Shown here in pieces: positions 1 to 64,000 of a DNA stretch of 64,000 bases. The translations under genes were made by a program, and so were the position numbers. Under the pieces are notes generated by a model that was given only the letters and a program-made list of their open reading frames with translations, made no database searches and was not told where the DNA came from. How positions within the stretch are numbered: position 1 is the first letter of the stretch; the number at the start of each line of letters is the position of its first letter. Origin of the DNA: an uncultured Actinomycetes bacterium (GTDB taxonomy: Bacteria; Actinomycetota; UBA4738; HRBIN12); NCBI GenBank assembly GCA_963704725.1, contig OY969934.1:64001-128000 (forward strand), given 5' to 3'.

Positions 1-54
1 ATCGCGCCGGGTCTTCTCTTTTGCCCCGTGTTCGCGAGCGCGTCGCGCGCCGCG

Positions 55-276
55 TCAGACGGTGTCGGTGGCCTCGACCTCGGAGGACTCCTCCAGCTCG
101 TCGCGCCCCGGAAGCCATTCCTGCTGCTCGGCCGGGCCGATCGGCGGGCCGGGCTCGATCAGGCCGGCCTCGCGATCGCGGCGGCGGCCGGCGCGCGCCA
201 CGCGGCGCTCCTCGCGGGCCGCGTGCTTCCTCGCCGTGACGTCACGGCGTTTGCGCTTCCCCATGCTCTCGGGCAT
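55..276 (-). CDS. small hypothetical protein (basic N-terminus, acidic C-terminus)
   Basis: 73-aa ORF; strong SD (GAGGAGGAG) just upstream of the ATG. Confidence 0.65.
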   Translation of the reverse strand: MPESMGKRKRRDVTARKHAAREERRVARAGRRRDREAGLIEPGPPIGPAEQQEWLPGRDELEESSEVEATDTV

Positions 277-310
277 ACGCTCCTCCTCGGCGGATCGGTG
301 TCTCCCCGGA

Positions 311-333
311 CCCTCCGAGCCTCGCTCAGAGGG
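311..333 (-). terminator. 10-bp hairpin overlapping the stop of 326..517
   Basis: CCCUCUGAGC-GAG-GCUCGGAGGG; no U-tract. Confidence 0.3.
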
Positions 334-517
334 ACCGCTGGAGCGGCGGCGCCATCGTCGGCGAGGTGTGTAGGTAGCACCTCACGGACGGGTTGTACGT
401 CGACAGGACGGTGCTGCAGCCGGGCTCGTCACACCGCCGCCCCCGCCTCGCCGCCTTCGGCGGCCCCTTGCCGCGTTCCGGGGCTCCGAACACGACGCCG
501 TTGCTCGGTCTGGCCAT
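326..517 (-). CDS. small putative zinc-binding protein
   Basis: 63 aa, CDEPGC...YN....CYLH (C-x4-C...C-x2-H); SD GAGGAGG. Confidence 0.7.
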   Translation of the reverse strand: MARPSNGVVFGAPERGKGPPKAARRGRRCDEPGCSTVLSTYNPSVRCYLHTSPTMAPPLQRSL

Positions 518-730
518 CTCGCCTCCTCGCTGGCGATCACTCGATCTGCGCGAGAGGCGAGTGCACCCAACCCGGGGCCATCCGTCGGTCGCTCGACGCG
601 AGTCCGGGCGGCGCCCGGTCCACTCCAGGGTACCCGACGAGCCCGGACACCGCGAGAGTCGGCCCGGCGCAACCCTCCTGCGGCTCGACGAGCCGAGGCC
701 GGGTCGGCGGCCGCCTCCCCCGGGTCGCTC

Positions 731-1246
731 CTAGTGCGAGATGCCCACGCCCCCGGGCGTGTCGGCGCCGTACCGATCCTTGTCGCGCTCGAGCTGGAGG
801 CGTCCGATGCGCTTGCGGCCTTCCAGCGCGGCGTCGTCGAGCAGCTCCTTGGGGATGATCCACGCGACCTCGAACTCGAGGCCGTCGGGGTCGCGCCCGT
901 AGAGGCTCTTCGTCGTCCCGTGGTCGCTCGCGCCGGTGAGCGCACCGTGCTCGGCGAGCGCCTGGGCCAGCCGCTCGAGCTCGGCCAGGGTATCGACCTC
1001 CCAGGCCAGGTGATAAAGGCCGACCGTGGTTCGTTCCGCGGGCGAAGGACCGGCCTGGGCTCCCATCTCGAACAGCCCGAGATCGTGATCGTTCGTCGAG
1101 CCGGGCGCCTGGAGGAAGGCGGCTCCGGCGAATCCCTCCGGGCCCATCGGGATCACGCGGAACCCGAGAACGTCGGTATAGAACGCGACGCTGCGGCCGA
1201 GTTCGGAGACGTAGAGCACGGCGTGGTTCAGGCGGGTGATCGGCAT
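731..1246 (-). CDS. VOC family protein (glyoxalase/catechol dioxygenase-like)
   Basis: LNHAVLYV, GLYHLAWEV, SLYGRDPDGLEFEV motifs; leaderless ATG after TACCGT. Confidence 0.9.
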   Translation of the reverse strand: MPITRLNHAVLYVSELGRSVAFYTDVLGFRVIPMGPEGFAGAAFLQAPGSTNDHDLGLFEMGAQAGPSPAERTTVGLYHLAWEVDTLAELERLAQALAEHGALTGASDHGTTKSLYGRDPDGLEFEVAWIIPKELLDDAALEGRKRIGRLQLERDKDRYGADTPGGVGISH

Positions 1247-1355
1247 GCCGTCACGGTATCGAACGAGGCCGGAGCCGGGAAGCCTCACCCGTGAGCCCAT
1301 GGTCCCCCTCCGGCCCTCGGTGGCGCGACCGCCGGACGGGGTACGTTCGAGACCG

Positions 1356-2270
1356 ATGGAGCGGCGCCGGCTGGGACGTCTGGGACACGAGAGCAGCGTG
1401 CTGATCTACGGTGGGGCGGCGCTATCCGACGTCTCGCAAGAGGTGGCCGACCGGTCGATCCGACTCGCGCTCGAGGCCGGGATCAACCACGTCGACACCG
1501 CCGCCGGCTACGGAGAGTCCGAGCTCCGGCTCGGCCCGTGGATGCGGAGGATCCGGGATCGCATCTTCCTGGCCACGAAGACCGGCGAGGCCTCGGCGGC
1601 CGGCGCGTACGAGGGCATCCGCCGCTCGCTGGAGCGGCTGCGCGTGGATCGCGTCGACCTCATCCAGCTTCATTCCGTGGGCGATCTCGACGACCTCGAC
1701 CGTCGCACCCGAGCCGGCGGGGCGCTCGAGGGCGCGATCCGGGCGCGGGACGAGGACCTCGTCGGCGGGATCGGCATCACGGGCCACGGCATGCGGGTGC
1801 CGGCCGTCCATCTCGAGGCGCTCCGGCGATTCCCGTTCGACACCGTGCTGACCCCGTACAGCTACCGGCTCTCGCGATTCCCCGAGTACGTGCGCGACTT
1901 CGAGGCGCTGGTGCGAGAGATCCGGCGGCAGGACGCGGCGCTGATGCTCATCAAGGCCGTGGCCCGCAACCAGTGGCGAGCGGGACAGGAGCCGACGTTC
2001 TCCACGTGGTACGAGCCGCTCGACGAGCAGCGCTCGATCGACGCCGCGATCGCGTTCGCGCTCGGTCGCCGCGAGGCGACGGGGCTCTGCACGGCGGGCG
2101 ACGTCCGGCTCCTGCCGATGCTGATCGAGGCGGAGCGGCGGGTCGCCTCGATCTCGCCCGAGGAGGCCGAGGCCGTCCTCGAGCGGGTGCCCGAGCTCGA
2201 ACCGCCGTTCCTGCGGCTCGAGGGGCGGGTCGCCCCCGATTGGCTCGAGCACCTCCTCGAGAGCCGGTAG
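1356..2270 (+). CDS. aldo/keto reductase
   Basis: GINHVDTAAGYG.SE, IFLATK, SLERLRVDRVDLIQLH. Confidence 0.92.
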   Translation: MERRRLGRLGHESSVLIYGGAALSDVSQEVADRSIRLALEAGINHVDTAAGYGESELRLGPWMRRIRDRIFLATKTGEASAAGAYEGIRRSLERLRVDRVDLIQLHSVGDLDDLDRRTRAGGALEGAIRARDEDLVGGIGITGHGMRVPAVHLEALRRFPFDTVLTPYSYRLSRFPEYVRDFEALVREIRRQDAALMLIKAVARNQWRAGQEPTFSTWYEPLDEQRSIDAAIAFALGRREATGLCTAGDVRLLPMLIEAERRVASISPEEAEAVLERVPELEPPFLRLEGRVAPDWLEHLLESR

Positions 2271-2290
2271 CTATCCGACCGGCCGGGGGT

Positions 2291-2764
2291 CTAGCGACCG
2301 GCCGCCGACAGCCCGAATCGCACGACCGCCCGGTTCGCCGCCGCGACCAGGAGGTCTTCGCGGGTCGGCGCCCGATCCTCGGGAAGGCCAAGGTAGAACC
2401 GGCGGGCGAGACCGGGTCCGAAGCGCCGGAGGAATTCGTCCAGGAGGGCGGCTCGCTCCTCGACGTCCTCCACGACGGTGGGCACGGCGTCGAGCCACCG
2501 CCCTCGGATCCGCAACCGGACGGGACCCCCGTCGCGCAGGCTCCGCCACCATCCCGCCGAGCTGAACGCGACGACCGTGTTCTCGTCCCACCGGAAGTAG
2601 CCGACCGGCGTCGTGTACTCGCGTCCGGACCTGCGACCCGTGTACTCGAGGAGCATGAGGCGGCCACTCAGGATGCGATGCAGCGGAGACCGAAGCACTG
2701 GGCGCACGAACGGGTTGATCGCCTCCAGGAGGCGCAGCGGAGGCCGCCGGGGCGAGGCGGTCAC
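2291..2764 (-). CDS. nitroreductase-family deazaflavin (F420H2)-dependent oxidoreductase
   Basis: LLEYTGRRSGREYTTPV and WWRSLR motifs; GTGA overlap with upstream gene. Confidence 0.8.
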   Translation of the reverse strand: MTASPRRPPLRLLEAINPFVRPVLRSPLHRILSGRLMLLEYTGRRSGREYTTPVGYFRWDENTVVAFSSAGWWRSLRDGGPVRLRIRGRWLDAVPTVVEDVEERAALLDEFLRRFGPGLARRFYLGLPEDRAPTREDLLVAAANRAVVRFGLSAAGR

Positions 2765-3447
2765 GGCTCTCGTCGGGCTCGCGGCCCTCCTCGAGGCGTT
2801 CCCGTCGGCGATCTCCGGCGTGGAGATGGCGGCGGAGCCTGCTCGAGCGGGCCGACCGAGCCCCCGCCGGGTGGCTCGAGCACCACCATCACCATCCCCA
2901 GCCGGCCCCGTCCGGCGTTGCGGTAGGCGTGCGGCGCATGGGCGGAGAACCGGACGGCCGTCCCCTCCTCGATCACGTGACGCTCGCCCGACACCCGGAG
3001 CTCCAGGGTGCCGTGACGGACGTGGACGATCTCCCACGTCCCGGCGCGGTGGGCGTCGCTCTCGAGCGAACCGCCGCGCTCGAGCGACCAGTCCCACAGC
3101 TCGACGTGCGACCCCGCGATCCACTCGGCCACGGCGACCAGGGACAGCTCTCCCGACTCCCCCGTCCGCAGGCGGGGGGCCCGCTCGGGGGGGAACAGGG
3201 TGACGGCCGCGGCCGCGGGCCGCTCGAGCAGCCGCGTGAGCGGGATGCCGAGGCCGTCGGCCACCTTCAGCAGCGTGCCGATGCTCGGATTGGCCCGGGC
3301 CTGCTCGATCTGCACGACGATGCCTTTGCTCACGCCGCTGCGGGCGGCGAGCTCGTCGAGCGACCAGCCCACCCCGGTCCGGGCGCGATGCACGTTGTCG
3401 GCGATCGCGCGCCCGACGTCTCCCTCCTCCCTCGTGGCTCCGTTCAC
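2761..3447 (-). CDS. XRE-family HTH + cupin transcriptional regulator
   Basis: WSLDELAARSGVSKG..QIE...ANPS HTH; cupin H..G..E...PHAYRN; exact start uncertain. Confidence 0.9.
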   Translation of the reverse strand: MNGATREEGDVGRAIADNVHRARTGVGWSLDELAARSGVSKGIVVQIEQARANPSIGTLLKVADGLGIPLTRLLERPAAAAVTLFPPERAPRLRTGESGELSLVAVAEWIAGSHVELWDWSLERGGSLESDAHRAGTWEIVHVRHGTLELRVSGERHVIEEGTAVRFSAHAPHAYRNAGRGRLGMVMVVLEPPGGGSVGPLEQAPPPSPRRRSPTGTPRGGPRARREP

Positions 3448-3453
3448 CGTTCG

Positions 3454-3467
3454 GTCATTATACTGAC
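3454..3467. promoter_or_regulatory. palindromic operator overlapping a -10 box (putative XRE site)
   Basis: GTCA-TTATAC-TGAC containing TATACT, between the divergent regulator and DMT gene. Confidence 0.55.
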
Positions 3468-3499
3468 TGCATGGTCATCCCCATGGCGATCGGAGCAGC

Positions 3500-4336
3500 G
3501 TGCTCGCGGTCCTGATGTCCGCCGCGGCCGCCGCGATGTACGGGGCGGCCGACTTCCTCGGCGGCCGGTCCGCGGCCCGGTGGAACGCGCTGCGCGCCAC
3601 CGCCGTGTCCCAGGTCTCGGGGGTGCCCGTGCTGATCGCCGGCCTCGCGCTCGTCGACGCGCCCGCGGTTCGGGCGGCCGACCTGTGGTGGGGAGCCGCG
3701 GCGGGGGTTTCGGGGATCGCCGGCATCGCGCTGTACTACCACGCGCTGTCGATCGGCCCGATGTCGGTCGCCGCTCCCGTCGCGGCGGTCGTGTCCGCGG
3801 TCGTCCCGCTCGCCACCGGCGTCGCGGGCGGAGAGCGACCGGGCTCGGCCGCGCTCCTCGGCGTGGCCGTCGGCGTGACCGCGGTCGGGCTCCTCAGCGC
3901 GCCACCGCGCCGGAGGTCGGAGCGCGCGAGCCGCCGGGCGGTCGTGCCGGCCCTGCTCGGCGGGGCCGGCTTCGGCGGCTTCTACGCGCTGCTCGCACAC
4001 GCGTCGGCGAGCTCCGGGCTCTGGCCGCTCCTGCCCGAGCGCATCCTGGCCCTCGTCGTCCTCGTCCCGATCGCCGTCGCCCTGCGGCCCGCCGCCTCGG
4101 CCGGCGGAGCGCTCACCCTCGCGGTCGGGGCCGGCCTCACCGACATGGCGGCGAACGTCCTGTTCCTGCTCGCCACGCACCGCGAGCTGCTCTCGATCGT
4201 CGGCGTCATCGTCGCCATGTACCCGGCGAGCACGGTCGTGCTGGCCCGATGGGTCCTGGGGGAACGGCTGCACCGGCTCCAGCTCGCCGGGATCGCGCTC
4301 GCCGGCGCGGCCCTCGCCCTCATCGCCGCATCCTGA
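3500..4336 (+). CDS. EamA/DMT family transporter
   Basis: about 10 hydrophobic segments, YGAADFLGG, GPMSVAAPV, LGERL. Confidence 0.9.
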   Translation: MLAVLMSAAAAAMYGAADFLGGRSAARWNALRATAVSQVSGVPVLIAGLALVDAPAVRAADLWWGAAAGVSGIAGIALYYHALSIGPMSVAAPVAAVVSAVVPLATGVAGGERPGSAALLGVAVGVTAVGLLSAPPRRRSERASRRAVVPALLGGAGFGGFYALLAHASASSGLWPLLPERILALVVLVPIAVALRPAASAGGALTLAVGAGLTDMAANVLFLLATHRELLSIVGVIVAMYPASTVVLARWVLGERLHRLQLAGIALAGAALALIAAS

Positions 4337-4964
4337 GCCATCGGGCGAACGGCATCGGCGACGACCCGCCGAGCCCAACTACTCCACGGGCCCCGGCCGC
4401 ACCGCCGATCGCGAAGTGGCGGCGGCACCGCGCCTGGTACTTCTCGGCGCCGCCGATGTTGTCCGGGACCAGGCCGACGTCGCGACTCTCGTCCGCCACG
4501 CGGGTGTGGAAGATGGCCTCGGCGCCGCAGATCACGCAGATCGCGGTCAGCTTGTCCACGCGCTCCGCGAGCGCCATGAGCGAGGGCAGCGGCTCGAACG
4601 GGCGGCCCTCGAACGTGACGTCGAGCCCCGCCACCACCACGACGATCCCACGAGCCGCGAGCTCGCCCACCGCCCCGACGAGGTCCGGCCCGAAGAAGTG
4701 GGCTTCGTCGATCGCGACCATGTCGACGTCGGGTCCCGTGGCCGGCCCGATCTCGCCGGCCGCGGAGATCGCTCGGGACGGCGCCGCCCGTCCGGCGTGC
4801 GAGGCGATCCGATCGGTGCCGGCGCGCGTGTCGAGGACGTGCGTCAGGACGAGCACGCGCTGCCCGGCGATGACCGCTCGCCGCACCCGGCGGAGGAGCT
4901 CCTCGGTCTTGCCGGCGAACATCGGGCCGGCGACGACCTCGACCCGCCCCCTCGTCTCGCTCAC
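4320..4964 (-). CDS. tdk: thymidine kinase
   Basis: GPMFAGKTEEL, IDEAHFF, VAGLD, CxxCG...YQARCRRH. Confidence 0.93.
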   Translation of the reverse strand: MSETRGRVEVVAGPMFAGKTEELLRRVRRAVIAGQRVLVLTHVLDTRAGTDRIASHAGRAAPSRAISAAGEIGPATGPDVDMVAIDEAHFFGPDLVGAVGELAARGIVVVVAGLDVTFEGRPFEPLPSLMALAERVDKLTAICVICGAEAIFHTRVADESRDVGLVPDNIGGAEKYQARCRRHFAIGGAAGARGVVGLGGSSPMPFARWLRMRR

Positions 4965-4981
4965 GGCCCCATCTTCCCCGG

Positions 4982-5029
4982 TTGACGGACGGAATTCAAC
5001 AGTTGTAGAGTTCATCCTGCGTTGAATTC
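4982..5029 (+). promoter_or_regulatory. sigma70-type promoter with inverted-repeat operator (likely TetR)
   Basis: TTGACG-18-TAGAGT; GAATTCAAC (4992-5000) and GTTGAATTC (5021-5029) flank the -10. Confidence 0.65.
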
Positions 5030-5057
5030 AGCGACAACCTCGGAAGGGAGCCACGCG

Positions 5058-6134
5058 ATGTGGGCGATGATCGTGAAGGAGTTCCGGCAGCTGCGGCGCG
5101 ACCGCCGCACGCTCGCGATGATGGTCTTCCTGCCGATCCTCATGCTCGTCGTGTTCGGCTACGCCGCGAGCTTCGACGTCTCCTCGATCGCGGCCGACGT
5201 CGTGGGCCCGCAGGCCGAACGCCTCGCTCCCATGCTCCCCGATCCGTTCGAGGTCCGGAACGTCGACGCCTCGGCCGGCCGGGGCGAGGCGGTCACGGCG
5301 CTTCGCGACGGCGACGTCCCGGTGGCGTTCGTGACGAGCGACACGGGGGTCACGATCCTGCTGGACGGGTCCGAGCTGTTCATCGCCAACGCCGCGAAGG
5401 CGTCGCTGTCCTCGCTCGCCGAGCGCATCCCTGCCGGGATCTCCGCGGAGATCCAGGTGCTGTTCAACGAGAAGCTCGAGACCTCCGCGATCATGGTGCC
5501 CGGCCTTGCAGCGATGATCCTGCTGTTCGTCGGGACCGTCATCACGAGCCTGGGAGTCGTGCGGGAGCGACAGGCCGGCACGCTCGAGCAGCTCGCGGTG
5601 ATGCCGCTGCGGCCCACGGACGTGTTCCTCGGCAAGATCGCCCCCTACTTCGTGGTCGGCGTGGTCGACCTGGCCGTCATCGTCCTCGCCGGGATCTGGC
5701 TCTTCGACGTGCCGTTCCGCGGGTCGGTGCTCGTCCTGGCGCTCGGCGCGCTGCTCTTCATGTTCGTGACGCTCGGGATCGGCGTCCTCATCTCGAGCGT
5801 CTCGCAGAACCAGGGGCAGGCCATCCAGCTCGCGCTCATGACCCTGCTCCCGCAGGTCATGCTGTCCGGGCTGATCTTCCCGCTCTCGTCGATGGCGGCC
5901 GGGGTGCGGTGGATCGGCTACGTGCTGCCGCTCACGTACTTCATCGAGATCTCCCGCGGCGTGATGCTCCGGGGCGCGCCGATCGGCGCCCTGTGGGCGC
6001 CCTTCCTGTACCTCGCGATCATCGGCGCGGTGGTCTTCGGCCTGGCGACGATGCGGTTCCGCCGGTCCCTGGCCCCGGCCCGGACGAGCCGCCGACACAC
6101 GCTCGAGCCCGCGGTCGAGGGGACGGCGCGATGA
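5058..6134 (+). CDS. ABC-2 type transporter permease (YbhS/YbhR-like)
   Basis: KEFRQLRRDRRTL, VVRERQAGTLEQL, LSGLIFPLSSM. Confidence 0.92.
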   Translation: MWAMIVKEFRQLRRDRRTLAMMVFLPILMLVVFGYAASFDVSSIAADVVGPQAERLAPMLPDPFEVRNVDASAGRGEAVTALRDGDVPVAFVTSDTGVTILLDGSELFIANAAKASLSSLAERIPAGISAEIQVLFNEKLETSAIMVPGLAAMILLFVGTVITSLGVVRERQAGTLEQLAVMPLRPTDVFLGKIAPYFVVGVVDLAVIVLAGIWLFDVPFRGSVLVLALGALLFMFVTLGIGVLISSVSQNQGQAIQLALMTLLPQVMLSGLIFPLSSMAAGVRWIGYVLPLTYFIEISRGVMLRGAPIGALWAPFLYLAIIGAVVFGLATMRFRRSLAPARTSRRHTLEPAVEGTAR

Positions 6135-6976
6135 CCTGGGGCGTGAGGGACGTCACGGTTCGGCTCGGCGGACACATGGCGCTGCAGGGTGTGACGCTCG
6201 AGGCTCCCGGCGGCCGGGTGACCGGCGTGGTGGGAGGAGACGGCGCCGGGAAGACGACGCTGCTGCGATGCCTCGTCGGTGTGCTCTCGCCGGACGCCGG
6301 CGAGGTGCGCCGGCCCGAGCGCCCTCGCATCGGCTACCTGTCCTCGACCTCCGGCACGTATCCCGACCTGTCCGTGCAGGAGAACCTCGCGTTCGCGGCG
6401 TCGGCCTACGGGGTCCCACCCGCCGAGGCGCGCGACCGGGTCTCCGAGTACCTCGAGCGGACGGGGCTCGAGGCCGCCCGGGACCGCCTGGCCGGCAACC
6501 TGTCCGGCGGGATGCGACAGAAGCTCGGCGTGATCCGGGCGATGGTCCACCGCCCCGAGCTCCTGGTGCTCGACGAGCCGACGACCGGCGTGGACCCGGT
6601 GAGCCGGGCCGACCTGTGGTGGCTGATCGCCCGCGCTGCGGCGGACGGAGCGGCGGTCGTGTTCGCCACCGCATACCTGGACGAGGCCGAGCGCGCCTCG
6701 TGGGTGCTGGCCCTCGACGAGGGCCGGGTGCTCGCGGAGGGCACGGCGGACCGCATCGCCGACGGCGTCCCCGGGACCATCCGGACCGCGTCGGCCCGCC
6801 CCGCGGGTGACGCCGGGGCGCGCGCGTGGCGCCGCGGCGCGAGGTGGCGCGTCTGGTCGCCCGAGGAGCCCACGGAGGCGGACGTCGATCGCGTGCGCCC
6901 CGACCTCCACGACGCCGTGACCGTGGCCGCCCTCCGGCGCGAGCTGCCCGGCGAGCTGGGAGGGGAAGCGGCATGA
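6131..6976 (+). CDS. ABC transporter ATP-binding protein
   Basis: GGDGAGKTT, LSGGMRQKL, VLDEPTTGVDP; ATGA overlap. Confidence 0.92.
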   Translation: MTWGVRDVTVRLGGHMALQGVTLEAPGGRVTGVVGGDGAGKTTLLRCLVGVLSPDAGEVRRPERPRIGYLSSTSGTYPDLSVQENLAFAASAYGVPPAEARDRVSEYLERTGLEAARDRLAGNLSGGMRQKLGVIRAMVHRPELLVLDEPTTGVDPVSRADLWWLIARAAADGAAVVFATAYLDEAERASWVLALDEGRVLAEGTADRIADGVPGTIRTASARPAGDAGARAWRRGARWRVWSPEEPTEADVDRVRPDLHDAVTVAALRRELPGELGGEAA

Positions 6977-7839
6977 CTGCGCTCGCCGAGAGCCGGGCCG
7001 TCACGCGGCGCTTCGGACGCGTGGTGGCGGTCGACGCCGTCGATCTCGTCGTGGAACGGGGCGAGGTCGTGGGACTGCTCGGAGCCAACGGCGCGGGCAA
7101 GACGACGCTGATCCGGATCCTCCTCGGGCTCCTGTCGCCGTCGGGCGGCGCGGTTCGGCTGTTCGGGACGGCGCCCTCGCGCGAGACGCGGCGGCGGATC
7201 GGGTACGTGCCGCAGGGCCTGGGGCTGTACGACGACCTCACGCCGGAGGAGAACCTGGCGTTCGCGCACGCCGCGTTCGGGGGCGAGCGGGCCGAGCTCC
7301 CGGCGGGCCTCCGCTCCCTGGCCCGCGTCCCGGTGGGGCGGCTGTCGCTCGGCGTCCAGCGCCGGGTGGCGTTCGCGCAGGCGTTGGCGCACCGGCCCGA
7401 CCTGCTCGTCCTCGACGAGCCGACCTCGGGCGTCGACCCGCTCGCTCGGGCCCGGCTGTGGGAGACGATCCGGGAGGCGGCCGACGAGGGAGCCGGCGTG
7501 CTCGTCACGACGCACCACATGGACGAGGCCGAGGAGTGCGACCGCCTGGTCGTGATGGCCGACGGCCGCGTCGTGGCCGAGGGCACCGTCGCCGAGATCG
7601 TCGGCCGGGCGCGCGTCGTCGTGGTCGAGACGGATGCGTGGGGGCGCGCGTTCGAGGCGATCGAGCGGGCGGGTCGCTCGGCCGCCCTCGTGGGACGGAC
7701 CCTGCGCGTCGTCGACGCGACCGTCGCCGACGTGGAGCGTGCGCTCCGGGGCGTCGATGCCCGGATCCGCGAGGACGCGGCCACGCTCGAGGAGCGCTTC
7801 CTGGAGCTGACGGTCTCGGGCCGCCGGGGCGCGGCATGA
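6973..7839 (+). CDS. ABC transporter ATP-binding protein
   Basis: GANGAGKTT, LSLGVQRRV, VLDEPTSGVDP; ATGA overlap. Confidence 0.92.
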   Translation: MTALAESRAVTRRFGRVVAVDAVDLVVERGEVVGLLGANGAGKTTLIRILLGLLSPSGGAVRLFGTAPSRETRRRIGYVPQGLGLYDDLTPEENLAFAHAAFGGERAELPAGLRSLARVPVGRLSLGVQRRVAFAQALAHRPDLLVLDEPTSGVDPLARARLWETIREAADEGAGVLVTTHHMDEAEECDRLVVMADGRVVAEGTVAEIVGRARVVVVETDAWGRAFEAIERAGRSAALVGRTLRVVDATVADVERALRGVDARIREDAATLEERFLELTVSGRRGAA

Positions 7840-8513
7840 GCCCGGCCGCCGGACGGACCGGTCGGCGCGCCGGCGACAGCGGCACGCGCGAGGCGATCCT
7901 GGAGGCCGCCCGCGGCCGGTTCGCCGACCACGGCTACGACGGGGCCACGATCCGCGCCATCGCCGCCGACGCCGGCGTCGATCCCGCGCTGGTGCACCAC
8001 TTCTACGGGACGAAGGAGCGGCTGTTCGTCGCCGCGATGCGATTCCCCATCGTCCCCAGCGAGGTGATCGGCCGGGTTGCGGCCGTCGAGCGGGGGCACC
8101 TGGGCGAGACGATCGTGCGGACCGTGCTCGGCGTCTGGGAGCGGGAGGAGACGCGCGCGCAGTCCGTCGCGCTCTTGCGCTCGGCCGTCACGAACGAGCG
8201 GGCCGCCGACATGGTCCGCGGGTTCGTCACGAGCGCGATCCTCGGCTCGATCGCCACGGTCGCCCACGACGACGAGCCCGAGTACCGCGCCTCGCTGGTC
8301 GCGAGCCAGATCCTCGGCCTGGGGATCGCCCGCTACGTCGTCCGCCTGGAGCCGCTCGCGAGCGCCGGCGAGGAGGACCTCGTCGCGGCGATCGCGCCGA
8401 CCTTGCAGCGGTATCTGACCGGCAAGGTTCGGAGCTCCGCCGCCGGGCGGCGGCCGGCTCGGGCTCGGCCGGCCGGCCACGGCCGCGCCGAGTCCCGGCC
8501 GGCGACCCGCTAG
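7836..8513 (+). CDS. TetR family transcriptional regulator
   Basis: TREAILEAA..F...GY..ATIRAIAADAGVDPALVHHFYGTKE. Confidence 0.92.
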   Translation: MSPAAGRTGRRAGDSGTREAILEAARGRFADHGYDGATIRAIAADAGVDPALVHHFYGTKERLFVAAMRFPIVPSEVIGRVAAVERGHLGETIVRTVLGVWEREETRAQSVALLRSAVTNERAADMVRGFVTSAILGSIATVAHDDEPEYRASLVASQILGLGIARYVVRLEPLASAGEEDLVAAIAPTLQRYLTGKVRSSAAGRRPARARPAGHGRAESRPATR

Positions 8514-9693
8514 ACCGACCGCAGCGCCTCCGTGGGCGACAGGCGGGCCGCCCGCCAGGCCGGGTACAGACCCGCGACCGCCCCGATCACGAGCGCCGCG
8601 GCGACGCCCGCCCCGAGCCCGGCGACGGGGACCACCACCGACCAGTCCCGGGTGCCGGCGTAGACCGCCGTCACCCCGGCCCCGAGCGCCGCCCCCGCCA
8701 GGCCTCCCACGGCCGACAGGATCAGCGACTCCGTCAGGAACTGCGCCCACACGTGGCGCTTCGTCGCGCCGAGCGCCCGTCGCAGACCGATCTCCTGGCG
8801 CCGCTCGAGGACCCCGATGACCATCACGTTCGCGATGCCCACCCCGCCCACGAGGAGCGCCACCGCGCCGAGACCGAGAAGGAGCGACGTGAACGCGTCG
8901 TCGGCCGCCGCCCGCGCCTCGAGCGCGTCGGAGGGCCGGGCCACCGAGACCTCCTCCGGGCTCTCGGGGTTCACCGTGGACGCCAGCACGCCGCGGACGG
9001 ACTCGACGTCCTCGGGATCGGCCCGGACGTAGATCTGGCTCGCGCTCTCGTCCGCGTCGAACAGTCGCTCGGCGGCGGGCCGGCCGATGATGGCGCTGCG
9101 GTCGAGGTCGGGCGAGAGCGGCAGCGCCTCGAGGATGCCGACGACCGTGAACCACCGGTCGCCGACCCACACGGCCACCCCCGTCCGCGTGATGCCGAGC
9201 CGTTCGGCCGCGACGCTCCCCAACACGACCGCGGGGTATCGCGCCGTGGCCTCGTTGAGGAACGCGCCCTCGGCCACCGTACCGCTCAACGTGTCGAGCA
9301 GGTCGACGTCGGCCGCCACCACCGAGAGGCCGTTCGTCTCGGTCTCGGGGACGGCGTCGGACCGGTAGACGTTCGCGCTCACGCTCGTCGTCCCACTCGC
9401 CGCCTGGACCGGGCCGATCCGCCGCACCATCTCCTCGGAGGGCTCGGGCAGGCTCGAGCTCTCGCCGAACACGGAGTTGCCCGCGCTCACGGTGAGCAGG
9501 TTCGTGCCGAGCTCATCGAGCTGGGCCAGCAGGTCCGCCCGGCTCGAGTCGCTGATGCCCAGGACCGCCACCATCGACGCGATCCCGATCGCGATGCCGA
9601 GCGCCGACAGCGCGGCCCGGAGCCGGCGCGTGCGGAGCCCCACCGCTCCCACGCGGAACAGGTCGGCCAGCGACAGCGTGGTCGAGGCCGCGC

Positions 9694-9697
<4 letters not shown>
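8510..9697 (-). CDS. MacB/FtsX-like ABC transporter permease
   Basis: RLRAALSALGIAIG, VGGVGIANVM, ERRQEIGLRRALGA, GLYPAWRAARL. Confidence 0.92.
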
Positions 9698-10409
<712 letters not shown>

Positions 10410-10413
<4 letters not shown>

Positions 10414-11477
10414 GAGGCGGTCACCACCTCGAGGCCCTCCGAGACGCCATCGCCGGTCACCTCGACGAACCCGTCAGCGAAGTCGCCGGTGTCGACGGCG
10501 ACGAGGTGCGTCGCACCGCCGCCGTCCACGACCTCGAGCGCGAACCCGCCCTCGGCCAGCGCGAGGAGCCCCTCGACCGGGACGGCCAGCACGCCCTGGG
10601 CCCGGGAGGTCTCGACGTCGACGTCCACGGGAGCTTCGTCGAGGTCGGTGTCGACGTCGCCCGCGAGGCGGATCGTCACCTCGACGGTCGGATCCGCCGT
10701 GGGATCGTCAGGGTTGGTCTCCGCGACGCGCGAGACGAACGACACGCGTCCGCCGATCCGCTGGCCGCTCGGCAGCTCGACCCGGACCCGATCCCCCTTG
10801 GCGACGAGGTCCTGATCGGTGGCATCGAGGTCGAGCGTCACGACGCGCTCGAGGGACGACGTCGTCGCGACCTGGACGGCGGCCGCCACGCCCTGGCCGA
10901 TCTCGAGCGTGTGCGACCCCATGCGGCGGGCGGTGGGGAAGAACGCCACGTCTCCGAGCTCGACCACACCGGTCCGGTCCAGCCCGAGATCCTCCTGCCA
11001 GTCGCGGACGGCCTCGGCCGTGTCCGAGTCGAACTCGCCCGTCACCTCGAGGTCGCCGCCATCGTCGAACCCCAACGCGAGCAGGTTGCGCTGGAGCTGT
11101 CGGACGTCGAGCCCTTCATCGCCGGACGACAGCGCCCGGTACGCCGGCATCTCGCCGATCATCAGCACCACCGGCCGGTCGTCCACCTCGTACAGGACGT
11201 CCCCCCGGCGGAGCTCGGCGCCCTCCTCGGCGATCCACGTGAGGGTTCCCGAGCGCCCGGCGGTCAGGGCTCGCTCGTCCGCGTACCCGAGCGACCCGTC
11301 GAACGTCTCGCGCTCGACGAGATCGCGCCGCTCCACCGCGGCGGTCGCGAGGTCGTTGGAGTCCTCGGCGGCCGCCGCCTGGCTCGAACCGTCGCCGGAG
11401 AAGGCGAACCACCCGACGGCGCCGGCGGCCATCACCGCCACCGCGCCGGCGGCCAGCCACCGCTTAGTTGCCGTCAT
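10410..11477 (-). CDS. periplasmic adaptor (MacA-like) with peptidoglycan-binding domain
   Basis: N-terminal anchor; biotinyl-lipoyl-like segment; PG_binding_1-like G.DVRQLQRNLLALG...F...TAEAVRDWQ. Confidence 0.85.
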
Positions 11478-12069
11478 CGCCGTTCACCACCCTCTGGCCG
11501 CCGCCGGGAAGGACGTCGTCGAGGATCGGGCGGCACGCCTCGTCGGCCACCTGGAAGTCCGAATCCTGCGGATCGATGCCGTCGCCGCCCTGCTGGATGA
11601 ATCCGCCGTTGCCCGAGAAGTCCGGGTCGGGCATGTCGATCCCGTGATCGCGCATGCACTGCGCGTACTCGACCATCGCGTCCTGGAAGGCGGCCTGGTC
11701 CTCAGGCGAGATCTGCCCCGGCCCCTCGCCCCGCGGCAGCAGCTCCTGGCACGCGTCCATCGCGTCCGCGATCTGCTCGCGGTCCGCGTCGCTGGGCGGC
11801 CCCCCGCCGCCGCCGCCGACGCCGATCGTGATCCCGCCGTCCTCGCCGATCGTCGGGTCGGGGAAGTCCTCGATCCCGTTGTCGCGCATGCACTGGGCGA
11901 AGTCGGCGAGCGCGTCCTCCGGGTCGACCGACGGGCTCGCGCTCGGCGAGCTCGAGGGGTCCTCGCCTCCCTGCAGCGTCGCCACGCCGTCGCCCTGCTC
12001 GCTCCCGCACGCGACGAGCGCGAGCGACAGTGCCGCGACGAGCGCGAGCGTCTTCCACACCTTCCTCAT
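11464..12069 (-). CDS. lipoprotein with two CMR..G..PDP...AC repeats
   Basis: lipobox LVAC; repeats FAQCMRDNGIEDFPDP and YAQCMRDHGIDMPDP; SD GAGGAGG. Confidence 0.85.
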   Translation of the reverse strand: MRKVWKTLALVAALSLALVACGSEQGDGVATLQGGEDPSSSPSASPSVDPEDALADFAQCMRDNGIEDFPDPTIGEDGGITIGVGGGGGGPPSDADREQIADAMDACQELLPRGEGPGQISPEDQAAFQDAMVEYAQCMRDHGIDMPDPDFSGNGGFIQQGGDGIDPQDSDFQVADEACRPILDDVLPGGGQRVVNGDDGN

Positions 12070-12102
12070 GCGGGCGTCCCTCCTCGTTCGGATTCCACCG
12101 GC

Positions 12103-12157
12103 AGTGAACCGGGCATGCGTGAGCGCTCGATGAAGCGGGGCTGAGAGGGGGCTGAGA
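12103..12157 (-). promoter_or_regulatory. MprA-type box array plus weak -10
   Basis: TCTCAG-N5-TCTCAG-N5-CTTCAT-N5-GCTCAC, 10 nt, TTCACT. Confidence 0.7.
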
Positions 12158-12167
12158 CGGGGCGCGG

Positions 12168-13499
12168 TCAGGGGGGAGGCGGGAGCTCCGTGCCCGAGGC
12201 GGGAAGCTCGACCCGGACGATCGCCCCACCGTCGTCGGCGTTCGTCGCGAAGACCCGGCCGCCGTGTGACTCGACGACCTGTCGCACGATCGCCAGCCCG
12301 AGCCCGGAGCCGGGCTTGGAGCGCGCCGCGGTGGATCGGTAGAACCGATCGAACACGTGCGGCAGGTCCTCGCGCGGGAACCCCGAGCCGTGGTCACGAA
12401 CGGTGAGCACGCCGTCGCGCACCGCGACCTCGATCACCCCGTCCGGTGGACTCCACTTCTCCGCGTTGTCGAGCAGGTTCCGCGCGGCTCGATCGATCCG
12501 GGAGGCGTCCCCGACCACCACACAGGGGTCCAGGTCGGAGACGACCCGCACGTCGCGGACGCGACGCTCGAACGCCCGCACCGCCCCCGCCACCACCCGG
12601 TCGAGCCGGACGTCCCCGAGCACGGCCGGTTGCGCGCCGTCGCGTGCGAGCTCGACGAGGTCGTTCACGGTCGTGGTCAGCTCCTCGAGCTGGTCCGTGA
12701 GATCACGGAGCAGCCGCTCGCGCTCGGCCGGCCCGAGCTCGGCGCCGCTGGCCAGCACGTCGATGTTCGTCCGGATGCTCGTGATCGGCGTGCGAAGCTC
12801 GTGCGACGCGTCGGCCACGAGCTGCTTCTGCGCGCCCACCGACGCCTCCAGCGCCGCCAGCATCCCGTTGAAGGTCGTGGCGAGGCGGCCGATCTCGTCG
12901 TCCCCGGCCGGCGGCGCGTCGATCCGGTGCGAGAGGTCGCCCGTCTCGGTGACCCGCTCCGCCGCCTCGGTCAGCCGCCGGACGGGACCGACCGCCGCAG
13001 CCGAGACCCCACCGCCCAGAGCGACCGCAAGGGCGACTCCCCCGCCGGCCACCACGAGGAGGATGAGCGCGAGCCGACGGAGGGACCGGTCGACGTCGGT
13101 GAGCGGAGCGGCAAGCGTGAGCGTGAATCCGCCGATGCCCTCCGTGTACACGCGGTAGTGAATCCCCGAGACGTCCTGGTCGTTCATCGTGGGGGGGCCG
13201 GGCGAGGCGGCCGGGAACTCCGGCCCGCCGCCGACGCGGATCACGGCACCCCGCGGCGTCTCCACCTGCATGTAGAAGACGCGGTCGCCGGCGAGCGGCG
13301 CCGGCACCGAGACCGATCCGCCGACCACCTGCGGCAGCGGCGCGCGTTGGTGGATGAGGTCCGCTCGCGCCCGGAGCTCGTCATCGACCTCGCCCCGGAG
13401 CTGCGCCCGGACGACGAACCACGATGCGAGGGAGGCCAGCACGACCGCGACGGCGACGGCCGCGGCGGCCGACACCGTGAGCCGGCGGCGGAAGGTCAC
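12168..13499 (-). CDS. mprB: sensor histidine kinase, MprB-like
   Basis: 2 [40 protein letters not shown]; coupled to the mprA-like gene. Confidence 0.85.
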
Positions 13500-14176
13500 G
13501 GCGCCTCCTTCATCACGTAGCCGACCCCCCGGACGGTGTGGATCAGGCGCGGCTCTCCGTTCGCCTCCGTCTTGCGCCGCAGGTACCCCACGTACACCTC
13601 GAGCGCGTTCGACGTCGGCCCGAAGTCGTAGCCCCACACGCGATCGAAGATCACCTCTCGCGTGAGCACCCGGCGCGGGTTGAGGAGGAAGAGCTCCAGG
13701 AGCAGGTACTCGGTCCTCGTGAGGTCGATCGCCCGGTCGTCGCGACGGACCTCGTGGGTCACCGGATCCAGCGTGAGCCCGGCGAACACGAGCGGCTTCT
13801 CGTCGGCGTTGGGCACCGTGCGCCGGAGCAGGGCGCGGATCCTCGCCAGCAGCTCCTCCAGGGCGAACGGCTTGACCAGGTAGTCGTCGGCCCCGGCGTC
13901 GAGGCCCTCCACGCGGTCGCCGACCGCGTCGCGGGCGGTGAGCATGAGCACCGGCGTCCGATCGCCCGAGGCGCGGAGCTCACGGCAGGCCCCGAGACCG
14001 TCGAGCCGCGGCATCAAGATGTCGAGCACGACGACGTCGGGCGCGTCGGCCGCCATGCGTTCGAGCCCGTCGCGCCCGTCGACCGCGGTCGTCACGCCGT
14101 ACCCGTTGGAGCGGAGCGCGCGCTCGAGCGCATCGCGCACGGCCGGCTCGTCGTCGACGACCAGCACCTTCATCAC
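13496..14176 (-). CDS. mprA: OmpR-family response regulator, MprA-like
   Basis: receiver domain plus [30 protein letters not shown], characteristic of MprA. Confidence 0.88.
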
Positions 14177-14182
14177 GGCTCC

Positions 14183-14215
14183 AGTGTGCCCGAACGCGCT
14201 GAGAGCGGAATGAGA
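14183..14215 (-). promoter_or_regulatory. MprA box autoregulatory promoter (leaderless)
   Basis: TCTCAT-N5-TCTCAG, 10 nt, CACACT, 6 nt, GTG start. Confidence 0.7.
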
Positions 14216-14226
14216 GCGGACACGGA

Positions 14227-14258
14227 GCGATCCCCGGCCGCGGGTCGCCGGGGATCGC
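14227..14258 (-). terminator. 12-bp GC-rich hairpin after 14290..15126
   Basis: GCGATCCCCGGC-N8-GCCGGGGATCGC. Confidence 0.5.
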
Positions 14259-14289
14259 GTTCGGAGCGCCCTGGGGGAGAGGGAGGCAG

Positions 14290-15126
14290 CTACAGGGACG
14301 ACTCCGCCGTGTCGGTGGTCGAGCGGTCGAAGTGCCCGCCGAACATCCCGCGGCCCGGACCGCCCGGCATGGGGGGGAAGGGGAACGGCGCGAGATCTCC
14401 GTTCACGATCGCGCCCGCCTGGTCGTGGAGGTCCGCCGCGCGCTCGTCGGCCTCGTCGCTAGTGATCCACCCGTTCCGGGTGGCCGCGTCGAGCCGGTCC
14501 TGGAGCGCGCCGACGATCGCGTCGACCACGTCCGACACCGCGACCCCGTGGTCCTCGGCGACCTCGGCCACCGTCGCGCCGCTCGCGACCTCCGACAGGA
14601 GCTCGGCCGGCCTGATGCCGATCGCGTCGGCGGCCGCGGCGAGGGGCCCGTCGGCGAACCCCCACAGGCCGGGATGACCGACGATCGGCATCCGGACGTC
14701 GGGCATCGGGAGGTCGCCGTTCACGAGATCGGTCACGCGCTGCTCGAGATCGGCCGCGCGCTCGTCCGCCTCCTGTTGGCTGAGCACGCCGTCCTGCACG
14801 AGCCGGTCCAGCCGGGCGCGCTCGTCCGCCACGATCGCGTCGACCACGTCGGCGGGATCGATGCCGTGCGCCTCCGCCACGTCGGCGATCGTGCGACCGT
14901 CGCGGAGGGCCGAAACGAGGGTGGCCGGCTCGACGCCGATGGCGTCCGCGGCGGCCGCGAGCGGCCCGTCCCCGAGGAAGCGGTCGCAGATGGCCGTCAC
15001 CGGCCCGTCGCCAGCCGGGGATGCGGCCAGCCCGAGCCCCGGGGTGAAGACGACGGCGCCGACGACCATGCCCACGGTCACCGAGCCCGCCACCATCCCC
15101 GCCATCACCAGCTTCCGACCGGCCAT
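14290..15126 (-). CDS. secreted/anchored helical protein with two ~90-aa internal repeats
   Basis: signal-like N-terminus; [11 protein letters not shown]...DVVDAIV...EADERAADL...VNGDL twice; SD AAGGAG. Confidence 0.8.
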
Positions 15127-15166
15127 CGAGGGCTCCTTCCTCCGGTGGATCGATCCGTTCACACCC

Positions 15167-15283
15167 AGGGTCCCCCCGACGTGTGAGGAGAGCCTGAGAG
15201 GGGGGTGAAGGTTCGCTGACCGCCTCACTCACAGCGGACGCCCAGGGTCCTCCTCGTGCGCTCCCAGCTCCGGGTGGTGCCAT
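15167..15283. promoter_or_regulatory. divergent pair of MprA-type box arrays
   Basis: minus strand hexamers at 15216/15205/15194/15183, then 10 nt and GACCCT; plus strand TCACAG/GCCCAG/TCCTCG/TCCCAG at 15229/15240/15251/15262, then 10 nt and TGCCAT. Confidence 0.55.
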
Positions 15284-15320
15284 CGGTCGAGAGACGGAGC
15301 CGACGACGGAGGACCACGAG

Positions 15321-15665
15321 ATGAACGACCGATCGACGAGCATGCCCGGTGGGGCGACCGCCCTCCGGCTGCCCCCGCCCCCGAGGCCCGCGAACCCCGC
15401 ACCACGGCGGCGACCCCGGCGGCGACACCCCGCGGCGCGCTCGAGGCTCGTCACCGGCGCGATCAGCGCTCTGGCGTTCCTCGGACTCGGCGGCGCCATG
15501 GCCGCGAACGCCGTCCCGAGCGGGACCACGAGTCAGGAGCGGGCCGGCGGAGCGGACGCCGCGACCGGCGAAACCACGGTCTCGTCCCAGGATCTGCTGA
15601 CGGGAGCTCAGCCCGCGGCTCCCGTCTTCGGCCAGACACCGACGAGCACCAGCGGTGGCAGCTGA
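15321..15665 (+). CDS. small membrane-anchored protein ending TSTSGGS (candidate ApbE substrate)
   Basis: SD GGAGG; Arg-rich stretch, one TM, Ser/Thr-rich tail; overlaps apbE start. Confidence 0.75.
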   Translation: MNDRSTSMPGGATALRLPPPPRPANPAPRRRPRRRHPAARSRLVTGAISALAFLGLGGAMAANAVPSGTTSQERAGGADAATGETTVSSQDLLTGAQPAAPVFGQTPTSTSGGS

Positions 15666-16581
15666 GCGCCGCTTCCGCGCGATGGGCACCGACGTCCACG
15701 TCGTGGTCGTGGGCGGCGCTGCGTCGCTCGGGGATCGGGCGGTCGGGCACATCGAGCGACTGGAGGAGCTGTGGAGCCGGTTCCGCCCCACCAGCGAGGT
15801 GAGCCGTCTGAACGCGATGGCCGGCCGGCCGGTGACCGTCTCGAGCGAGACCCTGACCCTGGTGATGCGAGCGCTCGAGGGCGCCCGCATCACGGCCGGC
15901 CGGTTCGACCCCACGGTCCTGGGGGCGGTCATCCGCGCCGGCTACGACCGCTCCTTCGAGCTGCTGGACGACGCCTCGCCGCCCGGCACCTCGCTCCTCG
16001 AGCTGGGGTGGGAGGCGATCCTCGTCGACGAGCGCGCCTCGACCGTCACGGTGCCACGGGGAGTCGGCTTCGACCCCGGGGGCATCGGCAAGGGCTACGC
16101 CGCCGACCTCGTCGTCGACGAGCTGCTCGCGGAGGGCGCGGCCGGCGCCTGCGTGAACGTCGGTGGTGACCTGCGGGCGGAGGGCGCCACCGAGGACGGG
16201 GAACCCTGGGCGTTCGCCATCGATCCCGAGCGCTCCGGGAACGAGATCGCCCTCGTGGGGATGTACGGGGGCGCGGTGGCGACGAGCACCCGGACCCGCC
16301 GGACGCTCGGCCCGGCCGCCGAGGGGCGGCACCACCTGATCGACCCGTCGACCGGAGATCCCGCGGCCGCGGGCGTCCGGTCCGCCAGCGTGGTTGCGGG
16401 TCGGGGGTGGCAGGCGGAGGTCGCCGCGAAGGCCGCGTTCGTGTCCGGCGTCAAGGACGGGACGGCGCTCCTGCACGCCTTCGGCCTGGACGGGGTGCTC
16501 GTGGACGACGACGGACGCCTGCACCCGACACCCGGCCTCGCCCGGTTCACCGGACCGCGGACCGTGGGAGCAACGCCGTGA
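15655..16581 (+). CDS. apbE: FAD:protein FMN transferase
   Basis: FRAMGT, WSRFRPTSEVSRLN, FDPTV, DPGGIGKGYAAD, GGDLR, VATS, HHLIDP. Confidence 0.93.
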   Translation: MAAERRFRAMGTDVHVVVVGGAASLGDRAVGHIERLEELWSRFRPTSEVSRLNAMAGRPVTVSSETLTLVMRALEGARITAGRFDPTVLGAVIRAGYDRSFELLDDASPPGTSLLELGWEAILVDERASTVTVPRGVGFDPGGIGKGYAADLVVDELLAEGAAGACVNVGGDLRAEGATEDGEPWAFAIDPERSGNEIALVGMYGGAVATSTRTRRTLGPAAEGRHHLIDPSTGDPAAAGVRSASVVAGRGWQAEVAAKAAFVSGVKDGTALLHAFGLDGVLVDDDGRLHPTPGLARFTGPRTVGATP

Positions 16582-17147
16582 GCGGGCAGCTGCTCTGGTA
16601 CTCGGCCCGGGCGAGCGGCATCGTCGCCTGGTCGCTCGCCGCCGGCTCGGTGCTGTGGGGGCTCGTCCTGTCGACCGACGTGATGCGCCGCCGGTCCCGT
16701 CCCGGGTGGGTGCTCGACCTCCACCGGTTCCTGGGCGGTGCGGCCATGTCGTTCACCGGCCTGCACGTCCTGTCGGTCCTGCTCGACGGGTACGTCCACT
16801 TCGGTCTGGTGAACGTGCTCGTCCCGTTCACGGGCTCCTGGCACCCGGTCGCCGTGGCCTGGGGCATCGTGGGCTTCTACGCCCTGCTCGCGGTGGAGCT
16901 CACCTCGCTCGCCCGGCGTCACGTGCCGCACCGCCTGTGGCGGCGGGTCCACTTCGGCGGCTTCGCGGTGTTCGCCGCGACGACGGCCCACGCGCTCACG
17001 GTCGGCACCGACCGGGGGGTGCACGCCTACGTCCTGGTCGTGCTGGCGGTCACGACGGTGGCGGCCGCCATGACCGCGGCCCGCGTGGCGCGACGGCGGT
17101 CTCGCCGCCGGGTCCCGGCCGCGGTGCTCGGCACGCGTCCGGTCTAG
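16578..17147 (+). CDS. ferric-reductase-like (MsrQ-type) di-heme membrane cytochrome b
   Basis: WYSARASG; four TM His (DLHRF, GLHVL, WRRVHF, TAHAL); no FAD/NAD domain; GTGA overlap. Confidence 0.85.
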   Translation: MSGQLLWYSARASGIVAWSLAAGSVLWGLVLSTDVMRRRSRPGWVLDLHRFLGGAAMSFTGLHVLSVLLDGYVHFGLVNVLVPFTGSWHPVAVAWGIVGFYALLAVELTSLARRHVPHRLWRRVHFGGFAVFAATTAHALTVGTDRGVHAYVLVVLAVTTVAAAMTAARVARRRSRRRVPAAVLGTRPV

Positions 17148-17181
17148 CATTCGCGACGACCGCCACACGAAGGAGCCTCCC

Positions 17182-17754
17182 ATGGCCGAGTTCCATGTCC
17201 TGTCCGACGGTTACCTCTCCGACCACGACGACCGCGTGGGCTCGACGGTGAGCTTCGTCCGCGACGGCGAAGCGCTCGTGGTCGTCGATCCGGGCCTGGT
17301 GGCCTCGCGTCGCTCGATCCTCGATCCGCTCGCCGCCCTCGGGGTGGCGCCCGAGGCGATCACCGACGTCGTGATCTCCCACCACCATCCCGACCACACG
17401 CTGAACGTCGCGCTGTTCCCGAACGCGCGTCTGCACGACCACTGGGCGTGGTATCGCGACGATCTGTGGACGTCGCGACCGGCCGAGGGGTTCGAGATCT
17501 CCGGCGGCGTCCGGCTGATCGAGACGCCCGGCCACACCCCGCAGGACATCTCGACGCTCGTCGACACGGACGAGGGCCTCGTCGTCGCGACGCACCTGTG
17601 GTGGACGGCGACCGGCCCGGAGGAGGACCCCTACGCGCCCGACCCGGCTCTGGTCCACGAGAACCGGGCCCGGGTGCTCGCGCTCCCCGGCCTCGTCCGC
17701 ATCGTGCCGGGACACGGGCCGAGCTTCGTCCCCTCCGGGGACACGCCGGGCTGA
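17182..17754 (+). CDS. MBL-fold metallo-hydrolase
   Basis: VDPG, SHHHPDH, TPGHT, IVPGHG. Confidence 0.9.
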   Translation: MAEFHVLSDGYLSDHDDRVGSTVSFVRDGEALVVVDPGLVASRRSILDPLAALGVAPEAITDVVISHHHPDHTLNVALFPNARLHDHWAWYRDDLWTSRPAEGFEISGGVRLIETPGHTPQDISTLVDTDEGLVVATHLWWTATGPEEDPYAPDPALVHENRARVLALPGLVRIVPGHGPSFVPSGDTPG

Positions 17755-17757
17755 CGG

Positions 17758-18441
17758 CTACGAACCGGGTGCCCTGAGCGACGCGAGCGGGGGCCGTGCT
17801 CCCGCCGGCGCCGCGAGCCACCGCTCGAACGCCGACCGCACCGCCGGCCATTCGCGATCGAGCATCGAGAACCACGCCGTGTCGCGGTTGCGCCCCTTCA
17901 CGATCATGTGCTGGCGGAACACGCCCTCGAACGTGAACCCCAGGCGGAGCGCCGCGGCGCGGGAGCGCGCGTTCAGCGCATCGCACTTCCACTCGACCCG
18001 CCGGTACCCGAGCGCATCGAAAGCCTCGGCGAGCATCAGGGCGACCGCCTCCGTGTTCGCCTCCGTCCGCTGCGCCACCGGCGCGTGCCAGATGTGACCG
18101 AGCTCTATCCGGCGCATCGCCGTGTCCACGTTCAGGTAGCTCGTCATGCCGACGGGGCCGCGGCCGCTGCAGACGGCGTAGAACCGCGGATCCTCCGAGG
18201 GCGCGATCGACGCGATCCACGCGCGCATCTCCTCGGCTCGGGCGAACGGTCCGTACGGCATGTACGTCCACAGCCGCGCCGCCTCGTCGCTTCCGTCGTG
18301 GGCGGCCCGCCACAGCGCGTCGCCATGCGCCTTCGCGTCGATGGGCTCGAGTCGCACGTAACGGCCCCGGAGCGTTCCCGGGCCCGGCCGGCGCGCCCGG
18401 CCTTCCTCGACGCGCTCTCCGACCTGCGGTTCCGTTCCCAT
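17758..18441 (-). CDS. GNAT (RimJ/RimL-like) N-acetyltransferase
   Basis: LWTYMPYGPF, IELGHIW, GYRRVEWKCDALN..SR.AALRLGF.FEG.FRQHMIVKGRNRDTAWFS. Confidence 0.9.
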   Translation of the reverse strand: MGTEPQVGERVEEGRARRPGPGTLRGRYVRLEPIDAKAHGDALWRAAHDGSDEAARLWTYMPYGPFARAEEMRAWIASIAPSEDPRFYAVCSGRGPVGMTSYLNVDTAMRRIELGHIWHAPVAQRTEANTEAVALMLAEAFDALGYRRVEWKCDALNARSRAAALRLGFTFEGVFRQHMIVKGRNRDTAWFSMLDREWPAVRSAFERWLAAPAGARPPLASLRAPGS

Positions 18442-18524
18442 CCCGGCGAAGCATGCCACGGGGTTCCGGGTGCGCCGTCGTGGGTACCGCTTCAATCGTC
18501 GGCGGCACGAGGGAAGGAGACGCC

Positions 18525-18932
18525 ATGAGCGCGACCGACACGATGAAGTGGATGGGCAAGAGCGCCAGGAACCGGGCGAGCGCCGTGGGGCACTCGATGA
18601 AGGATCGGGCGCTGGAGAAGCGGCTGGAGCACCTGTCCGAGGAGGCCCACCGGCTGCGGTTGGAGAACGACGTGCTCCGCGACGAGGTCTCCGAGACGCG
18701 GCAGGAGCACCATCGCATCCTCGATGCGCTGGAGACACGCCTGTCGGAGCCGGAGGTCGAGGCGGGGGTCGAGAAGCGGAGGCACCGCGGGCGCTGGCTC
18801 CTGTTCGTGATGGCGCTCGGCGGCGGGGCCTTCGCGTGGATCCGGGCCCGCACCACGGGCGACGGGCAGGGCGAGTGGATGGGACGGGCGGACGTGCCGA
18901 CGGTCACGGAGACCGGAACGCCCACCATGTGA
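18525..18932 (+). CDS. hypothetical coiled-coil protein with C-terminal TM
   Basis: SD GAAGGAG; heptad-like segment then hydrophobic helix. Confidence 0.7.
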   Translation: MSATDTMKWMGKSARNRASAVGHSMKDRALEKRLEHLSEEAHRLRLENDVLRDEVSETRQEHHRILDALETRLSEPEVEAGVEKRRHRGRWLLFVMALGGGAFAWIRARTTGDGQGEWMGRADVPTVTETGTPTM

Positions 18933-18975
18933 CGGGCGCCTCGGCGGTTCCCGGCCTGGCGGCTATCCTCGCCGC

Positions 18976-19833
18976 ATGGCCCTGCTGGAGGTGCACGAGC
19001 CCGACGAGCCCCTGGTGGCCCCGGCCATCGTGGCCGCCTTCGACGGGTGGATCGACGCGGGCGGCGCCTCGACGGCCGCCGCCCAGCTCCTGAGCCGGGA
19101 CGCCGGACCGCTCGTCACCTTCGCCTGCGACCTGCTGTACGACTACCGTTCGCGCCGCCCCGTCCTGGACGTGGTCGACGGCACGCTGACGCAGCTCAGC
19201 TGGCCCGAGATCTCGATCAAGCGCTCCCGGATCGGGGCTCGCGACGTGCTCGTGCTGACCGGCGCCGAGCCGGACTTCCGCTGGCGCGAGCTCGGAGGCG
19301 ACCTCCTCGAGGCGTCGGTGCGCCTCGGCGTGGTCGAGTGGATCAGCCTGGGCGCGATCCCCGCGGCGGTGCCGCACACCCGGCCCGTTCCGATCCTGGC
19401 CACCGCCTCCGGGCCCGGCCTCCTCCATGCCGACGAGCAGGTCGGCCCCCAGGGACTCCTCCGAGTGCCCGCCGCGGCCATCTCCACGCTGGAGCACACG
19501 GTGGCCGGCAGCGGGATCCCGGCCGTCGGGTTCTTCGCGCAGGTCCCCCACTACGTCGGCGGCAACTACACGGGGGCCACGATCGCCATCCTCGAGCACA
19601 CCGCCCGCCATCTCGGCGTGGAGGTCCCGCTCGGCGACCTCCCCGACGAGGCGATGGCGCAGCGCGAGCGTCTCGACGCGGTCGTGGCGGCCGACGAGGA
19701 CTCGCGGACCTACGTGGCGCGGCTTGAGACCGCCGTCGACACGCAGCAGGTTCCCACCGGCGACGAGCTCGTGAGCGAGATCGAGCGGTTCCTGCAGCAG
19801 CGCGAGGGCGGCGGCCAGGCGCCGATGGCCTGA
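18976..19833 (+). CDS. PAC2 family protein (proteasome assembly chaperone-like)
   Basis: AFDGWIDAG, DYRSRRP, GAEPDFRW, VPHTRP, AQVPHY. Confidence 0.9.
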   Translation: MALLEVHEPDEPLVAPAIVAAFDGWIDAGGASTAAAQLLSRDAGPLVTFACDLLYDYRSRRPVLDVVDGTLTQLSWPEISIKRSRIGARDVLVLTGAEPDFRWRELGGDLLEASVRLGVVEWISLGAIPAAVPHTRPVPILATASGPGLLHADEQVGPQGLLRVPAAAISTLEHTVAGSGIPAVGFFAQVPHYVGGNYTGATIAILEHTARHLGVEVPLGDLPDEAMAQRERLDAVVAADEDSRTYVARLETAVDTQQVPTGDELVSEIERFLQQREGGGQAPMA

Positions 19834-19834
19834 C

Positions 19835-20497
19835 ATGGCCTCGCCACCACCGTCGGACCGGACCCGGGTCCGGCGCCACCCCGAGCGCGGCGCCTACGAC
19901 CGCGAGACGATCGACCAGGTCCTGGACGAGGCCCTGATCTGTCACCTGGCGTGGGTGGGACCCGACGGGGGTCCACGCGTGATCCCCACGATCCACGTCC
20001 GGGTCGGCGATCTCGTCTACGTCCACGGCTCCGAGGCCTCCCGCACGCTCCGGGCGCTCCGCACCGGCATCGAGTGCTGCCTCGAGGCCACGGTGATCGA
20101 CGGCATCGTGCTCGCGCGCTCGACGCCGCTGCACTCGCTGAACTACCGCTCCGTCGTCGTGTACGGGGTGGCGCGCGAGGTGACCGACCCGGACGAGATG
20201 GACCTCGCGCAGCGCGCGCTCGTCGAGCACGTCGTCCCCGGCCGGACCGCGGAGGTCCGGATGCCGAACGACAAGGAGCTGAAGGAGACCTCGATCCTGG
20301 CGATCACGCTCGACGAGGCCTCCGCCAAGGTCCGCACGGGCGACCCCAAGGACCCCGAGGAGGACCTCGACGCGCCGGTGTGGGCGGGGGTCCTGCCGCT
20401 CCGCCTTGCGACGGGGGACCCGGAGCCGGCGGCCACCCTCCGACCGGGGATCGCACCGCCCGCCTACCTCACGGGCTACCTGCGGTCTCGCCGCTGA
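19835..20497 (+). CDS. pyridoxamine 5'-phosphate oxidase-like flavin-binding protein
   Basis: RHPERGAYDR, VYVHGS, HSLNYRSVVVYG, SAKVRTG, WAGVLP. Confidence 0.9.
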   Translation: MASPPPSDRTRVRRHPERGAYDRETIDQVLDEALICHLAWVGPDGGPRVIPTIHVRVGDLVYVHGSEASRTLRALRTGIECCLEATVIDGIVLARSTPLHSLNYRSVVVYGVAREVTDPDEMDLAQRALVEHVVPGRTAEVRMPNDKELKETSILAITLDEASAKVRTGDPKDPEEDLDAPVWAGVLPLRLATGDPEPAATLRPGIAPPAYLTGYLRSRR

Positions 20498-20541
20498 GGC
20501 CCTCAGGGGTCGTCGGGACGAGCCCGTAGGCTGGGTCGGCG

Positions 20542-21801
20542 ATGGACGGACCCGACCGACCGAACCTCCTTCGGAGCATCCGCACGATGCCGCCGCAGGC
20601 CTGGGTGCTGTTCGCGGGCTCGTTCGTCAACCGGCTCGGCACCTTCGTGCTCCCGTTCATGACCTTGTACCTGACCCGTACCGGGTACTCGGCCACCCAG
20701 GCGGGCGTGGCGATCGCCGCGTACGGGCTCGGCGGGCTCATCGCGATGATGGGCGGCGGGTTGATCGCGGACCGGATCGGGAGGCGGAACACGATCGCCA
20801 TCTCGATGTTCGGGGCGGCCGCCGTGACCGTGGCCCTGTGGCGCGCCGGATCGCTGGCCGAGATCTACCCCCTGATGTTCGTCCTCGCCGCGACGGCGGA
20901 GCTCTACCGGCCTGCCTCGGGCGCGCTGATCGCCGACCTGCTGCCGAGCGAGCGGCGCGTCACCGCGTTCACCCTGTACCGGCTCGCGGTGAACGTCGGC
21001 TGGGCGTGCGGACTGGCCATGGGCGGCTTCCTGATCGACCGGTCGTTCGCCTTCATGTTCCTGGGTGACGCCGCCACCTCCGCGGCCTTCGGCGCGATCG
21101 CGCTGGTCGCCCTCCCGCACGGACGGCGCACCGCGCGGCACCAGGAGACGCACCTTGTCTCCGCACGCCGCTCGATCCTGGCCGACCGCGGGTTCCTGCT
21201 GTTCCTCGGCGCCGTCCTCGTCACGGGGTCGGTCTACTCGCAGAACGTGGCGACCTTCCCGCTCCACATCCACCTGTCCGGACACCCGGCCTCGGTCTTC
21301 GGCCTGCTCCAGTCCCTGAACGGCGTCCTCGTCGTGCTGTTCGAGCTGCCCGTGATCGCGTGGTCGCAGCGACACGACCGGCTCCTCGTCGTCGCCGGGG
21401 GCGAGCTGCTCATCGGCCTGGGGTTCTTCTCGCTCCTGGTGGCGCACAGCGTCCCGGCGCTTGTGGCGATGGTGGTCGTGTGGTCGGCCGGCGAGATGCT
21501 CGAGTCCCCGGTCGCCTCGGCCATCGCGGCCGACCGGGCGCCGGGCCACGCGCGCGGCCGCTACCAGTCCGCGTACGGCTCGATGTTCGGCGCGGCCTGG
21601 ATGATCGGTCCCATCGTCGGCACCGCGGTGTTCGAGCACGGGGAGAGCACCTTGTGGGTGGGGTGCGGCGTCCTCGGGCTTGTCGCGGCGAGCCTGGCCG
21701 TCTTCGCCAGGCGCTTCCCCGTCCCCGTCCACGAGAACGCCCCGCCGCCGCCCACGGCCTCGCCGGTGGAGTCGGGGGCGCTTGACGCCCCCACCCCGTA
21801 G
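20542..21801 (+). CDS. MFS transporter
   Basis: about 12 TM; motif A GG.IADRIGRR; ARGRYQ. Confidence 0.9.
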   Translation: MDGPDRPNLLRSIRTMPPQAWVLFAGSFVNRLGTFVLPFMTLYLTRTGYSATQAGVAIAAYGLGGLIAMMGGGLIADRIGRRNTIAISMFGAAAVTVALWRAGSLAEIYPLMFVLAATAELYRPASGALIADLLPSERRVTAFTLYRLAVNVGWACGLAMGGFLIDRSFAFMFLGDAATSAAFGAIALVALPHGRRTARHQETHLVSARRSILADRGFLLFLGAVLVTGSVYSQNVATFPLHIHLSGHPASVFGLLQSLNGVLVVLFELPVIAWSQRHDRLLVVAGGELLIGLGFFSLLVAHSVPALVAMVVVWSAGEMLESPVASAIAADRAPGHARGRYQSAYGSMFGAAWMIGPIVGTAVFEHGESTLWVGCGVLGLVAASLAVFARRFPVPVHENAPPPPTASPVESGALDAPTP

Positions 21802-21807
21802 CGGTTA

Positions 21808-21841
21808 GATATATCGAAGCGATATATGGAGCCGATATATC
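21808..21841. promoter_or_regulatory. three GATATATC-type palindromes at 13-bp spacing (putative PadR operator)
   Basis: GATATATC 21808, GATATATG 21821, GATATATC 21834. Confidence 0.7.
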
Positions 21842-21911
21842 GAGGCGCAACACGCCGCTCCGGATACCGGCTCCCGCGGGCGGGTGGCCCGCGGCAGGAG
21901 AAGGGAACGAG

Positions 21912-22496
21912 ATGCTGGAGCTGGCGATCCTGGGGCTGCTCAAGGAGCGGTCCATGCACGGCTACCAGCTCTCGAAGCGCCTGACCGACACGCTCGGCGG
22001 GTTCTGGCGGGTCTCCTACGGCTCGCTGTACCCGTCGCTCAAGCGTCTGGAGCGCCACGGAGCGGTCGAGCAGGTCTTCGACGAGCAGGAGGTCGGCCGG
22101 CGCAAGAACGTCTACCGGATCACCGAGCCGGGCGAGGTGCTGTTCCGCGAGCTCCTCGAGGAGGCGGGCTCGGACGCGTCCGGTGAGGAGAACCGATTCC
22201 GCGTGCGGTTGGCGTTCTTCAAGTACCTCGCGCCGGAGTCGCGGATCCGGCTGCTGGAGCGACGCCGCGCGTTCCTCGAGGAACGGCTCGCCACGCTTCG
22301 GACCTCCCTGGCCGGTCACCACGACACGTACACGCTCTCGTTGGTGGAGCACGGCCGCGAGACCACCGAGCAGGACATCGCGTGGCTCACCGGCCTGATC
22401 GCGGCGGAGCGCCGGACCACCGAGACGATCACCACTGCGAACCATCCCAAGCGCCGGGCACAGCGGGCGCTTCGGAGGAAGGAGCGCGCCACATGA
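21912..22496 (+). CDS. PadR family regulator (Rv0047c-like)
   Basis: LELAILGLL...[22 protein letters not shown]; coupled to ino1. Confidence 0.92.
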
Positions 22497-23632
22497 GCAA
22501 GGTCAGACTCGCGATCGTCGGCGTCGGGAACTGCGCCTCGTCGCTCGTGCAGGGCCTCGAGTACTACAAGGACGCGGACCCGAAGGACACGGTGCCCGGT
22601 CTGATGCACGTCGACCTCGGCGGCTACCACATCCGCGACGTGGAGATCGTGGTCGCGTTCGACGTCGACGCGAAGAAGGTCCACACGGACGTGTCGGACG
22701 CGATCGTCTCCGAGCCCAACAACACGATCCGGTTCGCCGACGTTCCGCACCTCGGTGTCGAGGTCCGTCGCGGGCCGACGCTCGACGGGCTCGGCCGGTA
22801 CTACCGCGAGACGATCGAGGAGTCCGACGCCCCGCCGGTCGATGTGGCGCAAGCGCTTCGGGACAGCGAGGCCGACGTGCTCGTCAGCTATCTCCCCGTC
22901 GGCTCGGAGGAGGCGGCCAAGCACTACGCGCAGGCCGCGATCGACGCCGGCGTGGCGCTCGTCAACTGCCTGCCGGTGTTCATCTCTTCGGACGAGACGT
23001 GGGCGCAGAAGTTCGTGGCCGCGGGCGTGCCGATCGTGGGCGACGACATCAAGAGCCAGGTCGGCGCGACGATCGTCCACCGCATCCTGACCAAGCTGTT
23101 CGAGGATCGCGGCGTGAAGCTCAACCGGACCTACCAGCTCAACTTCGGCGGCAACATGGACTTCATGAACATGCTCGAGCGCGACCGGCTCGCTTCGAAG
23201 AAGAAGTCGAAGACGCAGTCGGTGCAGTCGCAGATGCGCAAGCAGCTCGACGGACACGACATCCACATCGGCCCCTCCGACTACGTGCCGTGGCTCGACG
23301 ACCGCAAGTGGGCGCAGATCCGTCTCGAGGGGCAGAACTTCGGCGACGTGCCGCTGAACATCGAGCTGAAGCTCGAGGTGTGGGACAGCCCGAACTCGGC
23401 CGGCATCGTGATCGACGCGATCCGGTGCGCGAAGCTCGGGCTCGACCGTGGCGTGGCCGGCCCGCTCATCGGCCCCAGCGCCTACTTCATGAAGTCGCCA
23501 CCGGTGCAGTTCAGCGACGAGGCCGCCCGCGAGATGGTCGAGGAGTTCATCATCGGCAACGGCCAGAGCAAGGCCGCGGACTGGACCGCGTTCTTCGACG
23601 TCCATCCGGAGGAGGCAGACGCGTCGGCCTGA
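22493..23632 (+). CDS. ino1: myo-inositol-1-phosphate synthase
   Basis: [54 protein letters not shown]. Confidence 0.96.
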
Positions 23633-23714
23633 GGTCCGACGGCCGTTCCGCACACCCGGACCAGGGCCGATGGTCCCGATGCCGTCCAACCCCCTCTGAG
23701 AGACTGACGGCGCG

Positions 23715-24713
23715 ATGACCGTTCCCCCGCCACCTCGATTCGCCGACGACGACGAGTACGAGCGGTCGCTCCGCGACGCCGGGTTCTGGGCTCCGTACGC
23801 GCGGGCGGCGCTGCGCATGTCGGGCCTGGAGGACGACGGCGAGGTGCGGACTCATTTCCCCACGACCCACGTTGCGGCGTTCGTGGGCGATCGGTACGTC
23901 GTCAAGCTCCATCACGAGGACTGGTTCGGCGAGGATTGCTTCCAGACCGAGCGCGAGGCGTATCGGATGCTCGCCGACCGCGGCCTGCCCGTCCCCGAGC
24001 TGCTGGCCGAGGGCGCGCTGTACGACGAGGCGTGGCGGTGGCCCTTCCTCGTCACCACGGCGATGGGCGGACGCTCGTTGCGGGAGGCGGACGGCGGCGT
24101 GATGCCCGAGGATCGCCACCGCGTGGCCGGCTGGCTCGGGAAGGCCGTCCACGATCTCCACGGTGTTCCCATCCACGACGGCGAGCGCATCAGCCACGAG
24201 GTCTACTGCGACCTGATCCAGGTCCGGATGCAGCGGGCGCATCGCGACCACGAGCAGTGGGCCTCGCTCCCGGACCTGCTCGTCGGACAGATCCGCGACT
24301 ACCTGTGGAACGCCCGCTCCCTGATCGACCCGGAGCGCCAGAAGCCGGTGTTCCTACATGGCGATCTGCACGAGGGCAACGTGTTCGTCGACGGCGAACC
24401 CGGCACCCTCGAGCCGCACGGGATCGTCGACTTCGACGACGCCTACGAAGGGGACCCCCACTACGACCTCGTGGCGATCCACGCGAGGACGTTCGGCACG
24501 GACAAGGCGCTGCTCCGGGCGTTCCTGGAGGCCTACGGGTGGGGCGAGCTCGGCAAGCGGTGGCCCCGGCGGATGATGGCGCTCACCCTGGCGCACGACT
24601 TCGACATGGTCGGCCCGTTCGCCGACCGGATCCCCGCGGGCGTCGAGACGTTCGACGATCTCGCGACGCTGGTGTGGGACCTCGACGCGCCGGGGCTGCC
24701 GACCGCCGGTTGA
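23715..24713 (+). CDS. aminoglycoside phosphotransferase family kinase, APH(7'') hygromycin kinase-like
   Basis: HGDLHEGNVF, GIVDFDD; FW.PYARAAL, E.EAY.ML, WRWPFLV and LAHDFD resemble Streptomyces APH(7'')-Ia as I recall it. Confidence 0.8.
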   Translation: MTVPPPPRFADDDEYERSLRDAGFWAPYARAALRMSGLEDDGEVRTHFPTTHVAAFVGDRYVVKLHHEDWFGEDCFQTEREAYRMLADRGLPVPELLAEGALYDEAWRWPFLVTTAMGGRSLREADGGVMPEDRHRVAGWLGKAVHDLHGVPIHDGERISHEVYCDLIQVRMQRAHRDHEQWASLPDLLVGQIRDYLWNARSLIDPERQKPVFLHGDLHEGNVFVDGEPGTLEPHGIVDFDDAYEGDPHYDLVAIHARTFGTDKALLRAFLEAYGWGELGKRWPRRMMALTLAHDFDMVGPFADRIPAGVETFDDLATLVWDLDAPGLPTAG

Positions 24714-24804
24714 GCCCGGCCGGTCAACTCACCGTCTCCTCTACCATCGTGGACCGGTGACGGCGCCACGCCCGGCGCCCGCCGACCCGACGGAAGGAGA
24801 GGCC

Positions 24805-25206
24805 ATGCGCACGTCCCGCCTGAACCCGCCCACCGTCGCGCCGCCGATCGGCAGCTACTCGCACGCCGTTCGCGTCGAGACGCAGGATGCGGTCTGGATC
24901 CACGTCTCCGGGCAGATCGCGCTCGACCCCGACGGGAACCTGTCCGGGCCGGGCGACCTGCCCGCCCAGACCGAACGGGTCTTCGAGAACCTAGCCAGTG
25001 TCCTGGAGGCGAACGGCGCGACCTTCGCCGACGTGGTGAAGATCCAGACCTACCTGACCACGCTCGACGGGCTTGCCGGCAGCCGGGAGGTCCGCGCCCG
25101 GTACCTGCCCGCCGAGCCCCCGGCGAGCACCGCGGTGCAGGTGGTGGCACTCCTGCACCCCGAGGCGCTGATCGAGGTCGACGTCGTCGCGGCGGTGCCG
25201 GCATGA
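24805..25206 (+). CDS. RidA/YjgF family protein
   Basis: YSHAV, VSGQIAL, QTERVFENL, PASTAVQV..L..PEALIEVD. Confidence 0.92.
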   Translation: MRTSRLNPPTVAPPIGSYSHAVRVETQDAVWIHVSGQIALDPDGNLSGPGDLPAQTERVFENLASVLEANGATFADVVKIQTYLTTLDGLAGSREVRARYLPAEPPASTAVQVVALLHPEALIEVDVVAAVPA

Positions 25207-26054
25207 CCCGCGTGGCGTTCCTCGGACTGGGGGCCATGGGGCGGCCGATGGCCGGCCGGCTCCTGGCGGCGGGCCACGACCTCCGGGTCTGGAACCGGAC
25301 GCCGGCACGGGCCGACGAGCTCGTCGCGTCGGGTGCGGCCCGGGCGGCGACCCCGGCGGAGGCGACGCGCGACGCCGAGGTCGTGATCACGATGCTCGCC
25401 GACCCGGCGGCCCTTCGGGACGTCCTGATCGGCCCCGGAGGCGTCGCCGAGACGATCGCGCCGGAGGCAACGCTCGTCGAGATGTCCACCGTCGGCCCCG
25501 GTGCGATCCGGGAGGCCGCCGAGTCGCTGCGACCGGTCGCCGTCGTCGATGCGCCGGTGCTCGGGAGCGTCCCGCACGCCGAGAGCGGCACCCTGACGAT
25601 CCTGGCGGGAGGCGACCCCATCGTGATCCGGCGTCATCTGGAGCTGCTCGGCGCGATGGGCTCCGTCCGCCACGTGGGCGCCTCCGGAGCCGGCGCCGCG
25701 CTGAAGCTCGCCAACAACGCCGCGGTGATGTCCGCGCTCGTGGGCCTGGGGGAGGTCCTCGCGTTCACCGACCGGCTGGGGATCGATCCCGAGGTCGCGC
25801 TCGACGGCATGAGCCAGGGACCCATGGCCTCGCTCATCGAGCGCTGGCGCGACAAGATCACCGGCAAGGTCAGCCGGGTCGACTTCAGGCTGGCCTTGGC
25901 CCGCAAGGATCTCGGGCTCGCGATCGACGAGGGCGCCGGGGTCGGCGTCTCGCTGTCCGTCCCCGCCGCAGCCGTGGCGCGATGCGATGAGGCGATCGCC
26001 GGAGGCAGGGCGGACGACGACAACACGGCCGTGGTCGCGGCGGTGCGAGGCTGA
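25203..26054 (+). CDS. NAD(P)-dependent beta-hydroxyacid dehydrogenase family
   Basis: FLGLGAMG.PMA, WNRT, EMSTV, DAPVLG, KLANN, KDL. Confidence 0.92.
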   Translation: MTRVAFLGLGAMGRPMAGRLLAAGHDLRVWNRTPARADELVASGAARAATPAEATRDAEVVITMLADPAALRDVLIGPGGVAETIAPEATLVEMSTVGPGAIREAAESLRPVAVVDAPVLGSVPHAESGTLTILAGGDPIVIRRHLELLGAMGSVRHVGASGAGAALKLANNAAVMSALVGLGEVLAFTDRLGIDPEVALDGMSQGPMASLIERWRDKITGKVSRVDFRLALARKDLGLAIDEGAGVGVSLSVPAAAVARCDEAIAGGRADDDNTAVVAAVRG

Positions 26055-26116
26055 ACGCGCCGGTTGCCCGGCCTCGGATTCGACAGGAGACCCCGTGGCG
26101 GGATAGAACCTCCCCG

Positions 26117-27478
26117 GTGGATGCCGGACGTGGAGATTCGCGTCCGGGGGCTCGCCGCCGCTGGCCGTTCTTCGATCTCGCCTCCGAGGGCATGCTGCTC
26201 GTGGGGCCGGGCGATGGCGTTGTCGTCGCTGTGAACGACGCCTGGTGTGAGCTCACCGGATACGAACGCGCCGAGGTCGAAGGGCGGGCGTGGTCCGACC
26301 TCGCCCTCACCGCGGCTTCGGATCCCCAGGAGGAGCACGACCCCTCGTCGACGCGCCGGGAGGTGGAGCTGCGCACCCGCTCGGGAGAGTTCCGCATCGT
26401 CGACGAGCGCGCCAGACCGGTCGAGGTCGACGGCGAGCCGCTCCTGCTTCGAAGCATCACCGACCTGACTCACGAGCGGCAGCTCCTGGTCGAGCTCGAG
26501 CGCAGCCGGGCCGACCTGGCCAGAGCTCAGGCCATCTCCCGGACCGGGAGCTTCGTGTTCGACCTGCGGACCAACGAGGTCCTGCCCTCGGACGAGCTTC
26601 TCCGACTGCTCTCGATCGACTCGGCCACGTTCGACGGGACGCTCGCCGACGCGCTCGAGCGGATCCACCCCGACGACGTGCCGACGATCGCATCGACGAT
26701 CGACCACATCCTGCAGGATCGCGTCGTCCCCTCCGTCCTGATCCGTGTGCTCGGACCCGGGGACGAGATCCGGTGGGTCCAGGCGCAGGGCGAGCTGGAG
26801 GTCGACCCGGAGGGTGCGCCGATGCGCGTGGTCGGCACGGCCCAGGAGGTCACCGAGCGGGTCCTGCTCGAGGAGGAGGCCCGGCGCCTGCTCGCCCGGG
26901 TGGTCGAGATGCGGGAGGCCGATCGGCGGGAGGTGGCCGAGATCCTGCAGGACGGCCTCCTGCAGATGCTCTCGGCGCTCCTGCTCCGGCTCGACCTCAT
27001 CGGCTCCCGGATCGCCGCGCACGACGCCCAGGAGCTCGCGCGCGTCACCGAGGCCGTCCGCGGATCGATGCAGCGGGTTCGACAGGTGGTCTTCGACCTC
27101 CGGCCGACCGCACTCGACCACGGTGTCGGTCCCGCAGTGGAGGAGCTCGCGGCGCGGATGCTCGCCGCCTGGGATCTCGAGGTGCACGTCGAGGACGCTG
27201 CAGGCGTCGCGCTGTCCGACGAAGCCCGCTCGGTCGCGTACCGATTCGTGCGCGAGGCGCTGGCCGCGCTCGCGCCGGGGACGGCCCAGGTGCGCGTCGT
27301 GTGGGAGGACGGTCTCCTCGTCGAGGTGTGCCACCGCGGCCGGGGTCGCCTCGCCGACGCCGACCGGCCCCTGCTGGAGGAGGTCGCGGAGCTCGCCGGC
27401 GGCACGCTCGACGTCCGGAGCAACGGCGAGACCTGCCTCCGGCTGCGACTGCCCGATCCACGCCCGCTCTCGGTGTAG
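26117..27478 (+). CDS. PAS-PAS sensor with degenerate HisKA_3/HATPase (pseudo-histidine kinase)
   Basis: PAS motifs VNDAWCELTGY and IHPDD..IRWV; H-box EILQDGLLQ lacks His; N and G boxes degenerate. Confidence 0.75.
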   Translation: MDAGRGDSRPGARRRWPFFDLASEGMLLVGPGDGVVVAVNDAWCELTGYERAEVEGRAWSDLALTAASDPQEEHDPSSTRREVELRTRSGEFRIVDERARPVEVDGEPLLLRSITDLTHERQLLVELERSRADLARAQAISRTGSFVFDLRTNEVLPSDELLRLLSIDSATFDGTLADALERIHPDDVPTIASTIDHILQDRVVPSVLIRVLGPGDEIRWVQAQGELEVDPEGAPMRVVGTAQEVTERVLLEEEARRLLARVVEMREADRREVAEILQDGLLQMLSALLLRLDLIGSRIAAHDAQELARVTEAVRGSMQRVRQVVFDLRPTALDHGVGPAVEELAARMLAAWDLEVHVEDAAGVALSDEARSVAYRFVREALAALAPGTAQVRVVWEDGLLVEVCHRGRGRLADADRPLLEEVAELAGGTLDVRSNGETCLRLRLPDPRPLSV

Positions 27479-27508
27479 CCGGGCCGGCGGGCCCCTACCA
27501 TCGCTCGT

Positions 27509-28966
27509 ATGGAGGGAACGCTCGGCCGGGCCCGCGGGGCGCTCCGAAGCCCCGACTTTCGCCGGCTGTTCGCGATCCGCCTCGTCTCGCAGTCGGCCGA
27601 CGGGCTGTTCCAGGCCGCGCTGGTGGCCTCGGTCGTGTTCTCGCCCACGGACCAAAGCACCACGACCGGGTTCGCCATCGCCACCCTGGTCGTCTCCCTC
27701 CCCTTCTCGGTCCTCGGCCCGTTCACCGGCGTGTTCATCGACCGGTGGTCGCGCCGCCGGATCCTGATCGTCGCGCCGCTGCTCCGGGTGGCCCTCGTGT
27801 GGCTGGTCCTGTTCGAGCCTGAGACCGCCGCGCTCCCGTTCTACCTGGGCGCGCTGTGGGTGCTGTCCGTCAACCGGTTCTACCTCTCGACGGCGGTGGC
27901 CGTGGTACCCCGACTGGTGCCGATCGAGGACCTGCTCATCGCCAACTCGATCTCGATCGTCGGGGGTACGGTCGCGTTGCTCGTCGGCGTCTTCGTCGGC
28001 GGCTGGCTCCACGATCTCGCGGGGGGGAACACGCCGGTGATCGCCCTGGCGGGAGCGCAGTGGCTGATCGCCTCCGGGATCGCCGCCCGGATCGGCTCAC
28101 CGCTCGTTCCGCACCAGCTGCCCGAGGCGCCGATGCGCGACGAGCTGCGGCGTGTCGCGCACGAGTTCGCCGACGGCGCGTCGCGGCTGTTCCACACGCC
28201 GCGAGCGCTCGGACCCATCGTCTCGATCACGCTCGACCAGATGGGGCAGGGGATCATCCTGGTCCTGTCGCTGTTCTTCTTCCGGGAGCAGTACAAGCAG
28301 GGCGTGGCCTCGTTCTCGAACCTGATCGGCGCCGGGGGCGTCGGCGTGCTGGTCGGGATCTTCACCGTCGGCAAGCTCGAGGAGCGCTTCGCCAAGGAGC
28401 GCATCGTCGCCGGGTCGTTCGCGATCGGCGGCCTGGTGCTCGTCGCCCTCTCGCTCGCCATCACGCAGTGGACGGTGCTCCTGGCGAGCTTCGGCGTCGG
28501 CCTGACGTTCGCGTGGAAGAAGATCCCGGTCGACACGTTGGTGCAGGAGGCCGTGCCCGACGGGTACCGGGGCCGGGTCTTCGCCGTGTACGACGTGTCC
28601 TACAACCTGTCGCGCGTGGTCGCCGCGTTCCTGGCCATCCCGATGCTGCCCGCCCTGGGCGAGGCCTGGTCCGTCGCCGTGGTCGGTGTCGCGTTCGTGC
28701 TGTGGTCGCCCGTGCTCCCCCGCTGGATCGGGCGCTCCCCGGGCATCCGCATCCGGTTCTACGAGGGGGCGAGGGCGGAGGAGGAGCCCCGCGCCGTCGT
28801 GTGGGGGGGCGTGGAGGAAGACGTCGAGGTGGAGCGGCGGTGGCTCGACGAGCGCGACGGGGAGCGGCGCATGCGGTACCGCCTCGCCATGCGCGACGGA
28901 ACCGTCATCGACGTGTCGAAGGCGGAGTCCGAGTCCGACTGGCGACTGGACCGCGAGTCGGACTAG
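27509..28966 (+). CDS. MFS transporter with extra C-terminal soluble domain
   Basis: GPFTGVFIDRWSRR, YRGRVFAVYD; about 70-aa hydrophilic tail. Confidence 0.88.
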   Translation: MEGTLGRARGALRSPDFRRLFAIRLVSQSADGLFQAALVASVVFSPTDQSTTTGFAIATLVVSLPFSVLGPFTGVFIDRWSRRRILIVAPLLRVALVWLVLFEPETAALPFYLGALWVLSVNRFYLSTAVAVVPRLVPIEDLLIANSISIVGGTVALLVGVFVGGWLHDLAGGNTPVIALAGAQWLIASGIAARIGSPLVPHQLPEAPMRDELRRVAHEFADGASRLFHTPRALGPIVSITLDQMGQGIILVLSLFFFREQYKQGVASFSNLIGAGGVGVLVGIFTVGKLEERFAKERIVAGSFAIGGLVLVALSLAITQWTVLLASFGVGLTFAWKKIPVDTLVQEAVPDGYRGRVFAVYDVSYNLSRVVAAFLAIPMLPALGEAWSVAVVGVAFVLWSPVLPRWIGRSPGIRIRFYEGARAEEEPRAVVWGGVEEDVEVERRWLDERDGERRMRYRLAMRDGTVIDVSKAESESDWRLDRESD

Positions 28967-30240
28967 GCCGGGAGTGCGTCCGCCGCCGGCTCGGGCCCCA
29001 CCGGGGCGAGCTCCGCAGACCCGCGGGACTCCCGCCGCGCGACGAGCCACAGTCCGACGATCCCGGTCACGACGGCGATCACGCCGCCGCCGGCGAACCC
29101 GGCCCGCGCGCCGAAGCGCTCGGCGACCCAGCCCGCGACGGGACCGCCGATCGGCGTCGAACCCAGGAACACGATCCCGTAGAGCGCCATCACCCGGCCG
29201 CGCATGTCGGGGCGCGCCGTGAGCTGGAGGGTGGCGTTCGCGGTGATGAAGAAGACGATCGACGCGATCCCGAGCGGGACCATCGACACCACGGCGAGGT
29301 CGAGGGTCGGCGCGATCGCGACGAGCGTCGTCACCACGCCGACGACCGCGGCCGAGATCGCCAGGCGGCGCTCGCCGAAGCCGCTCCGTCCGGCCATGAC
29401 GAGCGCCCCCAGGAGCGATCCGACGCCGGTGACCGAGAAGAGCAGGCCGAGCGTGCCGGCGTCGCCGCCGAAGGTCCGACGAGCGAACAGCGGCATCAGC
29501 ACCGTGTAGTTGAACGTGAACAGGAACAGGACCGACATCAGCAGGAGCGGCCGGCGCAGCTCGCCGGTCCCCCATACGTACCGCAGGCCCTTGCGGATCG
29601 CGCCGGCCTCCCGCGGCGCCCGCAACGGACGGAGCTCGGCGGGGCGCATGGCGAGCAGACCGGCGATCACGCCCAGGTACGAGACGGCGTTGACGAGGAA
29701 GCACCACTGCATCCCGACGCCGTGGATCAGCAGGCCGGCCAGCGCCGGACCCACGATCCTCGTGCCGGTCATCACGGCGCTGTTGAGGCTGACCGCGTTC
29801 GTCAGGTCCCGCGGCTCGACCATCTCGGCGAAGAAGCTCTGCCGCGTGGGCTGGTCGATCGACGTCACCACGCCCTGCAGGAAGGACAGCGAGTAGACCA
29901 TCCACAGCTCGACGACGCCGGCCGCCACCAACCCCCACAGCGCCAGCGCGAGCAGGCCAAACGCGACCTGCGTGGCGAGGAGGATCCGCCGCTTGTCGTG
30001 GCCGTCCGCGAACGCCCCGCCCAGCGATCCGAACAGCAGCATCGGGCCGAAGGCGAGCGCCGTGTCGATGCCGAGCGCCACGCCACTGCCGGTGAGACGG
30101 AACACCAACCACGCCGCGGCGACCATCTGCATCCAGGTTCCGCTGACCGAGACGGCCTGGCCGATGAAGAACAGGCGGAAGTTCCGGGAGTGCCCGATCG
30201 AGTGGAACGTGCGGTGGACGACGCGGCGGACGGGACTCAC
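28963..30240 (-). CDS. MFS transporter (MFS_3-like)
   Basis: NFRLFFIGQAVS..GTWMQ, NAVSLNS, MRGRVMALY. Confidence 0.92.
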   Translation of the reverse strand: MSPVRRVVHRTFHSIGHSRNFRLFFIGQAVSVSGTWMQMVAAAWLVFRLTGSGVALGIDTALAFGPMLLFGSLGGAFADGHDKRRILLATQVAFGLLALALWGLVAAGVVELWMVYSLSFLQGVVTSIDQPTRQSFFAEMVEPRDLTNAVSLNSAVMTGTRIVGPALAGLLIHGVGMQWCFLVNAVSYLGVIAGLLAMRPAELRPLRAPREAGAIRKGLRYVWGTGELRRPLLLMSVLFLFTFNYTVLMPLFARRTFGGDAGTLGLLFSVTGVGSLLGALVMAGRSGFGERRLAISAAVVGVVTTLVAIAPTLDLAVVSMVPLGIASIVFFITANATLQLTARPDMRGRVMALYGIVFLGSTPIGGPVAGWVAERFGARAGFAGGGVIAVVTGIVGLWLVARRESRGSAELAPVGPEPAADALPA

Positions 30241-30677
30241 GACTGACCCTCGGTGAGCCGCTCCAGGAGGCCCGCCGCGGCCTCGAGCGTGTCGATCTCC
30301 CCCGGCTCCAGCGACCGAAGGGCCTTCGCCAGGTAGGCCTCCTTGCGGCGCCGGCTCCGATCGAGGAGGCGCCGGCCCTCGGCCGTGACCCGCACCCAGA
30401 CCACCCGGCGGTCCGCGGGATCGTGCTCTCGGACGACGAGACCGACCTCGACGAGCGCGGCCACGACCCGCGTCAGGGTCGGCGGCTGGACCTGTTCGGC
30501 CCCGCACAGCTCGCGCATCGTGAGGGGCCCCAGCCGGTCCGCCGACGACAGCGCGGACAGCATCGTCGGCGTGATGCCGGTCTCGGCCTGCTGCCGCAGC
30601 CGTCGCGCGAGCCGCGTGACGCCCAGGCGGAGCCGGGCGGCCAGGGCGGCGGTGTCTGCGGGGGCGGTGGTCGTCAC
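30237..30677 (-). CDS. MarR family regulator
   Basis: LARRLRQ, PPTLTRVVAAL..GLV.R..DP.DRR; leaderless GTG after TATCCT. Confidence 0.9.
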   Translation of the reverse strand: MTTTAPADTAALAARLRLGVTRLARRLRQQAETGITPTMLSALSSADRLGPLTMRELCGAEQVQPPTLTRVVAALVEVGLVVREHDPADRRVVWVRVTAEGRRLLDRSRRRKEAYLAKALRSLEPGEIDTLEAAAGLLERLTEGQS

Positions 30678-30699
30678 GATCCGCAGGATACTACGCAAT

Positions 30700-30709
30700 G
30701 CTAATTAGC
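30700..30709. promoter_or_regulatory. palindrome, putative MarR operator
   Basis: GCTAATTAGC just upstream of the marR -10. Confidence 0.4.
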
Positions 30710-30820
30710 GCAGCGAAGGACTCCGCCGCACCGGCCGGATCCCCGACCGACGGGAACCGAGGGCGTGCGCCTCGCGTCGGCTCGGTGGCGGGGGTGCCAC
30801 ACTCGATCCCGGAGGTCCGG

Positions 30821-31597
30821 ATGGGACGACCACGATCGATCCTGCTGCTGCTGATGCTCCTGGCGTCGGCCTGCACCGCGTCGAGCGCCGCCGATCACGC
30901 CCGCCCCGCTGCGACGGCGTCACCCTCGCCGCCGTCGAGCGCGTCCCCGTCCCCGTCGCCGTCCCCGGCGGTGCCGGAGACCGCAGAGGCGGCTCGGACC
31001 CGGTTCGGGGGCCGGGTCTCGGCGCTGCCCGGACCCATCGCCGACGAGATGCGCGGGACGACCTGGAAGCCGGGCTGCCCCGTCCCCCTGCAGGACCTGC
31101 GACTCCTTCGCTTCAACTACTGGACCCCGCGCGGCGACGTGGAGCGCGGACCGATGGTCGTCAACGCCTCGGTCGCGACCGACGTGCTCTGGGTGTTCCG
31201 GCGGCTGTTCGAGGCTCGGTTCCCGCTGCAGCGCGTCGGCCTGGCGCGGGGGTTCCGCGAGTCGCGACTTGAGACGCACCCCGACACGAGGCGGAGCGTG
31301 ACGGCGTCGTTCAACTGCCGCCCCGTCGTGACGCCTGCCGGCGCGGGCGACGAGTTCTCCCAGCATTCCTACGGCCTTGCCGTCGACGTGAACCCCCTGC
31401 AGAACCCGTTCGTGCGCACCGACGGGTGGGTCCGCAACCGGTTCGCGCGCCCGTTCGTCGACCGCTCGCGGTACCGGCCCGGCATGGTCCACGACGGCGA
31501 CGTCGTCGTGCGGTCGTTCGCGGCCATCGGGTGGGAGTGGGGCGGGCGCTGGAGCGGCGACCGAGACTACATGCACTTCTCACTGCTCGGCCGCTGA
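30821..31597 (+). CDS. M15 family metallopeptidase lipoprotein (peptidoglycan peptidase)
   Basis: lipobox ASAC; SFNCR, SQHSYGLAVDVNP, WGGRW...DYMHF. Confidence 0.9.
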   Translation: MGRPRSILLLLMLLASACTASSAADHARPAATASPSPPSSASPSPSPSPAVPETAEAARTRFGGRVSALPGPIADEMRGTTWKPGCPVPLQDLRLLRFNYWTPRGDVERGPMVVNASVATDVLWVFRRLFEARFPLQRVGLARGFRESRLETHPDTRRSVTASFNCRPVVTPAGAGDEFSQHSYGLAVDVNPLQNPFVRTDGWVRNRFARPFVDRSRYRPGMVHDGDVVVRSFAAIGWEWGGRWSGDRDYMHFSLLGR

Positions 31598-31610
31598 GAT
31601 ACTCGGCCCC

Positions 31611-32354
31611 GTGCCGCGGGACTGGGACGCCGCGACGTACGACAGGATCGCCGACCCGATGTTCCGATGGGGCGGCATCGTGGTCGGCCGCCTCGAGCTG
31701 GAGGGCCAGGAGACCGTGCTCGACGCCGGCTGCGGTTCGGGGCGGGTCACGGAGCTCCTCGTCGAGCGACTCCCTCGAGGGCGTGTCGTGGCCCTCGACG
31801 GTTCGCCCTCGATGCTCGAGGGGGCCCGGGGCCGGCTCCGGCGCTTCGGCGACCGGGTCGAGTTCGTCCTGGCCGACCTGGCCCTGCCACTCCCGCTCGA
31901 CCGGCCGGTCGACGCGATCCTGTCCACCGCGACGTTCCACTGGGTCCGGGACCACGACGCGCTGTTCCACAACCTCGCCGCGGTGCTTCGGCCGGGCGGG
32001 GCGCTCGGCGCCCAGTGCGGCGGCGCCGGGAACATCGAGACGATCGCCCGGACCCTGCGCGACCTCGGCGCCGAGCCGTACGGGTCGAAGGTGTACGCGA
32101 CGCCCGAGGAGACCTCGGCCCGGCTGGTCGCAGCGGGATTCACCGAGGTCGAGTGCTGGCTCCAGGCGGAGCCCACGCCGTTCGCGACGCGCGAGGACCT
32201 CGAGACGTACCTGCGAACGATCATCCTGGGCGACCACGTCGAGGCGATGGCTCCGGACGACGCCCGCGCGTTCGCCCGCAGCGTGGCGGAGCGGATGCCG
32301 GGGCTCGAGATCGACTACGTCCGGCTGAACATCCGGGCGCGTCGCCGCGGGTAG
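31611..32354 (+). CDS. SAM-dependent methyltransferase (trans-aconitate MT-like)
   Basis: VLDAGCGSG, STATFHW, DYVRLNIRA. Confidence 0.9.
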   Translation: MPRDWDAATYDRIADPMFRWGGIVVGRLELEGQETVLDAGCGSGRVTELLVERLPRGRVVALDGSPSMLEGARGRLRRFGDRVEFVLADLALPLPLDRPVDAILSTATFHWVRDHDALFHNLAAVLRPGGALGAQCGGAGNIETIARTLRDLGAEPYGSKVYATPEETSARLVAAGFTEVECWLQAEPTPFATREDLETYLRTIILGDHVEAMAPDDARAFARSVAERMPGLEIDYVRLNIRARRRG

Positions 32355-32504
32355 CCGCCCCCGCGGTCCCGTGGCACCGGGGACCTCCGACCCTTCCCGT
32401 CGACGGTGGCGAGTGACTGGATGCGGCCGACGGCCGTCCCGCCGCGGGGAGGTGATGGGTCGGCCGGGGGCCGGTTGCGACGATCCTGGCACGGGAGGGC
32501 AACC

Positions 32505-32864
32505 ATGGACGTCGGGCTTCTGATCCGCTACGGCAAGATCGTGCCCGGCCGGGAGACCGAGGCGGTCGAGCTCTTCGCCGCCGGCGAGCGGTTCTTCAAG
32601 GAGAAGCTCGCCGAGCGGGTGATCACCTACTTCGAGCCGTTCTTCCTGACGACGAGCGACCTCGAGGAGGACCTGGGCTTCCACATCATCAAGGGCCCGG
32701 CCCCCGAGATCTTCAAGCTCATGGAGGACGAGGACTACCGGGCGCTCATGACCAAGATGACACTGGTCGTCGAGCACCCCCGTGCGGACATCCTCACCGT
32801 GGGCGAGGCGATCTACGCACAGGTCGAGCGGTTCGCGAAGGTCCGCGTGGAGCTGGGGCTCTGA
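32505..32864 (+). CDS. hypothetical protein
   Basis: SD GGGAGG; GC3-biased codons; non-shadow composition. Confidence 0.75.
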   Translation: MDVGLLIRYGKIVPGRETEAVELFAAGERFFKEKLAERVITYFEPFFLTTSDLEEDLGFHIIKGPAPEIFKLMEDEDYRALMTKMTLVVEHPRADILTVGEAIYAQVERFAKVRVELGL

Positions 32865-32891
32865 GCGGAGGAACCGAGGGGGCAATCGAAT

Positions 32892-32926
32892 GCGGCCGGG
32901 GCGGACGCGGCGTCCGCCCCGGCCGC
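32892..32926. terminator. perfect 16-bp hairpin between convergent genes (likely bidirectional terminator)
   Basis: GCGGCCGGGGCGGACG-CGG-CGTCCGCCCCGGCCGC. Confidence 0.65.
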
Positions 32927-32935
32927 CCCAACTGC

Positions 32936-33502
32936 TCAGATGAAGAGCTGGATCGCGCTCTCCTTCATCTCGAGCAGCGCGGTGGCGGCCCCGATGGGCT
33001 CCTCGAGCCCCTCGATGAGGTCGTCCTTCCCGATCCCCATCAGGTCCATCGTCATCTGGCACGGGATGAGGCGGACGCCCATGTCCATGGCCATCTCGAG
33101 GAGCTCGGTGGGGTGCGGCGTCTTGTAGTTCTCGGCCACCTTGCCGAGCATCCACGGCCCCATCCCGGCGAACTGGTACCGCGAGAGCTTGGCCTTGGCG
33201 GTCGAGCCCGGGTTCATCACGCCGAGCGCCTTCGTCATCCAGTCCTTGCCGGTCTTGCGTCGCCGGTCGGGTCGCACGAGCGGGAACAGGCCCCAGAACG
33301 TGAAGAACACGCCGACCTCCATGCCGGAGGCGGCGGCCGTGGTCGACAGGATGAGCGTCGGCCAGATGCGGTCGAGGTGCCCGTCCCACGCGACGATCGT
33401 GATCTTGTTCTTCTTGTTGATGCCGTCGCGCTCGGTGACCGCGCGGTCGATCAGCTCGCGAAGCGCGGTCTCGTCCACGGCGGCAGGCGTCTCATCGCCC
33501 AT
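32936..33502 (-). CDS. DsrE/DsrF/DrsH-like (DsrE2-type) sulfur relay protein
   Basis: ILSTTAAASGMEV.VFFTFWGL, IPCQMTMDLMG. Confidence 0.9.
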   Translation of the reverse strand: MGDETPAAVDETALRELIDRAVTERDGINKKNKITIVAWDGHLDRIWPTLILSTTAAASGMEVGVFFTFWGLFPLVRPDRRRKTGKDWMTKALGVMNPGSTAKAKLSRYQFAGMGPWMLGKVAENYKTPHPTELLEMAMDMGVRLIPCQMTMDLMGIGKDDLIEGLEEPIGAATALLEMKESAIQLFI

Positions 33503-33505
33503 CGC

Positions 33506-33736
33506 TCAGGCCTTCCGGATCACGTACCGGAAGACGCCGGCATCCTCGCTCGCCTCGACGAGCTCGTTGCCCGAGAGCGTCGCCCAGCTCGGCACGTCGG
33601 ATCTCGAGCCGGGATCGGTCGCCAGCAGCTCGAGCAGGTCGCCGGACCGGGCCTCCTTGAGCGAGCGGTGCAGCGTGACGAGAGGCCCCGGGCAGGATTG
33701 ACCGCGGGCGTCGACGGTGGTGGAGATGACGTTCAT
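33506..33736 (-). CDS. tusA: sulfur carrier TusA family
   Basis: DARGQSCPGP, ATDPGS..DVPSW; SD GAGGAGG. Confidence 0.92.
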   Translation of the reverse strand: MNVISTTVDARGQSCPGPLVTLHRSLKEARSGDLLELLATDPGSRSDVPSWATLSGNELVEASEDAGVFRYVIRKA

Positions 33737-33794
33737 GGGCGGGAGACCTCCTCGGGATCCGGTCGGGTGGGGGACGGTGCCGGTGGGGCGCGGC

Positions 33795-33881
33795 CTAGCG
33801 GCCGGCGCTCGGCACCCCGGGACAGCAGCACCGGTCGGGGATCATGGCCCCCACGAGCCCGCGGCAGCGTGTCCGGATCAT
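33795..33881 (-). CDS. putative cysteine-rich leader peptide (28 aa)
   Basis: MIRTRCRGLVGAMIPDRCCCPGVPSAGR, between the promoter and tusA; below the ORF-track length cutoff. Confidence 0.6.
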   Translation of the reverse strand: MIRTRCRGLVGAMIPDRCCCPGVPSAGR

Positions 33882-33923
33882 TTGCAACTGCAAATCCTAC
33901 CGGGGATGTGCGGTTCGCGGCAA
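33880..33923 (-). promoter_or_regulatory. tusA-dsrE promoter with palindromic operator
   Basis: TTGCCG-18-TAGGAT; ATTTGCA-AC-TGCAAAT at 33880-33895. Confidence 0.6.
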
Positions 33924-34028
33924 GACAGGCAGCCGAGGCGTGGACCGCGACCGGAGCCACGAACGACCGTGCGTGGAACTCGCCCCTCTAACGGGACCGC
34001 GGGCCTGCGGGCCGGTATCGTGTCGGCG

Positions 34029-35261
34029 ATGCGTTGGACCCGGCGCCTCCTCGTGACCGCGGCGGTCCTGGCCGTCGCGTCGGTGGGCCTGGCGCTGCCG
34101 GCCGCGGCCGCCTCCTGCACGTTCACGGCGCCGACCGTCACGATCGAGGTGGCGCAGGGCGAGACCGCCACGATCGCCCGCACGGGTGAGGTCATCACCC
34201 TGAACGGCACGCCGTGTGAGGCGGCGACGGTCACGACCGCGGACAGCATCGTGGTCAACGCGACGGGCGCCCCCACGGAGATCGCGATCGACGAGTCCGG
34301 CGGGCGCTTCGAGCCCGGCCTTACCCCCGAGCCGGACGGCTCGGAGATCGAGTTCACGCTCAATCTCGGGACGGCGACACCGGTGCTCCGCATCGTCGGC
34401 GGCGCGGACGCCGATTCGATCGTGGTCGGCGCCGACGGGATCAACCTCAATGCGGGCGAGACGACGGGCGACGTCGACGTGATGGTTCCCGCCGGTGGGC
34501 CCGTGATCACCGTCTTGGGCGGGGCCGGCGACGACCGGCTCTCCGTCGCGGGCGGCGCGGGAACGGGCGAGCCCAGCCCCGGGGCGACCCTGCAGGGCGA
34601 GGACGGCGCGGACCTCCTGCAGGCCGGCACCGGAGGGAGCGCGTTCGACGGTGGGGCCGGCACGGACACGATCGACTACGCGATCCTGAGCGGCGTCACG
34701 GTGGACCTGGCCGCGGGAACCGCGGGGGCCACCGGCACCGACACGGTCACCGCCGTCGAGAACGTGACCGGATCGCCGGGCAACGACACGATCACCGGCG
34801 ACGATCAGGCCAACGTGCTTGCCGGCGGGGACGGGAACGACACGATCGACGGCGGCGGAGAAGCCGACACCCTGCTCGGCGGGGAGGGGATGGACACGGC
34901 CTCGTTCGCCTCGTCCCGCGCGAGCGTCACGGTCGACCTCAAGGCGGGCACGGCCGAGGGAGACGGCGCCGACACGCTCGACGGGTTCGAGAACGTCGTG
35001 GGGAGCCGCAAGGGCGACGAGATCCGCGGCAACGGCGCCTCGAACTTCCTCGACGGCGTCAACGGGCCCGACGTGCTCAGCGGCGGCAACGGCGTCGACC
35101 AGCTGGCCGGCGGCAACGGGAACGACCGGCTGTTCGGCGGCAAGGGCAACGACACCCTCAAGGGCGAGGACGGCAAGGACCAGCTCGACGGCGGGGAGGG
35201 GAACGACCGCTGCAAGGGGGGCAACGACCCCGACGCGTTCGTCCGCTGCGAGCATCTCTAG
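34029..35261 (+). CDS. secreted calcium-binding protein with hemolysin-type (RTX) GGxGxD repeats
   Basis: Sec signal ending AAA; many GGxG(N/D)DxL repeats; ENV.GS motifs. Confidence 0.88.
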   Translation: MRWTRRLLVTAAVLAVASVGLALPAAAASCTFTAPTVTIEVAQGETATIARTGEVITLNGTPCEAATVTTADSIVVNATGAPTEIAIDESGGRFEPGLTPEPDGSEIEFTLNLGTATPVLRIVGGADADSIVVGADGINLNAGETTGDVDVMVPAGGPVITVLGGAGDDRLSVAGGAGTGEPSPGATLQGEDGADLLQAGTGGSAFDGGAGTDTIDYAILSGVTVDLAAGTAGATGTDTVTAVENVTGSPGNDTITGDDQANVLAGGDGNDTIDGGGEADTLLGGEGMDTASFASSRASVTVDLKAGTAEGDGADTLDGFENVVGSRKGDEIRGNGASNFLDGVNGPDVLSGGNGVDQLAGGNGNDRLFGGKGNDTLKGEDGKDQLDGGEGNDRCKGGNDPDAFVRCEHL

Positions 35262-35267
35262 GGCCGT

Positions 35268-35645
35268 TCACACGAGCCGCCGCCGGTCCGGCGGCCAGTA
35301 CACCAGCCGAACGCTCCCCTTCACGCCCGCCCGGCGCACGGGTCCGAACGCGCGGCTGTCGGTCGAGCCGTCGGCGGCATCGCCCTCCACCCAGAGCTCA
35401 TCGCCCCCCAGGACGCGGCCGTCCGGCGCGCGGTCGCCGGGGACGGCGATCACGCGTTTCACCATCTCGAAACCCGGGCGCGCCGGATGCTCCACCACCA
35501 CCACGCCGCCCCTGCGGATGCGCCCGGGCACCACCGCCAGGGCCCACTCGCCCGGCTCGAGGGCGGGACGCATCGACGAACCGACGATCTCGACCCGGAA
35601 GGGATTCCAGCGCAAGTACGTCCAGCCCGCCCCGGCAACGACCAC
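35268..35645 (-). CDS. sodX: Ni-SOD maturation protease (S26-like)
   Basis: GSSMRPAL.PG, VKRV, WVEGD...STDSR.FGPV; divergent from sodN; start uncertain (ORF extends to 35735). Confidence 0.8.
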   Translation of the reverse strand: MVVAGAGWTYLRWNPFRVEIVGSSMRPALEPGEWALAVVPGRIRRGGVVVVEHPARPGFEMVKRVIAVPGDRAPDGRVLGGDELWVEGDAADGSTDSRAFGPVRRAGVKGSVRLVYWPPDRRRLV

Positions 35646-35727
35646 GGCGGCCAGGAACGCCTTCCGCCAAGCTCGGGGGCGGTGGTAGGTTCGATCGAGA
35701 GGCCGTCCGTCCGAAAGGGGAAGGTTC

Positions 35728-36144
35728 ATGCTCAAAGCTTTGCTCAGGCCCCGCCGTCTCGTCCACGCCCACTGCGACCTGCCGTGCGGCGTCTACGACC
35801 CCGCGCAGGCGCGGATCGAGGCGGAATCGGTGAAGGCGATCCAGACCCGCTACCAGGACGCGGAGAAGATGAAGTCGGCCGGCGAGACCGCCGACGACTA
35901 CCGGGCGCGGTGCCTCGGCATCAAGGAGGAGCGGGCCGACCTCGTGAAGCACCACCTGTGGGTGCTGTGGACCGACTACTTCAAGCCGGAGCACGCCGAG
36001 AAGTACCCACAGCTTCACGAGCTGTTCTGGAAGGCGACGAAGGAGGCCGGGCTCGCCAAGAAGTCCCAAGATCCCGAGCAGGGCCAGAAGCTCCTGGACG
36101 CGATCGACGAGCTCGGCAAGATCTTCTGGGAGACCAAGGCGTAG
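35728..36144 (+). CDS. sodN: nickel superoxide dismutase
   Basis: Ni-hook HCDLPCGVYDPAQARIE after a 14-aa leader; VLWTDYFKP; IFWETK. Confidence 0.97.
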   Translation: MLKALLRPRRLVHAHCDLPCGVYDPAQARIEAESVKAIQTRYQDAEKMKSAGETADDYRARCLGIKEERADLVKHHLWVLWTDYFKPEHAEKYPQLHELFWKATKEAGLAKKSQDPEQGQKLLDAIDELGKIFWETKA

Positions 36145-36164
36145 CCGAACCACGCGAGCACTGC

Positions 36165-36192
36165 GAGGGCGGGGCCGGGCGGCTCCGCCCTC
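36165..36192 (+). terminator. hairpin after sodN
   Basis: GAGGGCGGGGCC-GGGC-GGCTCCGCCCTC. Confidence 0.5.
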
Positions 36193-36240
36193 TCGCGTCC
36201 GGAGCGGATCGGCGTCGAGGCCGCTGCTAGGCTCGCCCGC

Positions 36241-37218
36241 GTGAAGGACATCGGCCTCGTCGGCGTGCCGTTCAGCGGGAAGTCGACGCTGTTCACGGCG
36301 TTGACGCGATCGGGCTCGCACGGCGGCCAGGCCAACCACGCGCTCGTGCCGGTGCCGGATCCCCGCGTCGAGGTGCTCACGGAGATGGAACGTTCCCGCA
36401 AGACGGTGCACGCGCAGGTGGGGTTCGTGGACGTCCCGGGGGGGATCGCGTCGGCCCAGGGCGTCGCCAAGCTCCGCGAGACCGATGCGCTCGCCCTCGT
36501 CGTCCGGTGCTTCGGTCCCGACGCCCGCCCGGCGGCGGAGCTCGAGGGCATCCGCGCCGACCTCCTCCTCTCGGACCAGGCGGTGATCGAACCGGCCCTG
36601 GCGAAGGCGCGCAAGCGCGCCCGCGGCGGGTCGACCTCGGAGATCGAGGCCCTGGCGCGGGCCAACGACGCCCTCGCGGCCGAGACCCCGCTCCGCGTGG
36701 CCGGCCTGTCGGACGAGGACCGGCGCGAGCTGAAGCCGATCGCGCCGCTGACCCTCAAGCCCGAGGTCGTCGTGGCCAACCTCGAGGAGGGGACGGAGAT
36801 CCCCGCCGACCTACCCCCGGGCGCGGCGGGCGTCTACGCGTCGATCGAGGCCGAGACCGCCGAGATGGACCCCGACGAGGCCCGGGCCCTCCTCGACGAG
36901 TTCGGCGTGCACGAGCCCGGGCTCGAGCGGGTGATCCGGGCGTGCTACGGCGCCCTCGACCTGATCACCTTCCTCACGACGGGCGAGGACGAGACGAGGG
37001 CGTGGGAGGTCCGCCGCGGCGCGAAGGCGCCGGAGGCGGCCGGGGTCATCCACACGGACCTCGAGCGCGGCTTCATCCGCGCCGAGGTCATCGCGTACGA
37101 CGAGCTCGTCGCCGCCGGCTCGATGGAGCAGGCCAAGGCGAAGGGCCAGGTCCGCGTCGAGGGCAAGGACTACGAGGTCCGCGAGGGCGACATCCTCCAC
37201 GTCCGCTTCGCCGTCTGA
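36241..37218 (+). CDS. ychF: YchF/Obg-like ATPase, divergent (DUF933/TGS C-terminus)
   Basis: G.PFSGKSTLF; ITFLTTGEDETRAW, AAGVIHTDLERGFIRAEV, EGKDY.V.EGD. Confidence 0.8.
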   Translation: MKDIGLVGVPFSGKSTLFTALTRSGSHGGQANHALVPVPDPRVEVLTEMERSRKTVHAQVGFVDVPGGIASAQGVAKLRETDALALVVRCFGPDARPAAELEGIRADLLLSDQAVIEPALAKARKRARGGSTSEIEALARANDALAAETPLRVAGLSDEDRRELKPIAPLTLKPEVVVANLEEGTEIPADLPPGAAGVYASIEAETAEMDPDEARALLDEFGVHEPGLERVIRACYGALDLITFLTTGEDETRAWEVRRGAKAPEAAGVIHTDLERGFIRAEVIAYDELVAAGSMEQAKAKGQVRVEGKDYEVREGDILHVRFAV

Positions 37219-37284
37219 GGGTCCCATCCCCAGGTTCTCCCTCGCTTTGGTCAGAGAAACCTTGCTATCGTGCTCTGCATCCAT

Positions 37285-37674
37285 ATGGACGAGACCTATC
37301 GCATCGGCGAGGCCGCGGGGCTTCTCGGCGTGCGCGTCGAGACCCTCCGGCGCTGGGAACGCGACGGCCGGCTCGCCACGACGCGGACCGCGGGAGGGCA
37401 ACGGCTGATCCCCGCCGCCGAGGTCGCGCGCCTGCTCGCGGGGCGACGGGAGCGCCCCCGCGTGACCGCGGCGAGCGCCCGGAACCGGTTCCCCGGCGTG
37501 GTGACCGAGATCAAGCGGGACAAGCTGGCGGCGACGGTCGAGATCCTGGCCGGACCACACCGCATCCTCGCCTTCGTCACACGCGAGGCCGTCGACGAGA
37601 TGGGCCTGAAGTCGGGCATGCACGCCGTCGCCACGGTGAAGGCGACGAACGTCATGGTCGAGGTCGACGAGTGA
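37285..37674 (+). CDS. MerR-like HTH + TOBE molybdate-responsive regulator
   Basis: YRIGEAA.LLGV..ETLRRW; SARNRFPG; A.VKATNVMV. Confidence 0.88.
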   Translation: MDETYRIGEAAGLLGVRVETLRRWERDGRLATTRTAGGQRLIPAAEVARLLAGRRERPRVTAASARNRFPGVVTEIKRDKLAATVEILAGPHRILAFVTREAVDEMGLKSGMHAVATVKATNVMVEVDE

Positions 37675-38435
37675 GACGGGTTGGGCTCGTCGCCGCCGCG
37701 ATACTCCTCCTGCCGGCGTGCGGGACCTCCTCCGGCGCCACGGGGACGCGCGAGCTCACGGTCTCGGCCGCCGCTTCGCTCACCGACGCGTTCACCGACA
37801 TCGGATCGGCCTTCGAGGACGCCACCCCAGGGGTGACGGTCGCCCTCAACTTCGGGGCCTCGGACCAGCTCACGAGCCAGATCGAGGAGGGCGCCCCGGT
37901 CGACGTGTTCGCGTCCGCCAGCCCGGCCTGGATGGACGCCGTCGCGGACGACGGTCCCGGCGTGACCGGCCGGGCCGACTTCGCCCGGAACCGGCTGGCG
38001 ATCATCGTGCCGACGGAGAACCCGGCGGGGATCCGGGGGCTCGACGACCTGACATCGGAAGGCGTGCAGCTGGTCCTCGCGGCCGAAGGGGTCCCTGCCG
38101 GCGACTACGCTCGCCAGATCCTCGACGACGCCGGGATCGCCGACGCGGCGCTCGCAAACGTCGTCTCGAACGAGCCGGACGTTCGGGCCGTCATCGCCAA
38201 GCTGCTCTCCGGCGACGCCGACGTGGGCATGGGGTACGTCACCGACGTCACCCCCGACCTGTCCGACCGGCTCACCCTCATCTCGATCCCCGACGACGTG
38301 AACGTGACCGCGACCTATCCGATCGCGGTCGTGTCCGGCTCCCAGGAGGCTCGCCTCGCGCAGCGTTTCGTCGACTTCGTCCTCGGCGACGGGCAACGAA
38401 CCCTCGAGCGCTACGGGTTCCTCCCCGCCCCGTAG
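37671..38435 (+). CDS. modA: molybdate ABC transporter substrate-binding lipoprotein
   Basis: lipobox LPAC; VSAAASL, FGAS, DVFASA, VPAG.YA, YVTD. Confidence 0.93.
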   Translation: MRRVGLVAAAILLLPACGTSSGATGTRELTVSAAASLTDAFTDIGSAFEDATPGVTVALNFGASDQLTSQIEEGAPVDVFASASPAWMDAVADDGPGVTGRADFARNRLAIIVPTENPAGIRGLDDLTSEGVQLVLAAEGVPAGDYARQILDDAGIADAALANVVSNEPDVRAVIAKLLSGDADVGMGYVTDVTPDLSDRLTLISIPDDVNVTATYPIAVVSGSQEARLAQRFVDFVLGDGQRTLERYGFLPAP

Positions 38436-38460
38436 GGGCCGAACGCCGGTCCCCTTCGCC

Positions 38461-39207
38461 GTGCTCGCGGCGCTCGGCGTCGCGCTCGTCGGCCTGCCCG
38501 TGGCCGGCCTGCTGATCCGCACCCCGTGGTCGCGGATCGGCGAGATCCTGGCGGGCGAGACCGCCCTGGACGCCCTGCGCCTGTCGCTCTTCGTGGCGAC
38601 GGCGGCCGGCGCCGTCTCGTTCGTCATGGGCTTCCCTCTGGCCTGGGCGCTGGCGCGGGGGTCGTTTCGGGGGAAGACCCTCGTGCGCGCGCTCGTCGTG
38701 CTCCCGCTGGTGATGCCGCCGGTCGTGGCCGGCGTCGGACTCCTCGCGGCGTTCGGGCGCCGGGGCATCGTCGGGTCGTGGTTGTTCGACTGGTTCGGGA
38801 TCCAGATCACGTTCACGACGGCCGCCGCCGTGCTGGCCGCGGCGTTCGTCTCGTTCCCGCTGGCGGTCCTCGCGATCGAGGCGGGGCTTCGCGGGCTCGA
38901 CGAACGCCTCGAGGACGCGGCCGCCACCCTCGGCGCCTCGCGCTGGTACGTCCTGCGCCGGGTCACGGTCCCCCTCCTCGGGCCGCAGCTCGCCGCGGCG
39001 TTCGTGCTGTCCTGGGCCCGGGCGCTCGGGGAGTTCGGTGCCACGATCACGTTCGCCGGCAACCTCCGCGGCCGGACGCAGACGCTCCCGCTCGCCGTCT
39101 TCGAGCGCCTGCAGACCGATCAGGATGCGGCGTTCGCGCTGTCCGTCCTGCTCATCGCCGTGGCGTTCACCGTCATCGTGGCGCTCCGCGGCCGGTTCCT
39201 GCGATGA
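38461..39207 (+). CDS. modB: molybdate ABC transporter permease
   Basis: LPLVMPPVVAG, LEDAAATLGA, ARALGEFGATITFAGN. Confidence 0.94.
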   Translation: MLAALGVALVGLPVAGLLIRTPWSRIGEILAGETALDALRLSLFVATAAGAVSFVMGFPLAWALARGSFRGKTLVRALVVLPLVMPPVVAGVGLLAAFGRRGIVGSWLFDWFGIQITFTTAAAVLAAAFVSFPLAVLAIEAGLRGLDERLEDAAATLGASRWYVLRRVTVPLLGPQLAAAFVLSWARALGEFGATITFAGNLRGRTQTLPLAVFERLQTDQDAAFALSVLLIAVAFTVIVALRGRFLR

Positions 39208-40358
39208 GCCCGGCGCCGTTGTCGCTCGACGTCGCGGTCCGTGCAGGGGCGTTCGAGGTCCGGGCGACGTTCGAGGCCGAGGCGGGCTCCACCGTCGGGC
39301 TGCTCGGGCCGAACGGCTCCGGCAAGTCGACGCTCGTGGCGGCGATCGCGGGTCTGCGGCCGCCGGTCTCCGGCCGGATCGCGCTCGGAGCGAACGTGCT
39401 CGACGACGCCGTCGCGAACGTCCACGTCCCGCCGGAGCGGCGACCGGTGGGCGTCGTGTTCCAGGACCTGCTGCTGTTCCCGCATCTGTCGGCGCTCGAG
39501 AACGTGGCTTTCCCCCTGCGGGCGACGGGGACGCCGAGGGCCTCGGCGCGCGACCGGGCGGGGGGGTTGCTCGAGCGCCTGGGGATGGCGGGGCGCGCGA
39601 ACGCCCGGCCTCGCGACCTCTCCGGGGGCGAGGCCCAGCGCGTGGCGCTCGCCCGTGCGCTGGTCGCCGAACCGGCGCTGCTACTGCTCGACGAGCCCCT
39701 ATCGGCGCTCGACGTCGGGGCGCGCGCCCGCGTCCGTGAGCTGGTCCGAGACGTGCTGGCCGGCTTCGACGGCGTGCGGATCCTCGTCACCCACGACCCC
39801 GTCGAGGCCTCGACGCTGGCGGATCGGCTCGTGCTCCTCGAGGAGGGCCACATCACGCAGATCGGGACGCCCGAGGAGATCCGATCCGCGCCCCGCTCCC
39901 GCTACGCGGCCGACCTCGTCGGCGTGAACGCCTTCCATGGGCGCCTCGAGCCCCTCGGCGAGGGGCTGGGGCGGATCGAGACCGGCGACGGCGAGGTCCT
40001 GGTCCCCTGGCCCACCGGCAGCCCGGGCCGGCAGGTCGTCGCGCTCCTGCGGCCCGCCGACGTGACCCTCTCGCCACGGCCGCCGGGCGGCTCCGCCCGC
40101 AACGTGTTCGAGGGGCGCATCGGCTCGGTGGCCGTGGAGGGCGAACGGGCCCGCGTCCGGATCGCGTCGTCACCCCCGCTCGTGGCCGATGTGACCCTTG
40201 GTTCGCTCGAGCGGCTCGAGCTCCGGGAGGGGATCCCGGTCTGGGCGTCGTTCAAGGCGGTCGAGGTGCAGGTCCTCGGCGATCCCGAGCCCGGCGGGCC
40301 CGGCGAGGCCCCCGGACCCCAGAGCGCGTTCGCCTCGCATCCGGAGGCCAGGCCGTAA
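39204..40358 (+). CDS. modC: molybdate ABC transporter ATPase with TOBE
   Basis: GPNGSGKST, VFQD.LLFPHL, LSGGEAQRVALARAL, SARNVF. Confidence 0.92.
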   Translation: MSPAPLSLDVAVRAGAFEVRATFEAEAGSTVGLLGPNGSGKSTLVAAIAGLRPPVSGRIALGANVLDDAVANVHVPPERRPVGVVFQDLLLFPHLSALENVAFPLRATGTPRASARDRAGGLLERLGMAGRANARPRDLSGGEAQRVALARALVAEPALLLLDEPLSALDVGARARVRELVRDVLAGFDGVRILVTHDPVEASTLADRLVLLEEGHITQIGTPEEIRSAPRSRYAADLVGVNAFHGRLEPLGEGLGRIETGDGEVLVPWPTGSPGRQVVALLRPADVTLSPRPPGGSARNVFEGRIGSVAVEGERARVRIASSPPLVADVTLGSLERLELREGIPVWASFKAVEVQVLGDPEPGGPGEAPGPQSAFASHPEARP

Positions 40359-40370
40359 GCTGAGGGACCT

Positions 40371-41096
40371 ATGGCCGACACCGAGGCGCGCGGCCTCAGC
40401 ACGCCCGAAGACGCGGACGTCTCGGACCTTCCCCCGGCCGAGGCGTCGCCGGCGCCGGAGGGAGGGCCCCCGCAGGGCAAGACCGCCGGCACGCCGAGCC
40501 GCTCGAGCCGGTTCGTCGGGTCCACGCCGTTCCTGATCCTCGTGGCGATCGTGGTCGCGATCGTCGTGAAGACGTTCCTGGTCCAGGCGTTCTACATCCC
40601 CTCGGCCTCGATGGAGCCGACGCTCGACATCGGGGACCGGGTCTTCGTGAACAAGGTCGCCTACCACCTCGGCGACGTCGAGCGGGGCGACGTCATCGTC
40701 TTCTCCAACCCCAACCCGGCGGCGGCACCCGACCGGGGCGTCGTCGGCGGGTTCCTCCACTGGCTCGGCGAGGGGATCGGGTTCGCCCAGCCCGAGGACG
40801 AGGACTTCATCAAGCGCGTCGTGGGCCTGCCCGGCGAGACGATCGACATCCGGAACAACGTCGTGCTCGTGGACGGGCAGCCGATCGACGAGTCCTACCT
40901 TCCCGCCGGCGCGGCTCAGTTCAACGGCACGGGGATGCACTTCGAGGTGCCGCAGGACAGCTACTTCGTGATGGGCGACAACCGCGGCAACTCCGCCGAC
41001 AGCCGGTACGGGCTCGGGTTCGTGCCGCGAGACAAGGTCATCGGCAAGGCCTTCGTCGTGATCTGGCCGCCCTCGCACCTCGGCGGCCTCGGCTAG
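40371..41096 (+). CDS. lepB: signal peptidase I
   Basis: IPSASMEPTL, FIKRVVGLPG, MGDNR.NS.DSR. Confidence 0.95.
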   Translation: MADTEARGLSTPEDADVSDLPPAEASPAPEGGPPQGKTAGTPSRSSRFVGSTPFLILVAIVVAIVVKTFLVQAFYIPSASMEPTLDIGDRVFVNKVAYHLGDVERGDVIVFSNPNPAAAPDRGVVGGFLHWLGEGIGFAQPEDEDFIKRVVGLPGETIDIRNNVVLVDGQPIDESYLPAGAAQFNGTGMHFEVPQDSYFVMGDNRGNSADSRYGLGFVPRDKVIGKAFVVIWPPSHLGGLG

Positions 41097-41102
41097 CGGT
41101 CC

Positions 41103-43451
41103 TCAGCCCGGCGCTGCCGGCGCGCCCGGGCCGATCGGCCGCTCGGGCGGCAGGAACAGCCGCGCCAGCGACCACACGAGCGCCGCGATCCCGAACGCCG
41201 CCAGCCCCACGATCAGCGGGGGTGCGTCGAGCGCGAAGAACTTCCTGCTGGCGGGGACCACCAGCGTGAGCGCGAACAACGCCGGCATCGCCCACACCAG
41301 CGCGAGCCTCGCCCGCGTCAGGGGCGCCGCGATCACGGTCAGCACCAGGAACCCGATCCACAGCAGCACCATCGTGGCCGTGGTCTGCGCCTCGGGCAGG
41401 CTCACGCTCGGGTCGTCGCGGGCGAGCACGTAGCCGAGGAACGTCGCGACCGCCGCCAGCGTCCCGGCCGGGACCGTGAACCGGAGCACGCGGCGCAGGA
41501 ATCCCCGGCGCGCCCGCTCGTGATTCGGCGCCAGCGCCAGGAAGAACGACGGGATGCCGATCGTGAGCGCCCCGATCAGCGTGAGGTGCCGGGGCAGGAA
41601 GGGGAACGGCAGCCCGACCACGCCCACCCCGAGCGCGATGAGCATCGCGTACACGGTCTTCGTCACGTACAGGTTCGAGGTCCGCTCGATGTTGCCGAGC
41701 ACCCGGCGCCCCTCGCCCACCACCGAGGGCAGCGCGTCGAACGACGAGTCCAGGAGCACGAGCTGGGCGACCGCCCTCGTCGCCGAGCTGCCCGACCCCA
41801 TGGCGATCCCGATGTCCGAGTCCTTGAGCGCGAGCACGTCGTTCACGCCGTCGCCGGTCATCGCGACCACGTGGCCGCGGGACTGCAGGGCGCCCACCAT
41901 GGCCCGCTTCTGCTGCGGCGTAACCCGGCCGAAGATCGAGCTCGCCTCGAGGACCTCAGCAAGCGCGCGCGGATCGGTCGGCAGGGTCTTGGCATCCACG
42001 GGCGCGCCGGCGCCGGCCAGGCCGACGCGGCGGGCCACGGCGGCGACGGTCTCGGGGTGGTCACCACTGATCACCTTGACCTCGACCGACTGCCGCGCGA
42101 AGTACGCGAGGGTGTCCGACGCGGTCTCGCGGACGCGATCTCCGAGGATCACGAACGCCACCGGGACGACGCTCCCGGGGACCCGGTCCCCGGACAGGTC
42201 GGCGTCGGTCCTGGCCAGGAGCACGACGCGCCGACCCGACCCGGCGTGCTCGAGCGCCCGGCGCAGCTCGGCGTCGGCGGCGACCGCCGCGAGCAGCACG
42301 TCCGGCGCCCCGAGCACCCACGTCCCTCTCGCGCCGAACGTCGCCCCGCTCCACTTCCGCGCGGACGAGAACGGCACCACGTCGCCCGCGAGCCACCCCT
42401 CGGCGGCGTCCGGGAACGCCTCGCCGATCGCCAGCAGCGTCGCGTTCGGGTTGGGGTCGGCGGCCGCCAGCGCGGCGAGGGCGTCCCGGTGGGTCCCGTC
42501 CTCGCGCAGGATCTCGACCTCCTCCACGACGAGCCGGCCCTCGGTGAGGGTGCCGGTCTTGTCGATGCACAGCACGTCCACCCGGGCCAGGACCTCGACG
42601 GCCGGGAGCTCCTGGACGAGGACCCGCTGCCGAGCCAGCCGAACGACGCCGACGGCGAACGCGACGCTCGTGAGCAGGACGAGCCCCTCCGGCACCATGG
42701 CCACCGTGCCCGCGACGGAGCCGCGGAGGGCGTCCCGCACGCTCGCGCTCGCACGGAGCTGGCTGATCACGAGCAGGATCGCCGTCGGGACCAGCGCCCA
42801 GGTGACGATGCGCAGGATCCGGTCGATGCCGCCTCGGAGCTCGGACCGCGTCAGCGTGAACCGCCTGGCCTGCTCGGCGAGGCCGGCCGCGTAGGCCTGC
42901 GCCCCGACGCGCGTGGCGCGGAATCGACCGTCGCCGGCGGCGACGAACGACCCGGAGAGAACCTCGTCGCCGGTTCGCTTCGCGACCGGCTCCGACTCGC
43001 CGGTGAGCAACGACTCGTCGACCTCGAGGCCCCTCGCGTCGAGCACCTCACCGTCCACCACGACCTGATCGCCCGGCCGCAGCTCGAGCACGTCGCCCAG
43101 GACCACGTCGGTCACGGGGGCCTCGCCCACGGCGCCCGCCCGCACGATCCTCGCGTGCGGCGAGGTCAGCACGGCCAGCCGGTCCAGGGTCCCCTTCGCC
43201 CGGACCTCCTGGAAGATTCCGACGCTCGCGTTGGCGATCAGGACGAAGCCGAACAGCGCGTCCTGGATCGGCCCGACGATCAGGATCACGACCAGCAGCG
43301 AGCCGAGCAGCGCGTTGAACCGCGTGAAGACGTTGGCCCGCACGATCTCGGCGACCGTGCGGGAGGCGGTCGCCGGGACGTCGTTGACCTCCCCGCGCGC
43401 CCGGCGCTCGGCCACCTCGGCGAGCGTGAGGCCGTCGATGGGGGAGGACAT
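41103..43451 (-). CDS. cation-transporting P-type ATPase (CtpE-like)
   Basis: DESLLTGES, PEGL, DKTGTLT, GDGVND. Confidence 0.93.
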   Translation of the reverse strand: MSSPIDGLTLAEVAERRARGEVNDVPATASRTVAEIVRANVFTRFNALLGSLLVVILIVGPIQDALFGFVLIANASVGIFQEVRAKGTLDRLAVLTSPHARIVRAGAVGEAPVTDVVLGDVLELRPGDQVVVDGEVLDARGLEVDESLLTGESEPVAKRTGDEVLSGSFVAAGDGRFRATRVGAQAYAAGLAEQARRFTLTRSELRGGIDRILRIVTWALVPTAILLVISQLRASASVRDALRGSVAGTVAMVPEGLVLLTSVAFAVGVVRLARQRVLVQELPAVEVLARVDVLCIDKTGTLTEGRLVVEEVEILREDGTHRDALAALAAADPNPNATLLAIGEAFPDAAEGWLAGDVVPFSSARKWSGATFGARGTWVLGAPDVLLAAVAADAELRRALEHAGSGRRVVLLARTDADLSGDRVPGSVVPVAFVILGDRVRETASDTLAYFARQSVEVKVISGDHPETVAAVARRVGLAGAGAPVDAKTLPTDPRALAEVLEASSIFGRVTPQQKRAMVGALQSRGHVVAMTGDGVNDVLALKDSDIGIAMGSGSSATRAVAQLVLLDSSFDALPSVVGEGRRVLGNIERTSNLYVTKTVYAMLIALGVGVVGLPFPFLPRHLTLIGALTIGIPSFFLALAPNHERARRGFLRRVLRFTVPAGTLAAVATFLGYVLARDDPSVSLPEAQTTATMVLLWIGFLVLTVIAAPLTRARLALVWAMPALFALTLVVPASRKFFALDAPPLIVGLAAFGIAALVWSLARLFLPPERPIGPGAPAAPG

Positions 43452-43483
43452 GGCGTTCAGAGCCTAGCCCCGGCCGGGAGCGC

Positions 43484-44125
43484 TCAGGACTCGGAGCGCG
43501 AGCCCGACAGGGCCGCGACGGCCCCGAGCGACAGGTAGATGCCGCCGCTCACGTAGCGCTGCACCCGGCGGAACCGCGCGCTCGAGCGCAACCAGCCCCC
43601 CGCCCGCGCCGCGATGAGCGCGTACGTCCCGTCGGAGCACAGCCCGAGGGCGATGAACGTCAGGCCGAGCACGATCATCTGCAGCCAGACTGCGCCGCGG
43701 CCCGTGTCCACGAACTGCGGCAGGAACGCCAGGAAGAACAGCGCCGTCTTGGGGTTCAGCACGTTGACGACGACGCCCTGGCCGAAGATGCGCCGCAGGC
43801 TGCGGGGGGACGCCTCGGCGGCCTCCGGCTCGCGCTCTTCCCTGCCCAGGATCTTGCGGAGGCCGAGCGCGATCAGATAGGCGGCGCCGGCGTACTTCAC
43901 CACGCTGAACGCGACCGCGGACGACGCGAGGATCGCGGAGAGGCCGAGCGCGGCCCCGGCGACGTGGACGAGCGAGCCCACGTGGATCCCCGCCACCGAC
44001 ACGAACCCCGCGGTCCGCCCCTGGTCGATCGAGCGCGTCACGATGTACAGGACGGCGGGACCGGGCACCACGAGGAGCGCGAGCGCGACCGGGGCGAACA
44101 CGAGCAGCGTGTGAACGTCCGGCAT
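43484..44125 (-). CDS. LysE/RhtB family exporter
   Basis: PGPAVLY, KYAGAAYL, NVLNPKTALFFLAFLPQF. Confidence 0.93.
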   Translation of the reverse strand: MPDVHTLLVFAPVALALLVVPGPAVLYIVTRSIDQGRTAGFVSVAGIHVGSLVHVAGAALGLSAILASSAVAFSVVKYAGAAYLIALGLRKILGREEREPEAAEASPRSLRRIFGQGVVVNVLNPKTALFFLAFLPQFVDTGRGAVWLQMIVLGLTFIALGLCSDGTYALIAARAGGWLRSSARFRRVQRYVSGGIYLSLGAVAALSGSRSES

Positions 44126-44153
44126 CGGCGCAGGCTAGCCGAAGCGCCGGGGC

Positions 44154-45548
44154 TCAGCCACCCCGCTGCTCGGCGGCCCACCACTCGTCGAGCAGACGGT
44201 AGGCCTCCTCGTCGTCGAGGGGACCGCGATCGAGCCGGAGCTCCATCAGGTGCTCGCGCGCCCTCCCCACGGCCGGGCCCGGTGCAAGTCCGAGGTGCTC
44301 CATGATCTGGTTGCCGTCGAGCGGCGGGCGCATCTGCTCGACGTTCTCCTCCTCGGCCAGCCGGGCGATCCGCTCCTCGAGGTCGTCCTGCAGCGCCTCG
44401 AGCTGCTTGGCCTTGAGGGGGTTCTGCGTCGTGCAGTCGGCGCGCGTGAGCTGGTTCAGCCGGTCGAGCAGCGGGCCCGCGTCGCGGACGTAGCGCCGGA
44501 CGGCGCTGTCGCTCCACTCGCTGTAGCCGTGGAAGCGCAGGTGCATCTCGACCAGGTGCACCACGTCCTCGACGACGTGCCCCGGGTAGCGCAGGGTCTG
44601 GAGCCGCTCCCGCGCCATGCGGGCACCGACCACCTCGTGGTGGTGGAAGGACACCCCGTCCGCCCCGATCTCTCGAGTGGCGGGCTTGCCGACGTCGTGC
44701 AGGAGCGCGGCCAGGCGCAGCGTGAGGTCTCGCGGATCGCACTTCTCCACGACCGCGTACGTGTGGTGCAGCACGTCCTTGTGCCGCTGCACGGGGTCCT
44801 GCTCGAGGCGGAGGGCGGGGAGCTCGGGCAGGAACTCCTCCGCCAGAGCGGTCCGCACGACGAGCTCGAGGCCCTTCGAGGGCTTCGCACCCTGGAGCAG
44901 CTTCGAGAGCTCGTCCGAGATCCGCTCGGCCGACACGATCCGCAGGCGCTCGCGCATCCGTTCGATCGCCTCGAGCACCCTCGGCGCCGGCTCCAGCTCG
45001 AGCTGCGACGCGAACCGCGCCGCCCGGAGCATCCGCAGCGGGTCGTCGCCGAAGGAGATCTCCGGGTCGAGCGGCGTGTCGAGACGCTTGGTGGCGAGAT
45101 GCTTCACGCCGCCGAAGGGATCGACGAACTCCCCCTCGGGCAGCCGCACGGCCATCGCGTTCACGGTGAAGTCGCGGCGCGACAGATCGGTCTCCACGTC
45201 CTTGCCGAACGTGACCGCGGGCTTGCGATGCTCCTCCGCGTAGACCTCCTGGCGGAAGGTCGTGATCTCGAACGTCTGATCGCCCTTGCGCGCGCCGACG
45301 GTCCCGTACTTCACGCCGACCAGGTAGTGCCGGTCCGGCCACCCGCGGAGCACGGAAAGGGTCTCGCGGGGGAGCGCGTCCGTCGCGAAGTCGAGGTCCC
45401 CGTGCGGTCGGTGGAGCAGGAGGTCGCGGACCACGCCGCCGACCAGGTAGAGCTCGTGGCCAGCCAGGCGGAAGCGTTCGCCGAGCTCCTTGGCGACGGG
45501 GGGGACCTCGAGCAGCGCGCCGTCGTCGCGGCGCGAGCGAGCGGCCAT
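44154..45548 (-). CDS. cca: CCA tRNA nucleotidyltransferase with HD domain
   Basis: VGGVVRD, DLDF, RRDFTVNAMA, DDPLRMLRAARF, SAERI, LLHDVGK. Confidence 0.95.
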   Translation of the reverse strand: MAARSRRDDGALLEVPPVAKELGERFRLAGHELYLVGGVVRDLLLHRPHGDLDFATDALPRETLSVLRGWPDRHYLVGVKYGTVGARKGDQTFEITTFRQEVYAEEHRKPAVTFGKDVETDLSRRDFTVNAMAVRLPEGEFVDPFGGVKHLATKRLDTPLDPEISFGDDPLRMLRAARFASQLELEPAPRVLEAIERMRERLRIVSAERISDELSKLLQGAKPSKGLELVVRTALAEEFLPELPALRLEQDPVQRHKDVLHHTYAVVEKCDPRDLTLRLAALLHDVGKPATREIGADGVSFHHHEVVGARMARERLQTLRYPGHVVEDVVHLVEMHLRFHGYSEWSDSAVRRYVRDAGPLLDRLNQLTRADCTTQNPLKAKQLEALQDDLEERIARLAEEENVEQMRPPLDGNQIMEHLGLAPGPAVGRAREHLMELRLDRGPLDDEEAYRLLDEWWAAEQRGG

Positions 45549-45600
45549 GACCGGGTCAGGATACCCCGGGCCCTCGGGCCGACTGCGCTACCGTCCGCGC

Positions 45601-45969
45601 GTGAGCGCGCTCAAGCTGGTCGGTTTCGCCTGGACGTTGCCGAACACGCTGCTCGGCCTGGTCCTCGGCGCGCTCACGTTCCAGCGGCCGAGGCTCCACG
45701 GGGGCGCCATCGTCTTCGACCGCGGACCCCGCGGGGTGACGGCCCTCCTGAAGGCGATGCACCGCACCGCGATGACCGTGGGGTTCGTGATCCTCGGCGC
45801 GGTCCCGGTCGAGGGACGACTGCTGGTGCACGAGCGGCACCACATCCGTCAGTTCATGGCGCTGGGACCGCTGTTCATCCCGGTCTACTTCGGGCTGGCG
45901 ATCCCCTTCGGCTATCGCCGGCACCCCATGGAGCGTGCCGCTCGCCGTGCCGCGGACGAAGACGACTGA
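45601..45969 (+). CDS. small membrane protein with HExxH motif
   Basis: AWTLPNT.LG, AMTVG, VHERHHIRQ, PME; leaderless GTG after TACCGT. Confidence 0.75.
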   Translation: MSALKLVGFAWTLPNTLLGLVLGALTFQRPRLHGGAIVFDRGPRGVTALLKAMHRTAMTVGFVILGAVPVEGRLLVHERHHIRQFMALGPLFIPVYFGLAIPFGYRRHPMERAARRAADEDD

Positions 45970-45983
45970 GTACCCTCGTTGAC

Positions 45984-46262
45984 ATGAGCCACTACGTGAT
46001 GACCTACGAGCTGGTCGACGACTACCTGGACCGTCGCCCCGAGTTCCGCGACGACCATCTCGGTCTGGCCCGCGCGGCGCACGAGCGAGGCGACCTCGTG
46101 CTCGCCGGGGCGCTCGCGGACCCCGTCGACCGGGCCGTCCTCGTCTTCACGTCCGCCGAGGCCGCCGAGGCCTTCGCCGAGCGCGACCCGTACGTGCGGA
46201 ACGGCCTCGTCACGCGGCGGGAGATCCGAGCGTGGACCGTCGTGGTGGGCGGAGAGTCGTAG
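45984..46262 (+). CDS. YciI-like protein
   Basis: RRPEFRDDHL, LAGAL, FAERDPYVRNGLV, W.VVVG. Confidence 0.9.
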   Translation: MSHYVMTYELVDDYLDRRPEFRDDHLGLARAAHERGDLVLAGALADPVDRAVLVFTSAEAAEAFAERDPYVRNGLVTRREIRAWTVVVGGES

Positions 46263-46297
46263 CGAGCTCTTCCGGGAGCGAGCGTCGGGCTCGAGCC

Positions 46298-47389
46298 CTA
46301 CGGCACGCCGGCGGGCATGGTCCGCACGGTGCTCCCGTGGAGCGCCAGGACGAAGTCGTGCGGGTTCGTCGAGGCTCGACGAGCGTCCTCCTCGGTCACC
46401 AGGCCCTCGTTCACGAGCTTGACCAGGGCCTGGTCGAAGGTCTGCATGCCGTAGTACGAACCCTCGGCGATCACGTCCTTGATCTCGACGGTTGCCGACG
46501 GGTCGACGATGCGGTCGTACACGCGGCCCGTCGCGATCAGGACCTCGACGGCCGGCACCCGCCCCTTGCCGTCGGCCCGCGACAGGAGCCGCTGCGACAC
46601 GATCCCCTTGAGCGCTCCGGCGAAGGACGAGCGGACCTCCCGCTGCTGCGATGGCGGGAAGAGGTCGAGCAGCCGGTTGATCGTCTCGGTCGCGTCGATC
46701 GTGTGCAGGGTCGAGATGACCAGGTGCCCGGTCTCGGCCGCCTGGATCGCGGACAGCGCGGACTCCGGGTCCCGGATCTCGCCGACGAAGATGACGTCGG
46801 GGTCCTGACGGATCACGTGCTTGAGGGCGGCCGCGTACGAGTCGGTGTCGAGCCCGATCTCGCGCTGCTGGATGATCGAGCGGTCGTCGTCGTGCACGAC
46901 CTCGATGGGGTCCTCGACGGTGACGATGTGTGCCCGGCGCGTCCGGTTGATGTGACCGATCATCGCGGCGATCGACGTCGTCTTCCCGGTCCCCGTCGGC
47001 CCGGTGAGCAGCACCAGCCCCCGCGGCGACTCCGCCAGCTCGGCGACCACCGGCGGGAGCATGAGCTCCTCGATCGTCGGGACGTCCGAGCGCACGCGGC
47101 GGACCGCGAGCCCGACCATCCCCCGCTGGCGGAACACGTTGACCCGGAACCGGCCCACGCCCGGCATCGTGTAGCCGAAGTCGGCCTCGCTGGAGGTCTC
47201 GAACTCCTTGCGCTTGTGCTCGGGCATGATCGCGATCGCGGCGCCCGCGGTGTCGTTCGAGGACATCGCCGGGAACGGCGTCGGCTCGAGCTCGCCGTCC
47301 ACCCGGATGAAGGGAACGTTCCCGGCCTTGATGTGGAGGTCGCTTCCTCCCATCTCGACCGTGTAGCGGAGCAGGTCGGTGACGTCCAC
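46298..47389 (-). CDS. pilT: PilT/PilU family type IV pilus retraction ATPase
   Basis: SDLHI, RFRVN, GPTGTGKT, VEDPIE, DPDVIFVGEIRD, GHLVISTLH, GMQTFDQ. Confidence 0.88.
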   Translation of the reverse strand: MDVTDLLRYTVEMGGSDLHIKAGNVPFIRVDGELEPTPFPAMSSNDTAGAAIAIMPEHKRKEFETSSEADFGYTMPGVGRFRVNVFRQRGMVGLAVRRVRSDVPTIEELMLPPVVAELAESPRGLVLLTGPTGTGKTTSIAAMIGHINRTRRAHIVTVEDPIEVVHDDDRSIIQQREIGLDTDSYAAALKHVIRQDPDVIFVGEIRDPESALSAIQAAETGHLVISTLHTIDATETINRLLDLFPPSQQREVRSSFAGALKGIVSQRLLSRADGKGRVPAVEVLIATGRVYDRIVDPSATVEIKDVIAEGSYYGMQTFDQALVKLVNEGLVTEEDARRASTNPHDFVLALHGSTVRTMPAGVP

Positions 47390-47391
47390 CC

Positions 47392-48102
47392 CTAGTCCCT
47401 CTCTCCTTCGGGCGCCAGCCCGGGCTCCAACCCCGGGTCGAGCTCCCGCTCGCGCTCCAGCCCGGCCTCGATCGTGACGAGGTCCACTCTCCTTCTTCGG
47501 CGCGCCGCGAGGAACTTTGAGACCCCGATCGAGAAAAGCAGGACCCCCAGCAGGGCCAGGCCGAGGGGGGTCGCGTACCGCTCCCAGCGCTGGTAGGACT
47601 TCCCGAGCACGAATCCGATCACCGAGTGCAGGGTGCCCCAGATCGCCGCCCCGGCCACGTCGTAGACGAGGAACCGCCTCCAGCGCATGTGCGCCGCCCC
47701 CGCCACGATGAACCCCACGCTGCGGACCACAGGGATGAATCGGCCGAGGAACACCGTCTTGCCCCCATGGGCGGCGTAGTAGCCCTCGGCCGCGGTCAGC
47801 CGCTCCGGCGTCACGAGGACCTTCCGCCCGTGGCGCTCGAGGAAGCCCCGCCCGAACCGCCGCCCGATCCAGAAGCCGAGGTTGTCGCCGAGGACCGCGC
47901 CCACCACCGCGACGACCGCGACCGCTGGCAGCCAGAGGTCGCCTCGCCACGCATAGAATCCGCCGACGATGACGAGGGTCTCGCCCGGCACGACGACGCC
48001 CGCACCGACCGAGTTCTCCAGGAACGTGGCGAGGCCGATGATGGCGTATCCCCACGGCGCGCCGAGGTACGGGTCGAGGAACGCGAGGATGCGGTCGAGC
48101 AC
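47392..48102 (-). CDS. DedA family protein
   Basis: FLEN...PGE, GDNLGFWIGR, GRFIPVVR. Confidence 0.92.
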   Translation of the reverse strand: MLDRILAFLDPYLGAPWGYAIIGLATFLENSVGAGVVVPGETLVIVGGFYAWRGDLWLPAVAVVAVVGAVLGDNLGFWIGRRFGRGFLERHGRKVLVTPERLTAAEGYYAAHGGKTVFLGRFIPVVRSVGFIVAGAAHMRWRRFLVYDVAGAAIWGTLHSVIGFVLGKSYQRWERYATPLGLALLGVLLFSIGVSKFLAARRRRRVDLVTIEAGLERERELDPGLEPGLAPEGERD

Positions 48103-48165
48103 TGGCGCTCAGTATAGGAAGGGGCTCTCGTGGACCCGGGACCCGAGGGACTGCCCGAGGGACTG

Positions 48166-48591
48166 ATGGAGACACGCCAGGAGGTCTCGGCCGGCGGCGT
48201 CGTGTATCGCGTCGAGGGCGGCGCCATACACGTCTGCCTCGCCGCCCGCCGGACCCGTCGCGGACAGCTCGCGTGGGGGCTTCCCAAGGGGGCGGTGGAG
48301 CTCGAGGAGACGCCGGAGGCCGCCGCGGTCCGCGAGGTCCTTGAGGAGACGGGCCTCGTCGCCGAGATCGAACACGACCTCGGGACGATCCGGTACTTCT
48401 ACGTGTGGGAGGGCGTCCGGATCCGAAAGCAGGTGCGCTTCTTCCTGATGCACGCCACCGGAGGCGACGTCGCCGACCACGACCACGAGATGGAGGAGGT
48501 TCGGTGGTTCCCGGCCGGGCGCGTCGTGAAGCGCGCGGCCTACCGTGGCGAGCGTGAGGTGCTCGCGCGAGCGGTCGGCATGCTCTCGTGA
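48166..48591 (+). CDS. NUDIX hydrolase
   Basis: SAGGVV; LPKGAVELEETPEAAAVREVLEETG Nudix box. Confidence 0.93.
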   Translation: METRQEVSAGGVVYRVEGGAIHVCLAARRTRRGQLAWGLPKGAVELEETPEAAAVREVLEETGLVAEIEHDLGTIRYFYVWEGVRIRKQVRFFLMHATGGDVADHDHEMEEVRWFPAGRVVKRAAYRGEREVLARAVGMLS

Positions 48592-49364
48592 CGCCTTGGC
48601 AGGTCCCCCTCGGCATCGCGGCGGGCTTCGTCGCCGGCGTGCTCTCGGGGTTGTTCGGCGTCGGCGGCGGCGTCGTGACGACGCCGGCGGTGAACGTCCT
48701 GCTGGGCGGGACCGCCTACCAGGCCATCGGGACGCCGCTGCCGGTGATCTTCCCTACCTCGCTCGTCGGCGCCTACACGTACTCGAAAGCGGGAGAGGTG
48801 GGGCTCCGAGCGGCGTGGTGGACGGCGATCCCCGGCGCGCCGGGGGCCTATCTGGGCGCGTCGCTGAGCGCCTACGTGAATCCCCACCTCCTGCTCATCA
48901 CCACGTCCATCCTCATGGCCTGGACGGCGGTGCGGGTGATGCGGGGACGCAGGACCCCGAGCGAGTGGCGGTTGGGGGCGACTCCCGGCTGGAAGTACGC
49001 GGTCATCGGACTCGCGGCCGGATTCATCTCAGGGATCCTCGGCGTCGGAGGAGGGATCGTGATGGTGCCGGCCTTCACGATCTTGATCGGCATGCCGATC
49101 AAGCGAGCGCTCGGCACCTCGCTCGTCGTGATCTCCGTCCTGGTCGTGCCTGCCACCCTGCGACACTGGGCGCTCGGGCACATCGACTGGGCGATCTTCC
49201 TCGTGCTCGCGATCGGCGTCGTTCCCGGGGCACGGCTCGGCTCCAAGCTCGCGCTCGGCGCCAGCGAGCGCACCTTGCGGGTGGCGGTCGGTCTCTTCCT
49301 GCTGGCGATCGCCGTCCTGTACGGGATCGACGAGCTCGTCGCTCTGGTCCAGAGCCGCGGCTAG
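48588..49364 (+). CDS. TauE/SafE (TSUP) family exporter
   Basis: SG..GVGGG twice, GT(P/S)L; GTGA overlap. Confidence 0.9.
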   Translation: MTPWQVPLGIAAGFVAGVLSGLFGVGGGVVTTPAVNVLLGGTAYQAIGTPLPVIFPTSLVGAYTYSKAGEVGLRAAWWTAIPGAPGAYLGASLSAYVNPHLLLITTSILMAWTAVRVMRGRRTPSEWRLGATPGWKYAVIGLAAGFISGILGVGGGIVMVPAFTILIGMPIKRALGTSLVVISVLVVPATLRHWALGHIDWAIFLVLAIGVVPGARLGSKLALGASERTLRVAVGLFLLAIAVLYGIDELVALVQSRG

Positions 49365-49365
49365 G

Positions 49366-51408
49366 ATGGCCCCGCCGATCATGCGACGGCTCCCCGCTCT
49401 GCTCGCGGTTCTCGGCGCGCTCGCGCTGCAGCCGACGACGGCCTCAGCCCAGGAGCCCATCGAGGTGCGTCTGACGCTGCTGTCGCAGACCTCGTGGAAC
49501 TCGTCCTTCGATCCCGCGCACGGCCGCGACGTGCTCGTCGCCTTCCGCGCCGAGAACCTCGGGACCACGGTGGTCGACGAGCTCTCGATCGGCGTGACGC
49601 TCTACGGCAGGGTCATCACGCGCACCCAGTACGAGACCTCGCTCACCGCGGATCCCCCCGTGGTGATCAGCGCCGTGACGCTCACGCGCGACGGCCCCCT
49701 CCTTCCCGGCCAGCCGCGCGACTTCTCCGTCGCGTTCCCGCTGGACTCGCCGAGCATCGACCCCGTCGACTCGGGCGTCTATCCGCTGAAGGTCGACCTG
49801 CGGAGCGGCCTCGTCTCGATCGCCGCCATCCGGAGCGCGGTGATCTTCCTGGTGCGCCAGCCCGAGGTCCCCGTGGATCTGTCCTGGACGCTCGTCGTGG
49901 ACCACCCGATCGAGTTCGGGCCCGACGGGGTGTTCACGTCGACCGGACTCGAGACCGCGCTCGCGCCCGGAGGACGACTCGCCGCCGAGCTGAGCGCGCT
50001 CCTCGAGCTCGTCGCGGACCCGATACACCCGGCCGTCGACGTGGCGATCTCGCCAACGCTCCTCGGCCAGCTCGCCGACATGGCCGATGGGTACGACGTG
50101 GCCTCCGGCACCGGCGTTCGCGAGGTCGGACCCGACCAGGGGGCCGCCCTCCTCGCCGCGGAGGCCATCGACGACCTCCGCCGGATCGCACAGGCCCCCA
50201 ACGTCCGCATCAGCGCCCTGCCCTACGCCTCCCCGGAGCTGCCGTCGCTGCTCTCCGGTGGTCTGCCCCGGGACGCCGACGTCCAGATCCAGCAAGGGCG
50301 GGAGCTCGTGGGGACCTCCCTGCAGACGTCGCCCGACACGAGCGTCCTGCGGCCCCCGGGCGCCGCGCTCGACGATCCGACCGTCCGGGCCCTGCCCGGC
50401 CTCGGCGTCTCGACGATCGTGGCCGGTCCGGCCACCGTCTCTCCCTCTCCCCAGCCGCTCGGCTTCGTGGGACCGCCCACCGCCGGGCTCGGCGAGGACG
50501 GGGAGGTCACGGCCATCGTCCCCGAGCCGGGGGTCATGGCGCTCTTCCAGTCGACCGCCGCCGCAACCGACCCGGCCCTCACCGCCCAGATCGCGCTCGG
50601 CGAGCTCGCCACGATCTGGCAGGAGCAGCCGGGGCTGGAGCGCGGGGTAGCCCTCGCGCTGACCGAGGACCTTCAACTCCCGCCGGGCTTCTTCGGGACC
50701 TTCTTCCGGGACGTCGCGCGCGCCCCGTGGCTCACGCCGATGCACGCGGGGGAGTTCGCGATCCGCTACCCGCCCGACGAGCCCTCGTCGCTCACCGCGC
50801 CGGCTCCACGTCGATTCTCCACCACCTACGTCGCGGAGCTCCGGCAGGCCCGGCGCCGCGTGGCCATCTATCGCTCGATGCTCACCGAGCCGAGCGATCG
50901 CCCCGACCAGTACGACCGGATGCTGCTGCTCGCCGAGTCCCGGCAGTTCCTGTCGAACCCGAGCGAGGGCCTCGCGTTCATCACGAACGTCCGCGACTCG
51001 GTGGGTGCGGTGTTCGGCGCCATCACGGTCAACTCGCCGCCCGAGATCACCCTCACCTCGAGCCACGGCAGCGGCATCCCGGTCACCGTGAGCAACGGCG
51101 ACGACGAAGCGCTGCGCGTCACGGTTCGGCTCCAGTCCCAGAACCTCCGTGGGTCCCTCAGCACCGACCTCGAGCTCGCGCCCGGCGATTCGCAGACCGT
51201 CACGTTCCGGGTCGACGCCGTGCGCACGGGGCGGTTCCAGGCGCTCCTCCAGGTCTTCGCGCCTGCGGGGCGCCCGATCGGCGAGCCGGTGCCGCTCCTG
51301 GTGCGCTCGACGGTGTACAACCGGATCGCGCTGGCGATCACGATCGCCGCCGCCCTGGGCCTGATGGCGCTGTGGGTGAGGAGGTTCCTGCGACGTCGGA
51401 CGTCGTGA
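49366..51408 (+). CDS. large extracytoplasmic membrane protein (DUF6049-like)
   Basis: signal peptide, GVYPL, ALPYA, IPVTV.N, C-terminal TM; canonical position before murJ. Confidence 0.8.
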   Translation: MAPPIMRRLPALLAVLGALALQPTTASAQEPIEVRLTLLSQTSWNSSFDPAHGRDVLVAFRAENLGTTVVDELSIGVTLYGRVITRTQYETSLTADPPVVISAVTLTRDGPLLPGQPRDFSVAFPLDSPSIDPVDSGVYPLKVDLRSGLVSIAAIRSAVIFLVRQPEVPVDLSWTLVVDHPIEFGPDGVFTSTGLETALAPGGRLAAELSALLELVADPIHPAVDVAISPTLLGQLADMADGYDVASGTGVREVGPDQGAALLAAEAIDDLRRIAQAPNVRISALPYASPELPSLLSGGLPRDADVQIQQGRELVGTSLQTSPDTSVLRPPGAALDDPTVRALPGLGVSTIVAGPATVSPSPQPLGFVGPPTAGLGEDGEVTAIVPEPGVMALFQSTAAATDPALTAQIALGELATIWQEQPGLERGVALALTEDLQLPPGFFGTFFRDVARAPWLTPMHAGEFAIRYPPDEPSSLTAPAPRRFSTTYVAELRQARRRVAIYRSMLTEPSDRPDQYDRMLLLAESRQFLSNPSEGLAFITNVRDSVGAVFGAITVNSPPEITLTSSHGSGIPVTVSNGDDEALRVTVRLQSQNLRGSLSTDLELAPGDSQTVTFRVDAVRTGRFQALLQVFAPAGRPIGEPVPLLVRSTVYNRIALAITIAAALGLMALWVRRFLRRRTS

Positions 51409-53090
51409 CGGAGGGGGGCGCGGACGTGGGGGGTCCGCCGGGGGCTCCGCACGCCGCCGGCGAGCCGGACGACTCCGCCGGGGCCTTCGTCCGCAACACG
51501 GCCGTCATGTCCGTGGGGACGGCGCTGTCCCGCCTCACGGGCTTCCTCCGCCTCGCCGCGATGGCGTACGCGCTCGGGATCACGGAGACGCGGCTGGCCG
51601 ACGCGTACAACATCGCCAACGTCACGCCGAACATCGTCTACGAGCTCGCTCTCGGCGGGATCCTCACGTCGGTCGTCGTGCCGGTCGTGGTGGAATGGCT
51701 GCAGACGCGTGGGCGCGACGAGGCGTGGGACGTCGTGCGGCGCCTCTTCACGTTCGCCGCGGTCGCGCTGACGGCGATCGCCGCGATCGGGATCGCGCTC
51801 GCCCCGTGGATCGTGCGTCTCTACACGTCGGGCATCGCCCATGGCGCCGAGGACCGCGAGACGGTGCGCGCCTTGGCGACGTTCTTCCTGCGCTGGTTCA
51901 TGCCGCAGATCGTCTTCTACGGCATCGGCGCGGTGGCGACCGGACTGCTGAACGCGCATCGCAGGTTCGCCGCGCCGATGTTCGCCCCGATCCTGAACAA
52001 CCTGATCGTCATCGCGACGTTCGTGGCGTTCGCGACCATGCCGGGACCGGCGCGCGGATCCGGGGATCTGGCCACGACCGCCCAGCGGCTCGTGCTGGCA
52101 ATCGGCACGACCGCCGGCGTCGCCGGCATGACGCTCGTGCTGTTGCCCTTCGTCCGCGCCACGGGGTTCCGATTCGGGTGGCGTGCGGGATGGCGGCACG
52201 AGGCGGTGGCCCGGATGGCTCGCCTCGCCGCGTGGGTCTTCGTCTACGTGGTCGCGAACCAGGTCCTGGTCCTCGTCGTCATCGTGCTGTCCGGCGAGCA
52301 CCGCGGCTGGTACACGGCGTACGCGAGCGCGTTCATCCTGTTCCAGCTCCCCCACGCGATCTTCGCCGTCTCGATCTTCACGGCGCTGCTCCCCGCGATG
52401 TCCGGGCGGTGGGCGGCCGGCGACGTCGACGGGTTTCGCCACCTGCTCTCGCAGGGCCTGCGCGCGACGGCAGCGATCGTGATCCCCGCCTCGCTCGGCT
52501 ACCTGGTGCTGGCGCGCCCCATCGTCCGGCTGCTCCTGGAGCACGGCGCGACCGGGGCCGCGAGTGGCGACCTCGTCGCCGATGTGCTCGTGATGTTCGC
52601 GGTGGGCCTGTTCCCCTTCTCCGCGTGGCAGCTGCTGCTGCGCGCGTTCTACTCGATGCAGGACTCTCGGACCCCGGCCCTCGTCAACGTCGCGGCGATC
52701 GCGCTCAACGTCGCGCTCGATCTCGTCTTCTTCTTCGGGCTCGACCTCGGCGTGCAGGGGCTGGCGCTCGGGTTCGCGCTGGAGTACGTGGCCGGCGTCG
52801 TCGTGCTGGCGGCGATCATCCGGCGGCGGTTGCGGGGACTCGACGGCGACCGGCTCCTCACCAGCATCGTCCGGACGGCGGCGGCGGGCGCGGCGACGGC
52901 CGGCGTCGCATGGCTCGCAGCCCGCTGGCTCGGGCAGTCGCTCGGCACGGCGACGATCCTCGAACAGACCGTGCAGGTCCTCGGCGCCGTGGCCGCCGGG
53001 GTCGCCGTGTTCGTGGCATCGGCGACGCTGCTGCGGATCGAGGAGGTGGCGATGGTGCGGGCGCAGATGTTCAGGAGATGGCGTCGATGA
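51405..53090 (+). CDS. murJ: lipid II flippase MurJ (MviN)
   Basis: SRLTGFLR, ADAY..AN..PN, PQIVFYG, FQLP, RAFYS..DSRTP. Confidence 0.94.
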   Translation: MTEGGADVGGPPGAPHAAGEPDDSAGAFVRNTAVMSVGTALSRLTGFLRLAAMAYALGITETRLADAYNIANVTPNIVYELALGGILTSVVVPVVVEWLQTRGRDEAWDVVRRLFTFAAVALTAIAAIGIALAPWIVRLYTSGIAHGAEDRETVRALATFFLRWFMPQIVFYGIGAVATGLLNAHRRFAAPMFAPILNNLIVIATFVAFATMPGPARGSGDLATTAQRLVLAIGTTAGVAGMTLVLLPFVRATGFRFGWRAGWRHEAVARMARLAAWVFVYVVANQVLVLVVIVLSGEHRGWYTAYASAFILFQLPHAIFAVSIFTALLPAMSGRWAAGDVDGFRHLLSQGLRATAAIVIPASLGYLVLARPIVRLLLEHGATGAASGDLVADVLVMFAVGLFPFSAWQLLLRAFYSMQDSRTPALVNVAAIALNVALDLVFFFGLDLGVQGLALGFALEYVAGVVVLAAIIRRRLRGLDGDRLLTSIVRTAAAGAATAGVAWLAARWLGQSLGTATILEQTVQVLGAVAAGVAVFVASATLLRIEEVAMVRAQMFRRWRR

Positions 53091-53470
53091 GGCTCCACCG
53101 AGACGAGCGCGGCCTCATCGGCAAGATCCTCGTGCTGTGGCTCGTCGTGCTCGCCCTGGTCGTGGTGGCGGCCGTCGACGGCGGCTCGATCCTGCTCGCG
53201 CACGTCCGGACCGCCGAGCTGGCCCGCGACGCCGCGTCGGCGGCGGCGCAGGAGTACGCCGACACGCGGGACCGCCAGGAGGCCCTGCGTTCGGCGCTCG
53301 CCACCGTGGCCGACGGTGGCGAGGGCGCGCAGCTCGAGAACTTCCACGTCACCCGGCGGGGCGAGGTCAGCCTGACCGTCACGGACCACGCCGGCACGGT
53401 GCTGGTCGGGCGGGTCGGCTTCCTGAAGGACCTGGCGAGGATCTCGGCCTCGGCCTCGAGCGGCGGCTGA
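53087..53470 (+). CDS. Tad/TadG-like pseudopilin
   Basis: RDERG then hydrophobic helix, ELARDAASAAA; ATGA overlap with murJ. Confidence 0.6.
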   Translation: MRLHRDERGLIGKILVLWLVVLALVVVAAVDGGSILLAHVRTAELARDAASAAAQEYADTRDRQEALRSALATVADGGEGAQLENFHVTRRGEVSLTVTDHAGTVLVGRVGFLKDLARISASASSGG

Positions 53471-53529
53471 GCGGTCGACCCCGTCCGCGAGGCCGGGAAG
53501 AGCAGGTCAGCGGCATAGACTGACGCGTC

Positions 53530-54924
53530 GTGCAGACCCGGGACCCGACGACGGTGCTCTCCGGCCGCTACGCGCTCCAGGAGGAGCTCGGCCGCAGCGG
53601 GACCGGTATGGCCTGGCGCGCCGAGGATCGGTTGCTGCGCCGGACGGTGACGGTCAAGCTGATCCACCCGAACCTCGGCGACGACCCCGCCTTCGCCCGG
53701 CGACTCGCGGAGGAGGCGCGCCGCGTCGTGGCGCTGTCCTCGCCGGGTCTCGTGCCGCTGCTCGACACCGGGGTGGAGGACGGCGTCCCCTACCTCGTGC
53801 GCGAGCACGTCGAGGGGATGAGCGTCCGTTCGCGTCTCCGCCTGGGGGGTCCGCTCGCCCCCGCCGAGGCCGCCCGGATCGCGATCGCCGTCCTGGAGGC
53901 TCTGGCGCCCGCGCACGACGCCGGCGTCCTGCACCTGCACGTCGACACCGACGACGTCCTGCTCACACCGGACGGCGGCGTGCGGCTCACCGACCTCGGC
54001 ATCGGGCAGGTGGTGGCGGACACCCGGCCACCGGCAGAGGCCGTCGAGCTCCTCGGAGGAGCGCTCGCTCCCGAGCTCTCCGAGGAGGGGCCCGCCGATG
54101 CGCGGGCCGATCTCTTCCAGGTGGGAGCGGTCCTGTTCGAGACGGTGACCGGGGAACCGCCGGGTGGCCGCCGGTCGCCCCGGGAGGTTCGCCCGTCCGT
54201 GCCCCGGGCGCTCGACCGCGTCGTCGCGCGCGCCCTCGCCACCGATCCCGACGAGCGGTTCGAGAGCGCCGCGGGACTGGTGGCCGCGCTCCGGTCCGCC
54301 GCCGCGGAGGACCGGACGGGCGACGGCGGGCATCGGGGCGTGCTGGGTGCGTGGCTCGGCGTGCCGCTCGCGATCGCGGTGGTCGCCGCGGCGGCGATCG
54401 CGGCCGGGCTGTGGCTCGGACGCATCGAGCTGGGCGGCCCGCTGGGGATCCGCCCCGCCGAGGACTCCCCCAGCCCGGCGGCGGCCGCACCGCCCACCAC
54501 CCTGCGTCCCACCTCGGTCGCGGTGTTCGATCCCTTCGGCACCCTCGGCGAGAACGACGCCTCCGCTCCGCTCGCGATCGACGGTGACGAGGCGACGTCG
54601 TGGCGATCGGAGAACTACTTCGACGGGCGACTGAACAAGCCGGGCGTCGGGCTCGTGTTCGATCTCGGCGACCGGCGCGACGTCGTGGGGTTCCGGATGC
54701 GGACGCCGCATCCCGGCTTCACGTTCCAGGTCGCCGTGGGAGACGACCCGCAGGTGCTCCTGGACGGGGTCGGCTCGTCGTACACGGCCCTGGCCGACAC
54801 CCGGGGGGAGCTCTCGGCCTCGGGGCGGTACGTGCTCGTCTGGATCACCAGCGTGGTGCCCGTCGAGGACGGCCACCGGGCCGAGGTCGGCGAGTTCGAC
54901 GTGGTGGTCGCGCCCCGTGCCTGA
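53530..54924 (+). CDS. membrane Ser/Thr kinase-fold protein, predicted pseudokinase, with extracellular beta-sandwich
   Basis: GRY.L, VTVK, catalytic loop HLHVDTDD (no HRD/N), DLG; TM; AIDGD..TSW..E.Y, YVLVWIT. Confidence 0.82.
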   Translation: MQTRDPTTVLSGRYALQEELGRSGTGMAWRAEDRLLRRTVTVKLIHPNLGDDPAFARRLAEEARRVVALSSPGLVPLLDTGVEDGVPYLVREHVEGMSVRSRLRLGGPLAPAEAARIAIAVLEALAPAHDAGVLHLHVDTDDVLLTPDGGVRLTDLGIGQVVADTRPPAEAVELLGGALAPELSEEGPADARADLFQVGAVLFETVTGEPPGGRRSPREVRPSVPRALDRVVARALATDPDERFESAAGLVAALRSAAAEDRTGDGGHRGVLGAWLGVPLAIAVVAAAAIAAGLWLGRIELGGPLGIRPAEDSPSPAAAAPPTTLRPTSVAVFDPFGTLGENDASAPLAIDGDEATSWRSENYFDGRLNKPGVGLVFDLGDRRDVVGFRMRTPHPGFTFQVAVGDDPQVLLDGVGSSYTALADTRGELSASGRYVLVWITSVVPVEDGHRAEVGEFDVVVAPRA

Positions 54925-55513
54925 GCCGGGCGACCGGGACGAGGACCTCGTCCGCCGATACCTGTCCGGCGACCGGGGCGCGTTCGCCGTGCTGGTCGAG
55001 CGGCACGAGCGGCGGGTCTACAACCTCGCGCTGCGGATGACGGGCAAGGAGGAGGACGCCCGCGACGCCGCGCAGGACGCGTTCCTCACCGCGCTCCGCA
55101 AGCTGTCCTCGTTCCGGGGCGAGGCGGCCTTCACCACGTGGCTCCATCGCGTCACCGTCAACGCGTGCTACGACCTGCTGCGCAAACGTCAGCGTCAGCC
55201 GCTGCTCGATCGCGGCGGGGACGATCTCCCTCGCCCGGAGCCGCCGCCGGCCCCCGACCACGCCGACGACACCATCCTGTCGATCGACGTGCAACGCGCC
55301 CTGCTCGAGGTGCCCGAGGACTTCCGCGCCGCGATGATCCTGCACGACGTGCAGGATCTGCCGCAGGAGGAGGTGGCGGCGATCCTGGGCGTCCCGGTCG
55401 GCACCGTGAAGTCGCGTCTGCATCGGGGGCGGGTGGCCCTGGCTCGGGCCCTGCACGTCGAGCGGGAACGCCGGGGTGCGTCCGGTCCGTCTGACGGGAC
55501 GGTGATCCGATGA
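54917..55513 (+). CDS. sigM: ECF sigma factor SigM-like
   Basis: DAAQDAF, FRGEAAFTTWLHRVTVNAC, GTVKSRLHRGR; synteny with murJ. Confidence 0.82.
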   Translation: MPEPGDRDEDLVRRYLSGDRGAFAVLVERHERRVYNLALRMTGKEEDARDAAQDAFLTALRKLSSFRGEAAFTTWLHRVTVNACYDLLRKRQRQPLLDRGGDDLPRPEPPPAPDHADDTILSIDVQRALLEVPEDFRAAMILHDVQDLPQEEVAAILGVPVGTVKSRLHRGRVALARALHVERERRGASGPSDGTVIR

Positions 55514-56277
55514 CCCACCCTGAGGACCTCCTCGCCGACTACGTCGACGGCTCGCTCCGAGACCAGGAGCGCGCCGCCGTCGACGCGCACCTCGAGACGT
55601 GCCCGGTCTGCCGGGAGGAGATCGAGCTGGCCAGGGCGGCCGTGACGGCGCTCGCCACGCTCGAGGAGGTGCCCGTGCCCCTCGGCGTGACCGGGCCGAT
55701 CCTGGCGGAGTCGGGGAAGCGATTCGAGCGGCGGCGGGTGGTCGCGTGGCGGCGACTGCAGTGGGCGGCCGGAGCGGCGGCCGCGGCGGCGCTCGTCCTC
55801 GTGGTCGGCCTGAACCTGACCGACCTGGGGTCGGGCGACGGCGCGAACCGTGCCACCGTCGAGGCGGCCGGCGGGGGCTCGGCCGCCTCGGGTCCGGCGG
55901 CCGAGCTGGCCGCCCCCCAGGCCGCCCTGCCGTCGCCCGGCCTCCAGCGGCAGCCGGACGTGAACTACGACGACGCTGGGGTTCGCTCCCTGGCCGAGGA
56001 CGCCGCGAAGGAGAGGTCGACTGCGGGGGCGTCCGCGGACACCGCGCTCGCCGCTTCCACCGACGCGCTCAGATGCCTCAGGGCGTCGGGCGCGCCGGTC
56101 GGCCAGCCCGACTACCAGCTCGTCCGCCTGGTCGAGGCGAAGTTCAAGGGGACGCCGGCCTTCTTCGGCGTCTTCCTGCAGAGCCCCGGGGCCGGCCAGC
56201 CCGCCGACCACGCTATCGTCTGGGTCTCTGCCACGAACGACTGCCGGATCCTGGACCAGGCCTCGCTCCCCATCTGA
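55510..56277 (+). CDS. zf-HC2 anti-sigma factor (RsmA-like)
   Basis: LADYVDG.L, HLETCPVC, TM helix. Confidence 0.88.
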   Translation: MTHPEDLLADYVDGSLRDQERAAVDAHLETCPVCREEIELARAAVTALATLEEVPVPLGVTGPILAESGKRFERRRVVAWRRLQWAAGAAAAAALVLVVGLNLTDLGSGDGANRATVEAAGGGSAASGPAAELAAPQAALPSPGLQRQPDVNYDDAGVRSLAEDAAKERSTAGASADTALAASTDALRCLRASGAPVGQPDYQLVRLVEAKFKGTPAFFGVFLQSPGAGQPADHAIVWVSATNDCRILDQASLPI

Positions 56278-56325
56278 CGCCGCGGCGCTTGGAAGGTTCG
56301 AGCGCGCACTCGTAGAGTTGTGGCT

Positions 56326-57024
56326 GTGAGGTATCGCGTCGAGCAGCTGGCGGCCGCGTGCGACGTCTCCGTCGACACCGTCCGGTACTACCAGTCCCGA
56401 GGGCTGCTCGCCCCGCCCCGGCGCGAGGGCCGGGTCGCGTGGTACGAGGTCGAGCACGCCGCGCGGATCCGCGAGATCCGGACGCTGCAACGCAAGGGCC
56501 TGACGCTCGCGGCGATCGAGCGCGTGCTCCGCGGCGAGCTCGGTCGCCCCGACGCCGACCTCGCCGCCGCCGTCCACGCCGCTCAGGGCGACGGCGACCG
56601 GGAGGAGCTCCTTCCGCTCGAGGAGTTCGCCGCCCGCAGCGGCGTCCCCGCATCGCTGATCCAGGCCGTTGAGCGCGAGGGCATCAAGCTCGGACGCACC
56701 GCCGGCGGCGAGGAGCGATATACGGCGTCCGACATCGAGATGGTCCGGGGCGCGCTGCGGTTGCTGGAGTTCGGCCTGCCGCTCGGCGAGCTCCTCGCCC
56801 TGGCGCGCGAGACGAACGAGGCGATGGTGAAGCTGGCGGACCGCGCCGTCGAGCTGTTCGACGAGCACGTTCGCAAGCCGATCCGCGACACGGCCGGATC
56901 GGACGCGGCGGCCGCCGCGCAGCTGGTGGAGGCGTTCGACACGCTGCTGCCGGCCGTGACGAACCTCGTCGCCAACCACTTCCGCCGCGTGCTCTTGGCC
57001 GAGGCCGAGGAGCGGCTCCCGTGA
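56326..57024 (+). CDS. MerR family regulator with two HTH domains
   Basis: YRVEQLA...VSVDTVRYYQSRGLL; second LEEFAARSGV...RYT..D; leaderless GTG after TAGAGT. Confidence 0.88.
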   Translation: MRYRVEQLAAACDVSVDTVRYYQSRGLLAPPRREGRVAWYEVEHAARIREIRTLQRKGLTLAAIERVLRGELGRPDADLAAAVHAAQGDGDREELLPLEEFAARSGVPASLIQAVEREGIKLGRTAGGEERYTASDIEMVRGALRLLEFGLPLGELLALARETNEAMVKLADRAVELFDEHVRKPIRDTAGSDAAAAAQLVEAFDTLLPAVTNLVANHFRRVLLAEAEERLP

Positions 57025-57710
57025 GCTCGGCGGACCTTCCCCGAGGGGACGAGAAGGCGCGGACGGTGCGCGGCATGTTCGATGCCATCGCCGGCCGCTA
57101 CGACCTGGTGAACCGCGTGATGACGTTCGGGCTCGACGTCGGATGGCGCCGCCGCGCGGTCACCGAGCTGCGTCTGCCCGGCGGGTCCCTCGTCGCCGAC
57201 CTCGCGTGCGGCACGGGAGACCTGTGCAACGAGCTGACGAGGGCCGGCTACCGGGCCGCGGGGTTCGACTTCTCGATCGGCATGCTGGCCAACGCGACGA
57301 CCGCGGCCCCGCTCGCCCAGGCGGACGTGCTCGCGCTGCCGCTCGGGCCGGCGAGCGTCGACGGGGCGACGTGCGGGTTCGCCCTACGCAACGTGGTCGA
57401 CCTCGGCGCGCTGTTCGCGGAGATCGCTCGGGTCGTGCGCCCGGGGGGCCGGGTGGCGCTGCTCGAGGCCGGGCGGCCGGACGGACGGGTCCTGCGTGCG
57501 GGACACTGGGTGTACTTCGGGAAGGTGGTGCCGTTGATCGGCGGCGCGTTGTCGGACCGGCGAGCGTACCGGTACCTGCCACGGTCGATGGCGTACCTGC
57601 CGCCCCCGCACGAGCTCGTCGCGATGCTCGGAACCGCCGGGTTCGCCGACGCCGCCCGGACGTTGCTGGCCGGGGGCGCGGCGCAGCTGCTGACGGGAAC
57701 TCGGAGATGA
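57021..57710 (+). CDS. menG: demethylmenaquinone methyltransferase
   Basis: MFDAIAGRYDLVN, DLACGTGD, FALRNV, AYRYL..S. Confidence 0.9.
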   Translation: MSSADLPRGDEKARTVRGMFDAIAGRYDLVNRVMTFGLDVGWRRRAVTELRLPGGSLVADLACGTGDLCNELTRAGYRAAGFDFSIGMLANATTAAPLAQADVLALPLGPASVDGATCGFALRNVVDLGALFAEIARVVRPGGRVALLEAGRPDGRVLRAGHWVYFGKVVPLIGGALSDRRAYRYLPRSMAYLPPPHELVAMLGTAGFADAARTLLAGGAAQLLTGTRR

Positions 57711-58966
57711 GCCGCCCGCCGTTCACCGTCCACGCGTCCCGGCTCGGCCCGGCCTTCGACCTCCTCGCGGGCTACCACCCCGGCGGCTTCTTCTTCGAGC
57801 GCTCGGGGCTCGGCGTGTCCGCATCCGGCATCGCCGAGACCGTCTCGGCCGGCGAGGGAGCCGAGCGCATCCTGCGCCTCTCGCGGATGCTCGCCGAGGC
57901 GCTCGCCGAGGTGAAGGGGCCCGAGGACGGGCCGCCCCCGGTCGCGGTGGCCTCGATCCCGTTCTCCGACCAGGCACCGGCCGAGGCGACGATCCCGGCT
58001 CGGACGGCGATCCGCCGCTCGGCGGGCGAGACGTGGCGGCTCGACGTGTGGGCGGAGGGGCTCGGCGCCCCGGACGACCTGGGCGAGCGATGGACGGGCC
58101 GCGCCACGCCGCACGACGCGTTCGAGGACATGCAGCTGTGGCCAGAGCCCGAGCCCGAGGAGTACGCGGCCGCGGTCGAGCGGGCCACGGCGAAGATCCG
58201 GAGCGGCGGCCTGCGCAAGGTGGTGCTGGCCCGATCCCTCCTCGTCGACGCGGACCGCGAGCTCGACGCCAAGCAGCTCCTGTGGCGCCTGCGCGCCGTC
58301 GACCCCGACTGCTACGCGTTCGCGACGCCGGGGTTCGGCGACGCCCGTCGGGGCGTGTTGGTCGGCGCCACGCCGGAGCTGCTCGTGCGCAAGCGCGGCC
58401 GTCTCGTCGAGGCGACGCCGCTGGCGGGCTCGGCCCAGCGGTTCGGGGACCCGGTGCGCGACCGCGCCTCGGCCGATCGACTGTTCCGATCGGCCAAGGA
58501 CCGGGAGGAGCACGCCGTGGTGGTCGAGGACGTCGCGCACGTGCTCGAGGCCTACTGCGACGACCTCGTCCACCCGCACGAGCCGGAGCTGCTCGGCACC
58601 GCGAACGTCTGGCACCTGGCCACGGCCTTCCGCGGCAAGCTCCATCGAACCGGGACCTCCGTCCTCGAGCTCGTCGCGGCCCTGCACCCCACCGCGGCCG
58701 TGTGCGGCACCCCCCGTGAGGCCGCCCGGGAGACCCTGGCCGACCTCGAGCCCATCGACCGGGGCGCCTACGCCGGGCCGGTGGGCTGGGTCGACGCAGC
58801 GGGGGACGGTGAGTGGGCGATCGCGCTCCGGTGCGCCGAGATCACCGGGAAGACGGCCCGGCTGTTCGCCGGCGCCGGGATCGTGGCCGACTCCGAGCCG
58901 GAGGCCGAGGTCGACGAGACCGAGCGGAAGTTCCGCGCCCTGCTCGACGCGCTCCGGTGGGGCTGA
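57707..58966 (+). CDS. menF: isochorismate synthase
   Basis: KVVLAR, GATPELLV, LAGS, KDREEH, LHPTAAVCG, YAGPVGW, AGAGIV. Confidence 0.92.
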   Translation: MSRPPFTVHASRLGPAFDLLAGYHPGGFFFERSGLGVSASGIAETVSAGEGAERILRLSRMLAEALAEVKGPEDGPPPVAVASIPFSDQAPAEATIPARTAIRRSAGETWRLDVWAEGLGAPDDLGERWTGRATPHDAFEDMQLWPEPEPEEYAAAVERATAKIRSGGLRKVVLARSLLVDADRELDAKQLLWRLRAVDPDCYAFATPGFGDARRGVLVGATPELLVRKRGRLVEATPLAGSAQRFGDPVRDRASADRLFRSAKDREEHAVVVEDVAHVLEAYCDDLVHPHEPELLGTANVWHLATAFRGKLHRTGTSVLELVAALHPTAAVCGTPREAARETLADLEPIDRGAYAGPVGWVDAAGDGEWAIALRCAEITGKTARLFAGAGIVADSEPEAEVDETERKFRALLDALRWG

Positions 58967-59449
58967 TCAGTCCCCGGCGATCCCCAGCCACATCCAGGCG
59001 CCTCCGGGACCGAACCCCGCCCGTTCGTAGAACGACACGGACCGCGGGCTCGGCCACAGCAGGACGCCGTCGGCCTCCTTCGACCCGGCGAACGCCACCG
59101 CGACGTCGAGCAGCTCGCGGCCGAGCCCGGCGCCCCGCCGTTCGGGCTCGAGGTACATGTTCGTGACGTAGGCGATGGGGCGCTGCCACCGGGCGCGGTT
59201 GGGGTGCGGCACCTTCTCGACGAGCTGTAGCCACACGCAGCCGACGAGGCGGCCGCCGTCCTCGGCCACCCACACGCGCCACGCCCCGCCCTCCGCCAGG
59301 GCGTCCGCCACGAACGACCGCATCTCCTGGTCGAAACGCGCACGATCCAGGCCGGGCGGGGTTCCGTCCTCGATCCGGAACTCCCAGCGCAGGCGGGCCA
59401 GCTCCTCCGTGTCGGCGACGGTCGCGACGCGGATCGACGATCTCGTCAT
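58967..59449 (-). CDS. GNAT family N-acetyltransferase
   Basis: YVTNMY..PERRGAGLG, FYERAGF; ATG overlaps menD stop. Confidence 0.88.
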   Translation of the reverse strand: MTRSSIRVATVADTEELARLRWEFRIEDGTPPGLDRARFDQEMRSFVADALAEGGAWRVWVAEDGGRLVGCVWLQLVEKVPHPNRARWQRPIAYVTNMYLEPERRGAGLGRELLDVAVAFAGSKEADGVLLWPSPRSVSFYERAGFGPGGAWMWLGIAGD

Positions 59450-61146
59450 GGGGCCGAGCGTACGGCCGCCGACACCGCGGCGTGGACCTCGGCGTGGCGC
59501 CGGACGTTCGCCTCGGGGTCGATGGGGACCTCGACCACCCGAACCCCGCCCGACGCGCGCGCCCGCTCGACGGCCGGGACCAGTTCGTTCGCCCGCTCCA
59601 CGCGCGTGTGGCCCGCGCCGGCCGCCGCGCAGACCGCGGCGAGATCGAGTCCATGGGGCGTGGTGAACAGCTCTCGAAGCTCGGGCAGCGTGCGCTGTTC
59701 GAGGAACGAGAAGATCACGCCGCCGCCGTTGTTCGGCACGACGAACACCGCGTCGAGACCTCGCCGTGCGCTCCACATCAGCGACCCCACGTCGTGCAGC
59801 AGCGTCAGGTCTCCGCACAGCGCCGCCGTCGGCGCGCCGTCGGCCGCCGCGCCCAGGGCGGTCGAGACGAACCCGTCGATCCCGCTGGCCCCCCGGTTCG
59901 CCAGCACACGGAGACCGTGGCGCGGCAGCATGTACGCGTCGAGATCCCGCACCGGCATGCTGGACCCGACGAGGAGCGCGGACCCGTCGGGGAGCGATGC
60001 GGCGAGATCGCGCGCCACCCGGCCCTCGAACGGCTCGTCCCACGATCCGATCGTCCCGTCCACGGCCCGCCGGGCCCGATCGTCGGCCTCGCGCCACGCC
60101 GCGAGCCACGTCCCCTCCTCGCGAGGCGCGATCTGCTCGGCCGCCGTGTGCAGCACGTGCTCGCCGTGGACGGCGAAGCGGCGCTCCGTCCGCCGGTTCG
60201 GGTCCCCAACCACCAGGTCCGGATCGACGATCACGAGCCGTTCGGCCGAGCGGGCCAGGGCCAGCGCCGGGCGGGACGTCGGCGCGGCGCCGACCTGCAG
60301 GAGCACGTCCGGGAGGTGGCCGGCTCGGAACGCCTCGTCCGCGAGCAGGAGCTGCCCCGCCTCGAGGACGCCCGGGATCCGGGTGCCGGAGGTCGGCTCG
60401 GCGACCACCGGCCAGCCGAGCCGCGCGGCGAGCTCCAGCGCCCCCGGGACCGGCGCCCGCTGCGACCCGAGGTAGACGAGCCCCCGAACGCCCTTCACCA
60501 TCGACGTCGCGAGCTCGGTCACCTCGCCGTCGGTAGCCCGGCGCCCTTCACCGATCCCAACGTGCCCCAGCGCGAGGACGGTCTCCTCGCCGAGATCGAC
60601 CGGCGCTCCCGCCGGGACGAGCCCGTCGCCGAACGGCAGGTTCACGTGGACGGGCCCCGGCGAGCAGGCCCGTCGGTACGACTCGAGCCCCAGCTCCGTC
60701 CACGTCCGGAACGCGTCCGGCGCCTCGGCCGGGAGCGGCGCGTCAACGAACCACCGGACGTACCGGCCGAAGAGCTCGAGCTGGTCGATCGTCTGGTTCG
60801 CCCCCGTGCCGCGGAGCGCGGGCGGCCGATCGGCCGTGAGCGCGATGAGAGGCGCCCGTGACATCGACGCCTCGACGACCGCGGGGAACAGGTTCGCGGC
60901 GGCCGTGCCGCTCGTGCAGACGACGACGACCGGGCGGTTCGACGCCTTCGCCAGGCCGAGCGCGAAGAAGGCCGAGGATCGCTCGTCGAGATGGACGTGC
61001 ACGCGGATCCGGTCGTCCCGCGCCAGCGCGAGCGCGATCGGCGTCGAGCGCGAACCCGGCGAGATGCACGCGTCGCGCAGCCCCATGACGGCGAGGGTGC
61101 CCACGAACGCCGAGGCGCACGCGAGCGCGACGTCGCCTTCACTCAT
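59446..61146 (-). CDS. menD: SEPHCHC synthase
   Basis: SPGSRSTP, DERSSAFFALG, TSGTAAAN, ANRGASGIDG, GDL.LLHD, NNGGG.IF. Confidence 0.95.
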   Translation of the reverse strand: MSEGDVALACASAFVGTLAVMGLRDACISPGSRSTPIALALARDDRIRVHVHLDERSSAFFALGLAKASNRPVVVVCTSGTAAANLFPAVVEASMSRAPLIALTADRPPALRGTGANQTIDQLELFGRYVRWFVDAPLPAEAPDAFRTWTELGLESYRRACSPGPVHVNLPFGDGLVPAGAPVDLGEETVLALGHVGIGEGRRATDGEVTELATSMVKGVRGLVYLGSQRAPVPGALELAARLGWPVVAEPTSGTRIPGVLEAGQLLLADEAFRAGHLPDVLLQVGAAPTSRPALALARSAERLVIVDPDLVVGDPNRRTERRFAVHGEHVLHTAAEQIAPREEGTWLAAWREADDRARRAVDGTIGSWDEPFEGRVARDLAASLPDGSALLVGSSMPVRDLDAYMLPRHGLRVLANRGASGIDGFVSTALGAAADGAPTAALCGDLTLLHDVGSLMWSARRGLDAVFVVPNNGGGVIFSFLEQRTLPELRELFTTPHGLDLAAVCAAAGAGHTRVERANELVPAVERARASGGVRVVEVPIDPEANVRRHAEVHAAVSAAVRSAP

Positions 61147-62048
61147 GACGCCCGAACCCCGGCGATCCACAGTCCGAGCGAGAGCAGGCCCCCGAACGTG
61201 ACCTGGAGGAGTCCCGTTCCGACGAGGACGGGGACGAGGGCTCGGCCCCGAGCGGTCCCGACCTCGACGAGGGGCCGGATCGCGAGCGGCGCCGCCCCGA
61301 GCGCCAGGAGGGACCACCCACCGAGGCCCGCCGCCGGGTCGATCGCCGCCGTCGCGGCGGCCCCGGCGACGACGATCACGAAGGCCCCGACCACGCAGGC
61401 CCGATACGTCGTCCTCGTCCGGTCCTCGCCGAGCCGGACCGCCAGCGTCCGCTTGCCGGACGCGGCGTCCGTCGGGATGTCCCGCAGGTTGTTCGCGACC
61501 AGGATCGCCACCGCCAGCAGCCCCATCGTCGCGCTCGACCACCACGCGGAGGCCGAGACGGTCTCGGCCTGGACGTACGCCGTTCCCGCCGTGGCCATCA
61601 CCCCGAAGAACAGGAACACCATCACCTCGCCGAGGCCCAGCTCCGCGTAGGGCCTCGGCCCGCCGCTGTAGAGCCACAGCGCGAGCATCGCGACCGCACC
61701 GAGCGGGACGAGCCACCATGTCGTCGCGGCGGCGAGCGCCAGCCCGGCGATGCCGGCCACGGCGATCGCGGCCAACGAGGCGAACAGGACCGATCTCGGC
61801 GAGGTCATCCCCGACGACGTGAGCCGGGGCGGTCCCAAGCGCTCGGCGGTGTCGACGCCGCGGACGCCGTCGTGGAAGTCGTTCGCGTAGTTCACGCCGA
61901 CCTGCAGCCCGAGCCCGACGAGCAGCGCGGCGACGAAGCGCCAGGGCTCGGCGTGCCCGGCCGCGGCCGTGCCCACGACGACGGGCGTCACGCTCGCGCC
62001 GAGCGTTCGGGGCCGGGCGCCGTGGACCCAGACGCCGAGTCGGCTCAC
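61143..62048 (-). CDS. menA: 1,4-dihydroxy-2-naphthoate polyprenyltransferase
   Basis: [36 protein letters not shown]. Confidence 0.94.
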
Positions 62049-62857
62049 GGACGCTTGGGGAACCGCGTGAAGTCCGGATCGCGCCGCTCGACGAAGGCGT
62101 CCCGGCCCTCCTGCGCTTCCTCGGTCATGTAGTACAGGAGCGTCGCGTCGCCGGCGAGGTGCTGCACGCCGGCCAGGCCGTCGACGCCGGCGTTGTAGCC
62201 GGACTTGAGGAGCCGGAGCGCGAGTGGGCTCATCCGGAGCATCTCGCGGCACCACCGGACGGTCTCGGCCTCGAGCTCGTCAAGCGGCACGACCGCGTTC
62301 ACGAGGCCCCAGGCGAGCGCGGTCGCCGCGTCGACCTGCCGGCACAGGAACCAGATCTCCTTGGCCCGCTTCTCGCCGACCTGCCGAGCCAGGAGGTGGA
62401 TGCCGTACCCGCCGTCGAACGAGCCGACCCTCGGCCCCGTCTGCCCGAACCGGGCGTTGTCCGCGGCGATCGTGAGGTCGCAGCAGACGTGGAGCACGTG
62501 CCCGCCGCCGATCGCGTAGCCGGCCACCATGGCGACGACGGGCTTGGGGAGCCGGCGGATCTGGATCTGCAGGTCGAGGACGTTCAGGCGCGAGGTCCCG
62601 GCCTCGTCGAGGTACCCGTCGTCGCCCCGGATGCGCTGATCCCCTCCGCTACAGAACGCGTCGGGGCCCTCGCCGGTCAGGATCACGACCCCCACCGCAG
62701 GGTCGTCCCGCGCCGCCTCGAAGGCGCGCGAGAGCTCGCGCACGGTGAGCGGGCGGAACGCGTTGCGCACCTCGGGCCGCGCGATCGTGATCTTCGCGAT
62801 GCCCTCGTCCGTCTCGTATCGGATGTCTCGGTACTCGCCCGACGGCGTCCAGTTCAT
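62045..62857 (-). CDS. menB: 1,4-dihydroxy-2-naphthoyl-CoA synthase
   Basis: [42 protein letters not shown]. Confidence 0.96.
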
Positions 62858-62912
62858 TCGACCGTTCACTCCGAGAGCGGCCACTCACAAGGTCTGGGCT
62901 AGCCTACCGGAT

Positions 62913-64000
62913 GTGAGCCGGACGCTCTGGGGCTCGGGCGGCATCCGCGAGGGGGACCTGGTGGCGGTCGCGCTCACCCCGGGGCCGGGGTGGATGGACC
63001 TGGTCCGCGAGGTGTGGGCGGCCGGGGCGGCGCTCATGCCGATCGATCCCCGACTGCCGTATGCCGAGGTGGGCACCCTGTTGCACCTGGCCCGGCCGAC
63101 CGCCCTCATCTCGGACGTCGATGGCGCCCCGGACCTCGATCGCCGGCCCGAGGGCGTTCCCGTCGATGAGGGAGTGACCCTCGTCATCCCCACATCCGGC
63201 ACGGCCGGGGACCCGAAGCTGGTCCAGTTCGACCGAGGGGCGATCGACGGCGCCGTCGCCGCCTCGACGTTCGCCCTCGAGGCCACCCCCCGCGACCCGT
63301 GGATCTGTTGTCTGCCCCTGGCCCACGTCGGAGGGATCCTCGTCCTCCTTCGCGGGGTGCTGCTGGGGGCGCCCGTGACGGTCCACCGGTCGTTCGACCC
63401 GGCGTTCATCCGCGCCGAGCCCGACGTCGCGTTCATGTCGCTGGTCCCGACGATGCTCGGCCGCCTCCTCGTCGCGGGCGTGGACCTGGCGCGCTTCCGG
63501 GCGATCCTGGTGGGAGGCGCGCACTTGACCCCCGACCTCCGTGCCCGTGCCGAGCGCGCAGGCGCCCGCGTGATCGAGACCTACGGCCTGACCGAGTCGT
63601 GCGGCGGCGTGGTCTACGACGGCCTGCCGCTGCCGGGGGTCGAGATGCGGGTGAACGAGGACGGCGGGATCGAGCTCCGGGGGCCGATGCTGATGCTGGG
63701 GTATCGGTTCGACGTCGAGGCGACGAAGCGCGCGTTCACCCAGGACGGGTGGCTGAAACCGGGCGACGCCGGCGAGATCGACGCCGAGGGACACCTGCAC
63801 GTCGTCGGTCGGATCGACGACCTCATCAACACCGGCGGCGAGAAGGTGTGGCCGGAGGAGGTCGAGGCCGCGATGCGCGAGCACGCCCTCGTCGCGGAGG
63901 TGGGCGTGGGTGGCCGGCTCGACCCGGAGTGGGGGCAGCGGGTCGTGGCGTTCGTCGTGCCGTCCGATCCGGACCGGCCTCCCACGCTCGCGGAGCTGCG
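62913..64000 (+). CDS. menE: o-succinylbenzoate--CoA ligase (partial, runs off window)
   Basis: read manually: TSGTAGDPK, CLPLAHVGG, SLVPTML, TYGLTESCGG, GRIDDLINTGGEKV; not in ORF track because it has no stop. Confidence 0.85.
   Translation, partial: MSRTLWGSGGIREGDLVAVALTPGPGWMDLVREVWAAGAALMPIDPRLPYAEVGTLLHLARPTALISDVDGAPDLDRRPEGVPVDEGVTLVIPTSGTAGDPKLVQFDRGAIDGAVAASTFALEATPRDPWICCLPLAHVGGILVLLRGVLLGAPVTVHRSFDPAFIRAEPDVAFMSLVPTMLGRLLVAGVDLARFRAILVGGAHLTPDLRARAERAGARVIETYGLTESCGGVVYDGLPLPGVEMRVNEDGGIELRGPMLMLGYRFDVEATKRAFTQDGWLKPGDAGEIDAEGHLHVVGRIDDLINTGGEKVWPEEVEAAMREHALVAEVGVGGRLDPEWGQRVVAFVVPSDPDRPPTLAEL

Follow-up and report, generated by a model that had tools for sequence, protein, structure and literature searches.

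A candidate domain-free carrier of covalent flavin: a short membrane protein with a Ser-Gly-Gly-Ser terminus encoded beside a leaderless ApbE and a predicted di-haem cytochrome

Which protein does ApbE modify in an organism whose genome encodes no FMN_bind domain? Described ApbE substrates, in the sections of the literature used here, hold the flavin in a folded domain, i.e. FMN_bind, DUF2271, DUF3570, NqrB/RnfD, Flavodoxin_4 or FMN_red. Genomes with orphan apbE genes remain and substrates still to be identified must exist, as a section of Meheust 2021 states (PMC8238504). Here we examined 64,000 nt (the window) from the 3.45-Mb genome of an uncultured Actinomycetes bacterium (GCA_963704725.1, contig OY969934.1, positions 64,001-128,000). 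By ORF reading, three overlapping genes lie on the plus strand at 15321-17147 in the order tail protein, apbE, cytochrome. The initial annotation had proposed just such a trio, comprising a 114-aa anchored protein (the tail protein), an ApbE lacking a leader and a cytochrome with four histidines, and each element was found in place (Table 1). Divergent two-component genes (12168..14176) possibly regulate the trio. In the fetched flanks of 80 related loci a homologue of the response regulator was present in 33 and one of the kinase in 23. A promoter and terminator scan of 15100-17400 returned neither. A search of sequencing runs listed no RNA run and one DNA run that contained 0.07 of the words sampled.

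Table 1. Features in and around the three-gene locus (nucleotide positions in the window).
Feature	Position	Strand	Basis
Shine-Dalgarno-like GGAGG	15308..15312	+	8 nt before the tail-gene ATG, read from sequence
Tail-protein gene, 114 aa	15321..15665	+	ORF; homologues P0002 and P0003; synteny; AF2; GC3
Juxtamembrane motif R33-R-R-H-P-A-A-R-S-R42, predicted cytoplasmic side	15417..15446	+	Alignment A2
Hydrophobic segment L43-A62, followed by A62-N63-A64	15447..15512	+	AF2 helix; hydropathy scan of homologues
Tail S111-G-G-S114 plus TGA stop; Ser114 is the proposed FMN site	15651..15665	+	Alignment A2; family-wide statistics
apbE, predicted FAD:protein FMN transferase, 308 aa	15655..16581	+	PF02424; 11-nt overlap with the tail gene
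Predicted di-haem cytochrome b, ferric-reductase-domain fold, 189 aa	16578..17147	+	Alignment A1; AF2; Foldseek; GTGA overlap with apbE
OmpR-type response regulator, divergent, possible regulator	13496-14176	-	Pfam
HAMP/HisKA/HATPase histidine kinase ORF, possible regulator	12168-13637	-	Pfam

The ApbE of the window matched PF02424 over residues 10-275 with 184 bits (cut-off 25.6; E 5.1e-54) and resembled the solved FMN transferases 1vrm (E 1.1e-27), 4xdt (5.7e-22) and 6nxi (1.8e-20). Its segments GGIGKGYA and HHLIDPSTG aligned with the GGI.KG and HH(I/L)IDP..G segments of the templates. Judged by eye, the His in HHLIDPSTG would be equivalent to His257 of the Vibrio cholerae enzyme, which has been named the general base (PMC12052999). 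The GTG start of apbE is the first start codon past an in-frame stop located 23 codons upstream, and the Pfam match begins after just 9 residues; therefore, a signal peptide is not possible. In this respect the start position confirmed the initial annotation, and the related loci were alike. An N-terminal signal or lipoprotein peptide is typical of most bacterial ApbEs, if not strictly defining. By its sequence the window ApbE would then be cytoplasmic, and its function as an FMN transferase is predicted. Cytosolic ApbEs are known, according to the part of the review concerned (PMC12052999). The start context [A/G]TG NNA GCT GA was kept in all seven of the closest loci. We show here a tail gene with predicted translational coupling to a leaderless apbE and to the cytochrome gene.

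The initial annotation reported that the window encodes no FMN_bind protein. This held for the window and extended to the genome, as PF04205 matched nowhere in the 3.45 Mb. DUF2271, NqrB/RnfD, Flavodoxin_4 and FMN_red likewise had no match in the genome, so that no canonical substrate encoded elsewhere explains the ApbE. The absence of DUF3570 from the genome says little because the control search for it matched in no control genome. The cytochrome was considered as a substrate itself and rejected; its FTGS is not conserved and the paralogue has MSTT. The genome contains two apbE genes, each preceded by a gene for a GGS-ended protein, i.e. a second trio is present, in which tail gene and apbE overlap by 4 nt and the last Ser is encoded by TCG. 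A third GGS-ended paralogue, which ends TTGGS, is an unlinked orphan. In a sample comprising 121 genomes from the class, no FMN_bind was detected; ApbE occurred in 63, each of which also had the cytochrome.

The tail protein consists of an Arg-rich N-terminus, one helix, a disordered Ser/Thr/Gly/Ala linker and the C-terminus TPTSTSGGS-stop. In the AF2 model (mean pLDDT 66.8) residues 37-62 formed the sole helix and the remainder was coil, with residues 76-92 below 50. Searches against Pfam and NCBIfam returned no known family for it, and among 43 tail proteins searched against Pfam none carried FMN_bind or any credible family. Matches in the ESM Atlas (scores 0.92-0.94) were limited to clusters from Actinomycetota labelled no further than 'hypothetical protein'. 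Is such a small ORF a gene? Third-codon-position GC peaked in its frame (GC3 0.84), and the homologues P0002 and P0003 were identified. In six relatives the gene likewise adjoins apbE and the cytochrome gene in conserved order. A query over 61 relatives matched 22 genomes at an E of 0.01 or better; most of these matches were discarded as low-complexity noise, apbE adjoining only L002-L007 of 20 fetched loci. In alignment A2 (18 sequences) A38, R42 and S114 were invariant and R34 and G113 were kept in at least 90%. RR(P)H[PA]A.R.R precedes the helix in most Actinomycetota tail proteins. Conservation is thus limited to the Arg-rich juxtamembrane motif, the single helix and the final T-[T/S]-[S/T]-x-[G/A]-S-COOH. 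The small tail gene is real and conserved.

How general is the terminal motif? After removal of duplicates, 76 distinct anchored ORFs that end beside apbE homologues were compared. The strict pattern [S/T]-x-[G/A]-S-stop closed 49 of the 76 tails and a relaxed pattern 59, counts which overstate the number of independent observations because kin among the loci are not independent. Only 108 of 17,721 stop-to-stop ORFs of at least 100 aa in the genome (0.6%; range 0.6-1.0%) end in [ST].[GA]S, i.e. the motif beside apbE exceeds chance. The last position was Ser in 53 of the 76 tails; position -1 was Gly in 43, Ala in 11 and Ser in 8, position -2 was variable (Gly 25, His 14, Arg 12) and position -3 was Ser or Thr in 57. 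The last Ser was encoded in 52 tails by AGC (30), TCG (16), TCC (5) or TCT (1), and it was located at 22 different offsets relative to apbE, including non-overlapping arrangements. The use of both Ser codon families together with the 22 offsets indicated that the last Ser is selected at the protein level. The expectation of the initial annotation that homologues beside apbE keep the terminal motif was thus borne out, whatever the overlap. In the seven closest loci the ORF always ended S-x-[G/A]-S-stop. A set of 80 related public loci was also examined, among them L058 from a complete Aquihabitans genome. Of these 80, 53 had enough upstream sequence and a cytochrome gene downstream; in 43 of these a tail-ending ORF directly preceded apbE, and in 6 of the other 10 it was elsewhere in the cluster. 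In some clusters the tail gene follows the cytochrome gene or is placed between it and apbE, and the motif is retained. A class sample of 29 loci had 22 strict tails, and 2 further ones ended TGGSHP. Among true members, a few have THAG, GGTG or a Cys loop at the end instead. The 17 neighbouring anchored ORFs of the 76 that were without the motif comprised many histidine kinases located before a different apbE subclade.

We compared these ends with the canonical motif D-x-x-[S/T]-G-A-[S/T]. The window tail agrees with it at the target Ser (S114) and at -3 (S111); it departs from it at -1, with Gly instead of Ala, and at -6, with Thr instead of Asp. Position -2 is Gly. Canonical [S/T]GA[S/T] occurred in just 3 of the 76 distinct tails. 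Canonical motifs at the same place were SGAS-stop (L065, L066), TGAS-stop (L094) and an SGAT between two Cys (L060). In the canonical motif, replacing Asp by Ala mattered little, and about 50% flavinylation was left when Gly was replaced by Ala or Ala by Val; ApbE is said to favour Thr over Ser (PMC12052999, in the part covering motif requirements). A 12-residue unstructured tag is flavinylated at either protein end, according to the tag study as far as cited here (PMC9400968).

The third gene product belongs to the haem proteins, as far as can be predicted. Its start codon was placed by alignment with 24 homologues, and H49, H63, H125 and H138 (H-x13-H and H-x12-H) were invariant in all 25 sequences (alignment A1). 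Such spacing is a signature of the ferric-reductase-domain superfamily. The AF2 model (pLDDT 89.1) had five long helices (2-32, 43-68, 90-111, 118-142 and 149-177), and the His pairs sit on helices 2 and 4. The top Foldseek matches were STEAP4/2/1, SpNOX and the NOX5 membrane domain (E 2.3e-3 to 0.08, prob 1.00, TMq 0.5-0.62). Based on the model, the cytochrome is predicted to have the ferric-reductase (NOX/STEAP/MsrQ) fold with two b haems, in which a helix before the first His-bearing helix seems to be missing. A Pfam search up to an E of 10 retrieved only a chance match to DUF7190, and the protein stayed below the PF01794 threshold; its homologues in L022, L056 and L066 pass at 28.2-32.8 bits (cut-off 28). 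As originally described, the four histidines are present and an NAD(P)H domain is absent. Some homologues are fused at the C-terminus to FAD_binding_6, NAD_binding_1 and Fer2 domains. These loci retain the tail protein, which ends QSGAS in L066 and SRAS in L056.

On which side of the membrane is the tail? The Arg-rich N-termini, together with two lipobox-like variants, suggest that the C-terminus faces the exterior. In the latter homologues (L034, L036) L-T-G-C replaces the A-x-A which in many others follows the helix. L43-A62 may anchor the protein in the membrane or act as a signal peptide that is cleaved off. The protein is thus only putatively 'tethered', because the A-x-A site after the helix could permit cleavage. 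With a cytoplasmic ApbE and a tail predicted to be outside, flavinylation would have to precede export; a literature search found no precedent for this order. Tat signal peptides typically show S/T-R-R-x-F-L-K and then a mildly hydrophobic region that ends in A-x-A. The window protein reads RRRHPAARSR-LVTG...AMAANA, i.e. A-x-A is present and a clear RR-x-hydrophobic pair or S-R-R-x-F-L-K is not. The paralogous tail proteins carry SRRALRI and PRRILRL, and TatC is encoded in the genome. The initial annotation had speculated that, by way of the RR-rich N-terminus, ApbE might be co-exported through Tat.

Other explanations of the trio must be weighed against flavinylation of the tail. The tail protein may serve the cytochrome as a subunit for structure or assembly, e.g. 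as its sixth helix, with the terminal Ser motif used for processing, sorting or contact with the cell wall; ApbE would then modify another unrecognised protein or have another role. That the cytochrome model has five helices, and that helix and juxtamembrane motif of the tail protein are conserved as strongly as the tail, fits this. The complex prediction for cytochrome and tail protein counts in favour of this alternative, as it does of helix packing in the flavinylation reading. It scored 0.49 compared with 0.00 for the best of three controls, the tool's verdict being 'weak support'; of 157 solved complexes 116 attained the tool's pass mark, as did 2 of 215 mismatched pairs, and at scores of 0.60 or below it was attained by only 18 of the 157 and by both mismatches. 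The runs agreed in at least 72% of contacts with a partner pLDDT of at least 54. A subunit would also accommodate a tail that is non-canonical at -1, -2 and -6; yet in some members a canonical SGAS, TGAS or SGAT is present at the very same place, and the unlinked third paralogue has retained its TTGGS. Moreover, the predicted translational coupling of apbE to the tail gene in most loci, the absence of any other known ApbE substrate family from the genome and the lack of a conserved [S/T]GA[S/T] in the cytochrome argue against a mere subunit. We regard this alternative as unlikely.

The tail could also be flavinylated and remain in the cytoplasm, where it would be the flavin through which electrons enter the cytochrome, a role that FAD has in NOX or STEAP, and an export step would not be needed. 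A leaderless ApbE, with cytosolic ApbEs known, and a minimal cytochrome without a cytoplasmic reductase domain would agree with such an arrangement. It is opposed by the Arg-rich segment before the helix, which by the positive-inside rule places the C-terminus outside, and by the two lipobox-like homologues and the many with A-x-A after the helix. Further, homologues in which the cytochrome already bears a full cytoplasmic FAD/NAD/2Fe-2S entry module keep the tail; therefore, the tail is not a cytoplasmic entry flavin in these. The probability of this alternative appears low, below that of a subunit. Last, GS-stop may simply arise from the way in which the tail gene overlaps the apbE start by 11 nt (xGT GGN AGC TGA over GTG GNA GCT GAG), or the small ORF may be a frameshifted N-terminal anchor of ApbE. 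The overlap in the seven closest loci is invariably 11 nt and shares the A GCT GA core, and an anchor with a linker would be a suitable design for a tethered enzyme. Both readings were rejected, however; they are contradicted by the 22 offsets and both Ser codon families, by motifs that persist in the other gene orders, and by the in-genome paralogue with its 4-nt overlap and TCG. The in-frame stop 23 codons upstream of apbE and, as weak evidence, the lack of a fused form among longer proteins also speak against them, and we consider them extremely improbable.

The tail protein is probably a hitherto undescribed, domain-free carrier of covalent flavin for trans-membrane electron movement. We consider it reasonably probable that its last Ser carries FMN and takes electrons from the cytochrome outside of the cell. 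The trio may then be a minimal system for electron transfer across the membrane, with a bare 'natural flavin tag' in the position usually taken by the FMN-binding domain. In such a mechanism ApbE, in the cytoplasm with FAD at hand, would transfer FMN to the hydroxyl of Ser114. The tail protein would insert with the N-terminus facing the cytoplasm and the C-terminus facing outwards, and the flavinylated C-terminus would cross last, by Tat or Sec. Its helix may pack against the five-helix cytochrome, and the FMN, held by a linker of some 50 residues, would take electrons from the outer haem and pass them to an extracytoplasmic acceptor which the operon does not encode, perhaps Fe(III) or another oxidant. 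The menaquinone pool, proposed in the initial annotation, may feed the minimal form; in some relatives the cytoplasmic donor would instead be NAD(P)H via the fused FAD/NAD/2Fe-2S domains. Extending this, we tentatively propose 'cofactor first, export last', a bolder version which is possible at best. While the single-pass protein is still nascent in the cytoplasm, its very last residue would receive FMN from the leaderless ApbE, and the flavinylated, unfolded C-terminus would then be passed through the membrane. The helix would supply the missing sixth of a split ferric-reductase cytochrome, and the disordered leash would comprise 50 to 170 residues.

If the tail is flavinylated, no natural redox protein module would be smaller than this one, which consists of just an anchor, a flexible linker and a tail of four residues. 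ApbE would recognise [S/T]-x-[G/A]-S-COOH, looser than the textbook motif, and it would be explained why a whole actinobacterial class has ApbE together with a partner cytochrome and lacks the FMN-binding domain (63 vs 0 of 121 sampled genomes). A natural and shorter C-terminal flavin tag would be on offer for protein labelling. It also raises the question how a cytoplasmically flavinylated protein crosses the membrane. Should the bolder version be true, the leash could extend into the cell wall or right through it, and no pocket would tune the flavin potential. This would be the redox counterpart of a swinging-arm prosthetic group without a carrier domain, and most of the 'orphan' ApbE genomes known from Acidimicrobiia and Chloroflexota would be explained by it.

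A description of this module of tail protein, ApbE and cytochrome was not found in the literature. Several known systems share parts of it. PplA of Listeria has folded FMN-binding domains. With its enzyme FmnB it is likewise a tethered surface flavoprotein of a single-membrane cell, subject to ApbE-like flavinylation and passing electrons to outside acceptors (PMC8238504, PMC9973259, in the sections concerned). FmnB is described as extracytosolic and as needing flavin trafficking to the outside (PMC9973259), whereas here the enzyme is leaderless and the carrier domain-free. The 'MsrQ-like' clusters of Actinobacteria, as portrayed in a portion of Meheust 2021 (eLife; PMC8238504), have apbE adjoining a PF01794-type di-haem membrane protein in Actinomycetota, comparable to the arrangement predicted here, and the role proposed for them is, as here, trans-membrane electron transfer to a flavinylated acceptor. 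Those clusters typically hold a gene for an FMN-binding domain, which we found neither in the genome nor in the 121 class genomes, and their cytochrome has six helices, in contrast to the five in the model of our copy, whose sequence is below the PF01794 threshold. In FMN_red proteins, mostly from Firmicutes, the ApbE site is also on a disordered C-terminal stretch and not in an FMN_bind loop; the extension folds back onto the flavin-binding domain cradling FMN (Huang 2024, mSystems; PMC11334425, in the part on these proteins). By comparison, the tail protein has no folded domain, carries the motif at its very last residues and is predicted to be membrane-anchored. By analogy, the nearest mechanistic precedent is the engineered Flavin-tag (GVDGLSGATLTS) of the Fraaije group, for which a short unstructured terminal peptide likewise suffices for attachment of FMN by ApbE (PMC9400968; review PMC12052999; both in excerpt). 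The Flavin-tag is an artificial copy of D-x-x-[S/T]-G-A-[S/T] with three residues after the target Thr; the natural tails have no Asp and mostly Gly at -1, and their chain ends at the Ser.

The initial annotation had described an operon of three overlapping genes; this was confirmed from the sequence, with all three on the plus strand. The first encodes a small anchored protein, here called the tail protein, which ends TSGGS-stop; Ser114 is its proposed FMN site. GGAGG lies 8 nt upstream of its ATG, and third-codon-position G+C peaks in the annotated frame (0.84) in a window of about 73% G+C; the source genome is a single contig of 3.45 Mb. The apbE gene starts with GTG 11 nt inside the tail-protein gene, and the cytochrome gene starts within a GTGA overlap with apbE. 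The core proposal, a putative flavinylated Ser at the tail end, passed every available computational test.

Features of the trio and of the gene row to its left (window positions)
Feature	Position	Strand	Basis or remark
tail-protein gene	15321-15665	+	ORF, 114 aa
apbE	15655-16581	+	308 aa, PF02424, E 5.1e-54 (Pfam)
cytochrome gene	16578-17147	+	ORF, 189 aa, membrane protein
312-aa repeat protein	14290-15228	-	between two-component system and trio
OmpR-type regulator, then HAMP histidine kinase		-	leftward row; Pfam
201-aa protein, PG_binding_1 protein, ABC ATPase, MacB/FtsX-type permease	8510-12069	-	3' of kinase

The seven most closely related loci share the tail S-x-[G/A]-S-stop and, without exception, the overlap [A/G]TG NNA GCT GA. 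The tail as a mere nucleotide constraint of the apbE overlap was ruled out by four results. The same genome (G000, contig C1) holds a second trio outside the window (G000:C1:2670453-2673113; L022:380-3113). Its first protein is anchored, has a Pro/Ala/Gly-rich linker and ends ...PPPPPPTTTGGS-stop (...TTTGGS-stop); it overlaps apbE by 4 nt (GTGA), hence TCG as last Ser codon, and is followed by a leaderless ApbE of 322 aa and a PF01794-positive cytochrome. A paralogue of this protein (G000:C1:571617-571949, minus strand, 110 aa), with PRRILRLWAWIAGGLAFL near its start, ends ...APAPAPAPATTGGS-stop (...ATTGGS-stop); its gene follows an ECF-sigma-like one, with no apbE or cytochrome adjoining. Among 52 distinct strict tails ([S/T]-x-[G/A]-S-stop) the last Ser codon is AGC in 30, TCG in 16, TCC in 5 and TCT in 1, and the distance between tail stop and apbE start takes 22 different values. 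Lastly, in several Chloroflexota clusters and one of Acidimicrobiaceae the tail gene stands between apbE and cytochrome or 3' of the cytochrome.

Homologues beside apbE were expected to keep the terminal motif, and they do: 49 of 76 deduplicated tails are strict and 59 match the relaxed pattern; the background in the source genome is 108 (0.6%) strict and 179 (1.0%) relaxed among 17,721 ORFs. Eighty public loci were found via the window ApbE; five end short upstream and 75 were scored. In the range -90 to +60 nt around the apbE start, 34 carry an ORF ending [ST].[GA]S-stop, eight end in ..SS or ..SSR, a Cys-flanked [ST]G[AS]x occurs in four, and the remaining 29 show no tail ORF in this range. 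A tail ORF was present in 43 of 53 loci with a cytochrome downstream; of the other ten, six have one elsewhere in the cluster and four none. Loci without a detected cytochrome had a tail ORF in 2 of 17 cases, the remainder being mostly another apbE subclade, 3' of a histidine kinase. In a second sample, from the host's actinobacterial class, the cytochrome was downstream in 29 of 29 loci; 22 tails were strict, two TGGSHP, three THAG, GGTG or a Cys loop, one was absent and one incomplete. All tail counts come from kin loci and hence are not independent events. The unpublished genomes G041 (L006, L120) and G073 (L109) are within the closest-loci, class-sample, deduplicated and codon/offset counts, and G113 within the class-genome tallies; the conclusions do not depend on these three.

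Several variants were observed. A separate apbE subclade (L041, L042, L043, L044, L052, L054, L055, L081) has an N-terminus like ...ERIVEVMGTTAHV and lies 3' of genes for a response regulator and a histidine kinase, all on one strand; its fetched flanks yielded neither a cytochrome homologue nor a tail ORF. In L060, L061, L085, L096 and L125 the motif sits in a short C-terminal Cys-flanked loop (CTTPSGATVQC, C[T/S]GSKC[H/P], SCGTHPC); one possible reading is a disulfide-closed flavinylation loop. Chloroflexota tail proteins (L070, L080, L087, L090, L098 and others) have their own anchor motif ahead of the helix, [A/V]WKS[G/A]LL, and their conserved C-terminal stretch is longer, ...P(A/T)FR(R/Q)P[I/V]TR[S/T]RGS-stop or ...TRSS(R)-stop.

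The window cytochrome was not recognised by Pfam. Its placement in the ferric-reductase-domain superfamily rests on three findings. The four His noted initially are invariant in an alignment with 24 homologues, spaced H-x13-H and H-x12-H. In the AF2 model (pLDDT 89.1), which shows five long helices, one His pair falls on helix 2 and the other on helix 4. Foldseek against the PDB gave no match at E 0.001 or better, and the best were STEAP4, STEAP2, STEAP1, SpNOX and the NOX5 membrane domain (E 2.3e-3 to 0.08, probability 1.00, TMq 0.5-0.62). Homologues in L066 (titled Nocardioidaceae) and L056 (titled Propionibacteriales) pass PF01794. In L056:3406-5073, L057:956-2740 and L066:3403-5190 the cytochrome is fused C-terminally to FAD_binding_6, NAD_binding_1 and a 2Fe-2S ferredoxin (Fer2), domains called by Pfam on L056 and L066 only; this is a bacterial NOX-like architecture, and it puts the cytochrome C-terminus in the cytoplasm. 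L056 and L066 retain apbE and the tail protein upstream; L057 ends short there.

The ApbE was said to have no obvious signal peptide. Indeed none is possible, because the start codon is the first after an in-frame stop and only 9 residues precede the PF02424 domain; cytosolic ApbEs are mentioned in PMC12052999. Its sequence can be aligned to FMN transferases of solved structure (1vrm, E 1.1e-27; 4xdt; 6nxi), and the GGIGKGYA and HHLIDPSTG segments fall within these alignments. ApbEs of this clade carry ATS[S/T]-x-x-[R/K]-R-x-W in place of the usual ATSG-D-Y-E-R segment. At window 16261-16290 (residues ~203-212) it is ATSTRTRR, compared with ATSGDYER or TSGAYER in solved ApbEs. Among the ApbEs of L027-L106 most tail-associated ones have ATS[S/T]xx[R/K]R.W, and Chloroflexota ApbEs paired with ..SS(R) tails retain ATSG.DYRRW. 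That the altered segment is tied to a free carboxyl end is speculation.

The tail protein belongs to no family in Pfam or NCBIfam. AF2 predicted a single helix (37-62), the rest being coil (mean pLDDT 66.8, below 50 for residues 76-92). An alignment of 18 relatives conserves the pre-helix R-R-(P)-H-[P/A]-A-x-R-x-R, the helix and the last residues; the linker, rich in Ser/Thr/Gly/Ala/Pro, varies in length. The Arg-rich segment ahead of the helix, A-x-A after it in many homologues, L-T-G-C in two, and retention of the protein in clusters whose cytochrome is already equipped with a complete NAD(P)H entry module in the cytoplasm point to a tail outside the cell. With a leaderless ApbE this would imply modification before export: the tail would be modified in the cytoplasm and then exported. 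The Sec channel may be able to pass a small adduct. TatC is present in the source genome; its two paralogous tail proteins carry SRRALRI and PRRILRL, the window protein only RRRHPAARSR. The ferric-reductase family is said in PMC8238504 to have six helices; the cytochrome model has five, and the tail protein could contribute one more of the right orientation. A complex predicted for the cytochrome with two haems and residues 28-114 of the tail protein scored 0.49, while none of three controls exceeded 0.00. This is graded as weak support; custom alignments and a riding ligand place the score outside the calibration. In the calibration, 116 of 157 solved complexes and 2 of 215 mismatches attained the pass mark; for scores of 0.60 or less, only 18 of the 157 and both mismatches did. 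Runs agreed in at least 72% of contacts, with partner pLDDT of at least 54.

The tail family grades into the known flavinylation motif: L065 and L066 end SGAS-stop, L094 ends TGAS-stop, and L060 has SGAT between two Cys. According to PMC9400968, ApbE acts on an unstructured tag of 12 residues at either terminus of a protein. In the canonical motif, PMC12052999 reports, replacing Asp by Ala has a minor effect, and about 50% of flavinylation survives a change of Gly to Ala or of Ala to Val. A canonical substrate elsewhere could have explained the ApbE; the source genome has two apbE genes, and searches of it for FMN_bind, DUF2271, NqrB/RnfD, Flavodoxin_4 and FMN_red found none. DUF3570 was not found either, the control search being likewise silent. 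Among 121 sampled genomes of the class ApbE occurs in 63, all with the cytochrome, which is present in at least 64 (a floor, from a stricter first look); FMN_bind occurs in none.

The trio is divergent from the leftward gene row. The 312-aa protein combines a hydrophobic segment at the N-terminus with two ~100-aa modules in tandem (...AAADAIG..P..L......G.T.A.VAE.HG...), with weak Pfam matches only (DUF433, HTH-like). MacB/FtsX-type ABC genes share the kinase's strand and lie 3' of it; the two-component system may thus also regulate an envelope exporter. Among related loci, the flanks retrieved contain a response-regulator homologue in 33 of 80 cases and a homologue of the kinase in 23 of 80. 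Beside the trio there is no gene for a terminal reductase or metal transporter.

Neither full-text literature searches nor passages of PMC8238504, PMC11334425, PMC9400968 and PMC12052999 returned a description of a domain-free tail substrate of ApbE, and orphan apbE genomes remain according to Meheust et al. (PMC8238504). Two described systems come nearest, certain FMN_red proteins and the MsrQ-like clusters. In the FMN_red proteins, as PMC11334425 presents them, the flavinylated C-terminal extension is seated on a flavin-binding domain, whereas the window tail is domain-free. The MsrQ-like clusters, as far as PMC8238504 describes them, combine an FMN_bind acceptor with signal-bearing components; the window module, with its domain-free tail, is probably a variant of these flavinylation systems.

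Follow-up and report, generated by a model that had tools for sequence, protein, structure and literature searches.

The 28-codon open reading frame (ORF) that precedes tusA in the window, the 64,000-nucleotide stretch of actinobacterial DNA analysed here, is probably a translated, cis-acting leader peptide, read by the ribosome and belonging to a lineage-specific family that heads operons for the assimilation and trafficking of sulfur, those of tusA-dsrE2, rhodanese, sulfite reductase and PAPS/APS reductase, as judged from sequence comparison. An earlier note on this DNA had described a minus-strand promoter, the ORF with three consecutive Cys codons and a 58-nt gap to tusA, all of which are present (Table 1), and had interpreted the arrangement as a cysteine attenuator. 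This interpretation is well supported as to kind, because a conserved family of short ORFs (sORFs) under selection, with a Cys-Cys pair, heads sulfur operons; two of the proposed RNA helices, and occlusion of the Shine-Dalgarno sequence as the output step, were not borne out.

Table 1. Features of the leader and of the genes downstream of it, in positions of the window.
Feature	Position	Strand	Basis
-35-like hexamer TTGCCG	33918..33923	-	sequence and conserved pattern
-10-like hexamer TAGGAT	33894..33899	-	sequence and conserved pattern; 18-nt spacer from TTGCCG
Palindrome TTGCAGTTGCAA (TTGCA-N2-TGCAA), candidate operator	33882..33893	.	overlaps predicted transcription start
Leader ORF (28 codons, stop included) MIRTRCRGLVGAMIPDRCCCPGVPSAGR	33795..33881	-	sequence; ORF list
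Three Cys codons TGC TGC TGT (codons 18-20)	33822..33830	-	sequence
Stop-codon hairpin	33776..33816	-	per-sequence folds of 47 leaders; covariance model R1
C-rich, G-poor spacer, hairpin to tusA ribosome-binding site	33754..33775	-	sequence composition
tusA Shine-Dalgarno GGAGG	33747..33751	-	sequence; kept in leader alignment
tusA (76 aa)	33506..33736	-	PF01206, E 1.5e-22
dsrE2-type gene (188 aa)	32936..33502	-	PF13686, E 6.1e-43

The ORF runs from an ATG at 33881 to a TAG stop at 33797-33795 and is separated from the tusA ATG (33736) by nucleotides 33794-33737. Two in-frame TTG codons lie upstream of its ATG, at 33887 and 33893, the latter being where the listed ORF begins. The TTG at 33887, to which attention had been drawn earlier, is indeed in frame at this locus, but its in-frame position is not kept across loci, because many of them carry a 1-nt indel between the palindrome and the ATG; the start codon itself is ATG in 69 of 69 tusA-type leaders. 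Downstream, the dsrE2-type product scores 71.5 bits against the NCBIfam family SulfCarrDsrE2, under its cut-off of 210. A metatranscriptome contig of a relative covers both the sORF and tusA, though contigs cannot prove a single transcript, and an RNA contig of a relative ends 5 nt before the ATG, though contigs cannot show transcription starts.

The promoter is backed by conservation in the leader sequences and not by an E. coli-style promoter scan, which returned 0 sites. The pattern TTGNNN-16..19-TANNNT-9..14-ATG occurs in 64 of 69 distinct tusA-type leaders; among these 64, the commonest -10 forms are TAGGAT (29) and TAGCAT (21), and most of the -10-like hexamers stand 11 nt (34 leaders) or 12 nt (19 leaders) away from the ATG. 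Transcription is predicted to start inside the palindrome, about 4-6 nt before the ATG. Such a short leader without a Shine-Dalgarno sequence means that the sORF mRNA would not be strictly leaderless.

Related loci were gathered via DsrE alone (n = 66) and then searched for the sORF, which was found upstream of tusA-dsrE2 in 59 of them. As a check on its proposal, the earlier note had suggested looking for conserved Cys runs with synonymous variation upstream of orthologous tusA-dsrE pairs. The result agrees with this expectation: every one of the 59 sORFs has Cys at codons 19 and 20, and variation falls mainly on the third position (8, 8 and 17 of 21 sites are variable at codon positions 1, 2 and 3, respectively). 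The pN/pS ratio of the sORF frame is 0.35, compared to 0.62-1.45 in the other five frames, stops interrupt none of 68 sORF frames, and synonymous Arg changes between CGG and AGG are consistent with the sense frame only. Judged by these substitution patterns, the sORF frame is under purifying selection.

Unexpectedly, the first 20 residues are conserved at the level of the peptide, and more tightly than TusA. Their mean pairwise identity is 0.91 (TusA 0.76) and their pN/pS over 45 loci 0.245 (TusA 0.354), with pS also lower in the sORF (0.31) than in tusA (0.45). Among 32 diverse members, the 20-residue core has 11 invariant columns and reads [M/V/L]-[I/V]-x-T-R-x-x-G-x-V-[G/A]-x-M-I-P-x-R-x-C-C. 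The whole core is thus kept beyond its Cys codons, which a plain codon-counting attenuator would not need. The stop lies anywhere from 1 to 17 codons beyond the core, and the C-terminal tail is free in length and sequence. Neither of the two sORF peptides matched Pfam or NCBIfam (0 NCBIfam families), and an Rfam scan of 32500-34500 gave 16 weak matches, with none in 33737-33900 and none at the gathering score.

The Cys run by itself is weak evidence, because there are other short ORFs with three consecutive TGY codons in the genome. It contains 228 such runs, 83 of which are in stop-to-stop frames of at most 60 codons and 16 of these (in 15 ORFs) have an in-frame start; three other ORFs of this kind that we looked at are contained in coding regions that use a different frame. 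It is its conservation that marks the sORF as more than chance. Among 68 distinct cores, 39 have Cys at codon 18. All 68 use TGT at codon 20, although TGT accounts for 10% of Cys codons genome-wide, and 34 have ACA at codon 4, compared to 1.7% genome-wide. Among more distant matches to the peptide HMM, 15 of 57 retain the core without the Cys-Cys pair. A screen for Cys-Cys leader ORFs based on a home-made gene call (75% of the genome) missed both known copies and is therefore uninformative.

Paralogous copies number 1-4 per genome. Of 24 genomes sampled from the host's family, 23 contain a match to the peptide HMM. In the class, 157 of 294 genomes contain the nucleotide pattern, and the reversed control pattern has 0 matches; of about 200 pattern matches in the class, we read 50 loci. 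Within the searches made, the family is almost confined to the window's own order. Copies are located 27-209 nt upstream of, and co-oriented with, genes for TusA, rhodanese, NIR_SIR sulfite reductase and PAPS reductase; one lies upstream of a beta-carbonic anhydrase gene. The finding would extend the known cysteine-linked targets to TusA-DsrE2, whose grouping with sulfite reductase, PAPS reductase and rhodanese suggests that it serves assimilatory sulfur handling. In 13 of 18 leaders of the rhodanese, sulfite-reductase and other types, 3 of the 18 being tusA leaders misfiled by the sorting rule, a Shine-Dalgarno-like run precedes a GTG, TTG or ATG. At the sequence level the family shows two initiation modes, an ATG right behind the promoter in the tusA type and a Shine-Dalgarno sequence with GTG or TTG in the paralogs.

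Of the four helices that had been proposed for the leader RNA, only the hairpin over the stop codon with its outer stem GGUGCC/GGCACC proved to be a family feature. Two did not hold up: GAUCCGG/CCGGAUC is limited to a subgroup (z < -2 in 13 of 68 leaders), and GUGGGGG/CCCCCAC, with a median z of +0.41, stays within what composition predicts. The minimum-energy fold of the window leader does contain both of these and the stop hairpin inside GGUGCC/GGCACC, but as a whole is not more stable than shuffled sequences (-67.0 versus -70.0 +/- 4.3 kcal/mol, z +0.69). In the hairpin, the outer stem pairs GGUGCC (33816-33811) with GGCACC (33781-33776) and the apical stem CGGCC (33804-33800) with GGCCG (33795-33791), around a GCUA loop that holds the sORF stop codon. 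Comparison across the family places the last sORF codons and the stop within this conserved hairpin.

A covariance model of the hairpin (R1) matches the window at 33760-33830 with 70.9 bits. Over 53 distinct aligned sequences, 93.4% of cells are paired, with no variation in the outer stem; 24 cells are changed on both sides, compared to 12.8 in shuffles, with 0 of 500 shuffles reaching 24, pair counts that lean towards the model in that the alignment was fitted to it with the inner stems imposed. The 45 seeds were picked by a rule demanding both outer arms, and RNAalifold on these 45 segments recovered the outer stem only. Applied to whole leaders (57 of 59, the two longest, L054 and L056, being omitted), RNAalifold found 9 pairs, 0 of them compensatory; the variable spacer misaligns. 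The hairpin also leaves its mark on the coding sequence: the first two bases of codon 22 vary freely, and the third, with which the outer stem begins, is always G. A further helix, GGACA with UGUCC, is conserved (77.9% of cells paired) and without covariation.

The RNA that separates the hairpin from the ribosome-binding site of tusA is rich in C and poor in G. Over 69 leaders, the post-hairpin region has 51% C and 21% G with a median length of 36 nt, and the C/G ratio of the spacer exceeds 2 in 48 of 68. When the footprint of a ribosome was masked in equilibrium folds of 69 tusA-type leaders, the tusA Shine-Dalgarno sequence stayed as accessible as before, with a median unpaired probability of 0.27 in the free leader, 0.29 with the ribosome at the Cys codons and 0.31 with the ribosome at the stop. 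The same masking, also in equilibrium folds, raised accessibility by more than 0.2 in 6 of 29 other leaders and lowered it to that extent in 0. These models indicate that the output step of the tusA type is probably not Shine-Dalgarno occlusion. Terminator-like hairpins are no more frequent in tusA-type leaders than in shuffles (4 versus 6 of 76), whereas 17 of 31 non-tusA leaders have a GC-rich, terminator-like hairpin with a U-rich tail 3' of the sORF (4 of 31 in shuffles). We examined seven paralogous leaders, six of which have a terminator by our rule, and found no consistent antiterminator in these six; the 5' arm of the terminator clearly switches partner with ribosome position in one (L134).

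In the mechanism we favour for the leader peptide, transcription would start inside the TTGCA-N2-TGCAA palindrome and ribosomes would load at or near the 5' end of the transcript. When charged tRNA-Cys is short, a ribosome would stall at codons 18-20, where, given known footprints, its leading edge would just abut the base of the hairpin; with plentiful cysteine, it would run on, melt the hairpin and terminate in the loop. The position of the ribosome would set the output of tusA-dsrE2, switching it either on or off at low cysteine. For the tusA type, premature (Rho-type) termination or a hand-over of ribosomes across the C-rich spacer would be likelier output steps, and in many paralogs the output would be the intrinsic terminator.

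The conservation of the peptide could also mean that the nascent chain itself (IRTR..G.VGAMIP.R.C) stalls the ribosome from within the tunnel on sensing cysteine or some other sulfur metabolite, in the manner of TnaC, SecM or SpeFL, with the Cys codons playing only a part and the stalled ribosome controlling termination or initiation downstream. Selection on the peptide is at least as strong as on TusA, the 11 invariant columns persist across paralogs that have diverged at synonymous sites, and some distant members keep the core but lack the Cys-Cys pair; moreover, about 20 conserved residues would, as is established for arrest peptides, sit in the exit tunnel, and the tail beyond the core is free as a peptide but constrained as RNA. 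Yet we recognise no arrest motif known to us in the core, its distance to the stop is far from fixed, and the Cys-Cys pair is present in every DsrE-anchored copy. We consider sequence-specific arrest unlikely, and equally doubtful is the extension that one 20-residue arrest module, reused at 2-4 operons per genome, forms a sulfur/cysteine-sensing regulon, read out by the ribosome, together with a shared DNA operator. If true, this would be the first cysteine- or sulfur-sensing arrest peptide, and TusA-DsrE2 would have a part in assimilatory sulfur trafficking, in bacteria that are not sulfur oxidisers.

The same conservation lends weight to the alternative raised in the earlier note that the peptide is itself a ligand of thiol/persulfide or metal type. 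On a wider form of this reading, the product would be a free, Cys-rich small protein of 22-38 residues acting in trans, either as such a ligand serving TusA, DsrE2 or rhodanese or as a cofactor for the regulator at the palindrome, and its upstream position would reflect co-expression instead of control. The paralogs have their own Shine-Dalgarno sequence and many their own terminator-like hairpin, and gene callers already predict 62 clusters of such peptides, all given names being 'hypothetical protein'. However, every copy is followed, in the same orientation, by the gene of one of several unrelated sulfur enzymes, the C-terminal tail is unconstrained, and in the cases read the gap from terminator to start is too short for a separate promoter, so that we regard a free protein as decidedly improbable. 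Least plausible, with very little probability in our estimate, is that the element acts untranslated, as RNA or DNA, for instance as a riboswitch-like leader or as the binding site of a protein, and that its frame is open only incidentally. This would account for the synonymous sites fixed against codon bias at codons 4 and 20, whose bases can pair in the GGACA/UGUCC helix, and for the reduced pS of the sORF, but it is at odds with the concentration of variation at wobble positions, the stop-free frames with the lowest pN/pS of all six, and the conserved start codons and paralog Shine-Dalgarno sequences; the leader also has no Rfam match and is no stabler than its shuffles.

In attenuators of the trpL/hisL type, the regulatory codons belong to a short ORF that has its stop in a hairpin loop, and TnaC stalls at its own stop codon, sensing free tryptophan. 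Many of the paralogous leaders resemble the trpL/hisL type in the hairpin and U-rich tail before the structural gene, whereas the tusA leader differs in having no intrinsic terminator, and the family as a whole in being conserved well beyond the regulatory codons, to which conservation of the peptide is restricted in trpL/hisL. With tnaC/Rho attenuation in E. coli, the window leader shares the apparent importance of the peptide sequence, a C-rich, G-poor spacer 3' of the leader ORF and the lack of an intrinsic terminator, although the spacer is short.

Closest in kind are the leaderless polycysteine sORFs of M. smegmatis, which, according to the text of 10.1101/834739, regulate cysA2-type and further cysteine-related operons. 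Like Ms5788A/Rv0815A of the 'Cys ribulon' (Canestrari et al., 10.1101/834739), the window sORF is short, unannotated and at the 5' end of an operon, with at least two consecutive Cys codons and, by position and orientation, upstream of sulfur/cysteine genes; as in the mycobacterial attenuators described in that text, there are several copies per genome at sulfur or cysteine operons, with rhodanese-type sulfurtransferases among the targets. The mycobacterial sORFs, as presented there, have a C-terminal Cys run and a duplex that occludes the Shine-Dalgarno sequence, whereas the Cys run of the window family, which comes from a different actinobacterial order, is internal, the rest of the peptide is kept across paralogs, and no such duplex is predicted for the window leader; nor did a search of 69 leaders in silico find a Shine-Dalgarno-hiding duplex that a stalled ribosome would open. 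The running text of the paper does not name tusA-dsrE2. For Actinobacteria, Cys leader peptides lacking a terminator have also been predicted, and Rho-dependent termination suggested as their mechanism (PMC1262725, 2005). The leaders described there are alike in their Cys-codon ORF, missing terminator and pyrimidine-rich spacer, but have their Cys runs near the stop and no conserved hairpin, as opposed to the covarying stop-codon hairpin and conserved peptide of the window family. The NCBIfam models for such elements, NF042933 (leader_Ms5788A, cut-off 45 bits) and NF042934 (cis_reg_atten, cut-off 27 bits), had their best matches in the genome at unrelated places, with 11 and 15.8 bits, respectively.

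That target and lineage are new, as had been supposed, is in agreement with our literature search, which found no such leader for tusA-dsrE or for this lineage. To our knowledge, ribosome-read cysteine control has been shown experimentally in mycobacteria only; Lyubetsky et al. reportedly treated Cys-leader-regulated genes in Actinobacteria in 2014, which may bear on the novelty. The window family would be a second, unrelated and far more sequence-conserved family of Cys-codon leaders, from a mostly uncultured soil actinobacterial order, and the conservation of its peptide across paralogs offers a concrete test of leader peptides doing more than codon counting. It also yields a missing gene annotation and, in TTGCA-N2-TGCAA, a candidate operator of a sulfur regulon.

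That this palindrome marks the present promoter and other sulfur promoters was a second unexpected observation. The 3.45-Mb genome has 6 exact sites, with 0.48 expected from base composition. Next to one site is a Fur-family gene, a first candidate for the factor that acts there. Of 69 tusA-type leaders, 56 have an exact copy in the 16 nt that precede the ATG, and 67 have a relaxed one; in the leader alignment, the arms are conserved and the central dinucleotide is variable. By its sequence and distribution it is probably a repressor site common to other sulfur genes, and it is found upstream of a rhodanese gene and of a Prok-JAB/ThiF/ThiS operon as well.

Immediately upstream of the tusA-dsrE2 pair lies a short minus-strand ORF (sORF) with three consecutive Cys codons, which ends 58 nt before the tusA start. 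The promoter, reading frame, Cys run and gap to tusA had been located correctly in the earlier note, as re-reading confirmed. A scan for E. coli-type promoters gave 0 sites in the window leader, and an Rfam scan of the leader gave no family match.

Features of the tusA leader locus, the second leader copy and the palindrome sites (G000:C1, contig of the window's own genome; L082, fetched locus of the second copy)
Feature	Position	Strand	Basis or remark
-35-like hexamer TTGCCG	33923-33918	-	sequence
-10-like hexamer TAGGAT	33899-33894	-	sequence; 18-nt spacer after TTGCCG
Palindrome TTGCAGTTGCAA	33893-33882		minus-strand reading; between TAGGAT and sORF ATG
Leader sORF MIRTRCRGLVGAMIPDRCCCPGVPSAGR, 28 codons	ATG 33881; TAG 33797-33795	-	ORF reading; ATG directly after palindrome
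Cys codons TGC TGC TGT (sORF codons 18-20)	33830-33822	-	sequence
tusA	33736-33506	-	PF01206, E 1.5e-22
DsrE2-type gene, downstream of tusA	33502-32936	-	PF13686, E 6.1e-43
Second sORF copy	G000:C1:1730250-1730342 (L082:751-843)	+	GTG start, Cys-Cys only
Palindrome sites	window 33882-33893; G000:C1 1072611, 1439902, 1730214, 2466115, 2507217		TTGCA-N2-TGCAA

A Cys run alone is insufficient to set this sORF apart: the genome (71% G+C) contains 228 TGYx3 runs, 16 of them (in 15 ORFs) in short frames having a start codon, and three other such ORFs that we inspected all lie within genes in a different frame. We regard the sORF as more than a chance frame because it is conserved. Among 80 loci retrieved via the DsrE2 protein alone, 66 had an upstream tusA and sufficient flank, and 59 of these 66 have this sORF at the corresponding position, counting one locus (L034) accepted on first reading and missed by a stricter pattern. 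The variation lies mostly at third codon positions. Where the sORF is lacking, at seven loci, the TusA proteins are the most divergent ones (46-57% identity).

The substitution pattern indicates that the frame is read as protein. In 42 distinct cores (codons 1-21), 8, 8 and 17 of 21 sites are variable at codon positions 1, 2 and 3, with mean entropies of 0.27, 0.23 and 0.67. In 68 distinct cores of all leader types, from which the chance match L119 was dropped, the sense frame has a pN/pS of 0.35 and stops in 0 of 68 cores; the other five frames range from 0.62 to 1.45, and none of the five is free of stops in all sequences. The antisense frame with the same wobble positions (pN/pS 0.62) is contradicted by the CGG/AGG Arg exchanges, which only the sense frame makes synonymous. 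At the 45 loci where TusA has 76 residues, the core is under tighter constraint than TusA itself (pN/pS 0.245 versus 0.354, mean pairwise identity 0.91 versus 0.76). Eleven columns are invariant in the 32 of 69 distinct peptides that were aligned (M1, R5, G8, V10, M13, I14, P15, R17, C19, C20, P21), the last three being preset by the search pattern for loci L089 onwards and free of it for L001-L080. The start is the ATG right behind the palindrome in 69 of 69 tusA-type copies, and a Shine-Dalgarno-like run precedes a GTG, TTG or ATG in 13 of 18 leaders of other types, 3 of the 18 being misfiled tusA leaders. That one peptide is reached via two initiation modes argues that translation itself may be what selection keeps. 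Soil metatranscriptome contigs from relatives cover the sORF, one spanning sORF and tusA and ending 5 nt before the ATG; they are at most a weak hint of expression: both libraries seem to be the same data set, and neither starts nor strand nor a single transcript can be read from contigs.

Of 294 genomes in the window's class, 157 contain the nucleotide pattern ATGATCCC-N4-CG-N4-TGYTGYCC, at one to three copies each, and none contains its reversed control. Among 401 genomes sampled evenly across the phylum, 17 have the pattern, 16 of them in the window's own order; the sole match outside, L119, was rejected, sitting in a long ORF without the motif. A six-frame search with a peptide HMM was positive in 23 of the 24 genomes sampled from the taxonomic family (one to four copies each) and in 2 of 2, 1 of 2, 2 of 2 and 0 of 3 genomes of other families of the order, with only eight weak partial matches beyond it (E 0.002-0.01). 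Genomes flagged as unpublished (10 in the 294-genome tally, 2 in the HMM tally) carry no claim alone. Searching 1.84 billion representative proteins with a profile yielded 62 matches at E ≤ 0.001, mostly of 19-70 residues; the seven named entries among ten matches looked up are all 'hypothetical protein'. The peptide has no match in Pfam or NCBIfam, and at these sORF loci neither NF042933, the mycobacterial leader model, nor the model NF042934 found anything. Many longer family peptides have a terminal motif [V/A/M]-R-[P/T/R] immediately before the stop codon, which may belong to the peptide as a termination context or may stem from the underlying hairpin or terminator sequence. In a few metagenome gene calls (P0008, P0027, P0030) the leader peptide runs in frame into a rhodanese gene or its shifted frame, for which natural fusion, a frameshift or an assembly error are possible explanations.

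The second copy in the window's genome sits 124 nt before a gene for a two-domain rhodanese, and sufB comes after that gene. The stretch from this sORF to the rhodanese gene contains a terminator-like hairpin with a U-rich tail; on the upstream side there is a DUF59/FeS_assembly_P gene. In other loci the copies are co-oriented with a downstream gene at 27-209 nt. This gene is tusA for 72 distinct leaders of the first set (three misfiled by rule and reassigned), a rhodanese for 12 of that set and 7 of 20 extra copies fetched later, a NIR_SIR sulfite reductase for L116 and 5 of the 20, a PAPS/APS reductase for 1 of the 20, a beta-carbonic anhydrase for L111 and, by a weak match, a DUF3303 protein for L131. 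According to a preprint (10.1101/834739), polycysteine sORFs of M. smegmatis control these same operon types.

The helices listed in the earlier note occur in the minimum-energy fold of the window leader, but the complete leader is no more stable than shuffles (z +0.69). Tested on 68 leaders (one with a very short tail dropped), GAUCCGG/CCGGAUC is significant in only 13, window included, and GUGGGGG/CCCCCAC is no better than composition predicts. Constraint passes from peptide to RNA after Pro21: in codon 22, bases 1 and 2 vary freely (the residue being G, K, E, R, Q, P, V, M or W) and base 3 is a fixed G, which opens the stem GGUGCC. This pairs with GGCACC about 40 nt downstream, enclosing a second stem and an apical one whose loop contains the stop codon. 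Of 69 distinct tusA-type leaders, 48 have a GGCACC-like 3' arm beyond the stop; a short-tailed subgroup (e.g. ...ICCPA) has, as judged by eye, a different hairpin, also across the stop. A covariance model from 45 seeds gave 62 matches in 100 of 135 sources. In 53 distinct sequences the outer stem is invariant, under a seed rule that demanded both outer arms, and 93.4% of cells pair versus 34-49% with partners slid, in an alignment fitted to the model. Two-sided changes occur in 3 of 8 inner pairs, with 24 doubly changed cells versus 12.8 in shuffles (0 of 500 reach 24). Within the sORF, codon 20 (33824-33822) is TGT in 68 of 68 cores versus 10% of Cys codons genome-wide, and codon 4 (33872-33870) is ACA in 34 of 68 versus 1.7% of Thr codons. 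Because these wobble bases go against codon bias and can pair (GGACA/UGUCC, 77.9% of cells paired, no covariation found in this helix), some RNA-level constraint seems to overlie the coding constraint.

By known ribosome footprints, the leading edge lies at about sORF base 66-68 when a ribosome waits for Cys-tRNA at codons 19-20. That position is exactly the hairpin base, and the spacing from the Cys codons to it is free of indels in 45 sequences. A stalled ribosome would leave the hairpin standing, because its leading edge only reaches the base, and one passing the Cys codons would melt the hairpin and terminate in its loop. For the output, an Ms5788A-type duplex hiding the tusA Shine-Dalgarno is unsupported, because masking leaves accessibility as before: the medians over 69 leaders, under equilibrium folding, are 0.27 for the free RNA, 0.29 with a ribosome mask at the Cys codons and 0.31 with one at the stop. 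In 29 other leaders masking raised accessibility by more than 0.2 in 6 and lowered it by that much in 0. Terminator-like hairpins with a U-rich tail follow the sORF in 17 of 31 non-tusA leaders versus 4 of 31 in shuffles, and in 4 of 76 tusA leaders versus 6 of 76, with classes set by a rough N-terminal rule that counted one sulfite reductase as rhodanese; no consistent antiterminator was found among the terminator leaders analysed. The candidates for the tusA type are Rho-type termination on the spacer behind the hairpin (median 36 nt, 51% C, 21% G, C/G ratio above 2 in 48 of 68 leaders) or hand-over of terminating ribosomes to tusA, which would respond oppositely to cysteine shortage. Rho-dependent termination was proposed in 2005 for terminator-less Cys leaders of Actinobacteria (PMC1262725).

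The kind of element, a Cys-codon leader, is already known. The leader would work like the mycobacterial Cys sORFs and classical leader peptides, but by the tests run belongs to neither family. What appears new is a distinct leader-peptide family conserved as peptide over paralogous operons, tusA-dsrE2 as a putative target, the modelled stop-in-hairpin design without terminator or Shine-Dalgarno occlusion, and the pairing of a leader peptide with a shared candidate operator. Outside the tables and supplements of 10.1101/834739 and outside Lyubetsky et al. 2014, we found no paper describing the family.

The candidate operator is the palindrome TTGCA-N2-TGCAA, with 6 genome sites versus 0.48 expected. 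It precedes both sORF leaders of this genome and abuts the ATG of a 114-residue rhodanese gene and that of a Prok-JAB gene, after which come ThiF and ThiS genes to give a CysO/MoeZ/Mec-like set. The start codon of a Fur-family gene (G000:C1:1439432-1439947; L085:2433-2876, minus strand) has a fifth site 27 nt in front of it, and this regulator may be autoregulated and act on the palindrome. The sixth lies between genes that are lon-like and clpC-like, judged from N-terminal sequences alone. Every leader type in relatives has the palindrome behind the -10 hexamer. It fits a candidate repressor site, because its arms are conserved and its centre variable at the predicted transcription start, and looks like the operator of a sulfur regulon.

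Several neighbouring features were also observed. Between dsrE2 and a convergent 152-codon ORF (32406-32864) lies a long, perfect-looking inverted repeat (32881-32936), which gives only spurious microRNA-type matches in Rfam and probably acts as a bidirectional terminator. Divergent from the leader is a gene (33990-35261, plus strand; PF00353, E 1.7e-26) for a protein that looks secreted and carries RTX calcium-binding nonapeptide repeats. Further on, a nickel superoxide dismutase gene (Sod_Ni, 35728-36144, plus strand) is divergent from an S26-type peptidase gene (35268-35735, minus strand), the usual sodN/sodX pair.
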